Positions 1 to 64,000 are shown, counted from the first letter of the stretch. The stretch is 64,000 nucleotides of DNA from an uncultured virus (IMG/VR IMGVR_UViG_3300032296_001854) (IMGVR_UViG_3300032296_001854), one strand, 5' to 3'. Notes: generated from the letters alone by a model not told the origin. Translations and numbers: made by a program.

Positions 1-1
1 A

Positions 2-295
2 GCTCTAGTTGCTCGCGCACAGGAAATGTCCATGGCTACTGCCGAAGCACAGATTAAACTGGAAACAGAAGTAGTTGACGCTACTGTTCCTAACAGACCA
101 ACTGTTATTGTTGATGACCCAACAGTTATTGACAAAAGCGATGAGTCAGTCGTTATCCGTGTTGTAGAAGACATCGAATCAATGACCCTTGGAGCAGGAA
201 ACTACTACAGCTTTAAAGCTGGACAAAAATACAAAGTGTCTCGTCAAGTTGCTCAGCACCTTGAGGAAAAAGGCTATCTAGCTGGAGTTATCTAA
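2..295 (+). CDS. Hypothetical virion/head-associated protein, probably 5'-truncated by the window edge
   Basis: The frame is open from base 2 (ALVARAQEMSMATAE...). It lies directly upstream of the adaptor gene. Confidence 0.55.
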   Translation, partial: ALVARAQEMSMATAEAQIKLETEVVDATVPNRPTVIVDDPTVIDKSDESVVIRVVEDIESMTLGAGNYYSFKAGQKYKVSRQVAQHLEEKGYLAGVI

Positions 296-317
296 GCTAG
301 GGACTTACACTTAATTC

Positions 318-353
318 GGCGGAGCGGCGGACAGAAATGTCCGCTGTTTCGTT
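318..353 (+). terminator. GC-rich hairpin with GAAA tetraloop (terminator or processing stem)
   Basis: ggcggagcggcggaca-gaaa-tgtccgctgtttcgtt, with several G-U pairs and only a weak U tract. Confidence 0.45.
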
Positions 354-381
354 AGTCAATGTAGTAAAGGAGATGAATTAA

Positions 382-1440
382 GTGGCTTTAATGTCCGACC
401 TAGTGTCTAGAGTGCGTCTTGAACTAGGAGACCTACCTAAAGAATTTAATTTCGTTGCCACCGCTGATGGCGCTACTAAAGACTTTTATTTAAACACTAA
501 GCCTGTAGAACCGTATACTCTTTATGTTACCGTTCTTGACGCGGCCGTTCCTGCCCCTTCTGGTTATAAATTAGAAAAAGACCAAGGCATAATTCATTTT
601 AGAGAACCACTAGATGCTGGAAACATTCTTAGTGTTCACGGAGTTAGTTACAGATACTTTACAGACTCCGATATTGAACGTTTTATTAACACTGCTATAG
701 ACCAGCACACTCACGAGCGTACCGATAAATACGGAACTCGTGTAACAATTAAAAGTATTGAACCTGTAGAAGAATATCCAATTGCTATTCTTGCAGTCAT
801 TGAAGCTTTATGGGCACTCTCAACCGATGCTGCTTTTGATATTAACATCATGGCTCCAGATGGCGTTATGATTCCTCGTTCTCAAAGATATGAACAGTTA
901 ACTAATATGGTTAACCAACGTTGGGAACAATACAAGCAATTATGCGCAGCTCTTAATATTGGCCTATGGCGTATTCAAATTGGAACCCTACGTCGTACTA
1001 GCCGACGTACTAATAAGCTTGTTCCCATATACATTGGTCAGGAGATTGACGACAGTAGAAAGCCAGAGAGAGTTTGGCTTCCTAACGATGTACTTGGCTA
1101 TACACCTCCGCCAACTACCGCAGAAGTTTACGACATTGTTATGTACCAGGGCGACTATTACGAACAAATTATTGACTTTGCCTTTGATGTTACTGGTATT
1201 GACTGGAAGGCAGAAATTCGTACTTATCCAAATTCACCAGCTAGATATGCCACCTTTGATGTTACAATTCTAAATGCAGCACAAGGAAGAATTAAGATAT
1301 CGTTAAACAGCGATAAAACTAAATATCTGCCTGTTCGTGCGTTTTGGGATTTACAAGCAACCAGGGCAAATGACCCTACCTGGGAGCACACGTATTTAAA
1401 GGGTCAAGTATTTGTAACCCAACAGGTAACGGTGGATTAA
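382..1440 (+). CDS. Head-tail adaptor-like virion protein with a C-terminal BppU-like beta domain
   Basis: SD AAAGGAG. Adaptor-like motifs 'VRLELGD' and '[11 protein letters not shown]'; C-terminal 'YQGDYY...WDLQAT...YLKGQV'. Confidence 0.55.
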
Positions 1441-1441
1441 A

Positions 1442-3913
1442 GTGTCAGAAGAACTTTATGTAGTAGGTCCAGATAACAGCGCTTGGTACCCAACCGCTAC
1501 TGGTCCAACTTCTCCTGCGCCTACAGGCGGCACTGGTCCTACAGGACCAACTGGCCCTACTGGTAGAACAGGTGCAACAGGACCAGCAGGTGCAACGGGC
1601 GCTGCTGGCGTTTCTGTAACAGGCCCTCAAGGTCCTACTGGAGCTCCAGGACCAACTGGTCCACAAGGTATCCAAGGTAATGCGGGTCCAACTGGTGCAA
1701 CTGGTCCTTCTGGTGTGTCTGGTCTTCAAGGAGCCACTGGTCCTACTGGACCATCTGGACAAGTAATTACTATTCGTGGTGAGTATCCAACACTTAACGA
1801 TTTACAAACAGCACATCCAACTGGTAATCCAGGCGATGCTTATCTTCTTGCTAATGGCAATTTAATTATTTGGAACCCTACGTTAAACGGCCCATCTACT
1901 GGTGGTTGGCAAAACGTAGGTAATCTAGAAGGACCAACTGGTCCTGCTGGAACAACAGGTCCTACTGGTCCACGCGGACAGCAAGGTGTACAAGGTCCTG
2001 TTGGTAACACTGGTACAACAGGTGATACTGGTCCTACTGGTCCGCAAGGCCCAACAGGTCCACAAGGTGCACGCGGTGAGACTGGTCCTATTGGTCCTAC
2101 TGGTGTTGCTGGTATTGTTGGACCCACAGGTGCTACTGGTGCACAAGGTCTTTCTATTACTGGACCTACTGGTCCTCAAGGTAAATCACTTACACTATTA
2201 GGAACTTTTGCTGACCTACAAGCTCTTAATTTAGCGCATCCAGATGTAACGCTTATTCAAGGTGATACCGCCTTTATTGGTACAACATTTCATTTCTGGA
2301 GACCTGGAACTGGGTGGGTTGCTACTTCCAATTTGATTGGACCTACAGGTCCTACAGGTGCCGTTGGTCCTACAGGTGCTGCATCAAACGTAACTGGTCC
2401 TACTGGTTTAACTGGAGCTACTGGTGCACAGGGTCCTATTGGTCCAACAGGTGCACAGGGTTCTCAAGGTCCTACTGGTCCAACTGGAGCGGCCTCTACA
2501 GTACCTGGTCCTACAGGTCCTACTGGAACTACACGTCCTGTAACAAGTGTTACTTATACAGACCAAGGTGTTTGGAGCTCACTAGCAACATATGCTCTAA
2601 ACAATGGAGTTACTTATAACTCTGAAATTTGGGTATTAACTAACACATCACAATTTACTGTTGGTACTACGCCTAACACTGATGGAAGCGGTTGGGCACT
2701 CTATGTAAAAGGAGACCGTGGAGCAACGGGTCCTCAGGGTTCTGCAGGTTTTCCAGGCGCTATTGGTCCTACTGGTGCACAAGGGCCGCAAGGTATTCAA
2801 GGCCCTACAGGTCCACAAGGAACTGCTGGTACTCCAGGCTCTGTTGGTACCGCAGGTGCTACTGGACCTACTGGTCCTCAAGGTGCTGGAATCTTTATTC
2901 TTGGTTCCTACAACTCACTAAGCGATTTACAAACCGCACATCCAGTTGGTGCAACTGGCGACGGTTATCTTGTTAACGGTGTTCTATTTGTATGGGCTGG
3001 TTCTAACTGGGCAAGTGCTGGCGCAATTCAAGGACCAACAGGTGCTCAAGGTATTCAAGGTATCCAAGGTGTCACTGGTCCTCAAGGAGACACGGGTCCA
3101 CAAGGACCTCAAGGTATTCAAGGAATTCAAGGACCAATTGGTCCAACAGGTTTAACTGGTGCAACTGGTGCGCAAGGAACTCAAGGTCTTCAAGGTATTC
3201 AAGGTGTAACAGGTCCTACAGGTATTCAAGGTCCTCAAGGTGTTACTGGTCCAACAGGTATTCAAGGACGCGGTCTTGCAATTCTTGGTTCGTTTGATAC
3301 GTTCCAACAATTAACTGCAACCATAACCAATCCTGCAACTGGCGACGGATATTTAATTCAAGGACAGTTATATATTTGGCAAGGTGTTGCGTGGATTAAC
3401 GCAGGTTTTGTTCAAGGACCAACAGGTCCTACTGGACAAACAGGTATTCAAGGCCCAACTGGTGCAACTGGTGCGGCTTCAACTGTTCCAGGTCCTACTG
3501 GTGCTACAGGTCCGACTCCATTTACTGTTATTGGAACTTGGCAAAACGGTATTTCTTATTTACCTGGTCAAGCAGTTTTCTACGACACACCTACATTAAA
3601 AGGAACGTACCTACGCAGAAATAATGCTTCTACCGCTGGCATTACTCCTTTAGATGACCCAGCTGGTTGGCAAGTAATTGTTGCTGCAGCAATCGGACCA
3701 ACTGGAGCTACAGGTCCACAAGGTTTAACTGGTCTACAGGGACCTACAGGTGAGGTTGGACCTCAAGGTGTAATAGGACCAACAGGAAGTCAGGGTTTAC
3801 TAGGTCCAACAGGCCCTACAGGCACTACACTATTGAACGTAGATGGTGGCGGCCCTGCAACTAATTATGGCGGAGTTATAACCATCAACGGAGGAGACGT
3901 GAGCGGTAACTAA
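1442..3913 (+). CDS. Collagen-like (Gly-X-Y) fibre protein with interspersed globular repeats
   Basis: Long GPT/GAT/GPQ runs, four 'LG.F..L..L..AHP.G..GD.YL..G.L..W....W' modules and two W/Y-rich CBM-like modules. Confidence 0.9.
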
Positions 3914-4326
3914 TGGCAATTAAATTACAATTACGTCGTGGTACGGCGTCAGAATGGTCAACAACTAACCCTTTACTTTCTGAAGGCGAACTAGGTCTTG
4001 AACTTGACACTGGAAAGTTTAAAGTTGGTAATGGAACTCAAAACTGGAATGCGTTAGTATATGCATCTGGTATTCAAGGACCAACTGGACCACAAGGTAC
4101 CGCAGGTGCCGCTGGACCAGCGGGTGCTAACGGAGCAGCAGGTGCTCCAGGACCAACAGGCTTGCGTGGACCCACAGGTGCACAAGGCCCAGCTGGAGAT
4201 GGCGGAGTTGGTCAACTACTTGCTATGGATGCGCAGTTAGAACTTGGAATATTCTTTCCGCGTTATTCACAGACACGTACTACTACTGTTGTACAAACCG
4301 TTATTCCACCGATTACGCTTATCTAG
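3913..4326 (+). CDS. Short collagen-like protein with an Mtd-N/hyaluronidase-type N-terminal domain
   Basis: 'IKLQLRRGTASEWSTTNPLLSEGELGLELDTGKFKVGNG' followed by G-X-Y repeats. Confidence 0.8.
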   Translation: MAIKLQLRRGTASEWSTTNPLLSEGELGLELDTGKFKVGNGTQNWNALVYASGIQGPTGPQGTAGAAGPAGANGAAGAPGPTGLRGPTGAQGPAGDGGVGQLLAMDAQLELGIFFPRYSQTRTTTVVQTVIPPITLI

Positions 4327-4340
4327 GAAGGTAACAATTA

Positions 4341-7300
4341 ATGGCACGTAATATTGCGCCCGAGGATTATGTATTTAATCCAACGACAAAGACAATTACT
4401 ATTGAGCGCTACATCAAGAAAATTCACATCTTCCTTATTGTTAACGCAACAACTAATCAGATTCTTTTTAACTTTTCTGACCCAGATAAAAAAGCATCAG
4501 TTAGTTACCTATATCCTGATGTAAGCGTATCTAATCCTTTTGGAAATACAGACTATAGAACTGTAATTCAATTAGATGCTGCTGTTAGCACAGCGGGCAT
4601 GACCGCCAATGACACACTTCAAATTGTTGTTGATGATGAAAATCAAAAAATTACATTTGATGACACCTTTATTGACGGCGCACAAAAACTTCGTACATCT
4701 ACCCCACAGTCACTTATGGATACTGACTTTGAATACTCAGTACAGCCATCTAAGTGGGAAGCCTTATTCTTACACAATAATTATCCCTCTTTCTTTGCAA
4801 AGGGAACTGGTGGTAACTCTTTAGATATTGTTTCTTTAGTGGGTGACGGTGTACGTCCTCGTTCTAGAATGACGGTAACAACCCTTCTTCCTCACGGTTT
4901 AGTGCCAGGTCAGGTAGTATCTGTTCAAGAAACACTTAATTATCTTGCAGAGGGTAGTTCCCTTGTTACATCAGCTCCAACACCAGAAACATTTACATAC
5001 ACGGCTCGTGGCGTTGTTTCTGGAGATATCCTTTCTGGAACGCTTACTAGCGTCTACGGTGGAGACATCTTTGATGGCGCCCATATTCCTGGCGGTAACT
5101 TTCCAATTGGTGGAGTTTCTACATTAAATACTTTTCGCGCTCAAACAGACGGCGCTTCTCCTATTTCAAAGGTAACTGTAACATTTGATAATCCACACGG
5201 CGTTTATCCAGGAGCACTTATTGTTGTAAGTGGAACTAATAGCTTTGATGGTAACTGGTCTGTTTCTGAAGTTCCTACAACACGTACTTTGTCTTTCCAA
5301 TTAGACCGTCAACAGTCTGCCATCTCTGTTCCTAGTACCGCTATTATTTTGACAAAGGGTGACGGCTATATTGTCCACCGCCCATTCGATGGTGGTGTTT
5401 CTTTGACTACTGGTACCAATACAATGGGTAATCAAGTTATCCGTCAAACCCGCCGTTACTTCCGTTACCAGTCAGGTAAAGGTCTACAGTTCTCTACTGG
5501 TGGTCAAATGACACCAGTATTCGATGTGGAACAAATGTATCTAAATGGCGGAGCAGTTGGTCCAGCAATTGTTACAGTAAAAACTGTTCAAGACCACGGA
5601 CTTCAGGCTGGCGTAGGCATTCAAGTTGAGGGCGTTATAACACGTGGAGCATATAATCCATTTAACGGCGAGAACTTTGTAGTATCAAAAATTGTAGATG
5701 TTAACACTTTTGAGTTTCCAGTAACCTTAACTGAAATTGTTCCACTAGTTGACCAAAACCCAGCGGGTGTTAACGTTTATGTGCACGCTCGTACCTGGTA
5801 CGGAGCAGTTACACGAACAGGTATGTTTGATGACCAAAATGGTTTTTTCTTTGAATATGATGGTCAAAAATGCTACGTTGTGCGGCGTCACTCAGAAAAA
5901 GAAGGTATTGGTAGGGTAAATGTTACTCAAAACTCTTCTTTCGTAGAAGGATTATCTACTCAGTTCCGTAAACAACTTGTAGTTGGTCAGTCTATTGTTA
6001 TTAAAGGCGCTGTTTATAAAGTTGTTCAGATTAACTCCGCAACATCTTTAAATATTGCTCCTGCTTACAAGGGAACAACTGGTCGTCGTACTCGTTTTAT
6101 GATTGTACAAACTGAAAGAGTTCCACAAGAAGACTGGAATATTGACCGTTTTGATGGCACAGGGCCCTCTGGTTACAAGCTAGATATGGGCCGTATGCAG
6201 ATGTTGTTCATTGATTACACCTGGTACGGTGCGGGAACCATTCGTTGGGGAATGCGTGGCGTAAACGGAAAAGTATTTTGGTGCCACAGGCTTCCTATGA
6301 ACAACGTAAACAACGCTGCTTATCAGCGTTCAGGTAATTTGCCTGCTCGTTACGAAGTTTCTAACGACCCTTCATACTTCTCAAAGATGTTAGCTGGTGG
6401 AGCTGCTGGCACTATTGGTACGCAACTTGGACCAGACGACAATGTCATTTGGGTTGAAAATACAAAGGATTGGCCACCAACTGGTTATATTTATGTACGA
6501 GATGATGTCAACTGCGAAATTATGCGCTACTCATCTGTAGGTGCCTATGACCCAGTAAAGAAGGTTGCGCCTATTTATATCGCAGAACGTCGTGCATCCA
6601 TTACTCAAATCTATCCAGATATTCCGTTTACTTTTTCTGGAACAAAGTCAAGAGTAACATTTACTCCAGACTCTTCTTATACAGGTCTTGGTGGTAATGC
6701 TCAGGTTGCAGTTCAGTCAATTACTCAAAACTGTGCGCCTATTATTAGCCACTGGGGTTCTTCAGTTATTATGGATGGTCAGTTTGATGATGACGTAAGC
6801 TTTATTTTTACTGGTGGTATGACCAAGCTTCTTAACGTAGCAGCGGGTGTTACTCGTCCACTTATTGCAGTGCGTCTAGCTCCAACTGTAGATAACGCAA
6901 TTGCTCGTAACTATGGTATTCGAGAACTAACAAACCGCATGCAGTTGAAGATGAACTCTATTGGAGTTACTACTAACGGACAATTCCGTATTGATGGAAT
7001 TCTAAACCCAGCAAAAATTGAATACACTCTTTGGAATGCAACACAGTTAACAACTACACGCTCTTCCGTTACTGGAACAGCTCTTCTTAACTTTATCCTA
7101 GTTAATGACGCGGCTGGTACAAACGGTCTAGTCCCTGGTATGCGTGTCAGCGGAACGGGTATTGGCGTAGGTGCAACTATTGCCTCTGTAGCTGCTAACC
7201 GAATTACCCTATCTGTAGCTAACACAGGTACAGTTTCTGGAACTATTACATTTGTTCCAAGAGCTGGATATGTTGGAATACCTGATGACTGGACTCGTGA

Positions 7301-7637
7301 CCAGGTTGGTTCTGGTTCTCTTGCTCAAATTATCTACTTTGATAACTCTGGCCCAGGAGCTGGTGGTGTTCAAATAGCCTCTGGTCTTATTACAGGCGGA
7401 GACTCCGTGGCCTCTTTCTACTCAGAAAACGGCGGTGGAGCCTCTAACTACAACGTTTCTAACTACGACCTAACTAAAATTCGAGACCTCGGTAACTCTA
7501 TTCTCAGCGGAAACGGCAACGTTTCTAGCCCATCATTCCCTAATGGGCCAGATATCCTTGTTTTGACCGCGACCAATATTGGTACCGCTGCTTCGAATAT
7601 CTCGGCTCGTATCTCATGGACAGAGGCTCAGGCATAA
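4341..7637 (+). CDS. Large beta-rich virion structural protein (fibre/baseplate appendage)
   Basis: 1098 aa with repeated 'T..PHGL..G..V.V' modules, in the structural block. SD AGGAAGG. Confidence 0.7.
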   Translation: MARNIAPEDYVFNPTTKTITIERYIKKIHIFLIVNATTNQILFNFSDPDKKASVSYLYPDVSVSNPFGNTDYRTVIQLDAAVSTAGMTANDTLQIVVDDENQKITFDDTFIDGAQKLRTSTPQSLMDTDFEYSVQPSKWEALFLHNNYPSFFAKGTGGNSLDIVSLVGDGVRPRSRMTVTTLLPHGLVPGQVVSVQETLNYLAEGSSLVTSAPTPETFTYTARGVVSGDILSGTLTSVYGGDIFDGAHIPGGNFPIGGVSTLNTFRAQTDGASPISKVTVTFDNPHGVYPGALIVVSGTNSFDGNWSVSEVPTTRTLSFQLDRQQSAISVPSTAIILTKGDGYIVHRPFDGGVSLTTGTNTMGNQVIRQTRRYFRYQSGKGLQFSTGGQMTPVFDVEQMYLNGGAVGPAIVTVKTVQDHGLQAGVGIQVEGVITRGAYNPFNGENFVVSKIVDVNTFEFPVTLTEIVPLVDQNPAGVNVYVHARTWYGAVTRTGMFDDQNGFFFEYDGQKCYVVRRHSEKEGIGRVNVTQNSSFVEGLSTQFRKQLVVGQSIVIKGAVYKVVQINSATSLNIAPAYKGTTGRRTRFMIVQTERVPQEDWNIDRFDGTGPSGYKLDMGRMQMLFIDYTWYGAGTIRWGMRGVNGKVFWCHRLPMNNVNNAAYQRSGNLPARYEVSNDPSYFSKMLAGGAAGTIGTQLGPDDNVIWVENTKDWPPTGYIYVRDDVNCEIMRYSSVGAYDPVKKVAPIYIAERRASITQIYPDIPFTFSGTKSRVTFTPDSSYTGLGGNAQVAVQSITQNCAPIISHWGSSVIMDGQFDDDVSFIFTGGMTKLLNVAAGVTRPLIAVRLAPTVDNAIARNYGIRELTNRMQLKMNSIGVTTNGQFRIDGILNPAKIEYTLWNATQLTTTRSSVTGTALLNFILVNDAAGTNGLVPGMRVSGTGIGVGATIASVAANRITLSVANTGTVSGTITFVPRAGYVGIPDDWTRDQVGSGSLAQIIYFDNSGPGAGGVQIASGLITGGDSVASFYSENGGGASNYNVSNYDLTKIRDLGNSILSGNGNVSSPSFPNGPDILVLTATNIGTAASNISARISWTEAQA

Positions 7638-7712
7638 AGTCTATGGTTTACAATGGCAAGACATTTAAAAATGCTACACTTTTAATAACCTCGGAAGGTA
7701 GGTAAATAACAC

Positions 7713-8051
7713 ATGCCCGATTATTCATCGCTGTCTACGCAGATTACTGCGGTTAAGACAGAGATTACAGATAGTCTTGCGGCGAGCACATATACCGCAC
7801 AGGACCTTGTGTTCGTAGCCAAGGCATTAGAAACTCTTGGCGCCTTGCTTGGGGTTAACGACATTGTTGCAGCAACCGCAGACCGCGTCACTGCAATCAC
7901 AACCGCTGGTACGACCCAGGTAACCGCTGTTAACACAGCTGGTACTACCCAAGTTGCTGCGGTAAACACTGCAGGAAACACAAAGTTAGCAGCAATTCAA
8001 AATGAAGCTGCTGACTTAACCATTCTCAACTACATAGGAGTACTAGCATAA
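7713..8051 (+). CDS. Small virion protein with TAGTTQV repeats
   Basis: 11-aa repeat 'VTAVNTAGTTQ'; structural context. Confidence 0.7.
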   Translation: MPDYSSLSTQITAVKTEITDSLAASTYTAQDLVFVAKALETLGALLGVNDIVAATADRVTAITTAGTTQVTAVNTAGTTQVAAVNTAGNTKLAAIQNEAADLTILNYIGVLA

Positions 8052-8356
8052 TGCCAACTACAGTAACCCGCTTTAAATCAGGTACTGCTGGAACTACCGA
8101 CGGCTCTGCCTACGCTGTTCCTTCTAGTAACACTGCAATTATCACAAATGTGATTTTATCTAATAAGACTGGCTCAACACGCACCGTCACCATCACAATG
8201 GGTGGTTTGTCGTTTTGCACAGGACTTCAAGTTCCACCAAATGGAACAGTAAATTTCGACGCTCGCACAGTATTGAACGCAGCGGAAACCATTACTGTCA
8301 TCGCAGACGTAGCTGCTGCTGTTGACTACATGATTTCTGGCGTTTTAATTTCTTAA
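8051..8356 (+). CDS. Small beta-sandwich virion protein
   Basis: Coupled to the previous gene (TAATG); 'YAVPSSNTAIITNVILSN' type of fold. Confidence 0.7.
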   Translation: MPTTVTRFKSGTAGTTDGSAYAVPSSNTAIITNVILSNKTGSTRTVTITMGGLSFCTGLQVPPNGTVNFDARTVLNAAETITVIADVAAAVDYMISGVLIS

Positions 8357-8382
8357 CAACCAGGTAAAGGACAGGTATATAA

Positions 8383-11300
8383 ATGGCTATTAGTTCAAGC
8401 AAAGAATTTATCGTATTTCCTAACGATAATTCTGGTCGCGTTTACATTAAAGAGCAGGCCTTTACAGCCAGTGGTACCTGGACAGTTCCTGCTGGTGTAA
8501 CAAGTGCCCAAGTCATCCTTGTTGGTGGCGGCGGTGGCGGCGGAGGCGGAAGCCAAAACGTCGCAGGTGGCGGTGGAGGCGGAGGCCAAGTTGTCGTACG
8601 TAATATTGACGTCAACCCACTTCAAACATATCAGGTAACAATTGGCGCAGGCGGTGTTGGTGGATTAGGTGCCCAGACTGGTGCTGCTGACGAAACTAGC
8701 ACACTTCCAGGTGGTAACGGTACTCCTACTACATTTGGAACTGTAACAGTTGCTAACCTTTTAACAAACACAGACTTTGACTACAACATTCTTGGTTGGG
8801 ACACAGATGTTGTATTCCGTTCCGCAACTGGTATTTCAGGACAATCAGGTCTTACTGTTTATCCAAACGCTGCTGGTATCTCTGTAGGTCAGATTGTAAC
8901 TGGTGGTAACATTGCTGCTGGTGCAGTTGTTACATCTATTACTGGAAACGTAGTAGCAGTATCTGTTGCTAACACAGGTGTAGTAAGCGGTATTATTCGT
9001 TTCGATAACGATACTATTCGTACACGCCCATCCACCGTTTTCTTCAATAATATTTCTGGTGGCGGAGATTCAAATAACCCACAAACATCAAATACACCAG
9101 GTTCACCATATTTCCAGAACCTGTCAAACAACATTTTGATGCCTCAACTATCACAGCTTGAAGAATCTGCGTTAATAACAAATAACAACATTCGTCAGTA
9201 TGGTGTTTCTCTATCTACATTTACCATCACTAACGCGGGTGTTCCAACTAAGTTGCCAGAAATGTCTGGTGGATACACAAAACTTATCAGCGGTTCTTTA
9301 AGCTCACTAACAGCAACACTAGACAGCACATTAAACGTATATCCAGGTATGTTTATTGCAGGCAACGGACTTCAGTCTGGAACTACAGTTGTTTCCGTAA
9401 ACAGCAGCACATCAATTACGTTGTCTGCTGCTCTTACTGCAAATTTAACAAATGAATCTGTAACGGTTTCATACTCAGGCTCAACTGGTGCTCAGGCACT
9501 TATTGCTGGTACAAGCTCATCAACAGCTTCTGGTAACCCAACGTGGATTCAGTTCTCTAACATGAACTCAACTACTACCTCAAACGGTACCCAGACAGTT
9601 GCGGGTTTCCAGGGTGTTCCATATATCCCAGGCGCTACGTATACAATGTCTGCATACGTTTCTACAAACGTAAACATCAGCACATCAACACCGATTCTAT
9701 TCCAGATTCGTTCTGCTGGTGCTTCTCGTAACGCTGCTTCTAACGTTTCATATGTTGGTGGCTCTAACTCAGCAACTACTGATTCAATTGATGCTGGTAC
9801 CGCTAACGGATTTTTTGTCCGTCAAGCAACTCCAGCAGCTTTGACTAACTATGGTGGAAACTTTACCACTACTGCAAACGCAGGTAATGGCTCCAGCTCA
9901 ATTGTTGTTGCAGATGCAACAGGTATTTTGCAAAGCATGGCTATTACTGGTTCAGGTATTCAGTCAGGTACAACCGTACAGTCTGTTGTTGGGACTACAG
10001 TAAACCTAAGCCTTCCAACAAATGCTGCTATTACAAACGGCTCAGTTTCCTTTAACTCTGGAAACTCTCAGGTTCTTGGCTCTAACGTAACACCTGCCCA
10101 GACACCATGGCGCCGTATTTCAGCAACATTTACAACCCCATCAATTGCAACTACGCTTGCTAACAGCGTTTATCCATTTGGTTCAACACCACAATTTATT
10201 CACCCAGTAATTGTTCTTACACAGGGTTCTGTAAATTACTTCTTTGACAACATTCAGCTTGAAGTTGGTAACACAACTACAACCTGGCGTCCACCTACAT
10301 ATCGTGAAGCACAGGCATTACTTGTAACATCTAACAATGCTCAGGGCGGAAACCTCGAGGCTTCACACCGATTTGTAAAATCAGTAGCTGGTACCCAGTA
10401 CTCAGGTTCTGCATTCGTTGTCGATATGGGTACAGCTAACCAGTACCGTCCAGTGCGTGGCTTTATCGAGTTCTTTGATAGAGACTATAACTCACTGCTT
10501 CGTACAGAAGGCAGCAACGTATTCTTACCAATTAGCGGAGCTCAATCATTAAATCAGCAAATGCCTAACGTTACTTATCCAGTGCGTGTTGGCGTTACAG
10601 CTACTGCTCCAGCAGGCACAAGCTTTATGAAGTTTGGTGTTATGAAGCTAAACGGAACTCAATCATCAAGCGCTGGTGCAATTGAATTTGCAGTTATTGC
10701 TCCACAGCTAGAGGTTGCCGCTGTGCCAACTATTTACAAGGAAGTTGATGGAATCAATTACGTATACGCTGGACAGCCTGGTATTACTCCAATTGTTACT
10801 GTTGCTTCTGTATCTGCAGAAGGTGGCGGTGGCGGTGGAACCTACAACGCTAACTCACTTGTTTGGCAGTATGGTCTAGAGGGCGGAAACAACGGCGGTC
10901 ACGCTTCACGTAACGCACACACCTCTATGACTCTTGCTGGCGGTGGCGCTGGTGCAGGTTCTGCAGGCTTTAATGCGCTTTCTTACACACCTCCATTCTC
11001 AACTTCGCCATCAGGTGGATATAACACCACTTCAGGCTCTTCACAACAGGTATGGCCACTTCGTGGAAACTACGGCGGTCACGCTCTTTGGAACACTGGA
11101 ACTGGTAACGCCAGCATTCCAGGATGGGCTGGAGACGGTGGCTACGGCCAAATGATTAACGGCCTAAACAGCGGTTCACCTCTTGGCATTGCCCTTGGCG
11201 GCGGTGGGGGTGGCGCTGGCTGGATTTCAAATTCACAAAACCTAACAGCTCCTGGACGCGGAAATGGCGGCGGCGGAAAAGGTGGCGGAACTTGGATTGT

Positions 11301-12030
11301 TAACCAGTCTGCTGCATCTGCTGACTACTATGCACGTGGTCTAGATGGAATTTCAAACACAGGCGGCGGTGGCGGCGGTGGAGGTTCAACCTTGTCTAAC
11401 GACCCAGCAACTTTCATCAACCACGCATCCGCAAACGTTGCTGTCAACTACGAAGCAATCTCAGCTGAGTACTTCAAGTGGACACCTATTTACAATGCAA
11501 CAATTCTTATCTCTGCACAAGCAGGCTTCTATGGTGCAAACGTTCTACGTACAACCATTCAGGATGTTGGTAATGCAAAGATTACAACTACATGGCAATC
11601 ATTCCCAATCTTGCCACGTATCCCACTGTTCTTCACAGGTGTGGCTGCACGTCTAACTACAGCACCTGCTGGTGTAACATCACCGTTGTTCCCAGGTCTT
11701 GCTAAGCGTGTACGCCCAACAGTTCGTTGGAAAGATGAAAGAAATATACTTATCCGTGAAGACCGTCCAGACTATAACATCGTGTTTGCTGGAACCAACG
11801 CCATTACATACCTTGGCATAGCTGGTGCAACATCAGGTTCTTGGTTAACACTCCAAGCTCCAGATAATGCAGCATTCTTTGATGTATGCTGGGAGTTCTT
11901 GTACTTTGATGCAGGCGACATTGTAGATGTTGACCTTGGTGGTTGCCAGTATCAAGGCTATAAGGCTGATGGTGGATACGGAGCAGATGGCTACGCGCTT
12001 ATCCGCTGGTATGATAAAGCAGTCCTATAA
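8383..12030 (+). CDS. Glycine-rich tail fibre/adhesin with CBM-like domains
   Basis: 'FTASGTWTVPAGVTSAQVILVGGGGGGG' Gly-rich N-terminus, 'FFDNIQLEVG' CBM4/9-like motif, C-terminal 'GYGADGYALIRW'. Confidence 0.8.
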   Translation: MAISSSKEFIVFPNDNSGRVYIKEQAFTASGTWTVPAGVTSAQVILVGGGGGGGGGSQNVAGGGGGGGQVVVRNIDVNPLQTYQVTIGAGGVGGLGAQTGAADETSTLPGGNGTPTTFGTVTVANLLTNTDFDYNILGWDTDVVFRSATGISGQSGLTVYPNAAGISVGQIVTGGNIAAGAVVTSITGNVVAVSVANTGVVSGIIRFDNDTIRTRPSTVFFNNISGGGDSNNPQTSNTPGSPYFQNLSNNILMPQLSQLEESALITNNNIRQYGVSLSTFTITNAGVPTKLPEMSGGYTKLISGSLSSLTATLDSTLNVYPGMFIAGNGLQSGTTVVSVNSSTSITLSAALTANLTNESVTVSYSGSTGAQALIAGTSSSTASGNPTWIQFSNMNSTTTSNGTQTVAGFQGVPYIPGATYTMSAYVSTNVNISTSTPILFQIRSAGASRNAASNVSYVGGSNSATTDSIDAGTANGFFVRQATPAALTNYGGNFTTTANAGNGSSSIVVADATGILQSMAITGSGIQSGTTVQSVVGTTVNLSLPTNAAITNGSVSFNSGNSQVLGSNVTPAQTPWRRISATFTTPSIATTLANSVYPFGSTPQFIHPVIVLTQGSVNYFFDNIQLEVGNTTTTWRPPTYREAQALLVTSNNAQGGNLEASHRFVKSVAGTQYSGSAFVVDMGTANQYRPVRGFIEFFDRDYNSLLRTEGSNVFLPISGAQSLNQQMPNVTYPVRVGVTATAPAGTSFMKFGVMKLNGTQSSSAGAIEFAVIAPQLEVAAVPTIYKEVDGINYVYAGQPGITPIVTVASVSAEGGGGGGTYNANSLVWQYGLEGGNNGGHASRNAHTSMTLAGGGAGAGSAGFNALSYTPPFSTSPSGGYNTTSGSSQQVWPLRGNYGGHALWNTGTGNASIPGWAGDGGYGQMINGLNSGSPLGIALGGGGGGAGWISNSQNLTAPGRGNGGGGKGGGTWIVNQSAASADYYARGLDGISNTGGGGGGGGSTLSNDPATFINHASANVAVNYEAISAEYFKWTPIYNATILISAQAGFYGANVLRTTIQDVGNAKITTTWQSFPILPRIPLFFTGVAARLTTAPAGVTSPLFPGLAKRVRPTVRWKDERNILIREDRPDYNIVFAGTNAITYLGIAGATSGSWLTLQAPDNAAFFDVCWEFLYFDAGDIVDVDLGGCQYQGYKADGGYGADGYALIRWYDKAVL

Positions 12031-12040
12031 GGAGTAACTA

Positions 12041-12346
12041 ATGGCTAAATATGCACTTATCGACGCAACAATAGTAGACTCTGTAGTAGTAGCTAGCTCC
12101 GAGGAAAGCCTCGGAGTTTTAGCTCAAATTTTTGGTGTAATAGACGTTACCTCTGTAGTACCACAGCCTTCAAAGGGTTGGACGTACGAAAACGGTATCT
12201 TCTATCCACCTAAATTAACGGAAGCTGCTAAGGCTCTTTGGAACGGAACAGGTTTTGAAGACCCAAATATTATTGATGCAGAGGTTATAGAAGAAACCCC
12301 TGCTATCGAAGAAACAACTGCAACTTCTAGTAGAAAGAGAAAGTAA
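12041..12346 (+). CDS. Tail fibre assembly chaperone-like protein
   Basis: 'MAKYALID...GWTYENGIFYPP', directly after the fibre gene. SD AAGGAG. Confidence 0.6.
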   Translation: MAKYALIDATIVDSVVVASSEESLGVLAQIFGVIDVTSVVPQPSKGWTYENGIFYPPKLTEAAKALWNGTGFEDPNIIDAEVIEETPAIEETTATSSRKRK

Positions 12347-12730
12347 ATGGCAATATCATCATCGCCTACGGTGTTGACCCAGTCTAACGACGCCTACATC
12401 AACGCTGGACATACTGGACGTTTGCAGACCTTTTCTGCATCAACTGGTGCAGTAAGTATTAACGTAACTAACGGACCTTTTATCCGTATTGCAAATCCTG
12501 TTGGTGCGGTTACCGTAACCTTTGTTGGTATTCCAACTGGTTATGGAAATCTATGGCAGGTAGAAGTTGCTAGCCGTGGAGCTAACGCTGTTGCATTTAA
12601 CAACATCATTTGGGATGGTGGCTCAGCCCCAACTATAGCTTCAGGTACTGGTAAGACTGTTCTTGAGTTCTACTCATGGGATGGCGGTACCCAAGTCTAC
12701 GGTCGCGCTAAGTTTGAAACCCTAGCTTAA
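12347..12730 (+). CDS. Small virion beta protein
   Basis: Fibre-tip-like motif 'IIWDGGSAPT...VLEFYSWDGG'. Confidence 0.65.
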   Translation: MAISSSPTVLTQSNDAYINAGHTGRLQTFSASTGAVSINVTNGPFIRIANPVGAVTVTFVGIPTGYGNLWQVEVASRGANAVAFNNIIWDGGSAPTIASGTGKTVLEFYSWDGGTQVYGRAKFETLA

Positions 12731-12741
12731 TTTATAGAAAT

Positions 12742-12779
12742 AGCTCCCCGCCGTCCCCAGGGACTGGCGGGGCTTTTCT
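12742..12779 (+). terminator. Rho-independent terminator
   Basis: ccccgccgtccc-ca-gggactggcgggg followed by cttttct. Confidence 0.75.
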
Positions 12780-12800
12780 ATTTAAAGGTACAATTAATTT

Positions 12801-13859
12801 ATGAAAATAGCCGTATACACCATCGCATTAAATGAGGAACAGTTTGTAGAACGCTGGTATGAATCAGCTAAAGAAGCTGACTACCTCATGATTGTTGATA
12901 CAGGCTCCGTTGATGAGACTGTAAGTAAGGCTGAAGCCCTAGGAATTGTGTGCCACAAAATTAGCATACGTCCATGGCGCTTTGATGACGCCCGCAATGC
13001 TGCCCTTGCTTTATTACCTGATGATATTGACTATTGCATATCTTTAGATATGGACGAATTGCTGGCACCAGGTTGGCGAAAAGAAATGGAAAAGGTTCCA
13101 AAAGGTTCCACGCGTATACGCTACGACTACACCTGGAACTTTAACGACGATGGAACCCCAGGCTTAACATTTGGTGGAGATAAGATTCACGCACGTCACG
13201 GTTATCGTTGGGTTCATCCTGTTCATGAGTGTTTGTATACAGACCGTATAGAAGAAAAAGAATATTGGTCTAAGTTAGGACTATGGCACAAAGCTGATAA
13301 TTCTAAATCCCGTGGGCAGTACCTGCCTCTTCTTAAACTGTCAATAGAAGAAGACCCAGATAATGACCGTAACGCCTACTACTACGCTAGAGAACTATTT
13401 TTTCACGGACAGCTTGAAGAAGCTAAAATCCAGTTCGAACGTCATCTATCGCTTCCTAAAGCCATATGGAAAGCTGAGCGTGCATCGTCTATGCGCTATA
13501 TAGCCAAGTGCTCTACAGATGAAACGGAAAAAATAAAGTGGTGGAAACTATCAACTCAAGAAGCCCCTGGTAGAAGAGAGGGATATGTTGAGTGGGCTAA
13601 CTATCATTACGAAAAAGGCAACTTTACAGAGTGCCTACATCTGTGCAAAAAAGCACTTAATATTAAAGAACGAGATATGGACTATTTAAATGAGGCATTT
13701 GCTTGGGGTTCTCTTCCTTACGACTTAGCCGCCGTATGTTCTTTTTGGCTTGGTGAAAAAGAAAAAGCGGTTGAATATGCCGAGAAGGCGGTAGAGCTAG
13801 ACCCGACAAATGAAAGATTAAAGAGTAACCTAGAACTTTGTAGGAAGGAGATTGCCTAA
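12801..13859 (+). CDS. GT2-family glycosyltransferase with C-terminal TPR repeats
   Basis: 'IALNEE', 'VDTGSVD', 'FDDARNAAL', 'SLDMDE', 'VHE' and TPR-like helices ('AEKAVELDP'). Leaderless promoter TACAAT-N6-ATG. Confidence 0.9.
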   Translation: MKIAVYTIALNEEQFVERWYESAKEADYLMIVDTGSVDETVSKAEALGIVCHKISIRPWRFDDARNAALALLPDDIDYCISLDMDELLAPGWRKEMEKVPKGSTRIRYDYTWNFNDDGTPGLTFGGDKIHARHGYRWVHPVHECLYTDRIEEKEYWSKLGLWHKADNSKSRGQYLPLLKLSIEEDPDNDRNAYYYARELFFHGQLEEAKIQFERHLSLPKAIWKAERASSMRYIAKCSTDETEKIKWWKLSTQEAPGRREGYVEWANYHYEKGNFTECLHLCKKALNIKERDMDYLNEAFAWGSLPYDLAAVCSFWLGEKEKAVEYAEKAVELDPTNERLKSNLELCRKEIA

Positions 13860-14380
13860 TGAGAGGTCACACCCCAGGCGGTCGTTTTGACGCTGACTTT
13901 GAAACCACCGACCTATTAAAAGGTGTGGACCACGACCTTAAACACCCAGTGGGTACAAAAGCTCTTTGGTATGTATGGAACCCTGCGGCAACCGTAGTTG
14001 ACCCTATCTACGACACTGGTCAAGATATAACCAACAACCTTGGTGGCAAAAGATGGCTTGGTCCTTATGAACTTCCTGTAGTTAGAGCAGTTATCACTCA
14101 AGGTCAAGCTAAGACTTCGGCGGTTGGTTACTACAACGCAGATGAGCTTCACCTTACTCTTAACATTGAAGACGTTGAAAAGATTGCCCCTGGTGTTATT
14201 GCAAACCCAGATAGGCAAAACCGCGGTCGTCTAATCTGGAAGAACCAGGTATACCGTCCATATGCAGTACAAGAAAGAGGCATTGTTGCTGAAAGATTTA
14301 CCCTACTAGTAGTAGACTGTATACAGGTCATGCCAGAAGAAATGGTCAATGACCCACAATTTTTAGCGTACGCTAATTAG
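13859..14380 (+). CDS. Putative head closure/neck protein
   Basis: 173 aa, translationally coupled, in the structural block upstream of neck and sheath genes. Confidence 0.45.
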   Translation: MRGHTPGGRFDADFETTDLLKGVDHDLKHPVGTKALWYVWNPAATVVDPIYDTGQDITNNLGGKRWLGPYELPVVRAVITQGQAKTSAVGYYNADELHLTLNIEDVEKIAPGVIANPDRQNRGRLIWKNQVYRPYAVQERGIVAERFTLLVVDCIQVMPEEMVNDPQFLAYAN

Positions 14381-14388
14381 GAGGCCAT

Positions 14389-14673
14389 ATGGCTTTACAT
14401 CATCAATCACACACAGTAGGAACTGAACCAGTTTTATTAGTAAACCTACCTGCAAAATGCCCAACTACTGTAGTTCAAATTGTTAATGACGATAACAACT
14501 CTATCTATATTGGAGATTCTACCGTTACTACCACTGGTATAGATAAAGGTCTTACTGTAAAGAAAGACTCTGTTTACTCTATTCAATTAAATGCTGGAGA
14601 TAAATTGTACGGGATAGCCGCTACGACTACGGGCGCTAACGCAGTTTCAGTTCTTTACTCAGGAGTATTTTAA
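14389..14673 (+). CDS. Small beta-rich virion protein
   Basis: SD AGGAGG; 'IYIGDSTVTTT.G...L.AGDKLYGIA'. Confidence 0.7.
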   Translation: MALHHQSHTVGTEPVLLVNLPAKCPTTVVQIVNDDNNSIYIGDSTVTTTGIDKGLTVKKDSVYSIQLNAGDKLYGIAATTTGANAVSVLYSGVF

Positions 14674-14894
14674 TGGCGCAAAAAGAAAAACCAGCTAAGC
14701 TTCTTGCTGGTGGAGCACCGCACGTTGTCTATAAAAAAGACAAGAAAGTGGTTGTTGACCACCTTGGTAAAAAAGGCGGAAAAAACGACAAAATAAATTT
14801 AACCCAAAAAGGCGGAGCTAAGACAGTGAAGCAAGGGGTTAAGGCGGTAAAAAACTGGCATTCAAAGAGTGCCCATCGTAGTCAGGGACGTTAA
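14673..14894 (+). CDS. Small Lys-rich basic protein
   Basis: Coupled by TAATG; K/G-rich, 73 aa. Confidence 0.7.
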   Translation: MAQKEKPAKLLAGGAPHVVYKKDKKVVVDHLGKKGGKNDKINLTQKGGAKTVKQGVKAVKNWHSKSAHRSQGR

Positions 14895-15064
14895 TGGCTA
14901 AAAAAGAAAAACCAGTCTGGGAGAAGAAGGACCCAACCCCAGGCAAATCTAGTAAACTATCTAAGAAGCAGAAATCCTCTGCTAAGGCTAGGGCGAAGGC
15001 AGCAGGCCGTCCCTATCCTAACCTCGTCGACAACATGGCTGCTGCAAGAAAGAAGAAAAAATAA
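14894..15064 (+). CDS. Small Lys-rich basic protein, 56 aa (not in ORF track)
   Basis: MAKKEKPVWEKKDPTPGKSSKLSKKQKSSAKARAKAAGRPYPNLVDNMAAARKKKK, with TAATG overlaps at both ends. Confidence 0.75.
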   Translation: MAKKEKPVWEKKDPTPGKSSKLSKKQKSSAKARAKAAGRPYPNLVDNMAAARKKKK

Positions 15065-15195
15065 TGTGCGCAACATGTGGATGCATGGGCTCAAAAAAGT
15101 CCGCTAAGAAAGCAGCAGCTCCAAAGAAGGCAGCCAAGAAGGCAGCCGCTAAGAAGATGCCAGCATTCTTGAAGAAAGCAGCAAAGAAGAAGTAA
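15064..15195 (+). CDS. Histone H1-like KKAA-repeat peptide with a CxxCxC head, 43 aa (not in ORF track)
   Basis: MCATCGCMGSKKSAKKAAAPKKAAKKAAAKKMPAFLKKAAKKK; TAATG coupling. Confidence 0.7.
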   Translation: MCATCGCMGSKKSAKKAAAPKKAAKKAAAKKMPAFLKKAAKKK

Positions 15196-15197
15196 TC

Positions 15198-15455
15198 ATG
15201 GCCAAAACTCCATCCTTTATGAAGGGCAAGTACACTAAGTCCAAAGACGAAAAAATGGATGCCCGACTTATGAAAAAGGGCGGCATTAAGGACAAAGATG
15301 ACAAAGCTGAGTTCCATAAATTGGACACAGCCCACGGCAAAAAGAAGAAGCCAAAGACTATTGCAGAAGATAAAAAAATTGACCTAAAGATTATTAAGAA
15401 GGTCAAGGCAAAAGAAAAGGCTGAGGAAAAGGCCGAAAAAAAGAAAAAGAAGTAA
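15198..15455 (+). CDS. Small Lys-rich protein
   Basis: 85 aa, K/D/E-rich, ends in poly-Lys. Confidence 0.7.
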   Translation: MAKTPSFMKGKYTKSKDEKMDARLMKKGGIKDKDDKAEFHKLDTAHGKKKKPKTIAEDKKIDLKIIKKVKAKEKAEEKAEKKKKK

Positions 15456-15462
15456 ACTGCTT

Positions 15463-15490
15463 AGGGGCCCAAACGGGCCCCTTTGCTTTA
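15463..15490 (+). terminator. Rho-independent terminator
   Basis: aggggccc-aaac-gggcccct then ttgcttta. Confidence 0.75.
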
Positions 15491-15563
15491 TCCTAGTTAG
15501 TGAGCCCATGCGGGGCTCAAAGCACCACCCCTGCGTTTACCCTGCTACTCCTACAGGAGCACC

Positions 15564-15725
15564 ATGCCTGAAGATAACAAGATAAGTAAAGCTTCCGATG
15601 TGGAATTCATCGAGGCTTTAGCCGAAGCCAATAAAGGCTCGGGCGCTGGCGTGTGGAAAGCACTTGTAATAGGAGCAGTAACGCGAGGGATTATTAACGG
15701 TGTTACCAACAAGCGTCGTAAATAA
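15564..15725 (+). CDS. Small hypothetical protein, 53 aa (not in ORF track)
   Basis: SD AGGAG then MPEDNKISKASDVEFIEALAEANKGSGAGVWKALVIGAVTRGIINGVTNKRRK. Confidence 0.55.
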   Translation: MPEDNKISKASDVEFIEALAEANKGSGAGVWKALVIGAVTRGIINGVTNKRRK

Positions 15726-16023
15726 TTTTAATTCTAAGCTGTCGTCATCATCAATCTCGTTGACAGCCGAGCTTCGTCGTCACGCTCTCAATCGAGGCTG
15801 GCCTAGTGAGATAGTCAATTCTTTAGCGGTCGTTAAAAACGGCGGCTTACTTGACATTACTTACCCAGAACAGTTTCGTACACAGATAGAGAACTTAGAG
15901 TATGGCGATGGTCCTAATCCACCCTCACCCGTTCTTCGTTCTTTTAACTACAGGGCAGACCAACTAGCTGAAGACATCTATGAGGAAACTCATGAGTCAA
16001 TAGTAGAAACGAGCAAGATATAA
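15700..16023 (+). CDS. Putative neck/tail component
   Basis: 'NLEYGDG..PPSPVLR' resembles the HK97 gp10-like 'EYG...P.P.LR' motif; position fits. Confidence 0.55.
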   Translation: MLPTSVVNNFNSKLSSSSISLTAELRRHALNRGWPSEIVNSLAVVKNGGLLDITYPEQFRTQIENLEYGDGPNPPSPVLRSFNYRADQLAEDIYEETHESIVETSKI

Positions 16024-16024
16024 C

Positions 16025-16666
16025 ATGGGTAATCCATTTATTATTGCTGAGGACCTAGCCTTAAAAACCCTATTACAAGGAATGACTGTGTCAGATGAGA
16101 AGAACGCATCTCGTCAAGTTAAGGTGTGGTTTGGGTATCCAGACGTTGAAGTCAGAGCCCAAGAATTCCCATTTGTAACTATTGACTTAATTGACATGTT
16201 ACCCGCAAACGATAGGCAAACCTCAGGAATGCTTACCGACAACGATTACAGAGGAACGATATCCCCTGTAAGCAATAGGACCTACTCCTATGAAATACCA
16301 GTAGCTTTTGATTTGGTCTATCAGATTACGACCTACGCGAGAAATCCGCGACATGATAGGGCCATCATTCATCAGCTTACAACTAAGTTTCCATCAAAGT
16401 ACGGCGGCTTGTTAGTGCCTAATGAACTAGGTACTGAAACCTCAAGACGACATATGTTCCTTGATGGGTTTGCAAAAAGGGATGCAGTTGACGGTGAAAC
16501 TGGCAACCGCAGACTTCTTCGCAATGTTTACACAGTAAGAGTTGTTAGCGAACTTACCCCGCTTGCTGCAAAGATTGCTACCAAGCGTGTTGAGGAAGTT
16601 AACATCAACACTAACCCAGTGTCCGTACCACAAGCCGTAATCCCTGCAGGACTAACAAAACTCTAA
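16025..16666 (+). CDS. Tail terminator/completion protein
   Basis: 'FPFVTIDL', 'DLVYQITTYAR'; immediately before the sheath gene. Confidence 0.65.
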   Translation: MGNPFIIAEDLALKTLLQGMTVSDEKNASRQVKVWFGYPDVEVRAQEFPFVTIDLIDMLPANDRQTSGMLTDNDYRGTISPVSNRTYSYEIPVAFDLVYQITTYARNPRHDRAIIHQLTTKFPSKYGGLLVPNELGTETSRRHMFLDGFAKRDAVDGETGNRRLLRNVYTVRVVSELTPLAAKIATKRVEEVNINTNPVSVPQAVIPAGLTKL

Positions 16667-16705
16667 TAAACGGTCACCAAAGTTTAAACAAAGGAGATAT
16701 AACAA

Positions 16706-18208
16706 ATGGCAGTACTACGACCAGGGGTCTACGTCGAAGAGACGCTTAACCCTGTTGCACCTGTAGTTGGCCCGAACTCAGATTCTATTGGTGCTTTTAT
16801 TGGCGCTAACGATAGAGGACCAGTTCTTATACCAACACTTGTAACTTCTTGGAGCCAGTATGTAACCCTATTTGGTTCTTGGAATACCAATGCAACTAAC
16901 GATTTACCTTTAGCTGTATACATGTTCTTTTCAAATGGCGGAAGCCAGTGCTACGTTGTTCGTATAACAAACGGCGCTACTGTTGCAACCCGTTCTTTGG
17001 CAGACCGTGCAGCAACACCATCTACAACCCTTCAAATTCAAGCAAAGAACGCTGGCGCTTGGGGTAACAACATTAACATTTCAGTAGTTAACTCTGTTAC
17101 AACAGGTCTATTTGATTTGCTTGTTTACTACAACGGCAACACAGATGCTAACTTGGTAGAGCGTCACAATGACCTTTCCATGACAGCCTCTAATGCTCGT
17201 TATGCACCAACAGCAGTAAACGCAGCATCAAATTATGTAGTTCTTACAGACCTAAACTCTGGAAACACTGGAGCTACACGTAACCCAGCTGTTGTAACTA
17301 ACCAAACTCTTGCTACTGGAAGCGCTGGAAGCGCCCTAGGAAACAATGATTATGGAACTGGTTTGCTAGCTCTTGATGTTGTTAAGCAATCTTTGATTCT
17401 TAACGTTCCAGGAATTTCAAACGTACCTGTAATTAACGCAGCAATTGGTTACGCAAACTTTAGACAAGATGTCTTTGTTGTTATTGATGGAGTTTCTGAT
17501 GTAGTTTCTACACAACTTGCTCTTGCTTCTCAATATACTTCTAGCTCATTAGCTGCAGTTTATTATCCAAATCTATTAATATCTGACCCAACAGTATCTG
17601 TTGGTTCTGGTTCTGGACGCACTGTTGCAGTAGGTTCTGGCGCCGCAGTTGTAGGTTTGATTAGCTCAACAGATGCATCACGCGGAGTGTTTAAAGCACC
17701 AGCAGGCTTGCAAGCACGTCTTGCAGGAGTTGTATCAGTTGTTACTCTAACTAATGCTGAACTTGATAACCTTAACTCAGCAGCAGCACCAGTAAACGCA
17801 ATTAAGTTTGTACCTGGTTCTGGATTTGTTGTTATGGGTTCACGAACACTTAGACCTGGATACGTAGACAAATACGTACCAGTACGCCGCACACTTATCT
17901 ATCTACGTAAGGCTCTTACAGACCTTACTGAGTTTGCCATCTTTGAACCAAACGACGAAGCACTATGGCGTCGTATTGAAGCAAACGTTAGTACATTCCT
18001 AACAGACTTCTGGAGCAAGGGCGGTCTACGAGGCACAACACCTCAAGCAGCATTCTTTGTTAAGGTTGATGCAGAAAACAACCCACAAAGTTCAATTGAT
18101 AATGGATATGTAAACATCGAAGTCGGTGTCGCATTACAGCGTCCAGCTGAGTTCATCATCATTAAAATCGGTCAGTTTGACGGTGGAACCACCGTTACTG
18201 TGGCGTAA
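16706..18208 (+). CDS. Contractile tail sheath protein
   Basis: 'RPGVYVEE', 'FFSNGG', 'RGVFKAPAG', 'YVPVRR', 'FEPND', 'PAEFIII'. Confidence 0.97.
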   Translation: MAVLRPGVYVEETLNPVAPVVGPNSDSIGAFIGANDRGPVLIPTLVTSWSQYVTLFGSWNTNATNDLPLAVYMFFSNGGSQCYVVRITNGATVATRSLADRAATPSTTLQIQAKNAGAWGNNINISVVNSVTTGLFDLLVYYNGNTDANLVERHNDLSMTASNARYAPTAVNAASNYVVLTDLNSGNTGATRNPAVVTNQTLATGSAGSALGNNDYGTGLLALDVVKQSLILNVPGISNVPVINAAIGYANFRQDVFVVIDGVSDVVSTQLALASQYTSSSLAAVYYPNLLISDPTVSVGSGSGRTVAVGSGAAVVGLISSTDASRGVFKAPAGLQARLAGVVSVVTLTNAELDNLNSAAAPVNAIKFVPGSGFVVMGSRTLRPGYVDKYVPVRRTLIYLRKALTDLTEFAIFEPNDEALWRRIEANVSTFLTDFWSKGGLRGTTPQAAFFVKVDAENNPQSSIDNGYVNIEVGVALQRPAEFIIIKIGQFDGGTTVTVA

Positions 18209-18223
18209 AGGAGATAACCACAA

Positions 18224-18814
18224 ATGGCTAGCAGCATAATCAACCGCCACTCAACCTTGGCAACAGACCCGTTACGTTCGTTTCGGTTCTTTGCTCAGTT
18301 TGAGGCAGCTAAAGAAGGCGGCGTGTTTAATAACAAACTCGTCACTTGGTCAGGCGGCTTTAGCAACATCAGTGGTTTGAGCGTTAATACTCAGGCCATC
18401 CAATACCGTGAAGGCGGTTACAACACCACAGTACACCAGGTACCAGGTATGACTACCTTTACACCAATTACATTCCAGCGTGGAGTTCTTGACGGAAACG
18501 ACCAGGCAATCACATGGATGCGCGGACTGTTTGCTGCTGCATCTGGTGAAGGTCTTGCTGTTTCAACAGGTAAAGGCTTCCGCGTAAACATTAAGGTGTT
18601 TGTAGCAGACCATCCAAACTCAGGTCCTACAGACGTTCAGCGCTACAAAATGGGCTTCAAGATTCATAACGCCTGGATTACTGCGCTAAACTATACAGAC
18701 CTTAATGCAGCAGATGGGGCAATCTTGTTTGAGTCAATGACACTCGTTCATGAAGGATTATCAGTGTTCTTTACAGACGACGATGGCAAAGACCCAGCAG
18801 GTCTCATTTCTTAA
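18224..18814 (+). CDS. Tail tube protein (T4 gp19-like)
   Basis: 'DPLRSFRF', 'YREGG', 'PITFQRG', 'ESMTLVHEG'. Confidence 0.95.
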   Translation: MASSIINRHSTLATDPLRSFRFFAQFEAAKEGGVFNNKLVTWSGGFSNISGLSVNTQAIQYREGGYNTTVHQVPGMTTFTPITFQRGVLDGNDQAITWMRGLFAAASGEGLAVSTGKGFRVNIKVFVADHPNSGPTDVQRYKMGFKIHNAWITALNYTDLNAADGAILFESMTLVHEGLSVFFTDDDGKDPAGLIS

Positions 18815-18841
18815 TTAACAACAACTTTAGGAGTATAAATC

Positions 18842-19636
18842 GTGCCAGATATTATTACTGATGCAGAACTTGTAAACAAATTCGCAGCAAAGGCGATGGA
18901 GGAGCCCGCACAGGTCATTAAGACGCGGGCCCCTTCAGAGTCAGAAGTATCTTTGCCAGGCGGTTTCTTAGAAGCTAACGGTGAAGTTATCAGGACAGTC
19001 GAGGTAAGAGAACTTACTGGAGCTGATGAAGAGGCGGTTGCTAAAGCTGGTTCTTCAGGCAAAGCGCTTGACGTGCTATTGCAGAGGGGTCTAGCAAAAA
19101 TTGGGTCTAGGACTGTAGAGAAAGAAGACCTAAACTCACTTCTTGCTGGAGATAGAGACGCAATTCTTTTAGGTATTAGAAGAGTTACGTTTGGTGACGA
19201 TATGGAAATCGGTTACCGTTGCCGCACTTGCGGTGAGGAACAGCGAGATTCACTGTTACTAAGTAAAGATGTACCTGTTGTTTCTTTAGAAGACCGTGCT
19301 CAAGAGGGCACTTTTGAAGTAGAAACTAAGAAGGGCACAGCAGTTGTTGCTTTACCAAATGGTATTACACAGCGCAAGCTGATGGAAAACATTGATAAAA
19401 CAACAGCAGAAATTAATACCTTGTTACTATCTGGATGCATTGTTTCACTAAACGGCTCACCATCTTCTGGAGCTTCTACTGCCCTATCACTAGGTATGGC
19501 GGATAGAACAAAAATCGTTGATGAGATTATCAAACGTAACCCAGGCCCACGCCTAGGGGAGGTGAAGAAGGCTTGTCAGGCATGCGGTGAAAACGTACTT
19601 CTACCGCTTAGCTTGCTAGATTTGTTTCGCCTTTAG
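18842..19636 (+). CDS. Tail assembly chaperone / T4 gp26-like baseplate hub assembly protein
   Basis: 'VRELTGADEE', 'GDRDAILLGIRRVTFG' and two CxxC pairs; lies between tube and tape measure. Confidence 0.8.
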   Translation: MPDIITDAELVNKFAAKAMEEPAQVIKTRAPSESEVSLPGGFLEANGEVIRTVEVRELTGADEEAVAKAGSSGKALDVLLQRGLAKIGSRTVEKEDLNSLLAGDRDAILLGIRRVTFGDDMEIGYRCRTCGEEQRDSLLLSKDVPVVSLEDRAQEGTFEVETKKGTAVVALPNGITQRKLMENIDKTTAEINTLLLSGCIVSLNGSPSSGASTALSLGMADRTKIVDEIIKRNPGPRLGEVKKACQACGENVLLPLSLLDLFRL

Positions 19637-19775
19637 TGAAGCAGATTACGAAAGCCTACTAGACCAATACGAGATTCTTACTAGAACTTTTGTTGGTTGG
19701 ACACTTACAGAAATTCGTGGGCTCTCACCTAGAGAGCGCATGAACTGGTTAGAGCGGTCGAAAAGGACAAGATAG
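19632..19775 (+). CDS. Frameshift extension of the tail assembly chaperone (+1 frame, 47 codons)
   Basis: FSEADYESLLDQYEILTRTFVGWTLTEIRGLSPRERMNWLERSKRTR. It has no usable start codon and is entered at CTT-TAG-T. Confidence 0.7.
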   Translation, partial: FSEADYESLLDQYEILTRTFVGWTLTEIRGLSPRERMNWLERSKRTR

Positions 19776-19778
19776 TAA

Positions 19779-22055
19779 ATGGATTCTAAGCAAGGCCTAA
19801 ACTTAGGCGGCTCCCATAGCGGCGCTGCTGCAAGTAACATGCAACGGTTTGAGTCTTCTGCTCGAGGCGCAAATAATAACTTGCTGCAAATGGCAAGTAC
19901 GCTTCAGAGCAGAATTTTGCCTACTCTTTCATCTGCTGAGCAGATGCTTGCTCGTTTAGGTTCTCGCGCTAAAAATGTTTTCTCTGGTATGGGTGGCGGC
20001 GGTAGTTCTAATACCGTCATGGCACAACCTAGTTTCTCTAATACTGGTAACAATACAACTCCTGGAGGACCTACTCCACCATCTGGTGGTGGGGGTGGCG
20101 GCGGTGGTGGCACCGCACAACCTGCGGGTAACCAGCCTAGAGGCAACACAGTATTTCAACAGCCAGCTAATACTGCTGGAACAATTGCAGCCGCAGCGGT
20201 TACCGCTGGTGGCATTGCCATGCCTTCAGTTGATGAGGCATTCAGAATGCAGTTATACACTGCACGTGGTGGACTCGTTCTTGGCGGAGCCTATGGAAGA
20301 GCAGGCGGAACATATAACGGTGTAGGACAACCAATCAGCGGTAGTGGTGCTAGTTCTTACAACGACACTAGAGATTTATTAAATAGGATGGCCAAGTCAG
20401 GCACAGTAAAAGATGAGTTTGACCCTGCTCGTTCTTTGCAAGTAATGCGACAGAGTGGGTTATATGGAGGCTCTTCAGCAAACGCTGCACAGCTTGCCAT
20501 GGGCGCTGCACAGATGTCTAACTTAACTCCTGGTATTGGAGTTGAAGGTGCTATGCAAGCGCAAGGCGCTGTACAACGTGGACGTTCTGTAAACATGTTA
20601 AGGGCAGTTGGTATTCGTATTCGTGATGACCAAGGCAACATGAAACCACTACCTCAAATTATTGATGAGTTGTGGATGAAGCTTGAAAGAGAAAAGCGTA
20701 AGAACGGCGGTAGTGGCAGCACGCTACGAGACGTACAAATATCTTTACAACCAGGTAATGCTCTTGCAACCATGCTTGATAACCTATTTGGAAATGACCC
20801 ATACCTAAGAGCTCAGGTAGAAGACGGTCTTTTGTTTAAAGCTCAAAGCGGCGGCATGAGTATGTCTGACCCAAGAGCTGCAAAGAAGATGGAGCAACTA
20901 GGGTTTACAACCTTTGCTGCCAAAATGCAGAGCCAAAGAACAGCACAAGCAGCAGAGTTTATCTCTCAAACTGCTCCAGCTATGGCTGATGCTAAGGGTA
21001 GAGCTGACCAAATACTTTCATACATTAGTGGTTTCTTTACTGAGGTTGAAAAATTTACAGGTTTAATTAGCGTTCTAGGTGGAACTAAGGGATTCTTTGA
21101 AACTCTTGGCGGAGGTGGTAAGGGTGGACTAGGTGGTTTCTTTGCATCACTAATTCCAAACCCTGTTGCGTCTGCTATTACTGGATTATTTAAAGCTGAC
21201 GGAGGTCCTGTAGAAGAACAGCGTCCGTACATTGTTGGTGAGCGCGGACCCGAACTATTTATGCCTAAAACAGATGGCGTAATTATCCCTAACGACGAAT
21301 TAAAGAACTACCCATTCCGACACGCTGGTGGCGCTGTAAAGGGAAAAAAGGGACACATAGATTTAAACGATAAGTCTTCTAATGAAGACTTTGCTAAAGC
21401 TATGTTGTTACATTTAAATGCGCCCATGACTAAAGATGCTATTGAAGCTTTGAAGATATGGCAGAACTTTGAAGGCGGACACTTCCAAAACTCCGCTAAG
21501 TACAACCCTCTTAACACTACATATGATAAGTACTCTAACAAATCTATGAATAGTGTTGGGGTAAAAATTTACGATAGTTGGGATGATGGACTACATGCAA
21601 CTATTGAAACTCTTACTGGGGCTAAAGCTGGAGCACGAGGTTACTCAGATATTGTTAAAGCTTTGCAAGGTGGAGCTAATAAAGAAGAGATTCTTGCTGC
21701 AATTAATAACTCAGCTTGGGTAACAGGTAAGACTGGTCAGAACCCATATAAGTTTAGTAAAAACCAAAGTGCGTCCGATTTTTCTGGTTTTTCTGGCATG
21801 GAACCAAAAGATGGGGGACTACTATCTGGCTCAACTTCAAACTCTTCTTTAGCTAAGCTCGTAGAAAATTTTTGGGATAGTTCAAAAAAGATGCAGCAAC
21901 AAGCTGCAGCTCAAGGAGCTCAAACAACTAATAACTACAGTATGGGTGGAGTTTCAATTAAAGTAGACGGAGGCAGCGGTGCTATAGGCATTGCTGAAGC
22001 TCTTAAAAAGATTTTGTCAGACAAAGATTTATTTAAACAAGCGATGGGGTCATAA
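19779..22055 (+). CDS. Tape measure protein with a C-terminal lysozyme-fold muralytic domain
   Basis: A/G/M-rich helical body, 'ADGGPV...YIVGERGPELF', and 'EGG...YNPLNTT...YDSWDDGLHATIETL'. Confidence 0.85.
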   Translation: MDSKQGLNLGGSHSGAAASNMQRFESSARGANNNLLQMASTLQSRILPTLSSAEQMLARLGSRAKNVFSGMGGGGSSNTVMAQPSFSNTGNNTTPGGPTPPSGGGGGGGGGTAQPAGNQPRGNTVFQQPANTAGTIAAAAVTAGGIAMPSVDEAFRMQLYTARGGLVLGGAYGRAGGTYNGVGQPISGSGASSYNDTRDLLNRMAKSGTVKDEFDPARSLQVMRQSGLYGGSSANAAQLAMGAAQMSNLTPGIGVEGAMQAQGAVQRGRSVNMLRAVGIRIRDDQGNMKPLPQIIDELWMKLEREKRKNGGSGSTLRDVQISLQPGNALATMLDNLFGNDPYLRAQVEDGLLFKAQSGGMSMSDPRAAKKMEQLGFTTFAAKMQSQRTAQAAEFISQTAPAMADAKGRADQILSYISGFFTEVEKFTGLISVLGGTKGFFETLGGGGKGGLGGFFASLIPNPVASAITGLFKADGGPVEEQRPYIVGERGPELFMPKTDGVIIPNDELKNYPFRHAGGAVKGKKGHIDLNDKSSNEDFAKAMLLHLNAPMTKDAIEALKIWQNFEGGHFQNSAKYNPLNTTYDKYSNKSMNSVGVKIYDSWDDGLHATIETLTGAKAGARGYSDIVKALQGGANKEEILAAINNSAWVTGKTGQNPYKFSKNQSASDFSGFSGMEPKDGGLLSGSTSNSSLAKLVENFWDSSKKMQQQAAAQGAQTTNNYSMGGVSIKVDGGSGAIGIAEALKKILSDKDLFKQAMGS

Positions 22056-23407
22056 TGCCAATTCCACTAGCTGTTCCGTTAGCTTTAGGCGCTATTAGGG
22101 TAGGCGCCGCTGTACTTACTCGTTCTCGTGCAGTAAGCGCTGCAAAAATTGCAGTTAACGTTTCTACTAAAACTAAAGCTGGTGGAACAGTAAAGTCTGT
22201 TGTTAATAAGACCGTTAAGAACCCAACTGTTAAGACAGTTAGTGTTAGCGCTAAAGCAGCAAAGACTGGAAAAACAGCTACAGCCGTAGTAGCACCAACT
22301 TTAGTAACTCGTGTACTAGGATTTGCAAAAGCAGCTGGGCCTACCGCTGGTCCAGCAGGAACTGTAGCTTCTGCATTAGCTGGTAGCGCTGCTTGGTATT
22401 TGACAAATAAAAAGAAAAAAAGCGGAACTGGAACAGGTAATAGACCCCTTGGTCAAGGAAGTAAAAAAGGCGGTAAAGGTGGAGACAGCGCATCTGGAAC
22501 TCAAGCAACTCCCGTAATACCAACACCTAACGGATTTAAATTTAATTTACCACCTCATAGTTGGAGCTTACCTACAAGACCTCAAGTAGTAGTTCCTGGA
22601 ATATCTAACAGCGTGGCTGAAAATGTTGTGCAACACGGGCTTAGAAGAGGAAGACTTTGGTATTTTGATAATGCTGGAATCATATCTACCTATGACTACG
22701 ACACTGGAAAAGTTAGTAGCGAAAAAACAAAAGCAGAAGAAAGACTTAAAGAAGGAAAATTCAAAGGAGACAAAAGTACTATAACCTATAGCAAGGATAT
22801 GTATAACTATGGATTCCAATTCCTTTGGAACCCAGAATCAATTTCCCTTAGTGTTAACAGAAATATGGAGGTAACTCCAACTGCAGCTGACGTTTACACC
22901 TCTGTGTCTGGAGCGTTTCCTGGTCAAGAGAGTATTTCTTTTACTGTTGTCCTAGACAGAACAAATGACATGGCATGTATACGCGGTCAGTCTGGAAATT
23001 TGAAAGAGTTTACATCTTTCTATAGTAGTGGGAAACACCCATTAGCTGGTAATACCCCAACAATTGAGGAACAAATAGAAGAGCTCTCTCGTATAGGAAC
23101 AATGCACGATATTGAATATCTTTTAAAAGCTATTAATGGCGATGGGGTTAGTACAGAAAACCAACCTGGTGGTTGGACAAACTTATTAGGTAAAAAGACA
23201 GCAGATATTGGATACCTACAACCTTCTCTTCTTGCTTTTGAATTTGGCGGAGACCCCTTAGACCCTACTAACCAAAGCGCACTATCTTACGTGGGTTGGA
23301 TTAGTTCTTTATCAATAAATCACACAGCGTTTACTGAAGGCATGGTGCCAATTAGAAGCAACGTATCAATTGCCTTTGATTGTTTCGCTGGTTCGGCAAT
23401 GGTATAG
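22055..23407 (+). CDS. Tail tube initiator/baseplate protein with a long basic low-complexity N-terminus
   Basis: 'FQFLWNPESI', 'ISFTVVLDR', 'FTEGMVPIRSNVSI'; follows the tape measure gene. Confidence 0.65.
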   Translation: MPIPLAVPLALGAIRVGAAVLTRSRAVSAAKIAVNVSTKTKAGGTVKSVVNKTVKNPTVKTVSVSAKAAKTGKTATAVVAPTLVTRVLGFAKAAGPTAGPAGTVASALAGSAAWYLTNKKKKSGTGTGNRPLGQGSKKGGKGGDSASGTQATPVIPTPNGFKFNLPPHSWSLPTRPQVVVPGISNSVAENVVQHGLRRGRLWYFDNAGIISTYDYDTGKVSSEKTKAEERLKEGKFKGDKSTITYSKDMYNYGFQFLWNPESISLSVNRNMEVTPTAADVYTSVSGAFPGQESISFTVVLDRTNDMACIRGQSGNLKEFTSFYSSGKHPLAGNTPTIEEQIEELSRIGTMHDIEYLLKAINGDGVSTENQPGGWTNLLGKKTADIGYLQPSLLAFEFGGDPLDPTNQSALSYVGWISSLSINHTAFTEGMVPIRSNVSIAFDCFAGSAMV

Positions 23408-23415
23408 GAGTAGAC

Positions 23416-23697
23416 GTGTCTATATTTGCAGGCTCTCGATATGAGTATTCAACTATTGATTTTTTCTCAGTAATTGCAGGTGAATCAGAAAACCCTACCG
23501 TGTTCTATGAGTTTGACGACTTAGGCCTTACCTCGTATCAAAACCACAGATATTTATCTGGTGAACGTCTAGACCAACTTGCATATCGTTATTACAGCCG
23601 TCCTGAAATGTGGTGGATAATTGCTGAATACAACCCACAAATTGACGACCATGAAAATATTCCTAATGGAACAATATTAAGGATACCTAGTGTCTAA
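23416..23697 (+). CDS. LysM-like baseplate wedge protein (tail X / gp53-like)
   Basis: SD AGGAG then GTG at 23416; 'GERLDQLAYRYY..PEMWWIIAEYNP...GTILRIP'. Confidence 0.85.
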   Translation: MSIFAGSRYEYSTIDFFSVIAGESENPTVFYEFDDLGLTSYQNHRYLSGERLDQLAYRYYSRPEMWWIIAEYNPQIDDHENIPNGTILRIPSV

Positions 23698-25036
23698 TTT
23701 TATATCTATTAAATTTCCTAATGCGTCTGTAAATCCAACATACGTTTATTCATTAACCCTACATCAAAAGTTTTACGAACATGAAATGATTTCTATGACT
23801 TTTAAAGATTGGGCATACTCTTTTGATAATGTTAAACCTGGTACACCAGTTGAGATTGTGCTAAGGTCAGCAAAAGATAGCAGAGACTTTTATGGATACG
23901 TTCACCACGTTGAAGCAGATAAAACTCCAGGAAAAGATTTTGTTACTGTCCACTGCATTGGCGGCTCATTTCCTTTAAAACAGTCAAGTCAGTTGTCATA
24001 CAAAAATGTAACAGCAAATATGGTTGTAGAAGAGATAGCAAAAAAACATGGACTTGTTGCTATTGCAGAACCTCATCCACGCATATTCCAACAAATAGCT
24101 CACCCAGGACTAACGGATTGGCAAATGCTTGTAAAACTTGCAAAACAAGTTGGGTGGGGGCTTCGCTCAGAAAATACAGAAATTTATTTTCAACCACTAT
24201 TAGAGGATTATAAGACGTACCGAGCTCAGGCTCCTAAGTTCTTTCAAAAACCTGTCGGTCACGGGTTTGGTGGTATTTATAGTTTTACTCCAATTATTGG
24301 AGACTCTATAAATTACGATGGCGACGTTAAAGCTGCAGTTGCTATAGGTGGTGTAGACAAGACTACTAAGTCCGCATTAAAAACCACTAGACAAAAAAGA
24401 CGCAAGGTAACCAGACGCAGAACTCAAGATGAGTTTTTTGATAGATACAACACTGATGCCGTTGCTCCTAGCCTTGAGATTATGGATTACGAAGCTGAAG
24501 CAGCGGAATTAAGAAACGCATTTCCGTACAGAGCCACGGTTAAGGTTATTGGACAAACACGTTTAAGACCAGGAATGCCAGTGTACCTAGGGAACCTTGG
24601 TAAAGACTATTCTGGTTTTTGGACCGTGCTTGGTACAGAACATCATTACGAAGAAACTCAAACAAGGGTGTATACCTATACAACTACACTAACTGTTGGA
24701 ACTGACTCTCTTGGTGGAGCAGTTCGTTGGGATGACGGAGAGACAATTGAAGCTCCAGAGGGAACCGTAAAAAGAGTAATTGTTCCTGGTAAAAAACAGA
24801 CTAGACAAAGACCAAAAACAAAACTAGTTAGAACAGGTATAAAAATTGGACCTCAAACTAAAGGCAGTTTTGGAAAAATACAAAATAGGCCTAAAATAGT
24901 CAGTGCCAAAAACAGCACTGCTGTTTGGAAGACGGGTTCTAAAAACCTATCTAAATCTAAATCAACTAACCCAGAAAAGAAACGTTCACCCGTCATAGCG
25001 GCTAGGGTACAAAAAGCAGCAGCGAGGGCCAGATGA
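23690..25036 (+). CDS. Baseplate hub protein (gpD/gp27-like)
   Basis: 'IAKKHGL', 'TDWQMLVKLA', 'LRPGMPV.L..LG..YSGFWTV..TEH'; basic C-terminal tail. Confidence 0.85.
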   Translation: MSNFISIKFPNASVNPTYVYSLTLHQKFYEHEMISMTFKDWAYSFDNVKPGTPVEIVLRSAKDSRDFYGYVHHVEADKTPGKDFVTVHCIGGSFPLKQSSQLSYKNVTANMVVEEIAKKHGLVAIAEPHPRIFQQIAHPGLTDWQMLVKLAKQVGWGLRSENTEIYFQPLLEDYKTYRAQAPKFFQKPVGHGFGGIYSFTPIIGDSINYDGDVKAAVAIGGVDKTTKSALKTTRQKRRKVTRRRTQDEFFDRYNTDAVAPSLEIMDYEAEAAELRNAFPYRATVKVIGQTRLRPGMPVYLGNLGKDYSGFWTVLGTEHHYEETQTRVYTYTTTLTVGTDSLGGAVRWDDGETIEAPEGTVKRVIVPGKKQTRQRPKTKLVRTGIKIGPQTKGSFGKIQNRPKIVSAKNSTAVWKTGSKNLSKSKSTNPEKKRSPVIAARVQKAAARAR

Positions 25037-25578
25037 AAAACTATAACGAAAAGTTTTACGGTCTATATGAAGGCATTTGCTCAGACGTAGATGACCCAGA
25101 TAAAGAAAACCGTATTAAGTTACAGGTGCCGCAGGTGCTTGGTGAAGACATTACCGAATGGGCTAGACCCTGCCTTCCTGTAACCTCTAATAGCAACCAC
25201 CCAGACCATAAGAAACATTTAGCATCTGAAGTTGCAGCTTTGTTACAGGCTCACGCTAATCATTCTGAAACTATTGGAACTACAAGTAATAGCGTTCCTG
25301 GTGTTACTGGTGGCGGTTCTCACAGTCACTCTATTACTATTAACCTTGCTCACACCAACAACCACACTGGTAAGAGCCCAGACACTACATACTTTTTAGA
25401 CCACCCACACGAGACCGACCCTGATGAAGACAATAAGCACAACGATGACCAAGAGATAACCACGGACCAACCACACCACACCCCACACAGATTGGTGCCA
25501 AAGATTGGTCAAAAAGTATGGGTTATGTTTATTGGTGGGGACCCTAACTTTCCAGTATGGATGGGAGTAGAACTTTAA
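25033..25578 (+). CDS. Baseplate spike gpV/gp5 OB-fold protein with a His-rich insert
   Basis: 'YGLYEG...DPDKENRIKLQVPQ...WARP' and 'PKIGQKVWVMFIGGDPNFPVWMG'. Confidence 0.85.
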   Translation: MKNYNEKFYGLYEGICSDVDDPDKENRIKLQVPQVLGEDITEWARPCLPVTSNSNHPDHKKHLASEVAALLQAHANHSETIGTTSNSVPGVTGGGSHSHSITINLAHTNNHTGKSPDTTYFLDHPHETDPDEDNKHNDDQEITTDQPHHTPHRLVPKIGQKVWVMFIGGDPNFPVWMGVEL

Positions 25579-25982
25579 TGGAAACACCAGCAGCAATATC
25601 TTTGCCCTTTTCATTTAACTCTAACGGCTCATTGACCGTTAGCACAGACCCTAAAAAAATATGGCAAGACCGAGTAACTATTGCGGTCATGACCTACTTT
25701 GGAGAAAGGGTGATGCGCCCTAACTACGGAAGCGGTGCAAAAGGTGCGGTGTTTGAAAACGCTGATACCGCTAAATCTGTTATTAACGAGGCTGTAAGCA
25801 AGGCATTCTCAGTATGGCTATCTCCGCTAAAGCTTACAAACATTAAATACAGGTACGAGAACAACCAGGTTGATAGCTTTGAAGTGTTTTATACATACGG
25901 CGGCGGCGGTATAGCAGAGAGTGTAACTATCAATACTGCTATCCTAAGCAGGGCCGCAGAACAGGTACTGGAGGTTAGATAA
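25578..25982 (+). CDS. Baseplate wedge protein gp25/gpW
   Basis: 'ISLPF', 'GERVMRPNYGS'; ATG overlaps the upstream TAA. Confidence 0.9.
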   Translation: METPAAISLPFSFNSNGSLTVSTDPKKIWQDRVTIAVMTYFGERVMRPNYGSGAKGAVFENADTAKSVINEAVSKAFSVWLSPLKLTNIKYRYENNQVDSFEVFYTYGGGGIAESVTINTAILSRAAEQVLEVR

Positions 25983-27694
25983 TGTCAGAACAAAACTATA
26001 TCCCGCAGGTTGACTATACCTCTAGGGACTACGCAGCTCTTAGGGAAGACTTAACTGAGTTAATTCCTTTCTTTGCTCCGCAATGGACAAACAGAGACCC
26101 GTCTGACTTTGGCATGGCTATCTTAGAGTTGTTCTCCTATGTAGCTGATGGTCTACATTTTTATATAGACCGAACAGTAAATGAGTCGTTTATTGATACT
26201 GCTAGTCAAAGAGAAAGCGTGCTGCAAATTGCTCAACTGTTGGGATATACACCAACAAAAACTACTCCTTCTGCAGCATTGCTTACTTTTCAAAATTCGA
26301 CAGCTAGCATCATCGCTGTTCCAGCTAAAACAAAAGTTGCTGCTAACGTAACTAACAACGGCGTTGTAACACAAGTAATTTTTGAAACAGACTCTGCTGT
26401 TCAAGTCCCAGCTAAAACTTTAGGTACTAATGGTTCTGCTACAGTAACCGCTACACAAGGTGAAACTGTATACGATGAGGTTATTGGAACATCTGACGGA
26501 ACAGCAAATCAAGAGTTTGAGTTGTCAGAAAGCCCAGTAATTAATGGAAGTATAACTATAAATGTTAACGGTGTTATCTATACCGAAGTCCCATACTTGG
26601 TTGACTACAGCGGTTATGACCCAGTGTTTTCTACTTATACAAACTCTGAAAAAACAACTTTTATAAAATTTGGAGACAGCATTAGTGGACGCATCCCGTT
26701 AAACGGAGTGCAAATGACTGCTACTTACAGAGTTGGCGGCGGTCTTTCTGGAAATATTCCAGTTAACACAATTAAGTTTATTAAAACAAATGCGGTAGCA
26801 GGATTATCAGTTAACAACCAAGATGTTGGTTTAGTATCTGGAGCCGCTGTTGGAGGAGCTGACGAAGAAGCAACTGACTCTATTAGAGTTAATGCTCCTA
26901 AATCTATTAGAGCATTAAACCGTGCAGTTTCTCTTTCAGATTATGCTTCTCTTGTAATTCAGGTAGCTGGTGTTGCTAAGGCCGTATCAACAGCCGACGT
27001 GTACAGCAGCGTTACTGTTTATTTTGCCCCATACGGTGACAGCGGTCTACAAAGCGACGGTGTTACTTCTTCCCTAGTCTTTAATAATTTAAAAACAGAG
27101 ATTGAAGAGTATTTAGTAGATAAAATTCCTGCTGGAACTACTGTTACGCTGCAACCGCCGTCATACGTAAATTGTACAGTTGTAGGAAGTATTATTGTTC
27201 TTCCAACATATAGACAAGACCAAGTTAAAGCTGCTGTTGAAGATGCGGTACGAGAGCTATTTGCTTTTGATAACGTTGTGTTTAATGACTACATTGGTTA
27301 TACAGATGTATTAAAGACTATTGACTCTGTAGAAGGCGTAAGCCGAGCTAACCTACAAAAGCTTGTAAGAACTGCAAATGACCAAACATTTACTATTAAT
27401 AATAAAGCACTTAATAATAGTGTGGCAACCCTTACGACTTCCGTAAACCATAATATTACTGTAGGTCAGGTTGTTAACGTGACGGGCGTTGATAGCACGT
27501 TTAATGGAATCTTTAGAGTCACTGCTAAGACTAACAACACATTTTCTTTTGAGTGTGTTGCTACAAATGTTAGCTCTACCGCAGCTGTTGGTTCGGTAAC
27601 TGTATACGAAGTTAATGACATAGAGTGCGCTAAGAGTGAGCTACCTCAACTATCTAGTCTAACCATTGCGGCCTCTGGAGGTATTGTTATCTAA
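25982..27694 (+). CDS. Baseplate J-like protein
   Basis: 'DYTSRDY', 'WTNRDPSDFG', 'GGADEE', 'RAVSLSDY'. Confidence 0.93.
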   Translation: MSEQNYIPQVDYTSRDYAALREDLTELIPFFAPQWTNRDPSDFGMAILELFSYVADGLHFYIDRTVNESFIDTASQRESVLQIAQLLGYTPTKTTPSAALLTFQNSTASIIAVPAKTKVAANVTNNGVVTQVIFETDSAVQVPAKTLGTNGSATVTATQGETVYDEVIGTSDGTANQEFELSESPVINGSITINVNGVIYTEVPYLVDYSGYDPVFSTYTNSEKTTFIKFGDSISGRIPLNGVQMTATYRVGGGLSGNIPVNTIKFIKTNAVAGLSVNNQDVGLVSGAAVGGADEEATDSIRVNAPKSIRALNRAVSLSDYASLVIQVAGVAKAVSTADVYSSVTVYFAPYGDSGLQSDGVTSSLVFNNLKTEIEEYLVDKIPAGTTVTLQPPSYVNCTVVGSIIVLPTYRQDQVKAAVEDAVRELFAFDNVVFNDYIGYTDVLKTIDSVEGVSRANLQKLVRTANDQTFTINNKALNNSVATLTTSVNHNITVGQVVNVTGVDSTFNGIFRVTAKTNNTFSFECVATNVSSTAAVGSVTVYEVNDIECAKSELPQLSSLTIAASGGIVI

Positions 27695-30480
27695 TGGCAC
27701 GTTACGGTCTTGATTACTATAGCGCTAAAAGTTTTCCTTTAAGCTATTACGGTCCTGACTCCCCAATTAGCTTTACTGCTGAAGACTTTTTTGGTCAATC
27801 TGTGGGATATGGTCAGGTAAATCTTACCTGGATTACCCCTACTGGAGCCTGGGCTAAACTTCGTATTGTAAAAAACAAATACGGGTACCCAATTAACATT
27901 AATGATGGTCAAACTATATTTGAAACTACTAGAGGTAACGACCCACAGTTTTACTTAGATGTAAATAGACCAAACGAACCTAAGGTATTTTACTATTCCG
28001 TTTTTGTTTTTGAAACTACTCAACTTTCCTGGGTGTTAGCTGGAAGAACAACTGGTTTATCTGTTTATAACTATGGAACACAGACCCGTTTGTACGACTA
28101 TTTGCCAGATGTGATGAAGCTCGTGTCACCATACTCTGCTGGTTCTAGCACAGACAACAAAGACCTAAAAGACTTTTTATCTGTATTTGGGTTTAAATTT
28201 GACTATATTAAATCATTAGCTCAGCTATCTAAAGAAAAATATAATACGGAAAAAACAGTTGGCACTCTTATTCCACCGTTACTAAATCAATTTGGTGTTA
28301 CCTATGAACCTGAGATTGGTTTTGAACGTTCAAGGGTTCTTCTTAGAGACGTTTTGCTTATTGAAAAGACTAAAGGCAGCCGTGACGGATTAAAGAGTTA
28401 CATAAAGGGGTTTACTGGTTGGGGGGTTCCACAACCAAACGCAACCACACCAAACCCATCTGTAGAAGGAATAACCTTAAGTCACAATATAATGTTGGAT
28501 TACAACGACTCTTCTTTTGAAGAGGGTATTGGACACTGGACTTCTCCAAACTCTTCTTCTTTGCTTTTTCAAATTGGAAAAAAAGATATATCAGCTGTAT
28601 CTATAGTCTCTAATCAAGCTCGTTTAAAGATTGGTACCCATGGGTTTGGAGTTGGACAAGAAATATTTATATTTAACTGTCCGTTTCCTATATTTAATAG
28701 TCCAATAACCACTAAGACTATTACAGCAGTAGATACAGACTCTATATATTTTGCACTTACCGCAGCAGACTTTCCATTAAGAAGTGCTTATAACTTTACA
28801 ATTGAAGAGTTTCCTTACGTTGTTCCTAATCCAAATCCTTGGGTGGAAAACACAACTCCAGCTCTTTTTCCAAATAAACGAAAAGGAATTTTAGCTGTTA
28901 AAAACGCTGATGCAACACAGCCCGCAGAAATTTATATTTCCTGTGGAGACGCAAAACCTGTCACATTAGGTATACCTGTAAAAACTGGTATTGAATATAC
29001 TTTTAGTGGATATACAGCATCTAGTGGAACTGGTCGTTCTATACAGGCAGCTATTAAATGGTACGACAGATTTGGCGCGTTGATGTCTACCTCTACAGGC
29101 AATAGCGTAACTAACTCTACAAACACTTTTAGCGCTAGGCCCTTTGTAACAGACCGTGCGCCTACTCGTTTGTTCTTAAACGCTATTACTAAACCAGGAA
29201 GTGGGTACGTAAACGGTTCTTATCAAAATGTGCCTTTAGTTTATGTGTCAGGAAAACAACCAACAATTGCTCCCTTAGCAAATATCTTTGTTGACAACGG
29301 GGCAGTGGCGTCTATTTCTATTCCTAACGGTGGAGCTGGTGCTGATACAACCACAATCTTTACTGTAAGTAACACTAACCTTGGTGGAACTGGCTCTGGT
29401 TTTGAAATTACTGTCCAAAGATGTCAAGAGTGTTATTACGCGGTTCCTCAATTTGTTTTGTCTTCTGTAGGTGCTGGAAACAGCAACGAGTATCACTACT
29501 TTGATGCTTGCCAATTTGAACAGGCAGCTTCAGTGACTTCGTACGATGACGCTAGAACCGTTCACCTTACACTAAAAGCCAACCGCATTAACGAGCTATT
29601 AAATCCTAGGTTTGAGTCACCCTATACCCCTTGGTCTGTAACCAACTCTACGGCTACAGTTGTTAGTGGAAGCGCGGAGCCTAACCTAGACTCCTACCAA
29701 ATTACATCTAAGGTAGTAAATGGCGGGGTTGCAACTTTGACTACAGATGTAGTTCACACATTTAAATCTAATGACTCTGTTGTTATTGAGAATATGGGTG
29801 CTCCTTTTGATGGAGTAAAAGTTTTAAACTCTGCTGGAGACAATGTTCTTTCTTTCCCTGTTACTGGTGGAAACGTATCAGCTACAGTTACCACAGGTCA
29901 GGTTTACAAATCTGGAAACTCCTTGCGGGTTACCTCTACTGGTACATCTCAAGTATTAGTTAAGTCAACTACAACTAGCGCCGACCTAACCAGCATTCAC
30001 TATCCAGATACAGCATATAGTTTTAGTTCTTATGTAAAAGCTGGTCAGGTTGGTGTGTCGGTTTCTGCGGTAATTGTTTGGTACAACAGCAGTAAGACTG
30101 TTATATCTACCTCTCAAGGAACCTCTAGAGCCGCCACAACAACTGGGTGGGTGAGGCCTTCTGTAACCGCCATAGCTCCGTCTAATGCAGCTTATGCACA
30201 CGTACAGCTGGTGTGGGAACCCGCAGCTCCTGGAGATATTATATATACAGACGCTGCTCTATTTGAAAATAGCTTCTTTGTATTAGATTACTTTGACGGT
30301 AGCACTGGATTTAGCTCAACAGCTGAGCTCTTCTGGGAAGGCAGCACCCCTAACGCTGGGCGCAGCCACTACTACAAGAACCGAGTCTCTATTGAAAAGC
30401 GACTTAATGCGGGTGCGCTTGATGAGTATGTTGGACTGGGGGCATCGTACGCCGTTTACCTGGCACAGCCAAAGACGTAG
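27694..30480 (+). CDS. Baseplate wedge/tail protein (P2 gpI-like) with CBM-like domains
   Basis: 'LYDYLP', 'FLSVFGF', 'KGSRDGL', and CBM-like 'DSSFEEGIGHW' and 'NPRFE'. Confidence 0.75.
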   Translation: MARYGLDYYSAKSFPLSYYGPDSPISFTAEDFFGQSVGYGQVNLTWITPTGAWAKLRIVKNKYGYPININDGQTIFETTRGNDPQFYLDVNRPNEPKVFYYSVFVFETTQLSWVLAGRTTGLSVYNYGTQTRLYDYLPDVMKLVSPYSAGSSTDNKDLKDFLSVFGFKFDYIKSLAQLSKEKYNTEKTVGTLIPPLLNQFGVTYEPEIGFERSRVLLRDVLLIEKTKGSRDGLKSYIKGFTGWGVPQPNATTPNPSVEGITLSHNIMLDYNDSSFEEGIGHWTSPNSSSLLFQIGKKDISAVSIVSNQARLKIGTHGFGVGQEIFIFNCPFPIFNSPITTKTITAVDTDSIYFALTAADFPLRSAYNFTIEEFPYVVPNPNPWVENTTPALFPNKRKGILAVKNADATQPAEIYISCGDAKPVTLGIPVKTGIEYTFSGYTASSGTGRSIQAAIKWYDRFGALMSTSTGNSVTNSTNTFSARPFVTDRAPTRLFLNAITKPGSGYVNGSYQNVPLVYVSGKQPTIAPLANIFVDNGAVASISIPNGGAGADTTTIFTVSNTNLGGTGSGFEITVQRCQECYYAVPQFVLSSVGAGNSNEYHYFDACQFEQAASVTSYDDARTVHLTLKANRINELLNPRFESPYTPWSVTNSTATVVSGSAEPNLDSYQITSKVVNGGVATLTTDVVHTFKSNDSVVIENMGAPFDGVKVLNSAGDNVLSFPVTGGNVSATVTTGQVYKSGNSLRVTSTGTSQVLVKSTTTSADLTSIHYPDTAYSFSSYVKAGQVGVSVSAVIVWYNSSKTVISTSQGTSRAATTTGWVRPSVTAIAPSNAAYAHVQLVWEPAAPGDIIYTDAALFENSFFVLDYFDGSTGFSSTAELFWEGSTPNAGRSHYYKNRVSIEKRLNAGALDEYVGLGASYAVYLAQPKT

Positions 30481-30492
30481 TAGGATAGCGGC

Positions 30493-30774
30493 ATGCTAGA
30501 CCTGATATTGATTGGTTGTTTTACGGGATTTCTATTGGCGACAATAGAGCCGTTAATTTCTATTCTGAGTATATTTATCAGTAATAGGGTTATGAACGCT
30601 ATTTCCTCAATTCTTTTTTCAAGCATTGCAACATGGTTAGTTGAAGTTTCAACTATCAAAGGTTTTATTCTGTATGCGGTAGCGGGAGCTTTCCTAGGCT
30701 CTGCCCTATTAGCAGCAGTTGAACGTGTGGCAACTTATCGCCCCGCCGTTGTGCAATCCCTAAGAGAACAGTAG
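30493..30774 (+). CDS. Small membrane protein (holin candidate)
   Basis: Three hydrophobic segments at the end of the tail module. Leaderless TAGGAT-N6-ATG. Confidence 0.5.
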   Translation: MLDLILIGCFTGFLLATIEPLISILSIFISNRVMNAISSILFSSIATWLVEVSTIKGFILYAVAGAFLGSALLAAVERVATYRPAVVQSLREQ

Positions 30775-30801
30775 TATCAGGTCTCCATACAAGGAGGACC
30801 T

Positions 30802-31458
30802 ATGTCTAAATATTTTGTAATCGTTGCTGGTAACGGCACAACTAGCAGAGCAAACATAGAAGCTCTGATGGAAGATTATTACTATGCAAACGGTGAGGGT
30901 GGAACTCTTCTTCTTCCTTACACTAATAAACCGTCTCAAGGCCAAGTTTTTGCTGCACAGTATGCAAAAGATAACGGAAAAGATATTGTTGTCTTTGCTC
31001 TAGAGGGGGCGTCTCACGACAGCATCCCATCATCTAGTGCTGTACTAACTACTGAACCTTTTTCTTCCGCTGCAGATGAGGCAAAAGGAAATAACCCATC
31101 CGCCTTTATTTTGTGGGCAGATGAAGACGGTGACTCACAAGTAATACTTACCCACTGTAGAGATGCAAACATCCCATGTTTTGATTTAACTAATGGTCTT
31201 GGGCCTTTGACCGCAACTCAAGACGCGGTACCTATTGTTACTCCTGTTGTACCTAAACAAGAACAACTTCCTATTGCTGAGGTAGAAACCGAAGAAGAGG
31301 ACGAAGAGGAAGAAGAGGACGACGAGGAATATGAAGAGGACGAAGAGGAAATGGAAGACCTAGACGGCCTTTATGAGGGCGTCGAGGCGGTGGCTCGAAT
31401 CTTTGCTAGAGTACTAATTGAGGAGTGGAATAAGGCGAATGAAAAACCTAAGCCCTAA
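30802..31458 (+). CDS. Hypothetical protein with a Rossmann/SLOG-like N-terminus and a long acidic tract
   Basis: SD AAGGAGG; 'VIVAGNG'; E/D run 'EEEDEEEEEDDEEYEEDEEE'. Confidence 0.7.
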   Translation: MSKYFVIVAGNGTTSRANIEALMEDYYYANGEGGTLLLPYTNKPSQGQVFAAQYAKDNGKDIVVFALEGASHDSIPSSSAVLTTEPFSSAADEAKGNNPSAFILWADEDGDSQVILTHCRDANIPCFDLTNGLGPLTATQDAVPIVTPVVPKQEQLPIAEVETEEEDEEEEEDDEEYEEDEEEMEDLDGLYEGVEAVARIFARVLIEEWNKANEKPKP

Positions 31459-32347
31459 GGCCCTAGGCCTGCTGGTACATATAAACCGATATGGGGCTGT
31501 AAACGGAGCTGAGGGCCTTGCAGAGGCCTTTGGTACTGGGGTTAAGTCCGTCCGTACAGGACTTACGGAACTCCGCTCTAATGGCCTTATAAGCCTTTCT
31601 AAGGGGCGTACAGGCAACGGTCATTACTGGTCTGAGGTTTTAATCACGGAGGTTGGTCAGGCTGTGATAGAACGGTATGCCGAAATGGCACACGGACGGA
31701 GTGCCAAAAAGGCACCCCGACGGAGTGCCAAAACAGGCAACTACATATCACCGAATAGCCACTCAGCTAATACTCCGTATAGTAAGAGAGCTAATTCAAT
31801 ATTAAAAGAGGGTCGGACGGAGTCCGACGAGAAAGAAGAATTTGATAAAGTCCCAATGCCGATAGGAGAGCAAATGCAAAGAGACCCAGACGACGAAGCC
31901 GAGGCCAAGAAAAAGTGGGAAGAAGAAACTCGGGTGAAGCGTCGCGAAGCCAAAGAGTCTCGTCGTGTAGAAAAGATTAAATACATTGCTTCCCGTCCCG
32001 TTGAAGACTGGACCCCGACTCAGTTAGCAGAATACTTTGCTGACCACATGAAGCAGATGAACTGGAAGATTGCTGAGTGGACTAGTCGTAGTGGGTTTAA
32101 GGGTGGCATTGAAAACCTGCGCATGAATCACAACACTAATGGTGTTATCGAAAAAGAATTGATTGATAGGTTCTTTTCAACTATTAAACATGACAAAGGA
32201 CTTGACAACCCAGACCTCATATGGCGTATGTTTATCAAACGGGCACCGCAGATGTTAAATGATGCTAAGGCTTCTTTGAGAACTGATAAAGACGTTGTAG
32301 CATTAAGAGAGCAAGCTTCTAAATCATGGGAAGGTCTTGATGTATAA
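31439..32347 (+). CDS. Replication initiator (winged HTH)
   Basis: 'LSPKALGLL...SVRTGLTELRSNGLI'. Contains internal direct repeats and is followed by a DnaC-like gene. Confidence 0.75.
   Translation: MKNLSPKALGLLVHINRYGAVNGAEGLAEAFGTGVKSVRTGLTELRSNGLISLSKGRTGNGHYWSEVLITEVGQAVIERYAEMAHGRSAKKAPRRSAKTGNYISPNSHSANTPYSKRANSILKEGRTESDEKEEFDKVPMPIGEQMQRDPDDEAEAKKKWEEETRVKRREAKESRRVEKIKYIASRPVEDWTPTQLAEYFADHMKQMNWKIAEWTSRSGFKGGIENLRMNHNTNGVIEKELIDRFFSTIKHDKGLDNPDLIWRMFIKRAPQMLNDAKASLRTDKDVVALREQASKSWEGLDV
31687..31734. repeat. Two tandem 24-bp repeats (putative iterons / replication origin)
   Basis: ggcacacggacggagtgccaaaaa and ggcaccccgacggagtgccaaaac; each unit contains an inverted ggcac...gtgcc. 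Confidence 0.7.
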
Positions 32348-33029
32348 GTTAGAAGAGCAAAAGATTCGCCGTCGTACTTGGATACAGGCAGCAAACATTC
32401 CACCTGCTATGCAAGGTTGGAGATTAGAAGATTGCGTAGAGTCTGACCCAGAAGATAAAACAAATATCATTCGTTGGATTAAGGCTGTAGAAAAGGGTTT
32501 GGTTATCAGAGCTGTTGGTAGCAAGGCTTGTGGCAGAGGGTTGTTGTTAGATGGAAATCCTGGCCGAGGCAAGACCACGCTGGCTTTAGCCACTTTACAA
32601 GAGATGATGCTCACTCTTCCTATAGAAGCTTTTAGTGTAAAAGATGGCGATACCCTTACAAAACCTTGCTATTTCATGACTTTTAACGATTTTTTGGAAC
32701 TTAAAGGTTCCATGATGGATGACCCGACAGACGCACAGGACACGCTCTATCATGGTGTCTTAGGAGAGTGCTTGGCTGACGCCTACAACATTCGTATACT
32801 TGTACTAGACGATGTTGGTAAGGAACACGCTGGGCTCTCTGGGTGGCAGAAGAATATGCTTCATCATCTTCTTCGCACCCGTTTTAACAACGGACTACCT
32901 ACTATCGTTACAACAAACGTAAAACTAGAAGATTGGGCAGGCCTCTACGGTGATGCTACAGAAAGTTTCGCACGTGGAGCTTTTGCCTACTTACCAATCG
33001 TGGCAGAAAAAGGAGACCTACGTCGATGA
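32340..33029 (+). CDS. DnaC/IstB-like helicase loader ATPase
   Basis: Walker A GNPGRGKT, Walker B 'LVLDDVGKE', 'PTIVTTN'. Confidence 0.9.
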   Translation: MYKLEEQKIRRRTWIQAANIPPAMQGWRLEDCVESDPEDKTNIIRWIKAVEKGLVIRAVGSKACGRGLLLDGNPGRGKTTLALATLQEMMLTLPIEAFSVKDGDTLTKPCYFMTFNDFLELKGSMMDDPTDAQDTLYHGVLGECLADAYNIRILVLDDVGKEHAGLSGWQKNMLHHLLRTRFNNGLPTIVTTNVKLEDWAGLYGDATESFARGAFAYLPIVAEKGDLRR

Positions 33030-33340
33030 GGAATGCGGTGAATGAAGAACTAAGACTAGTGCAGGTGTTCTTGAGTCAGTCTCAGACGCCTGGACCAAGT
33101 ATCTTTGAAGTGTCGGTTCAAGAAGGAACCGATAGATTGTTCTGCACATGCCCAGGATTCAGTGGACGAGGTTCTTGTAAACATACAAAGTTTGTCAAAG
33201 CCCGTATTGAAAATAACAACGGCAACTATCCTCTAGAAATATCTAATCGTGCATCGAAAGAAGATGCAGACAAAGCGCGGTCTTCTAATTCACGGTTCCG
33301 CGAGTTCATTATAAAGTTCGGTAAGATAGAGGTATTCTAA
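33026..33340 (+). CDS. SWIM zinc-finger protein
   Basis: 'CTCPGF...CKH'. Confidence 0.8.
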   Translation: MRNAVNEELRLVQVFLSQSQTPGPSIFEVSVQEGTDRLFCTCPGFSGRGSCKHTKFVKARIENNNGNYPLEISNRASKEDADKARSSNSRFREFIIKFGKIEVF

Positions 33341-33344
33341 TCCC

Positions 33345-33752
33345 GTGAAGCACGGGGACATAAGTAACGAACTGCCAAAAAGAATACTCGTTACTACAGA
33401 TATATTTTTACGAATTGAACTTACGAAGCAGCGCAAGTTTAAAATTATTCCTACCATAAAGGTAGACAAAAAAGTTGACCGAGCTGTTCTCAGTTGGCTA
33501 TACCTGTACACATCTAGGACAGGAACAACACTAGAGCTTATTTCTTATGAGCTTAACGAAAACGATTTACAAGATTTTGTAGATGGACTTGACAGACTAG
33601 GTACTAATCCATTTAGATACTTTACAGCATACCAATCGGTACAACACTTGGTTCAAGAGTTACCACTCAGACCTGAGGTTGTTGGTGTCGTTGATATACA
33701 ATCAAGGATGCTAATGTACGGGCACTGGGGACGTAACATAAACGAACTATGA
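33345..33752 (+). CDS. Hypothetical protein
   Basis: 135-aa ORF coupled to dnaB. Confidence 0.65.
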   Translation: MKHGDISNELPKRILVTTDIFLRIELTKQRKFKIIPTIKVDKKVDRAVLSWLYLYTSRTGTTLELISYELNENDLQDFVDGLDRLGTNPFRYFTAYQSVQHLVQELPLRPEVVGVVDIQSRMLMYGHWGRNINEL

Positions 33753-34972
33753 ATAATGAAACTAGATTACTAAGCAAAGTCCTAGAGGACAGGTCCATAA
33801 CCCTATTGTTTGATAGGGGTGCAGGCGACCAATGGTTTGTAGACCCAGAAAATAAAAACATATGGAAGTTAGTTCGTGAGCATTATTTTGCTTATGGAGA
33901 GGTTCCAAGCCTCGATGTTATTACCGCTAGTTATCCAAACTATAAATTAACTCAGGCACAAGATAGCCTTGAGTATCTTGTAGATGCTGTTATTGATGAA
34001 AGACGCAGAGCATCAACTATTAAGATGGTTGATACTGCTATCAAGCACATAGAAAAACAAGACCATGAAACAGCGCTTCTTGCAATTCAATCAAGCCTTA
34101 GCCAACTTGAGGCTGATGGTCTTAGCGGTACTAGCGATTTAGATTTAACAGTTGATGCACAAAAACGCTATGACGAATATGAATACCGAAAGAACAACCC
34201 AGGTCTATTAGGTGTTGCAACTGGTTTTAATACTATGGACCAGGCAACAGGCGGGTTACAGAACGGTCAGTTGATTGTTATCGTGGCTCCTCCAAAGACT
34301 GGTAAGTCAACTCTTGCGTTACAGATTGCACAGAACGTTCATATGAAAGACAAGAGAGTTATGTTCCAATCATTTGAGATGAGCAACCACGAGCAATTGA
34401 CTCGTTACGATGCAATGAGGGCACGAGTTTCACACAGTCGTCTTATCAACGGTTTACTTACACCAGAAGAAGAAGGACGTTACAAAGCAAAGCTTGCAAG
34501 CATTGAGAAGATGAGAGAAAAGTTTTGGCTAGTTGACTCAGCAGCAGGCATGACTGTCACTGGTATCTCCAGCAAGATACAGGTGTTGCATCCAGACGTT
34601 GTATTTATTGACGGTACATATTTAATGATTGACGAGCAGACTGGAGAGGCAAATACTCCGCAGGCTATTACCAATATTACTCGTAGCTTGAAACGTATGG
34701 CACAGAGGTTTAAAGTACCAATTGTTATTTCTACTCAAGCGTTGAAGTGGAAGATGAAAAAAGGACAAGTAACTGCAGACTCAATTGGTTACTCCTCTTC
34801 TTTCCATCAAGACGCAGATGTAATATTTGGACTACAAAGAGAGGATGAAGCAGTGGACGACACTCGCGTACTAAAGATTCTAGACAGCCGTAACTCTGGT
34901 CGTGGCGAAGTATCACTTATGTGGGACTGGAACAACGGTCAATTCCGCGAACTAGAAAATGATGACTTATGA
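33749..34972 (+). CDS. dnaB: Replicative DNA helicase, DnaB family
   Basis: 'TGGLQNGQLIVI.APPKTGKS', 'SFEMS', 'VFIDG', 'QDADVI'. Confidence 0.93.
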   Translation: MNNETRLLSKVLEDRSITLLFDRGAGDQWFVDPENKNIWKLVREHYFAYGEVPSLDVITASYPNYKLTQAQDSLEYLVDAVIDERRRASTIKMVDTAIKHIEKQDHETALLAIQSSLSQLEADGLSGTSDLDLTVDAQKRYDEYEYRKNNPGLLGVATGFNTMDQATGGLQNGQLIVIVAPPKTGKSTLALQIAQNVHMKDKRVMFQSFEMSNHEQLTRYDAMRARVSHSRLINGLLTPEEEGRYKAKLASIEKMREKFWLVDSAAGMTVTGISSKIQVLHPDVVFIDGTYLMIDEQTGEANTPQAITNITRSLKRMAQRFKVPIVISTQALKWKMKKGQVTADSIGYSSSFHQDADVIFGLQREDEAVDDTRVLKILDSRNSGRGEVSLMWDWNNGQFRELENDDL

Positions 34973-35916
34973 CATTAGACGAGATGCAGGAAACGTTAGA
35001 GAGGTTAGGCCTTGAAGTCGTATCCACTAGAGGTTCAGAAATCCAAAGCTATTGTCCAGCACATGTTGAAAGAACAGGTCACGAGGACAGAAACCCATCG
35101 TGGTGGATTAACGCTGATACAGGTGCGCATATCTGTTTCTCATGCCACTACAAAGGTGGACTGCTGTCATTGGTTTCCTATATTCAAAAGTGGGACTTCG
35201 ACAAATCTAAAGAGTGGCTTAATGACGGGTCATCTAACCTTGCGGCTTCTTTACAAAAAGCAATCAAACCAAAAAAAGTATTTGAAGACATTACTTACAT
35301 AACAGAGTCAATGCTTGCGGCCTTTATTGACCCGCCAGCAGATGCTCTTGCTTCACGCGGTCTCACATTGGCTGCAGCGCAAGAGTATGAAGTTCTATGG
35401 AGTGAAAGACACAGCAATTGGATTACTGTTATTCGTGACCCACACACCCATAAATTATTGGGGTGGCAAGAAAAAGGTCACAAGTCTAGATTCTTTAGAA
35501 ACCAGCCTGTTGGGGTACCAAAGAGCGCAACCTTATTTGGCTACAAGCAATACAAAGGTGGAGACATGATTATTGTTGAGTCTCCGCTAGATGTGGTAAG
35601 ACTGGCCTCTGTTGGTATCAAAGGTGGGGTCAGCACTTACGGCTCTATGGTATCTATGCAACAGTTCAACTTAATGCGTGGAGCCGATAAGGTTATTTTT
35701 GCTATGGACAACGATAAGGCTGGTCAAGACTCTTCAGTAAACTTGTTGATTCTTGCACAGGAGTATGGCACAGACGCTTGGTTCTTTAATTACAGCAACA
35801 CGGATATGAAGGATGTTGGCGCTATGAGCAAGTCTGAGATAGTCTATGGATTAGAGAACGCACGCCATATGGTAAATGGAAAAAAAGCACTAAGAGGAGA
35901 ACATGCCGTTACGTAG
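34969..35916 (+). CDS. dnaG: DNA primase (CHC2-type Zn finger plus TOPRIM)
   Basis: 'CPAH...CFSC', 'IVESPLD', 'MDNDKAG', 'KDV'. Confidence 0.9.
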   Translation: MTLDEMQETLERLGLEVVSTRGSEIQSYCPAHVERTGHEDRNPSWWINADTGAHICFSCHYKGGLLSLVSYIQKWDFDKSKEWLNDGSSNLAASLQKAIKPKKVFEDITYITESMLAAFIDPPADALASRGLTLAAAQEYEVLWSERHSNWITVIRDPHTHKLLGWQEKGHKSRFFRNQPVGVPKSATLFGYKQYKGGDMIIVESPLDVVRLASVGIKGGVSTYGSMVSMQQFNLMRGADKVIFAMDNDKAGQDSSVNLLILAQEYGTDAWFFNYSNTDMKDVGAMSKSEIVYGLENARHMVNGKKALRGEHAVT

Positions 35917-36388
35917 GATAAAGAAAAGACCAGCTTGGATATTTGATGTAGATGGAACGTTGGCTAACGTAGATTCAATATTAAAGTACATAGTTAACAA
36001 AGACGACACTGATGATTTTAAGAAAGATTTTGATAAGTTCCACAGAGAATCCGTCCATGTTCCACCCCATCCTCATGTGGTGGACATGCTGTGGAACGTT
36101 GTTGACAGGGGCGATGCTGACATAATCATTGTAACCGCCCGCAGAGAAGAGTGGCGTGCCCACACCTCATACTGGCTAGAAACAAAAGCAAACGTCCCAC
36201 ACACCGCATTGTTCATGCGTGGCAATAAAGACTACAGACCAGACTATGAGGTTAAAAAGGACATACTGGAACACATAAGATTATTTTGGGACGTTAAACA
36301 TGCTGTTGACGACAACCCAAATGTGATTAGACTTTGGCAAGAAAATGGCATACCCACTACAAAGATAGGAAATTGGGACGGCAAATGA
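35903..36388 (+). CDS. HAD phosphatase, polynucleotide kinase 3'-phosphatase-like
   Basis: 'FDVDGTL', 'VTAR', 'LFMR...DYRPDYEVK', 'VDDNP'. Confidence 0.88.
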   Translation: MPLRRIKKRPAWIFDVDGTLANVDSILKYIVNKDDTDDFKKDFDKFHRESVHVPPHPHVVDMLWNVVDRGDADIIIVTARREEWRAHTSYWLETKANVPHTALFMRGNKDYRPDYEVKKDILEHIRLFWDVKHAVDDNPNVIRLWQENGIPTTKIGNWDGK

Positions 36389-36927
36389 TTATTGGACTCA
36401 CTGGTTACGCACAGTCAGGCAAGGACACTCTTGCAAACATCCTTGTTGAAAAATATGCATTTAAACGCATAGCCTTTGCAGACCCTATACGTGAGTTCTG
36501 TTATGCCATGAATCCTGTAGTAGGTCATGTAGCTAATGAAGAAACAATATTAAGACAGCTAGTAGACCGAGTAGGTTGGGACGAGGCTAAGCAATACGGC
36601 GGGGTACGCCGTCTATTGCAGAACGTGGGCATTGCTGCACGTGAAGTATTTGGTGAACAGTTTTGGGTAGCACAGGCTTTAAGAAACGTGCACTTTACAG
36701 AAAACGTTGTTATTACAGATGTTAGGTTTCTTAATGAAGCAAATGCTATTAAACAATACGACGATGCACAGATATGGAGAGTCAAACGTCCTGGGTTTGG
36801 CCCAGTAAACGAGCACGTCTCTGAGTCTGAAATGGCAGATTACAAAGCAGACCAGATTTTTTATAATGCTGGGACTTTAGAAGATTTAAAAGTGTTGGTA
36901 AACACTCGCATGAGAGCGTACGTTTAA
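36385..36927 (+). CDS. Deoxynucleoside monophosphate kinase
   Basis: 'IIGLTGYAQSGKDT', 'FADP', 'RRLLQ', 'ITDVRF.NE', 'HVSE'. Confidence 0.9.
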   Translation: MIIGLTGYAQSGKDTLANILVEKYAFKRIAFADPIREFCYAMNPVVGHVANEETILRQLVDRVGWDEAKQYGGVRRLLQNVGIAAREVFGEQFWVAQALRNVHFTENVVITDVRFLNEANAIKQYDDAQIWRVKRPGFGPVNEHVSESEMADYKADQIFYNAGTLEDLKVLVNTRMRAYV

Positions 36928-37160
36928 TGCAGTATTGGTCATGGGTATTAGCAATCATTGGGGTTGCTGGCATCTACTTTGTAGGTCGTAAGACTATTTG
37001 GGGATGGCTAGTCCTATTGTTTAATGAGGGTTTGTGGATTACTTACGCTTTGATTACGGACCAGTACGGATTCATATTTTCCGCCCTTGCCTACGCTATT
37101 GTTTATATAAGGTCTTACGTACATTGGTCTAAAGATAAAGTTAACGAGATACCTCTGTGA
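36927..37160 (+). CDS. Three-helix membrane protein, PnuC-like half transporter
   Basis: W-rich 3-TM pattern 'GIYFVGRKTIWGW...LWITYA...Y..W'. Confidence 0.55.
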   Translation: MQYWSWVLAIIGVAGIYFVGRKTIWGWLVLLFNEGLWITYALITDQYGFIFSALAYAIVYIRSYVHWSKDKVNEIPL

Positions 37161-38746
37161 CATTCACTGGCTCCCTTCTTCCCTATCAACCTGAGGCAGT
37201 TGACAAAATGTGCCTTCGTAAGCGCATGTTGGTTGCCTACGACCTTGGGTTAGGCAAAACAGTTATTACTATTGCAGCCATAGAACGTTTGATGGATGAG
37301 AACAAAGTAACTGAGCCAGGCCTTATAATTTGCCTGTCTTCCCTAAAATACCAATGGGCTGGACAGATAGAGAAATTTACTGATGGAACTTCACGAGCTT
37401 TGGTTGTGGATGGAACGCCGAAGAAAAGAGCAGAGCAATATGCTCAAGCCCAAGACTGGCGTAACACAGGGATTGATTACATCATTCTTAACTACGAGCA
37501 GATTGTTAACGACTGGGACTATATCAAGGAGCTACCAAGAGGATTTGTCGTCCTTGACGAAGCCACAGCAATCAAATCTTTTAAGTCCAAACGCTCAAGA
37601 GCAGTCAAGAAGCTTGTCAACGCCCCGTACCGTTTTGCACTCACAGGTACTCCTATTGAGAATGGCAAGCCAGAAGAGTTGTATAGCATTATGCAATTCG
37701 TTGACTCCAACGTACTTGGTAGGTTTGACATCTTTGACGCCGCTTTTATCGTAAGAAACTCTTGGGGCGCACCACAGTACTACCGTAATTTAAAAACTCT
37801 TCACGAAAAGATGAAAGAAGCATCTGTTCGTAAAGCACAGAAAGACGAAGACGTCGCTCCTTATCTTCCAGACACAATCCATAAAGACCCAATAAATATA
37901 TTCTTTGACCGAAAGTCTTCTAAGTTATACAGACGTATAGTTGAAGATTTGTTGTCAGATTTAGATGAAGCTCAAGATTTGTTTGGCAGTAACTTTAATA
38001 TTATGGCTCACTACGGCATGGAGTCTAGACGCGGTGGTCCAGAGGATGAGATGCGTGGCAAGATTATGTCTAAGATTGGCGCTCTTAAGATGCTGTGCTC
38101 TCACCCAGACTTGTTAAAGGCTAGCGCTGCTAAATTTAGAATGATGGGAGGCGAGGGTTCAGCATACATAGCTGAGCTTGTCGATAACGGTTTTCTAGAT
38201 GAGATTACTAGTTCTCCAAAATTAGATTACTTAATTCAATATGTAAAGGACCACCTAGAGCAAGATGACAACAACAAGGTGGTTATTTTTGCTACCTATG
38301 TTGACATGCTTGATAAGATAGTCGCAGCACTCGGCGAAGACATGTGCAGAAAGTACTCAGGTAAACTAGATGCTCGTACTAAAGAACTTAACAAAACTGA
38401 CTTCAATACTAATCCCGCTGTACGCGTACTGGTTAGTTCTGACGCTGGGGGTTACGGTGTGGACCTTCCTGCTGCTAATATGCTTATCAATTACGACCTC
38501 CCTTGGTCTTCAGGCAGCGCAACGCAAAGGAATGGCCGCATACAAAGAGCGTCATCTACCTGGCCAACAATAGTTATTCAAGACATTATCGTTTCTGGTT
38601 CTATAGAAGAAAGACAACACGAAGCTTTGCAACAAAAGAGCGCGGTAGCAAGCGCGGTAATTGATGGAGAGGGGTTTGACGATAACGGTAACATGCCGTT
38701 AAGCGTTGGAAGTTTAAGACAGTTTTTACAAGCAGCAATTGTCTAG
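37157..38746 (+). CDS. SNF2/SWI2-family helicase
   Basis: 'DLGLGKT', 'LDEAT', 'LTGTPIEN', 'GGYGVDL', 'QRNGRIQR'. Confidence 0.93.
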   Translation: MTFTGSLLPYQPEAVDKMCLRKRMLVAYDLGLGKTVITIAAIERLMDENKVTEPGLIICLSSLKYQWAGQIEKFTDGTSRALVVDGTPKKRAEQYAQAQDWRNTGIDYIILNYEQIVNDWDYIKELPRGFVVLDEATAIKSFKSKRSRAVKKLVNAPYRFALTGTPIENGKPEELYSIMQFVDSNVLGRFDIFDAAFIVRNSWGAPQYYRNLKTLHEKMKEASVRKAQKDEDVAPYLPDTIHKDPINIFFDRKSSKLYRRIVEDLLSDLDEAQDLFGSNFNIMAHYGMESRRGGPEDEMRGKIMSKIGALKMLCSHPDLLKASAAKFRMMGGEGSAYIAELVDNGFLDEITSSPKLDYLIQYVKDHLEQDDNNKVVIFATYVDMLDKIVAALGEDMCRKYSGKLDARTKELNKTDFNTNPAVRVLVSSDAGGYGVDLPAANMLINYDLPWSSGSATQRNGRIQRASSTWPTIVIQDIIVSGSIEERQHEALQQKSAVASAVIDGEGFDDNGNMPLSVGSLRQFLQAAIV

Positions 38747-38812
38747 TAGCTCAGTTGGCAGAGCAGGCGACTGTTAATCGCCAGGTCCCTGGTTCGAGCC
38801 CAGGCTAGACAG
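38740..38812 (+). tRNA. tRNA-Asn(GTT)
   Basis: Acceptor tgtctag/ctagaca, anticodon arm ggcga-ctGTTaa-tcgcc, T loop ttcgagc. No encoded CCA. Confidence 0.93.
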
Positions 38813-38816
38813 CTTT

Positions 38817-38889
38817 GCGGATGTAGCGCAGTTGGTAGCGCGGAACCTTGCCAAGGTTCAGGTCGCGGGTTCGACCCCCGTCATCCGCT
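38817..38889 (+). tRNA. tRNA-Gly(GCC)
   Basis: Acceptor gcggatg/catccgc, anticodon arm gaacc-ttGCCaa-ggttc, T loop ttcgacc. No CCA. Confidence 0.95.
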
Positions 38890-38890
38890 C

Positions 38891-39478
38891 GTGGTTAGAC
38901 TAAACAGGATATATACCAAGACTGGTGATACAGGCACGGCCGCACTTATGGGCGATGGCCGCCATCCCAAAGAAGATATTATCTTTGATGCAATTGGCAC
39001 AGTAGACGAAGCTAACTCTTCTATTGGTGTTGCTATGTGTTATGTAGAAAACAAAGATGTACATAAAGTATTAAAAAATGTACAGAATGATTTATTTGAT
39101 TTAGGTGCTGACCTAGCGTATCCAAAAGCTTCTGTAACTGAAGCACATATTACTTATCTTGAAACCACTATAGATTTTTATAACTCTCAGCTAAAACCTT
39201 TAGAGTCATTTGTTTTACCTTCAGGCACCCAGGCTTCGTCCTACCTACATCTTTCTAGAACAATAGTACGAAGAGCCGAGAGGGACGTGTGGGATGCCGT
39301 AAAACAGCGGGAGACCAACCCCCTCATAGCCAAGTACCTTAATAGGCTTTCAGACCTGCTATTTGTCCTAGCTAGATACATGAATCACGGGGACGATATA
39401 CTGTGGGAACCAGCAGTAAAACTATTGGCAGATGGTGTAATTGGCAACACGCCTGGCTCTGAACCAGGAGACGTCTAG
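38891..39478 (+). CDS. pduO: ATP:cob(I)alamin adenosyltransferase, PduO/MMAB type
   Basis: 'IYTKTGD.G', 'GTVDEANS.IG', 'QNDLFDLGADL', 'FVLPSG', 'RTIVRRAER', 'YLNRLSDLLFVLAR'. Confidence 0.95.
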   Translation: MVRLNRIYTKTGDTGTAALMGDGRHPKEDIIFDAIGTVDEANSSIGVAMCYVENKDVHKVLKNVQNDLFDLGADLAYPKASVTEAHITYLETTIDFYNSQLKPLESFVLPSGTQASSYLHLSRTIVRRAERDVWDAVKQRETNPLIAKYLNRLSDLLFVLARYMNHGDDILWEPAVKLLADGVIGNTPGSEPGDV

Positions 39479-39499
39479 GTTCGACCCCTAGTCTGCCAG
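39426..39499 (+). tRNA. tRNA-Gln(CTG)
   Basis: Acceptor tggcaga/tctgcca, anticodon arm cctgg-ctCTGaa-ccagg, T arm ctagg-ttcgacc-cctag. No CCA. Confidence 0.9.
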
Positions 39500-39541
39500 C
39501 TTTACACCCAACAATTATTGTTGGGCGGGTACACTTATAGG

Positions 39542-39688
39542 ATGCCTAACGCACCTAAGACCCCAACGCGTACTATCCGCGTGTCAGACCAGCTATGGAC
39601 CGCTGTCCAAAAGAAAGCTGCAGCTGAGAAGGTTACTGTAACCAGTATTATTATTGAAGCCTTAGAAAACTATATTAAAGAAGACTAA
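39542..39688 (+). CDS. Ribbon-helix-helix DNA-binding protein, 48 aa (not in ORF track)
   Basis: MPNAPKTPTRTIRVSDQLWTAVQKKAAAEKVTVTSIIIEALENYIKED; leaderless TACACT-N6-ATG. Confidence 0.8.
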   Translation: MPNAPKTPTRTIRVSDQLWTAVQKKAAAEKVTVTSIIIEALENYIKED

Positions 39689-39692
39689 TCAA

Positions 39693-39848
39693 ATGGGAAA
39701 ACACCACGATAAGGTTGCCGCTGCTTTGAAGTGGCGTCAAGAGACCATGCCTAAGGGCAGTGGTTTTAAGAAGCCTGGGTCTATGAACCCACGCAAGACT
39801 GGGTTCCGCAGTTATACAGCAGCAGAAGCTCGTAAAAAGATAGGTTGA
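39693..39848 (+). CDS. Small basic hypothetical protein, 51 aa (not in ORF track)
   Basis: MGKHHDKVAAALKWRQETMPKGSGFKKPGSMNPRKTGFRSYTAAEARKKIG fills the gap between neighbours. Confidence 0.6.
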   Translation: MGKHHDKVAAALKWRQETMPKGSGFKKPGSMNPRKTGFRSYTAAEARKKIG

Positions 39849-39874
39849 CAAGTATCCAAACCCTGTAATAGGTT
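39845..39874 (+). promoter_or_regulatory. SigA-type promoter
   Basis: TTGACA-N18-TAGGTT upstream of SD AAAGGGG and ATG 39905. Confidence 0.65.
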
Positions 39875-39904
39875 GTGTATGTAAACAACAACCAAAGGGG
39901 ATTT

Positions 39905-40315
39905 ATGGATATCACCTCAGTACGCGGCTACATTAAGCAGTACTCTGCTATTAAAGATGAAGTCGAAACATTAACTAAAAGACAATCAGAACTAAAGTCT
40001 CGTCTTACACAGACGATTGATGAATATGGTTCAGCCGACGAACGCGGTCACATCGTTCTTTCCGTCCCAACCGATACATCGGAAGAAGACGACCTAACAA
40101 TTATGAAGCAACGTCGTGTGTCTAAGAATTTAGACATGGACCTTGCTGAAACTATTTTAACTAAAAAAGGTCTCAAAGATAAATGCATCAAGATGGTGCC
40201 ACAGATAGATGAAGCAGCAATCATGGCCGCTTTCTATGAGGGCTATCTCACGGAAGAGGATATTGATACAATGTTTCCCTCAAAGGTTACATACGCGTTT
40301 ATCGTAGGGAAATAA
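39905..40315 (+). CDS. Hypothetical protein with N-terminal coiled coil
   Basis: SD AAAGGGG; ORF in frame with the track's 39875 call. Confidence 0.7.
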   Translation: MDITSVRGYIKQYSAIKDEVETLTKRQSELKSRLTQTIDEYGSADERGHIVLSVPTDTSEEDDLTIMKQRRVSKNLDMDLAETILTKKGLKDKCIKMVPQIDEAAIMAAFYEGYLTEEDIDTMFPSKVTYAFIVGK

Positions 40316-40329
40316 CTGTTAAAGCTACT

Positions 40330-40803
40330 ATGACAGATGAAATAGATAAGATGTTTTCTGACTTGGATACATACTATCCAGGCAGTAAACGAAAGCGCAG
40401 GGAACCAAAAGCTCCCGAGGTAGAAGTTGACGATACGTGGGAATCAAAGTCCTACACTAAGACTCTACCTAATGGTAAGGACATGGAGTTCTATACCATT
40501 GGCGCTCTCGCTCAAGCGTTAGGACGACCAGTGATTACTATCCGTCAATGGATAAAGTCAGGTTACCTACCGCCATCACCATACAGGCTTCCTACAAAGA
40601 AGAATGTAAAGGGAGAAGACCACAAGGGTCGCAGACTATATTCTAAAGCTCAGATTGATAGCGTGGTAGAATTGTTTAAGGTCGCTGGCGTTTTGCACGT
40701 GAAGCGAATACAGTGGCCTAATCAGCAATTGACTAACGCAATCGCTGAGGCTTGGAAGAATATCCAAGTCGAAGACTCTAAAACAACTGAAACAAAGGAA
40801 TAG
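40330..40803 (+). CDS. MerR-like HTH DNA-binding protein
   Basis: 'YTIGALAQALGRPVITIRQWIKSGYLP...RRLYS'. Confidence 0.8.
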   Translation: MTDEIDKMFSDLDTYYPGSKRKRREPKAPEVEVDDTWESKSYTKTLPNGKDMEFYTIGALAQALGRPVITIRQWIKSGYLPPSPYRLPTKKNVKGEDHKGRRLYSKAQIDSVVELFKVAGVLHVKRIQWPNQQLTNAIAEAWKNIQVEDSKTTETKE

Positions 40804-40810
40804 AAAAACT

Positions 40811-41473
40811 ATGGCAGTAAACCGCACGGAAGAATATCTTCCACAAAACGATGAGTTCGACACCGCAACCATCGAAGAACGACCAGTAGCAGCAACTACA
40901 AATGCTGTTCAATCAGGCTGGGATGCAGCAGAAAAGCTAACTACAGCCACAGGTGACTACCCAACAGAATTTAAATTTGTTGATGGTGAGTTCACAATCG
41001 TCAAGTTCATTGACCAAAATGGTCCATTCGCAATCTACAAACAGCATTTCCTACAGCAGAAAACTGTTGGTAAGCGTTCGTATGTTTCACTTGGACCCAA
41101 CGACCCACTATGCACAAAGCTAGGTAGCAAGCCAGAAGATAAAAGAGCATTCACTATTGCAGTGGTTACTCCTTCAGGCGTTGTTCGCCAAATGCTTATT
41201 GCAAGCCCACGTTTGTACAAGACATTGTACGCAGCAGAGTTTTCTCCACAAGGACCTCTGACAAAGAACTACTGGGCTATTAGCCGTACAGGCAAAATGC
41301 AACAGACTGTGTATCACCTCAACGCAGTAAAGCCTCGTGACCTCATGGAAGATTGGGGTATTGATGAAAAGATGGCGGAAGAAGGCGTGGCAACAATCAA
41401 GCCATTTGAACGCTCTGTAATCAAAGAACACACATGGGCTGAACTAGAAGAGATTGCAAACTCTCTTCTATAA
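40811..41473 (+). CDS. Single-stranded DNA-binding protein (gp32-like), putative
   Basis: 'IVKFID..P...YKQHF', 'DPLC', 'ISRTGK...T.Y'; lies before polA. Confidence 0.6.
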   Translation: MAVNRTEEYLPQNDEFDTATIEERPVAATTNAVQSGWDAAEKLTTATGDYPTEFKFVDGEFTIVKFIDQNGPFAIYKQHFLQQKTVGKRSYVSLGPNDPLCTKLGSKPEDKRAFTIAVVTPSGVVRQMLIASPRLYKTLYAAEFSPQGPLTKNYWAISRTGKMQQTVYHLNAVKPRDLMEDWGIDEKMAEEGVATIKPFERSVIKEHTWAELEEIANSLL

Positions 41474-41483
41474 CCACTAGAGT

Positions 41484-41529
41484 TCTGAGGGCCAGTAAAC
41501 TTAATCCCCTTTCGTCGCTGGCCCTCAGA
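41484..41529 (+). other. 12-bp stem-loop with a 22-nt pyrimidine-rich loop
   Basis: tctgagggccag-(taaacttaatcccctttcgtcg)-ctggccctcaga; no U tract. Confidence 0.7.
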
Positions 41530-41552
41530 CACCTATCAATCGAGGCAATCAT

Positions 41553-43526
41553 TTGAATATCATTACTACAAAAGAACAGCTAAAAGAACTTGTTGATTAT
41601 TACCTTGCACAAGAAGCATTTGCATTTGACGTAGAAACGGTCGGCGATAGAAGAGGAGTACCTGTTGTTAATCAAGTACTATGGCTTAGCCTTGCGACTT
41701 ATGGTCGTGGGGATGTTATACCGATGGGCCATCCTCATGGTGAATTTGTATCAGAAAGCTTCCCACTTACAGGACAGGGGGAGAAGCGTGTATTGGCTGG
41801 TTTACAAGCCCGCGAAAGCGATTACTCTAGGGACAAGCGCAAAGCTACTAGGACTTTCGAATCTGCTCCTGAACAACTATCGCCAGCAGAAGTCTTTGCT
41901 GAGTTAAAACCTTTATTTTTTAGTGACAAGTTAAAGATTGGTCACAACCTAGTATTCGACCTTTGTTCTGTAGCAAAGTACTTTGATAAAACAATTCCAG
42001 TAGGTCCATACTTTGACACAATGGTGGGCTCGTTTATTTATGACAACCGCAATAAGAACAAGTGCGGTCTTGATGATTGCTTAGAGCGCGAGCTTGGATA
42101 CATGATGGAGAAGGGTGTGGGTGCTCAAGTAGAGGTCCACGCTTTTAGCGTTGTTGCCAAGTATGCGTACTTAGATGCTAAGTATACGTTTATGCTTTGG
42201 AAAGTAGTACGCGATAAGATTAAAGAGTCTGGCGTAGAAAACATTATGAAGCTAGAGATGGATGTGCTTGAGGTTTTATGCCACATGAAACTTCACGGTG
42301 CTCCTATAGATACAGATGCGCTTTCTGAGTTGCATACCAAACTAGAAGCAGACATTGAGGCTGCTAGAGCACAGATTTATAAGCAAGCAGGCAGAGTATT
42401 TAACATTAACTCTAACCAAGAGAAACAGTATCTTTTGTACAGCAAGAAGTCTGAGGGAGGACGAGGTCTTAAGCCAAAGATTCTTACTAACAAAGGTGCT
42501 GAAAAAGAAATGCAAGGCAAAGACCTTGACTACATGGACTACTCAGTATCAGCTGAGGCTTTAGAACCATATCGAGATAAAGACCCAATGGTCCACGCCT
42601 TACTGGAGTACGCTGACCTTAATAAGTTGCTTAGCACTTATGTTATTCCGTACCTTGGTGGAGATGTTGTTCGTACAGTGGGTGGTAAATCTAAAGTAGA
42701 GTATAAAGAAAGCCTGTTAGTAAGCGGTCGTATACATGCTGACTTTGTACAGCACGGTGCTGAGACTGGCCGTTTTTCTAGCCGTAACCCAAATCTGCAG
42801 AACATACCTAACCCATCTGCTAGTGAAAACGGTAAAGCTATTCGTAATCTCTTTTACGCACCTGAGGGCTACAAGTTAGTGGTCGCTGACTACTCACAGA
42901 TTGAGCCTCGTATTATTGCGTCTATGTCTAAAGATAAAACCATGATGAAAAATTATCTTGAAGGGCAAGACATCTACACCACTGTAGGAGATGTCATGGG
43001 CGTCAACCGTCAGGCTGGTAAAGTCTTAGTTTTATCTATGGCTTATGGCGTAGGACCAGACAAGATTGCTCGCTCCATAGGTTGTTCAGTTACAGAGGCT
43101 AGAAATCTTCTTGGTGACTTTGCCTCCAAATTTGGTGCGGTTAACTCCTATAGATTAAAAGTAGTGGGCGCAACTAAACAAAAAAAGTACGTTACTACCA
43201 TAATGGGTAGAAAACGGTACATTCCAGACATTGTATCCAAGGACTTTATTAAACGTGGTAGTGCTGAGCGCCAAGCATTCAACACACGTATCCAGGGTTC
43301 TGCTGCCGACATCATGAAACTTGCTATGATTAGGGCACATAGACTTATCCCAAAGGAATCAAGCATCCTACTTACCGTACATGATGAGTTGGTTACTTTA
43401 ACCCCAGCCAGTCTTGCTGAAGAGACAGCCGCGGCTATCAGAGAGGCTATGGAAGGTATTCAACTTCTTGATGTTCCGTTATTAGCGGACATCACGACCG
43501 TGCAGAGGTGGGGTGAGGCAAAGTAA
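41553..43526 (+). CDS. polA: DNA polymerase family A with 3'-5' exonuclease
   Basis: 'FDVET', 'GHNLVFD', 'TGRFSSRNPNLQNIP', 'ADYSQIEPR', 'IQGSAADIMK', 'VHDEL'; TTG start. Confidence 0.97.
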   Translation: MNIITTKEQLKELVDYYLAQEAFAFDVETVGDRRGVPVVNQVLWLSLATYGRGDVIPMGHPHGEFVSESFPLTGQGEKRVLAGLQARESDYSRDKRKATRTFESAPEQLSPAEVFAELKPLFFSDKLKIGHNLVFDLCSVAKYFDKTIPVGPYFDTMVGSFIYDNRNKNKCGLDDCLERELGYMMEKGVGAQVEVHAFSVVAKYAYLDAKYTFMLWKVVRDKIKESGVENIMKLEMDVLEVLCHMKLHGAPIDTDALSELHTKLEADIEAARAQIYKQAGRVFNINSNQEKQYLLYSKKSEGGRGLKPKILTNKGAEKEMQGKDLDYMDYSVSAEALEPYRDKDPMVHALLEYADLNKLLSTYVIPYLGGDVVRTVGGKSKVEYKESLLVSGRIHADFVQHGAETGRFSSRNPNLQNIPNPSASENGKAIRNLFYAPEGYKLVVADYSQIEPRIIASMSKDKTMMKNYLEGQDIYTTVGDVMGVNRQAGKVLVLSMAYGVGPDKIARSIGCSVTEARNLLGDFASKFGAVNSYRLKVVGATKQKKYVTTIMGRKRYIPDIVSKDFIKRGSAERQAFNTRIQGSAADIMKLAMIRAHRLIPKESSILLTVHDELVTLTPASLAEETAAAIREAMEGIQLLDVPLLADITTVQRWGEAK

Positions 43527-44008
43527 TGTGGCCTTTTAAGAAAAGAAAACCCTTAAACATACAGTTTGAAACTGTAAATTCAGAAATACCTTTGGGTACA
43601 CTAATGCGTTGGTTTTTGTATGACACCGACCTAGCTGAAGACCCTAACACTATTGCTAAAATATTAGGTATGACTCCCGTCAGTGAAGAGGGAGACGAGC
43701 ATGAGATGCAAGAAAGCGAAAAAAGATTAGAGCAGATTGCTTATTTACTTCCATACATAGACATGATGTCTGATATGACAGCGGATGTTATAACTGGCAT
43801 ACAGCTCGATGAACTAATGAAGCACGACCCAGGCAATGAAAAAGAACGTGAGCGCGAAAGAGAAATGATGCGCATGATGTATAAGATGATTGCGTTTTCT
43901 TCACTTCTTGGGGGCTTGTCTTCTGGCGTACAACTTGGTTTAATTAACCCAGGGGAAGTATTTAGTACAAGTTTAGATTTTAGAAAGTTGGAGGACTTAG
44001 GTGAGTAA
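43526..44008 (+). CDS. Hypothetical protein
   Basis: Translationally coupled 160-aa ORF. Confidence 0.7.
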   Translation: MWPFKKRKPLNIQFETVNSEIPLGTLMRWFLYDTDLAEDPNTIAKILGMTPVSEEGDEHEMQESEKRLEQIAYLLPYIDMMSDMTADVITGIQLDELMKHDPGNEKEREREREMMRMMYKMIAFSSLLGGLSSGVQLGLINPGEVFSTSLDFRKLEDLGE

Positions 44009-44333
44009 CAACTGGTGGGCAAGCAAACTTGGTGGTCAGCCTTCAAACACATTTCAAACGCCACCGCCTGCTCCACGACCAGTACAACAACCAACCCCGC
44101 CAGTAGAAAACATCCGAGTATCAGAGCGTTGCCCAGGATGCGGCAGTCAAAATTATGGTGGAGCAACCCCAGAGTCTAGAAAGCGTTGTTACGATTGTGG
44201 CTACCCTATAGTACAATCGGGTACTGGAATGAGAGGAGTAAACACGGGTCAGTCGGCTGCGGGGCCAGCGCAACCAGCTAAACAAGTATCAACTGGCGGA
44301 TACAATCCAACCACAATCATAGGGAAGATTTAA
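44001..44333 (+). CDS. Zn-ribbon protein
   Basis: 'CPGCGS...CYDCGY'; SD GGAGG. Confidence 0.75.
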   Translation: MSNNWWASKLGGQPSNTFQTPPPAPRPVQQPTPPVENIRVSERCPGCGSQNYGGATPESRKRCYDCGYPIVQSGTGMRGVNTGQSAAGPAQPAKQVSTGGYNPTTIIGKI

Positions 44334-45385
44334 TGAATGCAGAATTAGTAAAAGTATTACGAAACATAAATAAAAAATACGGCGAAGACACAATCATTTT
44401 AGGTTCTGAGATTAAGACCGATGTATCTCAGCGTATAACAAGTGGTTCAATAAGTTTAGATGTAGCCCTTGGTGGTGGGTGGCCAGTAAATCAATGGCAC
44501 GAAATTATTGGCGAGGCAAGTAATGGCAAGACTGCTATCGCACTTAAAACAATTGCTGCTAATCAAAAGAAGAACCCAGAGTTCACTACCGTTTGGGTAG
44601 CCGCTGAGCAATGGGTCCCTAGTTACGCAGAGATGTGTGGAGTAGACGCAAGTCGTGTGTATGTAGTCTCAACAAATGTAATGGAGGAAGCCTATGAATC
44701 GGTCATCCAAATTACTGGCAGTAAAGCGGTCGATTGTATTGTTATTGATTCGTTACCTGCCCTGGTCCCTACAACAGAGGACGATAAAGAGATGGAGATG
44801 GCTACTGTAGGTCGTGGCGCTCTTCTAACTAATAAGTTTTTTCGTAAGGTTGGTAAAGCATCTAAGCGTTCATTGGTAGAACCAGAGCGCCCTTTTATAG
44901 GTATTGTTATTAACCAATGGCGCTCAAAGATTGGCGTCATGTACGGAGATGACCGTACTACCCCAGGCGGTTTAGGTAAAGACTATGCGTTCTTTACCCG
45001 CCTAGAAATACGTCGTGCTGGCTGGATTGAGGTTGGTTCAGGCCAAGAAAAGAGACGTGTGGGTCAAGAGGTTAAGGTACGAGTAATCAAAAACAAGTCT
45101 GCCCCACCATCCCAAGTGGCATCTTTTGACTTTTATTTTGCCAAAGGCAATGGGCTTTTGGCTGGCGACCTGGACTTTGCCAAAGAAGTATTGGCTATCG
45201 GAATTGTCAACAAAGTGATAACCAGAGCTGGTGCTTACTACCGCTACGGCGATAGACAGTGGCAAGGTTCCGATGCTATGCTTGACTCTATACGGGAAGA
45301 AATTGATTTAAAGGAGACACTCGAGCGTGACGTTCTTGACTCAATCAAACAAGGCTCTAAGTTAGTAGCCGAGGATGAAGAGTAA
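44333..45385 (+). CDS. recA: RecA recombinase
   Basis: 'SGSISLDVALGGG', 'GEASNGKT', 'IVIDS', 'INQWR.KIGVMYG..RTTPGG', 'KNK'. Confidence 0.93.
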   Translation: MNAELVKVLRNINKKYGEDTIILGSEIKTDVSQRITSGSISLDVALGGGWPVNQWHEIIGEASNGKTAIALKTIAANQKKNPEFTTVWVAAEQWVPSYAEMCGVDASRVYVVSTNVMEEAYESVIQITGSKAVDCIVIDSLPALVPTTEDDKEMEMATVGRGALLTNKFFRKVGKASKRSLVEPERPFIGIVINQWRSKIGVMYGDDRTTPGGLGKDYAFFTRLEIRRAGWIEVGSGQEKRRVGQEVKVRVIKNKSAPPSQVASFDFYFAKGNGLLAGDLDFAKEVLAIGIVNKVITRAGAYYRYGDRQWQGSDAMLDSIREEIDLKETLERDVLDSIKQGSKLVAEDEE

Positions 45386-45716
45386 AGGACAAAGGGAGTC
45401 GAAGAAACACGAGGACCGATTAGCAAAAGCAATTGGTGGTCAGCGTAATGCTGGCAGCGGTGCGTTTTGGAGTCGGAAGGGTGATGTTCGGTCTAAAGAC
45501 TTGTTAATAGAACACAAGTGGACTGGCAAAGCCACCGTGACTATCAAGGCCACGGTTCTAGAGAAGATTGTTAAGGAAGCAATCCTTGACAGTCGCACTC
45601 CAGTACTCGGTTTCAGTCTCAACGATGAAAACTATGTGATGTTACTGGAGGACGATTTTCTAGAACTACGCCAGAAAACTTTGGAGTGTAGTTGTTCGAA
45701 GATATCGGCCACTTAG
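45375..45716 (+). CDS. PD-(D/E)xK nuclease, Holliday junction resolvase-like
   Basis: 'HEDRLAK...GSGA...KGDV...LIEHK'. Confidence 0.7.
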   Translation: MKSKGQRESKKHEDRLAKAIGGQRNAGSGAFWSRKGDVRSKDLLIEHKWTGKATVTIKATVLEKIVKEAILDSRTPVLGFSLNDENYVMLLEDDFLELRQKTLECSCSKISAT

Positions 45717-46009
45717 AAGGTTGGCGACATCAAGCCAAGTGTCGGGGGATGGACACAGAGCTTTGGTTTCCTCCTAGAGATAAAGCCAAATATAAAAAAA
45801 TTGCATCCGTATCTAAAGCTGTCTGCTTTGGACGTGATGGCTTACCTGAATGCCCAGTGCGTAAGGAATGTTTGCTGTATGCAGAAGCACAAGAAGAACA
45901 ACACGGTATATGGGGTGGCATGTCGCATCGTGAGCGTAATGCGCTTAAGCGTAAAGCAAAGAAGCACGGCAAAACCCTAGAGGAGTGGATACTTGACGGA
46001 GACCTGTGA
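45692..46009 (+). CDS. whiB: WhiB-family Fe-S transcription factor
   Basis: 'W...AKC...D.ELWFP', 'C...CPVRKECL.YA', 'GIWGGMS.RER'. Confidence 0.93.
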   Translation: MFEDIGHLEGWRHQAKCRGMDTELWFPPRDKAKYKKIASVSKAVCFGRDGLPECPVRKECLLYAEAQEEQHGIWGGMSHRERNALKRKAKKHGKTLEEWILDGDL

Positions 46010-46021
46010 TACGGTGTCGGT

Positions 46022-46873
46022 ATGACAGAAAAGTACAAGCCAGGTGGGGCACTAAAATCATTTTTAGATGCGGGCAAAAAACCTTCACGAGTTCTAGGTT
46101 CGGTAGAACGCTACGTTCTATCTAAACCAACGGATAAATCTAGACGCACAGACGTCTTACACCCTTCAGAGATGGCTGGCGATGAGTGGTGCTATAGAGC
46201 ATCTTACTTTCAGTTAAAAGGCCATTTACCATTAGAAAGCTCACGTCGTAATAGTCTAAGGCTTCAATCAGTTTTTGCAGAGGGTCACGGCATTCACGCT
46301 AAGTGGCAACGATGGTTTCAAGAAATGGGCCACTTGTACGGAAAATGGTACTGCAAAGATTGCGACGAGTATTTTTGGGGCGGGTCTGACTGCCACGAAG
46401 GTCCACTAGAGTATAAAGAAGTTCCGTTGTTTTACGAACCACTGCGCATCTTTGGGCATGCAGATGGTTGGCTTACTAATTTTGGTGACCCGTTAATGCT
46501 AGAAGTAAAGTCAATAGGTTTTGGAACTATACGCTGGGAGAACCCAGAAATGGCAAAAGAGTTTGGAACCATGGAGAAGGTGTGGCCAGAAATCAAAGCT
46601 CCATTTGCTAAACACGTAACTCAAGTACAAATCTATATGAAACTTGCAGAGCTATTAGGGTATGACAATTACCCACGAGAAGCTGTTCTTATTTATGAGA
46701 ACAAAGCTACGCAAGATGTAAAAGAATTTGTTGTACCAAAAAGTGATTTTGCTATTGCGCCTTTATTTGAGGCTGCCGCTATGATTGTCGAATCAATTAA
46801 CAACAACACTCCACCCGCTTGTAACTTAGATAAGTGGGGCGGATGTTCAAAGTGCGGAGGCTATAATGAGTGA
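46022..46873 (+). CDS. Cas4-like PD-(D/E)xK exonuclease
   Basis: 'HPSE...C.R', 'G.GIH', 'GHADG', 'LEVKS', 'QVQIYM' and a C-terminal Cys cluster. Leaderless TACGGT-N6-ATG. Confidence 0.85.
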   Translation: MTEKYKPGGALKSFLDAGKKPSRVLGSVERYVLSKPTDKSRRTDVLHPSEMAGDEWCYRASYFQLKGHLPLESSRRNSLRLQSVFAEGHGIHAKWQRWFQEMGHLYGKWYCKDCDEYFWGGSDCHEGPLEYKEVPLFYEPLRIFGHADGWLTNFGDPLMLEVKSIGFGTIRWENPEMAKEFGTMEKVWPEIKAPFAKHVTQVQIYMKLAELLGYDNYPREAVLIYENKATQDVKEFVVPKSDFAIAPLFEAAAMIVESINNNTPPACNLDKWGGCSKCGGYNE

Positions 46874-47360
46874 GTTAGTTGCTACAGGTATAAGTGAGAT
46901 TGTTCTACAGCAGTTAGAAGCACAAGGACTTCCATTAAAAAGAAAGATGGACATTGCCCCACCCCCATTCCCTGAGGATATAACGTTAGTTGATGACCAA
47001 GACTTAATGATTATGGCTGCAAAGTACATGGAGAATCTAAACTTTCTTAGAACTCAAGTTGCCTGTGCATCATTGGCAGAGTTAGAGGCTACTAATAATT
47101 ATGAGATAGAAGTGGCTCGTGGACTATTAACTAAGACCAACGGAAAGACTACGGAAAAAGCCGTTATGTTAAAAGCATCTGTGTCTACCGATGACACGGT
47201 AATGGTGTTAGAGAAAGCAAAGAACTATGCCCATGCTTATCGTAAGTTATTAGAGACAGCATTAGAAAACCTAGAGCGGTACTACTCACTAACTAGTAGA
47301 GAGCTTACTCGACGTACCTCTAACGGTAGGTCAGGATTTGGAAATAGATTTGTACCATGA
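46866..47360 (+). CDS. Helical hypothetical protein (possible recombination mediator)
   Basis: Coiled-coil-like, 'SRELTRR'; in the recombination cluster. Confidence 0.6.
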   Translation: MSELVATGISEIVLQQLEAQGLPLKRKMDIAPPPFPEDITLVDDQDLMIMAAKYMENLNFLRTQVACASLAELEATNNYEIEVARGLLTKTNGKTTEKAVMLKASVSTDDTVMVLEKAKNYAHAYRKLLETALENLERYYSLTSRELTRRTSNGRSGFGNRFVP

Positions 47361-47914
47361 CCTTAAAAAAATTTGATGGAGGTCTGTCGGTCACAGGCAG
47401 TAGCCTTTTGTATTTGGGTATTGACCAGTCATACAGCGGTTTTGCGTGCACGCTGCTTTCAACAAATGGCACATACTTAACAACAGTATTTAAGTCTGAG
47501 ATTAAAGGCATAGATAGACTTGTTGAGATTAGGAAGTTTTTAAAAGAAACGCTTGATGGTGCAAAGTACCCTATAGAAGACATAGCCATGGAAGATTACG
47601 CTTTTGCTGGTCAAGGCAGGGTGTTCCATCTAGGTGAGCTTGGGGGTATGGTTAAACTTGTATGTAGAGACGCGGGGTACTACCCGCTTCTTGTCCCGCC
47701 TACGAGCCTAAAAAAGTATGTAACAGGCAAGGGGACGGGTATACAAAAGGCTCAAATGCTACTTTACATTTATAAAAAATGGGGGGTAGAATTTACCGAC
47801 GACAACGCCGCAGACTCGTATGCATTAGCAAGACTTGTGGCTGGGCTTCATGGACCAGCATACGAGAAAGAAGTGTATGACAAGTTGCAAGGCGCAGACC
47901 ATAGGGAACGATAA
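47357..47914 (+). CDS. RuvC-like Holliday junction resolvase
   Basis: 'LGIDQS', 'AMEDY', 'LGELGG', 'LKKYVTGKG', 'DNAADS'. Confidence 0.88.
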   Translation: MTLKKFDGGLSVTGSSLLYLGIDQSYSGFACTLLSTNGTYLTTVFKSEIKGIDRLVEIRKFLKETLDGAKYPIEDIAMEDYAFAGQGRVFHLGELGGMVKLVCRDAGYYPLLVPPTSLKKYVTGKGTGIQKAQMLLYIYKKWGVEFTDDNAADSYALARLVAGLHGPAYEKEVYDKLQGADHRER

Positions 47915-48475
47915 ATGACAACAATCGTAGGAGTGCAGCATAAAAACAAATGCGTACTAGGTGCAGATAATCAAGTAACCGATGACGACGGCCGCATTTT
48001 TAGACACAAGAACATGGTTAAGATTTCACAATTAGCTAATGGAGTGTTGCTTGCTGGTGCAGGTGAGGTTGGGGCCTGCGATATTGCCCAACACCTGTGG
48101 AAACCACCCCGTATGACATCTAAAGATAAGGCTGACACCTATCACTTTGTTATTTCAAAGTTGATTCCTTCTTTGCGTGAGTGCCTAAAAAATAATGGTT
48201 ATAACTTTGATGAAGAAAGACCAAAGAACGACAAGGGCCAAAGATTTCACTTCTTGATAGCTGTTAATGGTGAAATATTTGATGTTAGCGAAGACCTATC
48301 TGTGTGCCAAGCTAATACAGGGTTCTATGGAGTAGGTAATGGTTCTGGTTACGCTCTAGGGGCTTTGCATGCTGGCGCAACCATACAAGATGCGTTAAAG
48401 ATAGCTGAAGATTTAGATGTGTATACCTCAGGACCTTTTCTTATATTAGAACAGAAAAAATTTAATGAAAGATAA
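47915..48475 (+). CDS. HslV/proteasome-beta-like Ntn threonine protease
   Basis: Starts MTTIVG (nucleophilic Thr); 'GAD', 'K', 'GAG', 'G.GSGYALGAL', 'DVYTSG'. Confidence 0.85.
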   Translation: MTTIVGVQHKNKCVLGADNQVTDDDGRIFRHKNMVKISQLANGVLLAGAGEVGACDIAQHLWKPPRMTSKDKADTYHFVISKLIPSLRECLKNNGYNFDEERPKNDKGQRFHFLIAVNGEIFDVSEDLSVCQANTGFYGVGNGSGYALGALHAGATIQDALKIAEDLDVYTSGPFLILEQKKFNER

Positions 48476-48695
48476 GCAGTTTGATAAGCAGTTTAGGGCC
48501 CACGGTTATATGACCGTTGATGAGTTCATTAATAAGCTAACCCCTGGTCTGAAATACTATCTATTACATAACTGGACTAAGGATGAAACTAGCCTTCACC
48601 ATCCTGAAGACCTTGCCTCAAACGCCCTTGTTTATATGGAGGTAGCATTCTCAGTGATAGGACAGTTTGGTGCAGCGCCACACGAAAAATATTAG
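48465..48695 (+). CDS. Hypothetical protein
   Basis: ORF overlapping its neighbours within the operon. Confidence 0.55.
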   Translation: MKDKQFDKQFRAHGYMTVDEFINKLTPGLKYYLLHNWTKDETSLHHPEDLASNALVYMEVAFSVIGQFGAAPHEKY

Positions 48696-48900
48696 GGAAT
48701 TAAAGCCCGATTACACAGGTTCTATGGACTATGCAGACCAGGTTATGCATGAATGCCCTATTTGCGAGTCAACTATATGGAATATAAAAGCTCAATTTGA
48801 GGATTATGAAATGGCTACGTACTTTCTGGACATGGAGTGCAGCAGCTGCGGTACCTATGGCAGGGCCCCTACCCCTTTAGACAGACCAAATCTAATTTAG
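48667..48900 (+). CDS. Zn-ribbon protein
   Basis: 'CPIC...CSSCG...APTPLD'. Confidence 0.65.
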   Translation: MVQRHTKNIRELKPDYTGSMDYADQVMHECPICESTIWNIKAQFEDYEMATYFLDMECSSCGTYGRAPTPLDRPNLI

Positions 48901-48951
48901 ACTTCATAATTGTACTTACGGGAGTCCCACTATACGTAAACCGAGGTACAA

Positions 48952-49230
48952 ATGTCCGAACAACCCCAAGAACAAATCCTACGCGTAAGCGCTGGGTCCA
49001 ATCCACAGGCTGTGGCATCCGCAATTGCTCATAGTATTTATGAGACACGTAATTGTAAGATTCGTGCGGTAGGTGCAGGTGCAGTCAATCAGGCTGTAAA
49101 AGCTATCGCTATTGCTCGTGGATATACAGCTCCCCGCGGTCTTGACCTCATCTGCGTCCCAGGGTTCTCAAGCATTGAGAGCCATGACGGCCAGATTTCC
49201 GCAATTGTCTTTGAAGTAAAGGCAAGTTAA
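48952..49230 (+). CDS. spoVS: Stage V sporulation protein S-like (Alba-fold) protein
   Basis: 'LRVSAGSNPQAVASAIA...RAVGAGAVNQAVKAIAIARG...PGF'. Confidence 0.9.
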   Translation: MSEQPQEQILRVSAGSNPQAVASAIAHSIYETRNCKIRAVGAGAVNQAVKAIAIARGYTAPRGLDLICVPGFSSIESHDGQISAIVFEVKAS

Positions 49231-49290
49231 CCCTGTATTTATCCAATAATAAGGCTACCCTTATTTAAACCCTTGGCCAAAGGAAACTAA

Positions 49291-49635
49291 ATGAAAAAAG
49301 ATTCAACTAAGAATAAGGCACCATTGGCTCCGACATCAGCGGAACCAAAAAATGCCGCAGGCGCAAAGCCACGCGTTGCTATGCCTTCAAAAGGCACACT
49401 TGTTAAAAAAGGTGGAGCTCAAGCTGGAGACCCATACAAGCAACCAAAACCTGCACGCTCTAACATCATGGGCAAGCTTGCTCGTGGCGGTGCACGTTAT
49501 GGTATTCGCGTTAAATTCCAAAAGACCGTAGCACCAGAAGCAGGAGCAACACAGGCAAACGGCCGTATGTTTGCACCTGCAGTTCGTCGTCAACGTCCTA
49601 ATTTTCAGGACGGCGGCGGGTCACACGGTAACTAA
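49291..49635 (+). CDS. Basic low-complexity protein
   Basis: SD AAAGGA; K/A/P/G-rich. Confidence 0.65.
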   Translation: MKKDSTKNKAPLAPTSAEPKNAAGAKPRVAMPSKGTLVKKGGAQAGDPYKQPKPARSNIMGKLARGGARYGIRVKFQKTVAPEAGATQANGRMFAPAVRRQRPNFQDGGGSHGN

Positions 49636-49648
49636 AACTTAATAGCTT

Positions 49649-49672
49649 AGGCCCCCGCAAGGGGGCCTTTTG
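49649..49672 (+). terminator. Rho-independent terminator
   Basis: aggccccc-gcaa-gggggcct-tttg. Confidence 0.85.
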
Positions 49673-49770
49673 CATTTACAGGAATATATTTAAATTTAGA
49701 ATGTTGTATACTATTGATGACCGCTCAATTCCGAGGGTCACTAAACATTTATCGTCTAAGGAGATAAATT

Positions 49771-50307
49771 ATGGCTTCAGGCTACCCAATTCAATGGTCA
49801 GGAAACAACGACTGGTCTCACCCTAAAGAAATGAAACTAGGCGCTCAACAGGTTGCAAACGCTCACCGTATTGCTGCTGAACGTTCCGTAGACCCATTAG
49901 CACTGCTAAATAACATGCTTCAACCGTGGACTTTCGGTTTTGATAGACACCTAGACATGTTTAACCAGCTATTTGACCTCAGAGTCAAGTCAACCTATCC
50001 CCCATACAACATTAAGACCTTACCCAATGACAAAGCCGAGATTGAACTGGCGGTTGCGGGGTTCAAGAAGTCTGAAATTAACATTGAGTATAAAGAAAAT
50101 GTTATTACCGTATCGGGAGAAAAGGAAGAGGAGAACGAGGCAACTTACGCCTACAAAGGCATAGCTGGCCGTACTTTCTTGCAACGTTTTGCCGTGTCAG
50201 ACGACGTGGTAGTAAACGGTGCTAAGCTAGAGGACGGGTTCTTGACCATCGCACTAGAGAGAATCGTTCCAGAGGCTAAGAAAGCTAAGACTATTTCAAT
50301 AGAATAG
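49771..50307 (+). CDS. Small heat shock protein (Hsp20/IbpA)
   Basis: 'YPPYNI', 'IELAVAGF', 'KGIAGR.F', 'AKLEDGFLTI.LER.VPE'. Confidence 0.95.
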   Translation: MASGYPIQWSGNNDWSHPKEMKLGAQQVANAHRIAAERSVDPLALLNNMLQPWTFGFDRHLDMFNQLFDLRVKSTYPPYNIKTLPNDKAEIELAVAGFKKSEINIEYKENVITVSGEKEEENEATYAYKGIAGRTFLQRFAVSDDVVVNGAKLEDGFLTIALERIVPEAKKAKTISIE

Positions 50308-50413
50308 TTGTTCATGGTTGTACATAGATGTCCATGGTTGTCCAACAATCTTATTATAATATTGCAAGACTGACAGTAACCATGTTATAGTACGACTCCC
50401 CCCTCTTGTACAA

Positions 50414-50448
50414 AGCCCCCTGCAAATATTTTTGCAGGGGGCTACTTT
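50414..50448 (+). terminator. 13-bp hairpin, terminator-like
   Basis: agccccctgcaaa-tatt-tttgcagggggct-acttt. Confidence 0.7.
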
Positions 50449-50513
50449 ACATACCACTAGTGATTCTTTATGATACGCTTAAGATGCAGTGCAAGACGGG
50501 ATGAAAGGAACTT

Positions 50514-50816
50514 GTGGTGCCGAAACTATCGGACAAAAAGAGTCTTGGTGATTTGTTAACCGAATTAGAAACTAATCCTAAGAGACGTAGAAGCGCAGGC
50601 GGATGCATATGCGCTAGATGGTTAGAGACTGTTGATGAAGAAACAGTTGAACGAATGTATAAAGCATTCGGTGGTCAGAAAATCCTTGTAGATATGTCTA
50701 ATTACTTTTTTGCAATTAAAGAAGTGTACCCAGAGATACCTTTACAAAGGACCACGTTTTACAATCACTTTAGAAAAAAGTGTTCATGCTATAAACAAGA
50801 GAAAGAACTGAACTAA
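50514..50816 (+). CDS. Hypothetical Cys/His protein
   Basis: SD GAAAGGA; 'CIC...HF..KCSC'; coupled to the phosphoesterase gene. Confidence 0.65.
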   Translation: MVPKLSDKKSLGDLLTELETNPKRRRSAGGCICARWLETVDEETVERMYKAFGGQKILVDMSNYFFAIKEVYPEIPLQRTTFYNHFRKKCSCYKQEKELN

Positions 50817-51847
50817 TGACAAAAATGTCTATAGGGGATTTATTAGATAAAGCTATAGAAGAACAAATAGTTGCTGCACCTAGCGTAGATTGGGCTTGGC
50901 CTCCAGTACAACCAGCAAAGCCAACAATAATTAAGCCAGCAACATATAAAGAACGCAAAGGTAAAAAAGATGGCACACGTTTAATAATGTTCGTGCCAGA
51001 CCCACAGATTGGTTATCGTAAATACGAAGACGGAACACTAGACCCATTCCATGATGAAGCAGCGATTGATGTTCACTTCCAATTACTTGCGTATCTAGAA
51101 GAAAAATATGGCGTAGATGAAATTATTCATCTGGGGGATTACTTAGATTTACCAACCATGGGCAAGTACGCACAAGAAGAAATGTTTGCCCACACAGTAC
51201 AACCAGCACTTGATTACGGCCACAACCTACTAGCAAAACAAAGAGCTACTTGCCCAGACGCAAAGATTGTTTTGTTAGAAGGAAACCATGATTGCCGCAT
51301 GAATAAATTTGTAGTCATGAATGCCATGGCAGCCAAAGGAATTAAGAGGGCAGCGTCAAAGCCAGAAGACTGGCCTGTCATGTCCATTCCATACCTTCTA
51401 CGTCTAGATGACATTAAGGTTGAATATGTAGGCGCCTACCCAGCAGGAGAGTATTGGGTAACCAAATACCTTCGCGCTATTCATGGAACTACAGTGCGTT
51501 CAGGTGGCTCAACAGCAAGCGCTTATATAAATAAAAACCCACACATCTCAACAGTGTTTGGACATGTCCACAGACAAGAGATGCAGTACAAGACTGTGCA
51601 TGACCAAGATGGTCCTATCCGCAGTGTGTCTGCAAGCCCTGGATGCCTATGCCGAATTGATGGCGCGGTTCCTTCATACGGCTCTGGTCTTACCGATAAC
51701 GGTCGACCAGTTAAACACTGGGAAGACTGGCAGCAAGGAGTGATGATTGGTTGGGTCAGACCTGACGATTCGTTCACTTTACAGCCTATCCACATCATGG
51801 ATGGCTGGGCTGTTTACGAAGGCAAAGAGTTTACAGCGACCCTGTAG
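50816..51847 (+). CDS. Calcineurin-like metallophosphoesterase
   Basis: 'PDPQ', 'LGDYLD', 'EGNHD', 'HG', 'GHVHR'. Confidence 0.9.
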   Translation: MTKMSIGDLLDKAIEEQIVAAPSVDWAWPPVQPAKPTIIKPATYKERKGKKDGTRLIMFVPDPQIGYRKYEDGTLDPFHDEAAIDVHFQLLAYLEEKYGVDEIIHLGDYLDLPTMGKYAQEEMFAHTVQPALDYGHNLLAKQRATCPDAKIVLLEGNHDCRMNKFVVMNAMAAKGIKRAASKPEDWPVMSIPYLLRLDDIKVEYVGAYPAGEYWVTKYLRAIHGTTVRSGGSTASAYINKNPHISTVFGHVHRQEMQYKTVHDQDGPIRSVSASPGCLCRIDGAVPSYGSGLTDNGRPVKHWEDWQQGVMIGWVRPDDSFTLQPIHIMDGWAVYEGKEFTATL

Positions 51848-51870
51848 TTTTACAGGCGTATGATTGATGC

Positions 51871-52410
51871 ATGCCTAATCCACATCAAAATACGCAGAAC
51901 TTAGGTGCCAATGGCATGTACGGCACCTACACCAATTATGGTGGCGGTGGTACTCCTGTTGCTCGTTCAGAGCTTGACTTTTTGCGCCTTGGTGTTGGCC
52001 GTGTTCCACAAGCTGAATATCCAGACGGTTATTTAGGCACGATACGAACACGTCGCGATGACCGCGGTCGCCCCAACGGACAGTCAGAACGTGTATCAGA
52101 CTCACTTAAAGTTAGAATAGGACAGCGTTCCTACCAACGTGGTGTTCACCGCGGTGAGCGCATTGACCAGTCTGATTACTATTACCCAGCAGGATTAGAT
52201 AACATGCGTGGTATTGAACGTCAGATGAAAGCTACCAAAGACGGTAACGTTTATCGTGTAAAAAGAAATGTAGAAGTAACCACACTAGTTCCAGCTCCTC
52301 ATCTACCTAATGATGGTAAAGCGGGTCCATCAGTAAGAAGCGATTCTCCATACAACATTAACAAAGTACGCGTAGAGCAAATGTCTCGTATGCGACCACA
52401 GTGGAAGTAA
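51871..52410 (+). CDS. Hypothetical R/G/P-rich protein
   Basis: Leaderless TATGAT-N6-ATG; 'EYPDGYLGTI..RR.D'. Confidence 0.75.
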   Translation: MPNPHQNTQNLGANGMYGTYTNYGGGGTPVARSELDFLRLGVGRVPQAEYPDGYLGTIRTRRDDRGRPNGQSERVSDSLKVRIGQRSYQRGVHRGERIDQSDYYYPAGLDNMRGIERQMKATKDGNVYRVKRNVEVTTLVPAPHLPNDGKAGPSVRSDSPYNINKVRVEQMSRMRPQWK

Positions 52411-52413
52411 AAA

Positions 52414-52806
52414 ATGCCAGGTAAATATGCAGACGGTACCTACGGCCGCAAGCCGTGGCAGGATGACGGCCGCAAGCCTTATCACACACCGATTGAGGCT
52501 GCGTTCCCACCACAGGATTACCTTGGACCTTTTCAGTCTAACCAAGACCGTTTACTTAATCAGGCGCTTGCTACATGGACTATGACAAGTGAAGAGGTAC
52601 AAGAATACGTACGTCCTAACCTTCCACAGGTTAACCTGTTTCCAGACAGGTATGGATTTGTTACAGAAGAAATAGGCATTCGAGATATTATTGACCTACC
52701 AGGTAGAAGCGGAAACCAAGCAGGTCAACGTGTGGAGTCTGACTTCTCCAACACACCTAACACTCCGCAATCTACTAGCCGCAACACATTAGGAGGCTCA
52801 GTATAG
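52414..52806 (+). CDS. Hypothetical protein
   Basis: Operonic ORF with a duplicated GRKP motif. Confidence 0.7.
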   Translation: MPGKYADGTYGRKPWQDDGRKPYHTPIEAAFPPQDYLGPFQSNQDRLLNQALATWTMTSEEVQEYVRPNLPQVNLFPDRYGFVTEEIGIRDIIDLPGRSGNQAGQRVESDFSNTPNTPQSTSRNTLGGSV

Positions 52807-53057
52807 TGCCACGTAATAATCAAGACTTTAAAGAAGGTAAAGAGCCCGCCTTAAAAGATGTTATTATCGCTCTAAACCGCGACCAAAAAATTACGTGGGA
52901 AGAGGCAGCCGACCTTAGTTCAGGTTGGAGTGATAGAGCGGTAGCTTCGCACGGACGTTCATCAAGATTAGCCCACAGAGATAAGGACGTACCTGCTATT
53001 CAACCAACATCAGATAACAGAGTTTCTAAAATACACAAGAATGCAGGTTTAAAATGA
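52806..53057 (+). CDS. Hypothetical protein
   Basis: SD AGGAGG; coupled GTG start. Confidence 0.6.
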   Translation: MPRNNQDFKEGKEPALKDVIIALNRDQKITWEEAADLSSGWSDRAVASHGRSSRLAHRDKDVPAIQPTSDNRVSKIHKNAGLK

Positions 53058-53266
53058 GCAAAGACCCAGGACTTTTCACAGATAGCACGGGCGAAGGCAT
53101 GGCAGGGGCTACAGATGTGTCTTTAGAGACGATTTATAACGGCACCAAGGCCTGTAAGGCATGTGGTATTTCAATGAACCCAGTACAATCATTGAAAGAC
53201 CAGAGTCTATGCCCAGGTTGTACTCGACGTAAGGCAGCAAGACTAGTTAAAGGACGGATGGCATAA
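53054..53266 (+). CDS. Small Zn-ribbon protein
   Basis: 'CKACG...CPGC'. Confidence 0.7.
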   Translation: MSKDPGLFTDSTGEGMAGATDVSLETIYNGTKACKACGISMNPVQSLKDQSLCPGCTRRKAARLVKGRMA

Positions 53267-53475
53267 TGGCAGTTAATCAATCACGCTCCCTAAACGGAGA
53301 CATGAACGAGGGCGCAACAGACGGTAAGTATCGTAAGCGCCGTCCAAATACAACTGTACAACCAGGCATGGGAGACCAGCTTGTTGTACAAAACCGTGCA
53401 GACTTACATCCATATATGAATTATGGATTTATTAATTCAGAAGAGACTTCTAAAGTAAACCCAGCGGGTAACTAA
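53266..53475 (+). CDS. Hypothetical protein
   Basis: Coupled by TAATG. Confidence 0.7.
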   Translation: MAVNQSRSLNGDMNEGATDGKYRKRRPNTTVQPGMGDQLVVQNRADLHPYMNYGFINSEETSKVNPAGN

Positions 53476-53753
53476 TGATTAAAGGCATCCGCAGAGAATT
53501 GGATGCACGTCGTCAATCAAAAGCGACGGAGTCATCAATTAAGGCACATAAAGACACTATGCTCGGGCTACTTCGCGCTTCAGTTGGAAGATATAGCGAT
53601 AGTTCAGAAGTTGCACAGCGTCGTCGTGTCGCTGCAGGAGACCCAACAGCTACCGCAACAGGTTCAGACGGTAGAAAAATTAAAACAAATAACCCAACAC
53701 CTCGAGATTCAGGCGGACATGTAAATGCCCCAGCGTCGAGAAACGGATATTAA
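53475..53753 (+). CDS. Hypothetical basic protein
   Basis: Coupled by TAATG. Confidence 0.6.
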   Translation: MIKGIRRELDARRQSKATESSIKAHKDTMLGLLRASVGRYSDSSEVAQRRRVAAGDPTATATGSDGRKIKTNNPTPRDSGGHVNAPASRNGY

Positions 53754-53916
53754 AAGACAGGGTGGGCCATGGCCTACACCTGTTGGCATGGGGGCATTAG
53801 TAAGCCCAGATGATTTTTATGCGGCAAAAGCACGTCAAGAAGCTCATCAAGCAGAAGAAGCTGCCTTTGATAAAGGTGGTATGTCTGCTGTCAATAAACT
53901 AAGGAATAAAAAGTGA
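53725..53916 (+). CDS. Hypothetical protein
   Basis: Fills the gap between neighbours; stop overlaps the next GTG. Confidence 0.5.
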   Translation: MPQRRETDIKRQGGPWPTPVGMGALVSPDDFYAAKARQEAHQAEEAAFDKGGMSAVNKLRNKK

Positions 53917-54368
53917 ACCCCACTGAGATGCAGTTCTCTGGAACAAGAGATGAAAAAGGTGAGATTAAACTTTCAGCCAAACCTGCGCTGAACCCTAGAG
54001 AACACCAATTCATTAAGTTCGATAAAGAGTCACCATCCCACAGGGCGTTACTCGGCGCCTCCGCTAACACAGAGCACCCTAATTACGTAGAAGGGCTTGC
54101 TATTCACAGCGGAGGCTTGTTTTCTGTACCAAAAACAGCAACACGTAAGCCAGGAAAAAATGCTAGTGCTCCAGAGCAAAGACGCAGTAGGCTTATTAGC
54201 GATGCTATGGCTGCTGGGCCACTCGTCTCAAAAAAACCAAAGGAAACAAGTCCAGTAAAGGCAGTAGCCGATAAATTAAACGTAGACCAAGAACGTTCAG
54301 CCAAGCGTAAAGATACCTCAGAGGCAATAGCCAAACGAAACGCGCAAATTAAGAAAGCACGGGGATAG
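53913..54368 (+). CDS. Hypothetical basic protein
   Basis: SD AAGGA; GTGA overlap. Confidence 0.65.
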   Translation: MNPTEMQFSGTRDEKGEIKLSAKPALNPREHQFIKFDKESPSHRALLGASANTEHPNYVEGLAIHSGGLFSVPKTATRKPGKNASAPEQRRSRLISDAMAAGPLVSKKPKETSPVKAVADKLNVDQERSAKRKDTSEAIAKRNAQIKKARG

Positions 54369-54402
54369 TAGACATCCTTTAGTTCTGTGGTAGGCTGTTC
54401 GC

Positions 54403-54963
54403 ATGGTACTTGACCTATCCTACTTAAATAAAGATACGCCGCCTGAAAAGCGGCCAAAAGTTCTACTGCTTGCTTGTTTTACCTGCAAGTCGGTAGAAGA
54501 GATTCCTTATGATGACCGATTCCCAAACACAGATAGACCAGGTCATGACCAGAACCGTAATCCATTTCTACATGCAGTAGTTGACCGACATGGTCCAGAC
54601 CATAAAGGCACCCTGGCTGATGCTGATTTAGTTATTTGGCAACACCCAGATGGAAAACGGCAAATTACTGAGCAATTTCAAAAAGGTTCACCTGGCCTTG
54701 ATGTATTTGGTACAAATTTCTATGACACCAAGGACAATTATTCCGCAGATGCAATGCGTTGCTATGCCGAGCACAATCGTCCGCAGGGTCAGTGTTCTGA
54801 CTACAAGTCAGAAAAGAAAGTGTTAAAACCAGAAACATCTAAGGACCGTAGGGAAGCTGGACTTGACCCTAGTAAGATGCCAAAAATGCATTTGTGTGAT
54901 TTTTGCCCTGTTAAGTCATACAACATGAAGAAGTTTAACGAAAGTAAAGGACTATATAAATGA
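54403..54963 (+). CDS. Cys/His-rich putative Zn-binding protein
   Basis: 'CFTC', 'C...H.RP...C', 'LCDFCP'; leaderless TGn-TAGGCT-N6-ATG. Confidence 0.75.
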   Translation: MVLDLSYLNKDTPPEKRPKVLLLACFTCKSVEEIPYDDRFPNTDRPGHDQNRNPFLHAVVDRHGPDHKGTLADADLVIWQHPDGKRQITEQFQKGSPGLDVFGTNFYDTKDNYSADAMRCYAEHNRPQGQCSDYKSEKKVLKPETSKDRREAGLDPSKMPKMHLCDFCPVKSYNMKKFNESKGLYK

Positions 54964-55244
54964 GCGAAGAAGTTATTGAAGACGCAGTTGTAATACCAGA
55001 AGAAGGAATTGCAGAAAATATACCTTCAGATGACAACGGAGGAATTACAGCTTTTATTATTGTAAAGAGACCAAGCGGAGACTGGTACGCAACGGCAGAC
55101 CTGTCAACCACCCTTACTGTGGACCGTCAGGCAAGCCTAGATGACATTAAACACGGGTGTCAGGACATAGTAGATAGCATGAACCAGTCCGCAATTGCCT
55201 ATCAGGTCCTGGATTTGATAAAGCCGTTGATTTCTGGCGAATAG
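54960..55244 (+). CDS. Hypothetical acidic protein
   Basis: ATGA overlap; SD AAAGGA. Confidence 0.7.
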   Translation: MSEEVIEDAVVIPEEGIAENIPSDDNGGITAFIIVKRPSGDWYATADLSTTLTVDRQASLDDIKHGCQDIVDSMNQSAIAYQVLDLIKPLISGE

Positions 55245-55309
55245 TAAGCCAGTATTTAGCCTGTACCTCAGGAGTATACTGTAAGTACACTTCAAGGGGG
55301 TAGGTCTCA

Positions 55310-55528
55310 ATGGCGTTCGTAGAAATGACATGCGTGTGCGTGGCATCTTTTCAAGCAGAAGTCGAAGAAAACGAATCAATGGTCATGATGTGGGCACAGC
55401 AATTTATTAATGCACATAGTCAATGTGGCTATATGACTCCAATAAAGACAGATAGAGCAGAGCATCCAAGCAAATTCATTGCTGATACCGATGTTATGTA
55501 CAAAGAGCGGCGGGAAAAAGAACTATAA
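55310..55528 (+). CDS. Small hypothetical protein (CxC...H..C)
   Basis: SD AAGGGGG. Confidence 0.65.
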   Translation: MAFVEMTCVCVASFQAEVEENESMVMMWAQQFINAHSQCGYMTPIKTDRAEHPSKFIADTDVMYKERREKEL

Positions 55529-55535
55529 TACCTAG

Positions 55536-56465
55536 ATGAACTATTACGACGCGCTGGTACGGCAGGCAGAGCCAGTCAAACTAGAGCCGTCGGAAACTTC
55601 ATACTTCAGCACACCTGGAGCTGGTTTAGACCCTAGGTTGTTCAGGAACGGCAAAATTGTACCCCACATCCGTTCTTTAATTTTAAGAATCCTATTTGAC
55701 CATTTAAAACAGAGTTATTACAACCCTGAGGCCTTTGCCCATGTTTGGCTAGCTGGCTCAGCTGTAAGCTACCAATGGACCGCAGCTCGTAAACCAGCAG
55801 ACTTGGACTGTCTAATAGGAATTAATTATTTAGTTTTTAGACAATCTAATTCTAAGTACAAAGGTCTTAGCGATAAAGAGATTTCCCAAATGTTCAACGA
55901 GGGGTTCCAGACCCTTCACCAGTCTACCTCTAATTTTCTAGATGTATTTGAGTTGACATTCTATGTTAATGTTCAGTCTGACATCCGTTCCATTAAACCA
56001 TACGCAGCTTACAGCTTGACGAATGATGATTGGACTGTGATGCCAGAGGTTCGCGGTGTTCCGCAGAATCAAATATGGAATAGAAAAGTGGAGCAGGATA
56101 AGTCTATGGCAGTCGATATTTTGTCAAGGTATTCTGACGCCTTAACATCTATTGGCTCAGCAACCACAGATGTAGCAAGAAGGAATGCCGAAGCTGCATT
56201 AAAACTTGCTGTAGAACAAGGTGCTGCTTTATTTGAAGATATTCACCACGGTCGTAAATATGCATTTAGCGCCTCTGGACAAGGCTACGCTGATGTATAT
56301 AATTATCGTTGGCAAGCTGGAAAAGCGTCTGGTGTTGTACAAGCATTAAAACAACTAAAAGAAATTTCCACAAAAAGCCGAAAAGAATTTGAAGCACAAA
56401 CGTATGGCATGGAATTGCCATCAACTAGCACTCTGATAAGGAGAGCGGCTACACACTACAAGTGA
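55536..56465 (+). CDS. Pol-beta superfamily nucleotidyltransferase
   Basis: 'VWLAGSAVSYQW......DLDC' (GS...DxD) and 'ELTFYV'; leaderless TATAAT-N6-ATG. Confidence 0.8.
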   Translation: MNYYDALVRQAEPVKLEPSETSYFSTPGAGLDPRLFRNGKIVPHIRSLILRILFDHLKQSYYNPEAFAHVWLAGSAVSYQWTAARKPADLDCLIGINYLVFRQSNSKYKGLSDKEISQMFNEGFQTLHQSTSNFLDVFELTFYVNVQSDIRSIKPYAAYSLTNDDWTVMPEVRGVPQNQIWNRKVEQDKSMAVDILSRYSDALTSIGSATTDVARRNAEAALKLAVEQGAALFEDIHHGRKYAFSASGQGYADVYNYRWQAGKASGVVQALKQLKEISTKSRKEFEAQTYGMELPSTSTLIRRAATHYK

Positions 56466-56477
56466 TAGGGTCTATCT

Positions 56478-56936
56478 GTGGCAATATTAGTATTTTTAGA
56501 CGGCGTACTTAGAAATGATAAAAGCGCCCCCATCCCAAATGGTATGGCGCTGTACAGAAGTCTTAAAGAAAAACATCGCGTTCTTGTTCTATGTGAAGAC
56601 GTAGAAAAGGATGACCATTGGCTACGTCAACAAAGAATCAATAACTTTGACGACTTGATTGATTACAAAAAAGTACCTGCTATTGGAGATTTTCCAAAGT
56701 TACGGCAGGTAGAGTGGGTGCGCTCGCAAGGTCCTGTAGAATACGTAATAACATCAGACCCAGAATTAGTCACCCAGCTACTTGAAATTGGTATGACAAC
56801 TTTGGTATTTTTACAGCCGTTGTATATTAGAGAAGAATTTAGGCCAGACAGCCGCAGGGGTGTCAAAGCTTGGTCAGACATTGTTGAAGAAATTGAACGC
56901 CAACAGGATGCCTTTAAGGAGGACCCACGAATATGA
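56478..56936 (+). CDS. HAD-like protein, degenerate (first Asp of DxD missing)
   Basis: 'ILVFLDGVL...PIPNG', 'K', 'ITSDP'; leaderless TAGGGT-N6-GTG. Confidence 0.65.
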   Translation: MAILVFLDGVLRNDKSAPIPNGMALYRSLKEKHRVLVLCEDVEKDDHWLRQQRINNFDDLIDYKKVPAIGDFPKLRQVEWVRSQGPVEYVITSDPELVTQLLEIGMTTLVFLQPLYIREEFRPDSRRGVKAWSDIVEEIERQQDAFKEDPRI

Positions 56937-57046
56937 GCGAGAAACCAACTTGCCCTAGAGGGTGCGAGGGAAATGTATTAGATTACGTAAGCGGAGATGC
57001 GTATCTGTGTGCCAAATGCGGCATTACCTGGAGCAAGATTAAGTGA
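56933..57046 (+). CDS. 37-aa Zn-ribbon peptide (not in ORF track)
   Basis: SD AAGGAGG; MSEKPTCPRGCEGNVLDYVSGDAYLCAKCGITWSKIK; overlaps both neighbours by 4 nt. Confidence 0.65.
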   Translation: MSEKPTCPRGCEGNVLDYVSGDAYLCAKCGITWSKIK

Positions 57047-58509
57047 AGGTTATCTACCTAGGTGCTGAGGTTCCTTCAAATAGAGTAATACTTGAGGAAA
57101 CTACCGCAAACCATGTTGGGGTCAGCTACCACCGACTGGTGAGCCGAGGCCTTCCTAAAACCAAAGAGTATCTATTAGAAAACTACTTTAATAAAGATTT
57201 CTATATTTATGTGCACCCTGGCCTGCCCAAGACGCTGAAGCTCACAGCTGATGAGCTAGAAGAGTTTGCCGCAGGGTACGAGCATTTTGTAGCCGTTAAT
57301 ATAGATAGGCTCAACACTGTATTTGAGATTAACAGCCCTACAATCGACCCAGCTTGGGTAGAACGCCATCGTACAAAGGTCTGGTCGGAGTTACCCCCAG
57401 GTAAGTTCGTTCCTGTATGGCAGCCTCAGACGGATTTAAACGGCCTTCAAAGGCTAGCGGACTACTATTTAGATGTCGCAATCCCAGGAGATGCTATAGA
57501 AATAGATACAAGACTTGCTAGCGCTACCCGATTAAACACCAAGCGCCAAGGTACCAGATGGCATGCATTAGGATGTGCAAAGCCCGACAACCTTCGGTCT
57601 ATTCTATTTGAAACCGCAAGTACTTTATCCTGGCTATCACCAATGATGCACGGAGAAACAATCATTTGGGATGGCACAAGGTTAGTCAGGTACCCAAAGA
57701 AGATGAAAGAACAAGCAAGACCAAGGTACAAAGCAATCTATGAAAAGGCTGGCTTGGACCTTGATAAGATAATCGAGGATGACCCGCAAGAAGTCTGTAA
57801 GTTGGCGGTGTGGTCTTATGAACAGTTTGAGATAAGGATGAACAAGATGACCAATAGCCCAGACGACCCATTGTTATATGATAATAGCGAGGGGAGAGAA
57901 GTGGAGCAAAGTGGGGAAACCAATCCTACCGTATATGATAATAAGGGTATTCATACGCGGAAACTTGAACCACGAAATGCCGACGAATATGCCAATCTTC
58001 CAGTGTTTGGATTCGATACAAAGAGTGAAGTTGACGCCGATGGTGTCATCAAAGATGTAACCACTGTAGCCTCACACAGCACCTCACTTAGGGCATGCGA
58101 TACCTGTTTTGTAGCCGCTAATTGCCCCGCTTTTAAACCACAATCTATGTGTGCTTTCAAGTTACCAGTAGAGGTAAAGAGTAAAGAACAACTTAAGGCT
58201 TTAATCAATGCGGTGATAGAAATGCAGGGACAAAGGGTCGCTTTTATGCGATTTGCTGAAGAAATGAATGGTGGATACGCTGACCCCAATGTATCTCAAG
58301 AGATAGACCGCCTATTCAAATTAATTAAAACAACCAAAGAATTGGACGACTCACGTGAGTTTATTCGAATGACTGTAGAGCGCCAAGGAAGTGCGGGTGT
58401 GTTAAGTTCTATCTTCGGAGATAAGGCACAAGCGCTTCGTGAATTGCCAAACGGAGGGCTAAATGAAGAGCAAACCACCCAAATAATTAAGGGTGCTATC
58501 GAAGAATAA
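57043..58509 (+). CDS. Divergent TGT/DpdA-like TIM-barrel protein fused to a Cys-cluster and helical domain (tentative)
   Basis: 'FVPVW', 'HALG', 'ASTLSWLS...G', and C-terminal 'CDTC.....CP.F....C'. Confidence 0.45.
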   Translation: MKVIYLGAEVPSNRVILEETTANHVGVSYHRLVSRGLPKTKEYLLENYFNKDFYIYVHPGLPKTLKLTADELEEFAAGYEHFVAVNIDRLNTVFEINSPTIDPAWVERHRTKVWSELPPGKFVPVWQPQTDLNGLQRLADYYLDVAIPGDAIEIDTRLASATRLNTKRQGTRWHALGCAKPDNLRSILFETASTLSWLSPMMHGETIIWDGTRLVRYPKKMKEQARPRYKAIYEKAGLDLDKIIEDDPQEVCKLAVWSYEQFEIRMNKMTNSPDDPLLYDNSEGREVEQSGETNPTVYDNKGIHTRKLEPRNADEYANLPVFGFDTKSEVDADGVIKDVTTVASHSTSLRACDTCFVAANCPAFKPQSMCAFKLPVEVKSKEQLKALINAVIEMQGQRVAFMRFAEEMNGGYADPNVSQEIDRLFKLIKTTKELDDSREFIRMTVERQGSAGVLSSIFGDKAQALRELPNGGLNEEQTTQIIKGAIEE

Positions 58510-58616
58510 GGATTTCTTATTATCATATAAGAGAACCCTGCAATACCCTGGAACAACATAGTTTCTAAATAGATGTATCGCACTAGTAGAATTAACTTTT
58601 TAACAGAGGAGAGAAT

Positions 58617-60644
58617 ATGGCACTGAGTTTCCGACTAACAGAAGAATTCCTAAAGGATTACCGCAGTAAGAAAGTACCTTGGGGTTATAAAGATGCGGCG
58701 GGCAACTCGGTGGGTGAGATTACTTTCCTTAGAACATACTCCCGACTAAAAGAGGACGGAACCAAAGAGACTTGGGTGGATGTATGCCAGCGAGTAATCG
58801 AGGGCATGTATTCCCTACAAAAAGACCACTGCAAAACCAATCGTCTACCTTGGAATGACAGCAGAGCTCAAGCCTCGGCTAAGGAAGCCTTTGACCGTTT
58901 ATTTAATTTAAAGTGGACACCCCCAGGACGAGGTCTATGGGTTATGGGAACACCACTGGTCAACGAGCAGAAAAACTCCGCGGCTTTACAGAACTGTGCC
59001 TTTGTGTCTACCTCTAGTATGACTAAGTTGGACCCCGCTAAACCGTTTGCTTTCCTCATGGAAGCATCAATGTTGGGCGTTGGAGTCGGATTTGATGACA
59101 AGGGTGCAGACAAGGACTTTTTGATTTACGAGCCAAAACTGCCTGAGGTCACAATCCAGATTCCAGATACCAGGGAGGGATGGGTTGAGTCAGTAAGTAC
59201 CCTGATTAACTCCTACTTAAAACCAGAACAGCCTATTTATGTATTTGATTATTCTTTAATTAGACCAGCGGGTACCCCCATCAAAACCTTTGGCGGCACA
59301 GCTGCGGGCCATGAACCTCTAGAGAAGCTCCACAATCACGTGCGACGCATCTTTAATAAAAAGAAGGCGGGTTCTAAATTAACAAGAGTAGATATAGCAG
59401 ATTTGGGTAATCTAATTGGAGTCTGCGTTGTATCTGGCAATGTCCGCCGCAGTGCTGAGCTGTTAATGGGCCGACTCGATGACCAAGACTTTTTAAATTT
59501 AAAGAACGCAAAGGCTTTCCCTGAGCGCAACTCATACGAAGCTGCAGCTCCTGGCTGGGCCTGGATGTCTAACAACTCTGTAGAAGTATCTGTGGGTTCT
59601 AAATTAGACCACATAGTTGAGGGTATTGCCTTAAACGGTGAGCCTGGTGTTATCTGGATGGATGTTACTCGTCAGTATGGCCGACTTATAGACCCAATCA
59701 ACAATAAAGACCATCGAGCTGCTGGGTACAATCCGTGCGCTGAACAATCGCTAGAATCTTTTGAGTGCTGTACTCTGGTTGAAACTTACCTCAATCGCCA
59801 TGAATCTAAAGAAGATTACCTGCGTACTCTAAAGTTTGCCTATCTCTATGCAAAGACCGTCACATTGCTTCCTACCCACTGGGAAGAAACTAACGCAATC
59901 ATGCAACGAAATCGTCGTATTGGAACCTCTATGTCTGGAGTGGCTAACTTTGCTGACCGCGTAGGTATGCCTGAACTTCGTGAGTGGATGGACGAGGGGT
60001 ATAAAACAATTCAAGACTACGACCGCACATACTCAGAGTGGCTTGGCATTCGAGAATCAATTAAAACTACCACTGTTAAGCCTAGCGGTACCGTTTCTAT
60101 ATTAGCGGGAGAATCTCCTGGGGTTCACTGGACTCCTGGCGGCAAATACTTCCTACGTGCAATCCGTTTCTCTAATGAAGACCCAATGTTACCTTTATTT
60201 AAAGCGTCGGGTTATAAAATAGAAAAGGCTTCCGAATCTCCCAAGACAACTAGCGTCGTTTACTTCCCCATCAAATCAGAGGCGCTACGGTCAGAGAAAG
60301 ATGTTTCAATCTATGAAAAGATGTCGCTTGCGGCTACTGCACAGCGATATTGGTCAGACAACAGCGTCAGCGTTACAGTATCCTTTAATGCAAATACTGA
60401 AAAAGACGCCGTAGGAACAGTTCTACACATGTTTGACGGGCAACTCAAAACCGTTTCCTTTTTACCAATGGGGAACGAGACTTACCCGCAAATGCCTTAC
60501 ACACAGATAACCGAAGCAGAATACGAAAAGTATGCCTTCAAGTTATTGCCTATTGACTTTGTTGACGTTTATGCAGGTATGGCCGCGGACGCAATAGGTG
60601 AAAAGTATTGTTCAACTGATTATTGCGAAATCCCACAACAATGA
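58617..60644 (+). CDS. nrdJ: Class II adenosylcobalamin-dependent ribonucleotide reductase (monomeric RTPR type)
   Basis: 'PPGRGLW', 'NCAF', 'GNVRRSA', 'NPCAEQ', 'TVKPSGTVS', C-terminal 'KYCSTDYC'. No nrdB/F gene in the window. Confidence 0.93.
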   Translation: MALSFRLTEEFLKDYRSKKVPWGYKDAAGNSVGEITFLRTYSRLKEDGTKETWVDVCQRVIEGMYSLQKDHCKTNRLPWNDSRAQASAKEAFDRLFNLKWTPPGRGLWVMGTPLVNEQKNSAALQNCAFVSTSSMTKLDPAKPFAFLMEASMLGVGVGFDDKGADKDFLIYEPKLPEVTIQIPDTREGWVESVSTLINSYLKPEQPIYVFDYSLIRPAGTPIKTFGGTAAGHEPLEKLHNHVRRIFNKKKAGSKLTRVDIADLGNLIGVCVVSGNVRRSAELLMGRLDDQDFLNLKNAKAFPERNSYEAAAPGWAWMSNNSVEVSVGSKLDHIVEGIALNGEPGVIWMDVTRQYGRLIDPINNKDHRAAGYNPCAEQSLESFECCTLVETYLNRHESKEDYLRTLKFAYLYAKTVTLLPTHWEETNAIMQRNRRIGTSMSGVANFADRVGMPELREWMDEGYKTIQDYDRTYSEWLGIRESIKTTTVKPSGTVSILAGESPGVHWTPGGKYFLRAIRFSNEDPMLPLFKASGYKIEKASESPKTTSVVYFPIKSEALRSEKDVSIYEKMSLAATAQRYWSDNSVSVTVSFNANTEKDAVGTVLHMFDGQLKTVSFLPMGNETYPQMPYTQITEAEYEKYAFKLLPIDFVDVYAGMAADAIGEKYCSTDYCEIPQQ

Positions 60645-61069
60645 AAATATTTGTAAGTCTTGTTCTAATTGTAGGCGGGCTATTTTATGTTAATCAGCCA
60701 GAGAAGTGTATAAACCTACACGTTGATGGCGGCGGAAACCAGGTGAGCTCCAGCTGCATCCCGTCGCCAGACAATACAAATGCTTTAGTTCTATTAAGAA
60801 ATGCCGATTATAAAATAGAAGGCACAGTTAAATATGGAAATGCTGTCGTATGTAGGGTCAACGGAATGCCAGCTCCAGAGCTCGAATCATGCAAGGACAT
60901 GCCACCAGCAGAAGCATATTGGGCAGTTTTAATTAAAAAGCACAGGGCTATCCCACTATTTAATGAGTGGGGTTGGGCTCAAACAGGAATCAACGAAGTT
61001 TATTTATCTCAGGGAGACTCTCTAGGATTGGTATTCGTAGTTAATGGAGAAGTAAAATGGCCGTCTTAA
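60641..61069 (+). CDS. Membrane-anchored/secreted transcobalamin-like beta-grasp (DUF4430/SCO2322-like) protein
   Basis: N-terminal hydrophobic signal/anchor; 'YG.AVVCRVNG.P...C..MPPA.AYWA...W.WAQTG....L..GDSLGLVF'. Its ATG overlaps the nrdJ stop. Confidence 0.65.
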   Translation: MKIFVSLVLIVGGLFYVNQPEKCINLHVDGGGNQVSSSCIPSPDNTNALVLLRNADYKIEGTVKYGNAVVCRVNGMPAPELESCKDMPPAEAYWAVLIKKHRAIPLFNEWGWAQTGINEVYLSQGDSLGLVFVVNGEVKWPS

Positions 61070-61185
61070 CACCAGTAAAAAAAACAACTAATTGGCTAAT
61101 TCCACAACTTATTACAAACCTATTCGCTCTTTACATAGCAAATAAGATAAGCGTCGATATATGGCGCTCGCTAACAGGTCATTAA
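61057..61185 (+). CDS. 42-aa single-TM peptide (not in ORF track)
   Basis: SD GGAG; MAVLTPVKKTTNWLIPQLITNLFALYIANKISVDIWRSLTGH; ends just before the terminator. Confidence 0.6.
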   Translation: MAVLTPVKKTTNWLIPQLITNLFALYIANKISVDIWRSLTGH

Positions 61186-61195
61186 AGACTTAAAC

Positions 61196-61236
61196 AGAAA
61201 GGCCACCTAGACCCGAAACTAGGTGGCCTTTCTTTG
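61196..61236. terminator. Terminator at the convergence of the two transcription units, probably bidirectional
   Basis: agaaaggccacctag-acccgaaa-ctaggtggcctttct (15-bp stem). Confidence 0.85.
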
Positions 61237-61308
61237 CGTTAGGGGTAGAGGCGACCCTGACGCGAGTGGGTGCGTTGGGGAAGCAAGAAACCCAACGCGG
61301 ACAAAAAA

Positions 61309-61458
61309 CTATTTACATGAGGTACAGTAGTTCTGCGTTCGTAGGTTCTCTTTGGTGACCACCATAGTTCTTGAACAATGATAGCAAGTCACTAATTTAA
61401 ATGCTTTATCCGCTCTCCTACGAAGAAACAACGCTACAAGTTCCTCTTTAATCTTCAT
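61309..61458 (-). CDS. Small Zn-finger protein
   Basis: 'CYHC...CTSC'; likely start MKIKEEL. Confidence 0.6.
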   Translation of the reverse strand: MKIKEELVALFLRRRADKAFKLVTCYHCSRTMVVTKENLRTQNYCTSCK

Positions 61459-61551
61459 AATCGTCATCATCTCCTTCTTCGTAAATCTCTTCATCGGGGA
61501 TATTGGGCATCGGCCTATCCCACAATGGCTCAGGTACTATCCTACTCAATT

Positions 61552-61857
61552 TTAAGACTCCTGCTTATAAATTAGAGTACCTTGAATCTTTACTGGCTTT
61601 CCGTTCTCATCTTCGTTAACAACAGCGAGCTTAACGCTCTTGCGTGGGGTCAACTGCTGAACCCTCTCTTTAATATAACGCTTACCTGCGCTGGCGTTAG
61701 CCCACGCGGTTACGTTGTTATCAATTTCAATGTCGTCATACCCACCGAGTCCGTTGCTACGACTTTCGGTAATGATGTAAGTGACCTTCCATGCGCCACC
61801 TTTAACGGTGTTTTTCATGAGTGTTGCTTTGAACGTGCGTTCTACTTTGCGAGCCAT
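61552..61857 (-). CDS. Hypothetical protein
   Basis: SD AAAGGAG then MARKVERTF. Confidence 0.75.
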   Translation of the reverse strand: MARKVERTFKATLMKNTVKGGAWKVTYIITESRSNGLGGYDDIEIDNNVTAWANASAGKRYIKERVQQLTPRKSVKLAVVNEDENGKPVKIQGTLIYKQES

Positions 61858-62264
61858 GTTGTCTCCTTTGTTGGCCAATAGTACGGTAATGTTTCATCTA
61901 CCTCGGGAAAGTATTTGCGATAATGTTCGGGCAACTTTCTTACGAGGTTGGCTTGGTGCGACGTGTGGAACTTGTCGTAACCTAGCCATGCTGGCAATAT
62001 TACCCTATCTTTAGGGAATTGCTCTAACAGGGAATCTTGGAAGCCTCGTTCGCGCCACTCAACACAAACTAATCTGCCGTATTCGTATAGTGCGCCTTCA
62101 TAATCTCTCCACATAAGAACGGCGGGGTGGTTTCGCCAACCTTTTGTCATACCTGCTAATACACGCATGACTTGGTAGGCTTCTACTCTCTGCTTACCTA
62201 ATCTTTTATCGTCGAGAACTCTAGCGCTCTCTTTAAAGTCAGGAAGCGGTAAGAACGTCTGAAT
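61842..62264 (-). CDS. Pyrimidine-dimer DNA glycosylase-like (MSMEG_6728 family) protein, ATT start
   Basis: (I/M)QTFLP.PDF..SA.VLD.KRLGKQRVEA...GW.NHPAV.MW...P.WLG...H.SHQ.NL.RK...Y.WP. Confidence 0.85.
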   Translation of the reverse strand: MQTFLPLPDFKESARVLDDKRLGKQRVEAYQVMRVLAGMTKGWRNHPAVLMWRDYEGALYEYGRLVCVEWRERGFQDSLLEQFPKDRVILPAWLGYDKFHTSHQANLVRKLPEHYRKYFPEVDETLPYYWPTKETTWLAK

Positions 62265-62274
62265 CTTTCTCTCC

Positions 62275-62418
62275 TTAGAACGGTGGCTTGTCCCCTTGCG
62301 GAACTATACACATTACGCAGAACGCTACACCCGCAGTAACCGCCTCGTCAATAGCCATGCCGTCAGGAATCACAACCTCTCCGTTGTCGTAATCAATTAA
62401 GCAACGTGAGCACTCCAT
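62275..62418 (-). CDS. 47-aa CxxC...CxxC peptide (not in ORF track)
   Basis: MECSRC...FCVMC...PPF; coupled by TAATG. Confidence 0.55.
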   Translation of the reverse strand: MECSRCLIDYDNGEVVIPDGMAIDEAVTAGVAFCVMCIVPQGDKPPF

Positions 62419-62558
62419 TAATTATCTTTCTTTACAATAGGTAATTCGTTTTCTATATTTGAACTCTCTTGTTGGCAGGTACACCCGCCACACCCGCAGC
62501 GTTGAGCTGGCTCTTCAGCGGGGGTATAAAGAATCTCATTTCCAACGTTATCTCTCAT
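62418..62558 (-). CDS. 46-aa Cys-cluster peptide (not in ORF track)
   Basis: MRDNVGNEIL...CGCGGCTC...; SD GGAG. Confidence 0.55.
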   Translation of the reverse strand: MRDNVGNEILYTPAEEPAQRCGCGGCTCQQESSNIENELPIVKKDN

Positions 62559-62992
62559 TTATTCTCTCCACTTTCAAATAGACTCTCTCCACCTTCTATT
62601 TTTCCTTCAGCAAGAGTTAGTTTCTCTCCGTACCCTTGCCACACAATATTTCCCTCGTTGTCGTGGATAGTTATTAGTTTTTGATTTGGTATCCATTGGT
62701 GAAGCGCGTGGCTATCCACCATAGTCTTGACGCTGGCTTCGGGCTCTCCTTTGTATAGATTTCCGTCAGGTAGTTTAATCATTGAATCCCACTCGCCATT
62801 ATTTGCTCTCTCGATAGCCTCTAAGCATGGGTCTATCATGGCTAGTGGTATGGGCTTATCGAATCTTGTTTGAAGGTGGTGTCCAACCTCGTTCCATAAC
62901 GGCGGTAATTCCTCTACGCCGTCGTCGTCACTCTCGCTAATAATCTCAGCGTCAATAATCTCGTTACCGTAGTTATCGTACTCAGTTACCAT
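62555..62992 (-). CDS. Acidic hypothetical protein
   Basis: Likely start MVTEYDNYG; 'HHLQ...P.P..MI.PC.EAI'. Confidence 0.65.
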   Translation of the reverse strand: MVTEYDNYGNEIIDAEIISESDDDGVEELPPLWNEVGHHLQTRFDKPIPLAMIDPCLEAIERANNGEWDSMIKLPDGNLYKGEPEASVKTMVDSHALHQWIPNQKLITIHDNEGNIVWQGYGEKLTLAEGKIEGGESLFESGENK

Positions 62993-63134
62993 CAGGGTTC
63001 GAATCTTTCTTGTAGTCGGGCTTGTACTTGGGCTTTCTATTATATAACTTCTTGTTTCTAATTGGAACACTCGCATTACTACGGCGTAACTCGAGGATAC
63101 GCCGTAGTTGCTCTGCGGTCTTTGAGAATCTCAC
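62982..63134 (-). CDS. 50-aa basic peptide (not in ORF track)
   Basis: MRFSKTAEQLRRILELRRSNASVPIRNKKLYNRKPKYKPDYKKDSNPDGN. Confidence 0.55.
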   Translation of the reverse strand: MRFSKTAEQLRRILELRRSNASVPIRNKKLYNRKPKYKPDYKKDSNPDGN

Positions 63135-63219
63135 TCGTCGGTTTCGTCGGGCTCGATACACTTGTGGTTATCCCACGCGTAAGGGCTTTGCTCGTCACCG
63201 CACCATGTACACGTTGCCA

Positions 63220-63531
63220 TTATTCACCGTCTAATCCGTAACCGTTTTCAAGGTCACGTTCGTCGGCTTCGTCGAATATAGGCGCTCGTAATCCTAGCCT
63301 ATCTGCGTATGGCTCGATACTATCAACCGCCTCATCTATCTCACCTCTTGTGTCGTGGTAATCAAATAACTCGGTTAAGCGCTCGTCGGTATCGTTTCGT
63401 AGCGCCATAAGGTCAAGGCTTGCGCCTATTGCGGTATCGATTAGGTAGATAGCGTCGCTATCTCCTTCCATATATTTCTTTACTACGTCTTGGTATTGAC
63501 CCGATAGTAGTAAGTCTTTCATAGCACCCAT
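63220..63531 (-). CDS. Acidic hypothetical protein
   Basis: SD AAGGGA; 103 aa. Confidence 0.7.
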   Translation of the reverse strand: MGAMKDLLLSGQYQDVVKKYMEGDSDAIYLIDTAIGASLDLMALRNDTDERLTELFDYHDTRGEIDEAVDSIEPYADRLGLRAPIFDEADERDLENGYGLDGE

Positions 63532-63532
63532 A

Positions 63533-63733
63533 TTAGTTTCCCTTTCGTATTTGGTACTGCTTCGAAGTATCCTCTAAGTAGAACGAATAGTCAATAGCGG
63601 TATGCGCTAAGTTAGTTAGATATTCTGCTTGAGGGTGGTCACTTGCTTCGGTTGCGCCGACTATCTTGAGTAGCGTATCCCTCAGTAGTTGTTTGTAATC
63701 TATATTTGTTTCCTCTGCTATTTCTATTTCCAT
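63533..63733 (-). CDS. Hypothetical protein
   Basis: SD AGGGA; 66 aa. Confidence 0.65.
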   Translation of the reverse strand: MEIEIAEETNIDYKQLLRDTLLKIVGATEASDHPQAEYLTNLAHTAIDYSFYLEDTSKQYQIRKGN

Positions 63734-63817
63734 AATCCCTGCTTCTGTAATCCTTCCGTTTGCGGGTTTGTGTTGAAGCGCGGTGGGGGGAAGGGATAGC
63801 CCACCGCGCCAACCTTA

Positions 63818-64000
63818 TTAGCGCCTTACGACCTTCATCTGTGATTTAACTAGGTCTTTGGCTACGTCGAGAATATCTTTGGCTTCGTCAACGACCCTAA
63901 AGAACTTAGCGCCATGACGTAAGGTAATCATGTATTGGTCGTAACGCTCTCGGTCGTTATCTTTGACCCATTGAAGGCTACCTAAGAATATGACACTCGT
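63818..64000 (-). CDS. 3' end of a gene running off the window
   Basis: Open frame TSVIFLGSLQW...HGAKFFRVVDEAKDILDVAKDLVKSQMKVVRR-stop. Confidence 0.55.
   Translation of the reverse strand, partial: TSVIFLGSLQWVKDNDRERYDQYMITLRHGAKFFRVVDEAKDILDVAKDLVKSQMKVVRR

Follow-up and report, generated by a model that had tools for sequence, protein, structure and literature searches.

A pduO-type adenosyltransferase gene captured between tRNA genes in a freshwater actinophage family and its putative expression through tRNA 3' processing

The pduO gene of an uncultured virus (IMG/VR IMGVR_UViG_3300032296_001854), analysed here in a window of 64,000 nucleotides, is bounded on both sides by same-strand tRNA genes without spacers, and only one nucleotide, the C74 of tRNA-Gly, precedes its GTG start codon. 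Comparison with related contigs establishes at the sequence level that this accessory metabolic gene entered an array of three tRNA genes in a family of freshwater actinophages and is joined to its neighbours without intergenic DNA. Its expression route would most likely be the 3' processing of the upstream tRNA, which would yield a leaderless mRNA. The whole explanation, in which a cargo gene captured in a tRNA array is expressed via tRNA 3' processing and supplies the ribonucleotide reductase of the phage, is the one that we favour, with a confidence slightly better than even.

Locus layout and the PduO protein

The locus begins with a SNF2-family helicase gene of 529 aa (37157..38746, plus strand; an open reading frame with Pfam SNF2-rel_dom and Helicase_C domains). 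It is followed on the same strand by tRNA-Asn(GTT) at 38740..38813 including C74 (body 38740-38812; 65.5 bits with the Rfam tRNA model), tRNA-Gly(GCC) at 38817..38890 including C74 (body 38817-38889; 68.4 bits), the gene for a pduO-type ATP:cob(I)alamin adenosyltransferase of 195 aa (38891..39478, GTG start, Pfam PF01923), and tRNA-Gln(CTG) at 39426..39500 including C74 (body 39426-39499; 60.1 bits). ARAGORN and the Rfam model agree on all three tRNAs, whose coordinates are those given in the initial annotation. The acceptor stem of tRNA-Asn is TGTCTAG/CTAGACA, with the discriminator at G38812 and C74 at 38813; the CA is not encoded. The last two codons of the helicase and its TAG (38744-46) come from the first 7 bases of this tRNA, and the open reading frame and tRNA coordinates confirm the earlier observation that the TAG, as bases 5-7, lies in the acceptor stem. 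In tRNA-Gly the discriminator T38889 is followed by C74 (38890) and then directly by the GTG (38891-93) of pduO; the C74 of tRNA-Gln is 39500. At its other end pduO overlaps tRNA-Gln by 53 nt, with 16 whole codons and two bases of codon 179 inside the tRNA. The TAG (39476-78) is located 50 nt inside tRNA-Gln, at bases 51-53 in the 5' arm of the T-stem. A pduO gene that starts 1 nt past tRNA-Gly and stops within tRNA-Gln, as first described, is therefore what the sequence and the tRNA calls give.

The predicted protein scored 191.4 bits (E 1.7e-56) with the PF01923 profile (Cob_adeno_trans; curated cut-off 24), its residues 7-164 covering positions 1-171 of the 171 in the profile. The best PDB match was 2g2d (E 1.6e-40, aligned over residues 2-175). 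Enzymes of the PduO-type family adenosylate cob(I)alamin with ATP and form homotrimers. Residues 1-178 correspond to the enzyme, and residues 179-195 (LADGVIGNTPGSEPGDV) together with the TAG are tRNA-Gln sequence. M1, V2, L4, I7, Y8, T9, G12, D13 and G15 do not vary across the 15 PduO sequences of alignment A1, and K10, T11 and T16 are almost invariant; we take the IYTKTGDxGxT N-terminal segment to be the conserved nucleotide-binding segment, with a role in ATP binding. Since the residues M1, V2, L4 and onward are invariant, GTG 38891 represents the first residue of the family. No other in-frame ATG, GTG or TTG occurs upstream of this codon in the pduO open reading frame. The ATG at codon 20 was rejected as a start, as its use would remove the invariant N-terminus.

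Between the window and the clade of 82% identity, the dN/dS of pduO is 0.090 at a dS of 1.16; the helicase has a dN/dS of 0.066. Judged from these substitutions, the enzyme part of pduO is under strong purifying selection. These values bear on the view that the gene is an artefact or is dead, i.e. that an error hides its true start or stop, or that it is a decaying remnant in a locus where only the tRNAs matter. Nothing was found in favour of this view, the failure of a PHROGs search with PduO to return a family being a gap in that library, and we regard it as extremely improbable. The initial annotation had allowed for a sequencing error masking a stop before 39426. This can be discarded, as 14 of the 15 independent pduO contigs share the open frame and both junctions and contain no earlier stop; the fifteenth pduO-carrying IMG/VR contig ends at its contig edge, so that the check covers 14 of 15. 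Two contigs, L003 and L004, match the window in this region without a single difference. A dead gene is also at odds with the dN/dS of 0.09 over 178 codons, the full-length Pfam match and the invariant N-terminus, and both versions of this view are already refuted by the comparative sequence data.

Insertion history of the tRNA array

The comparison set comprised 65 unique IMG/VR contigs spanning from the helicase end to a gene for a ribbon-helix-helix (RHH) protein. Thirteen of them contain no tRNAs, 39 contain the array without pduO, and 13 contain pduO. Relatives lacking pduO had been named initially as the informative comparison, and they proved to be so: among the 39 contigs that keep the array without pduO, 33 have a tight Asn-Gly-Gln arrangement with spacers of 0, 3 and 1 nt, and the pduO of the window sits exactly at the 1-nt Gly-Gln spacer of these relatives. 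The helicase abuts tRNA-Asn with a gap of 0 nt in the 33 tight-array relatives, and overlaps it by 7 nt in the pduO clades. The pduO carriers form two clades with identical junctions; in the helicase tree they make up one side of a branch with 100/99 support and are nested among the array carriers. Because two diverged clades carry pduO with identical junctions and relatives have the tight array, the insertion is real, single and old (dS ~1.2). The initial annotation had considered the scar of a recent insertion into a tRNA array. The insertion itself stands, given the 33 relatives with a 1-nt spacer; its recency does not, as the clades sharing pduO differ by dS ~1.2. As a natural comparison, these relatives are unusually clean: some lack the array, some have it in its tight form, some carry pduO, and others have an HNH cassette at the same tRNA.

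Close cultured relatives were not found by megablast of positions 38000-40400 against the phage collection, which returned only a 52-nt match to tRNA-Asn. Among cultured phages, those of Streptomyces have the most similar helicases (37-38% identity). The actinobacterial host assumed at the outset is supported by WhiB, by replication genes like those of Streptomyces phages and by the mycobacterial best PDB match.

On the 5' side, pduO is joined within the CCA that tRNA-Gly encodes. The 3' end of this tRNA reads ..CCGCTCCA in 39 contigs of relatives and ..CCGCTC followed directly by GTG in 16 pduO-carrier contigs; the CCA was reduced to C and its CA replaced by the start of pduO. Between the two pduO clades, tRNA-Gly differs at three stem pairs, in each case by a compensatory change. 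The tRNAs thus keep their stems through compensatory changes.

On the 3' side, pduO is fused directly to the first base of a foreign tRNA-Gln allele, which is characterized by a TGGCAG acceptor stem. The resident-type tRNA-Gln is missing from the window, and the foreign allele stands in its place. As pduO is joined at base 1 of this allele, its own stop was lost and it ends at the T-stem TAG. Among the other distinct phage pduO genes, 32 of 33 have their own stop 2-14 residues past the LWxP motif and the remaining one is truncated at the end of its locus; contact with a tRNA was seen in none of the 33. P0002, a PduO of 79% identity that is absent from IMG/VR, has its own C-terminus, as does P0003, a PduO of 65% identity.

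The same allele was found at 20 loci in viral_contigs, 14 of them behind pduO and six behind an HNH open reading frame. A tRNA-Gln search of metagenome_contigs (14 loci) placed the TGGCAG stem behind pduO in three cases and behind HNH in two. The remaining nine loci have other acceptor stems, four of them with a tRNA-Glu following in G+C-rich DNA, and neither the 20 nor the 14 loci provided a third context for the TGGCAG allele. The preceding reading frame in contigs L126, L131, L137 and L145 was assigned to HNH endonucleases by PHROGs (phrog_2255, E 3.2e-32), the source of this name; Pfam gave no HNH family match for the L126 reading frame. Like pduO, it enters the tRNA-Gln allele in the same frame and takes its stop from the tRNA. 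In L126 and L131 the cassette has pieces of the resident tRNA-Gln at its flanks, and among phages with identical helicases some have it and others do not. As these traces show, an HNH-plus-tRNA-Gln cassette has overwritten the resident tRNA-Gln in relatives, which would make it a further case of homing that carries a replacement for the gene it destroys. Two marks of such a nuclease-plus-tRNA cassette, a stop taken from the tRNA and a replaced resident tRNA, are both present in the window, where the reading frame before the tRNA is PduO and not a nuclease. The allele shared with the HNH cassette, the truncated CCA of tRNA-Gly and the B12-dependent reductase described below had all been missed initially.

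Proposed expression of pduO and proposed supply of the cofactor

The initial annotation saw no room for a promoter or Shine-Dalgarno (SD) sequence before pduO, and none was detected here. TANNNT is absent 6-7 nt before GTG 38891, where the bases are CGTCAT, CCGTCA or GTCATC; an SD core is absent before the GTG; and a promoter scan of 36800-40400 placed no site to start at 38891. A primary leaderless promoter within tRNA-Gly was rejected, since TANNNT does not occur there. The scan gave 8 promoter-like sites compared to 6.1 +/- 2.4 in shuffles, an excess that is not significant. One such site (TAGATA-18-TATACT, 39373-39402) lies inside pduO ahead of tRNA-Gln, so that this tRNA could be made independently. 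The predicted RNA fold of 38735-38960 is as stable as its shuffles (z = 0.19). Lacking a promoter and an SD, and with a start codon in direct contact with a stable tRNA helix, pduO is presumably transcribed with the tRNAs.

The neighbouring RHH gene (ATG 39542 to 39688, plus strand) has a conserved promoter of the leaderless type. Its -10 box TACACT (39530-35) is separated from the ATG by six bases, the whole element and gene spanning 39530..39688, and 64 of 67 contigs have TANNNT at precisely this 6-nt distance from the ATG. The gene product was assigned to the Arc-like repressors by PHROGs (E 8.7e-16) and weakly to RHH_1 by Pfam. Directly 3' of tRNA-Gln on the plus strand is a conserved hairpin, CCCAACAA-TTA-TTGTTGGG (39507..39525), with the outer stem CCCAAC/GTTGGG kept in relatives and variable inner bases. 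This hairpin is a candidate terminator of the helicase-tRNA-pduO unit, a candidate operator of the Arc-like repressor, or possibly both.

In the expression route that we propose, the tRNAs and pduO would share a common transcript, without a separate pduO promoter. A host tRNA 3'-end endonuclease would cut after C74 (or U73) and make pduO translatable, the product being a 5'-monophosphate GUG (or CGUG) leaderless mRNA usable by actinobacterial ribosomes. Cleavage after U73 would leave the pduO mRNA with a 1-nt leader. In systems studied, such a leader lowers leaderless translation. If tRNA 3' maturation instead proceeded by a downstream cut and exonuclease trimming, the 5' end of pduO would be destroyed. 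Position 74 is a C in 59 of 59 tRNA-Asn, 55 of 55 tRNA-Gly and at least 47 of 54 tRNA-Gln genes, and N75-76 vary.

Published actinobacterial data are consistent with this route. The dRNA-seq report on P. acnes describes endonucleolytic cleavage sites near most tRNA 3' ends, some of them 'always between the Cs' of CCA, i.e. after C74; the organism lacks an evident homologue of RNase Z, and GUG is the first codon in 29% of its leaderless mRNAs (PMC3848588). In both P. acnes (PMC3848588) and S. coelicolor (PMC4681348), 5'-monophosphate products downstream of tRNA cuts are reported as detected and leaderless mRNAs as abundant. The cuts described in these papers are at or within CCA; in the window, cleavage after C74 would create a 5' end precisely at GUG. 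Their accounts of cleavage products include no coding sequence starting at one, unlike pduO of the window. Our literature search found no paper in which tRNA processing creates a leaderless mRNA from a phage or bacterial gene, which does not prove that there is none. Contigs from RNA libraries (four runs) span 38389-38852 and 38837-40380; being assembled, they may contain DNA, cannot show transcript ends, strand or levels, and are no proof of a single transcript. Library depth over 38742-38875 is high from tRNAs of other organisms, and RNA records matching 38837-38890 have 4-7 mismatches and continue into CCA and poly(A).

The same layout could result from plain tight packing, with pduO translated from unprocessed polycistronic RNA through SD-independent 30S binding at an A/U-rich start, the overlaps being neutral by-products of a spacerless insertion and tRNA processing playing no role. 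We consider this unlikely, though it deserves weight. Of the 77 open reading frames in the window, 35 have no 4-nt SD core, so SD-less initiation is not rare there. Most of these 35, however, overlap a preceding stop and can couple to it, whereas pduO, located after 144 nt of tRNA, cannot. Tight packing is likewise suggested by the helicase lying flush with tRNA-Asn in 33 relatives, and by the record of coliphage T5, in which four coding sequences run 6-24 nt into the following tRNA, an overlap without known regulatory significance. On the other hand, the T5 starts measured after tRNAs are 13-21 nt away, leaving room for an SD. The RNA-library contig 38837-40380 covers tRNA-Gly, pduO, tRNA-Gln and the RHH gene, as expected for an unprocessed RNA, but it may be DNA or a precursor. 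Finally, the GTG is separated by a mere 2 nt from the acceptor helix, which is G+C-rich and 7 bp long, and would fall within the stretch that the 30S subunit needs single-stranded.

Under tRNA processing, full-length PduO would come from transcripts that RNase P has yet to cut at tRNA-Gln. Cleavage there would leave a message without a stop, ending one base past codon 178, near the usual protein end of the family. It had been proposed that the overlaps could be a built-in expression limiter: RNase P cleavage at tRNA-Gln and tRNA-Asn would produce non-stop mRNAs and tmRNA-tagged products. In a fuller version of this idea, the result would be a selected low or timed dose of PduO or, in relatives, of HNH. 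The position of the cut close to where related enzymes end is compatible with this idea, as is the fact that pduO and HNH are unrelated, both without a stop of their own, and enter the same tRNA-Gln in the same frame. Homing endonucleases are usually held at low levels, which also counts for it. However, all three frames of the tRNA-Gln in the window hold a stop, and a shared frame is a 1-in-3 chance. Every array-bearing relative also shows this arrangement at its replication helicase, an essential gene for which a limiter makes little sense. The tail of PduO changes between clades (I/T and E/G), and a 1-nt deletion in the variable loop of one clade moves the stop to a second T-stem TAG, giving 199 aa, with no sign of selection. 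Judging by these changes, the tail drifts freely and is a passenger sequence. The flush helicase and the drifting, frameshifting tail point to tolerated packing, and the limiter, which gained no support, is improbable.

A likely consumer of the PduO product is present in the window, namely a class II (B12-dependent) ribonucleotide reductase (RNR; 58617..60644, plus strand; Pfam RNR_Alpha and RNR-II_ins_dom). The co-occurrence of the two genes is the basis on which we infer that PduO supplies adenosylcobalamin to this enzyme. Homologs of the reductase were found in five of the five related records searched, four of which are without pduO; these relatives manage without the gene. No paper on phage pduO with RNR was found, which again does not prove absence. 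That one phage encodes both an adenosyltransferase and a B12-dependent RNR suggests that the supply of cofactor is a limiting step for freshwater actinophages.

A broader possibility, which we put forward tentatively and with clearly less than even confidence, is that the gap between two tRNAs acts as a signal-free expression slot. Any reading frame placed there would be expressed without a promoter, ribosome-binding site or stop of its own: the cut after C74 would expose a 5'-GUG mRNA and RNase P would end the message past codon 178, so that tRNA maturation would determine when the mRNA becomes active and also when it is lost. HNH would use the slot in some phages, and here a B12-activating enzyme serving the phage RNR would have taken it over. 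If true, this would be tRNA punctuation in the bacterial world combined with the domestication of a homing-cassette slot, and phages could add cargo genes to tRNA arrays without expression signals. Even the narrower proposal, that tRNA 3' processing makes a translatable 5' end, would provide a clear non-mitochondrial case of tRNA punctuation on a strongly selected protein gene. Genome annotation is affected as well, because gene callers and curation rules that bar overlaps between coding sequences and tRNAs would truncate or drop such genes.

Comparison with known systems

The PduO enzymes of M. tuberculosis (Rv1314c, 2g2d), L. reuteri (3ci1) and human (MMAB, 2idx) match PF01923 over its full length, as does PduO of the window, and the N-terminal MVxLxRIYTKTGDxGT segment is conserved between them. 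In contrast to these enzymes, PduO of the window has a 17-residue C-terminal tail derived from a tRNA gene and a GTG start without a leader, and its genomic setting is a phage with a class II RNR, not a pdu, eut or cob operon.

The HNH-plus-tRNA-Gln cassette of L126 and L131 resembles T4 SegB, described as a free-standing homing endonuclease in a tRNA cluster that spreads with adjacent tRNA genes at the expense of the tRNA region of the recipient (PMC2330249), in its patchy presence and in the resident tRNA-Gln fragments at its flanks. SegB is presented there as a GIY-YIG enzyme, whereas the cassette of the relatives carries an HNH enzyme for which homing is proposed, and the slot in the window holds pduO. 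In the tRNA cluster of coliphage T5 (NC_005859), the HNH endonuclease genes hegC and hegD and the reading frames T5.057 and T5.069 extend 6-24 nt into the tRNA gene that follows. For hegD this is a tRNA-Gln(CUG) gene, and the HNH reading frame of the relatives likewise ends within the tRNA-Gln allele of the window; the HNH protein of L126 showed no significant similarity to hegC or hegD. Compared to T5, the gene in the window encodes a metabolic enzyme and not a nuclease, its 53-nt overlap reaches the T-stem, and its start is 1 nt after a tRNA rather than the 13-21 nt measured for T5 starts.

The closest parallel in layout is the tRNA punctuation of mitochondria, reportedly described by Ojala, Montoya and Attardi in 1981. 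Both systems have a protein gene directly between same-strand tRNA genes, with no spacer, promoter or ribosome-binding site. In mitochondria, tRNA excision defines the mRNA ends and leaves a leaderless message, and pduO of the window is predicted to behave likewise. The window differs in belonging to a bacterial virus and in having one punctuated accessory gene rather than a whole punctuated genome. The two also differ at the 3' end: mitochondrial stops are completed by polyadenylation, whereas the stop of pduO lies within the downstream tRNA-Gln, so that 5' processing of this tRNA (39425/39426) would remove it from the excised mRNA.

Gene boundaries and the pduO product

Three tRNA genes were called on the plus strand by ARAGORN, in agreement with the Rfam tRNA covariance model: tRNA-Asn(GTT) at 38740-38812 (65.5 bits with Rfam), tRNA-Gly(GCC) at 38817-38889 (68.4 bits) and tRNA-Gln(CTG) at 39426-39499 (60.1 bits). 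The initial annotation had described a tRNA-punctuated pduO gene and a helicase stop codon inside a tRNA; the confirmed tRNA boundaries, the ORFs and the sequence itself all bear this out. The pduO ORF (38891-39478, plus strand, 195 aa) begins with GTG at 38891, directly after the tRNA-Gly discriminator T38889 and C38890, and no other in-frame ATG, GTG or TTG was found upstream. Its TAG (39476-39478) coincides with tRNA-Gln bases 51-53, in the 5' arm of the T-stem. Likewise, the TAG (38744-38746) of the SNF2 helicase ORF (37157-38746, plus strand; Pfam SNF2-rel_dom and Helicase_C) lies within the tRNA-Asn acceptor stem. Just 5' of the helicase, a 77-aa ORF (36927-37157) resembles, at a borderline score (27.2 bits; cut-off 27.3), the PF04973 family of nicotinamide mononucleotide transporters.

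The window has a G+C content of ~44% and 78 of its 90 candidate ORFs on the plus strand. A Pfam search of 77 window ORFs revealed contractile-tail genes (sheath, tube and baseplate) together with DnaB, primase, PolA and RecA, while WhiB (45692-46006) and a class II B12-dependent ribonucleotide reductase (RNR; 58617-60641) were also assigned by Pfam. The closest cultured relatives of the helicase belong to Streptomyces phages (37-38% identity), and runs containing the window DNA are labelled as freshwater or lake metagenomes. We read the window as an uncultured freshwater actinophage.

The pduO product is a full-length PduO-type adenosyltransferase (PF01923, E 1.7e-56), residues 7-164 of which span the entire 171-position profile; among solved structures, 2g2d from M. 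tuberculosis matches it best (E 1.6e-40, residues 2-175). In an alignment with 14 homologs, M1, V2, L4, I7, Y8, T9, G12, D13 and G15 are invariant and the family consensus opens with MVxLTRIYTKTGD, hence GTG 38891 is the family's first codon. A start at the ATG of codon 20 was rejected, as it would remove this conserved segment. Over the 178 enzyme codons, the window gene and that of L012, a related locus, show a dN/dS of 0.090 at dS 1.16; the helicase value for the same pair is 0.066. Function as a protein gene is thus well supported.

The 14 homologs terminate 4-14 residues past the LWxP motif. In 32 of 33 further distinct phage pduO genes, a native stop follows LWxP by 2-14 residues (the locus end truncates the remaining one); ATG is the start codon at the aligned position in 27, and none of the 33 contacts a tRNA. 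One homolog, P0002 (185 aa, 79% identical), ends in its own LTINTKDM and diverges from the window protein precisely at the tRNA boundary; the fusion therefore seems to have cost the gene about seven native codons and a stop. Homologs of the window RNR were present in all five related records searched, four of which have no pduO. Class II RNR requires adenosylcobalamin, and, judged solely from co-occurrence, a phage adenosyltransferase would secure this cofactor for it.

Insertion into a tRNA array

IMG/VR was scanned twice, giving 136 loci, all analyzed by ARAGORN and tblastn and then reduced to 65 unique contigs spanning the helicase end to the Arc-like ribbon-helix-helix (RHH) repressor gene 3' of tRNA-Gln. 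No tRNAs separate these two genes in 13 contigs, an Asn-Gly-Gln array without pduO is found in 39, and pduO lies between tRNA-Gly and tRNA-Gln in the other 13. Of two readings offered in the initial annotation, insertion into a tRNA array is well supported: 33 of the 39 pduO-less arrays are tight, with tRNA-Asn directly abutting the helicase stop (0-nt gap) and Asn-Gly and Gly-Gln spacers of 3 and 1 nt, respectively. The others carry a 503-nt Gly-Gln insert (two arrays), a 261-nt Asn-Gly insert (two), a 47-nt insert (one) or 188 nt 5' of tRNA-Asn (one). The carriers of pduO form two clades, that of the window (helicase identity 98-100%) and a second one with 92% helicase and 82% PduO identity. 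A helicase tree of 63 rows, midpoint-rooted for drawing only, puts all pduO carriers on one side of a branch (support 100/99) and sister (96/86) to a tight-array clade; all array carriers split from tRNA-less phages at 100/98. The simplest history is a single pduO gain in an ancestor common to both clades.

Other array inserts were observed. The 261-nt insert between tRNA-Asn and tRNA-Gly (L074:6659-6919, and the same place in L114) is non-coding and folds at -91.7 kcal/mol, better than any of 200 shuffles (z = -3.29). At its 3' end, in a stretch that overlaps tRNA-Gly, YrlA (Y RNA-like) matches weakly and below threshold (23.1 bits; gathering score 69), and the insert may represent a stable small RNA belonging to the array. 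Another relative has, between the helicase stop and tRNA-Asn, a small ORF for a hydrophobic product of 52 aa (L117:6590-6748); it is equipped with an SD and ends 5 nt 5' of the tRNA.

Relatives encode CCA in tRNA-Gly (...CCGCTCCA; 39 contigs), an L117 allele nearly identical to the window's has CCA, and all pduO carriers (16 contigs) read ...CCGCTC and then GTGGTT; as only C precedes GTG in carriers, the 5' junction falls inside CCA, with C74 remaining. At the 3' junction, pduO homology stops and the tRNA starts at tRNA-Gln base 1. This tRNA is a foreign allele: its acceptor stem (TGGCAGA/TCTGCCA) is unlike the resident TCCCC.../TCTCC... types of the phage family. The helicase keeps its length of 529 aa: relatives end in N-V-stop flush with tRNA-Asn, and the pduO clades in I-V-stop, the last 7 bases doubling as an altered acceptor strand, TGTCTAG.

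Differences among the three TGGCAG allele versions are confined to loops (D-loop, position 37 and variable-loop length) and appear in the ORF as I/T and E/G replacements. A deletion of 1 nt from the variable loop in the 82% clade moves the frame past the first TAG to a second one in the 3' arm of the T-stem, giving a PduO of 199 aa ending in GDSRFDP. The tRNA-encoded tail is a passenger, and the constraint lies on the tRNAs. Between the two clades, tRNA-Gly stem pairs 6-67, 27-43 and 28-42 differ, all by compensatory changes, and the other three differences are at unpaired positions; therefore the tRNAs have been under selection since insertion.

A tRNA-Gln shared with an HNH cassette

The resident tRNA-Gln is broken in six relatives (L126, L131, L137, L143, L145 and L156). 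For instance, the unit in L126:1972-2573 consists of a decayed 5' resident copy (from 1972), a 159-aa HNH ORF (2047-2526), a TGGCAG-type tRNA-Gln (2474-2548) and a 3' resident fragment. The ORF is an HNH endonuclease by PHROGs (phrog_2255, E 3.2e-32), and a Pfam search of it matched no family. Without a stop of its own, it enters tRNA-Gln in the frame of pduO and ends in ...MADGVTGNTPGSGPGDF; as every frame of the window tRNA-Gln has a stop, this common frame is a 1-in-3 chance. In each of two different backbones, the 3' fragment corresponds to the resident allele found locally. L125 and L132, which lack the cassette, have helicases identical to those of L126 and L131. Presence or absence of the cassette is a recent polymorphism, as homing would predict.

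The TGGCAG stem was found only behind pduO or the HNH ORF: in 14 and six, respectively, of 20 viral-contig loci (none with other acceptor stems), and in three and two of 14 metagenome-contig loci. The nine remaining metagenome loci have other stems; in four of them tRNA-Glu comes next, in G+C-rich DNA, and the D and anticodon arms are those of the window's allele. In large tRNA arrays of four metagenome loci (L159, L166, L167 and L170), a tRNA-Gln(CTG) of 85-86 nt has the window's D and anticodon arms and ~11 nt extra after the variable region (...GGTCACGC...), which could represent an extended variable arm or a short insertion.

Expression of pduO and known systems

As first noted from the sequence, pduO leaves no room for an SD or promoter: no TANNNT box lies 6-7 nt before the GTG, a promoter scan placed no site to start there, and no SD core precedes it. 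The SD core is missing in 35 of 77 window ORFs, most of which overlap the preceding stop and can be translationally coupled; pduO is preceded by 144 nt of tRNA. Because its start codon is 2 nt from the 7-bp tRNA-Gly acceptor stem, a 30S subunit would be expected to bind the uncut precursor poorly. Leaderless starts are used elsewhere in this phage: in 64 of 67 related contigs, exactly six bases of variable sequence separate a TANNNT box from the start codon of the RHH gene (ATG 39542; window 39530-39544), the signature of a primary leaderless transcript. This ORF as called extends to TTG 39518, which is probably wrong.

In this phage family, N74 is C in 59 of 59 tRNA-Asn, 55 of 55 tRNA-Gly and at least 47 of 54 tRNA-Gln genes, the seven without a C74 call being script register ambiguities in G-runs. 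N75-76 vary freely, and CA after C74 is absent from tRNA-Asn and tRNA-Gln. Being invariant, C74 is therefore part of the functional tRNA or of its processing signal, a hint that the host may trim after C74. Passages of a dRNA-seq study of the actinobacterium P. acnes describe endonucleolytic cleavage close to most tRNA 3' ends, with some cuts falling inside CCA and then 'always between the Cs'; this organism lacks an obvious RNase Z homologue, and GUG opens 29% of its leaderless mRNAs (PMC3848588); a report on S. coelicolor lists 264 mRNAs with leaders <10 nt (PMC4681348). A cut after tRNA-Gly C74 would produce 5'-P-GUG, a perfectly leaderless pduO mRNA, and one after U73 a 1-nt leader. Such processing would be the most likely expression route, with odds slightly in its favor.

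RNase P cleavage at 39425/39426 would yield a non-stop message ending one base past codon 178, and therefore full-length PduO must come from transcripts translated before the cut. The other proposal of the initial annotation, an adaptive expression limiter, found no support. Contigs of run X1, from freshwater RNA libraries, cover 38389-38852 and 38837-40380; as assembled contigs, which cannot show ends and possibly include DNA, they fit a precursor of helicase, tRNAs, pduO, tRNA-Gln and RHH gene. Directly 3' of tRNA-Gln, a hairpin (CCCAACAA-TTA-TTGTTGGG, 39507-39525), whose outer stem is kept in relatives while inner bases vary, might serve as a terminator lacking a U-tract or as an operator bound by the Arc-like repressor. 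A sigma-70-like site (TAGATA-18-TATACT, 39373-39402) lies in the pduO 3' end, 24 nt before tRNA-Gln, and could give this tRNA its own transcript; conservation of both hexamers says nothing, as they are in conserved codons (LARY, DILW).

Overall, the insertion history of pduO is well supported and the processing-made leaderless mRNA is plausible. Mitochondrial tRNA punctuation is the functional analogue. New here are a metabolic gene under selection that is fused to tRNAs on either side, an encoded tRNA-Gly CCA truncated by a start codon, and a tRNA-Gln module common to pduO and a homing nuclease; our literature search found no description of these features, which is no proof that none exists. 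The T5 annotation includes four CDSs (two encode HNH endonucleases) whose 3' ends run 6-24 nt into the tRNA that follows; that of hegD lies within tRNA-Gln(CUG), and the starts measured after T5 tRNAs are 13-21 nt away. The T4 homing endonuclease SegB, located in a tRNA cluster, is described as spreading neighbouring tRNA genes (PMC2330249).
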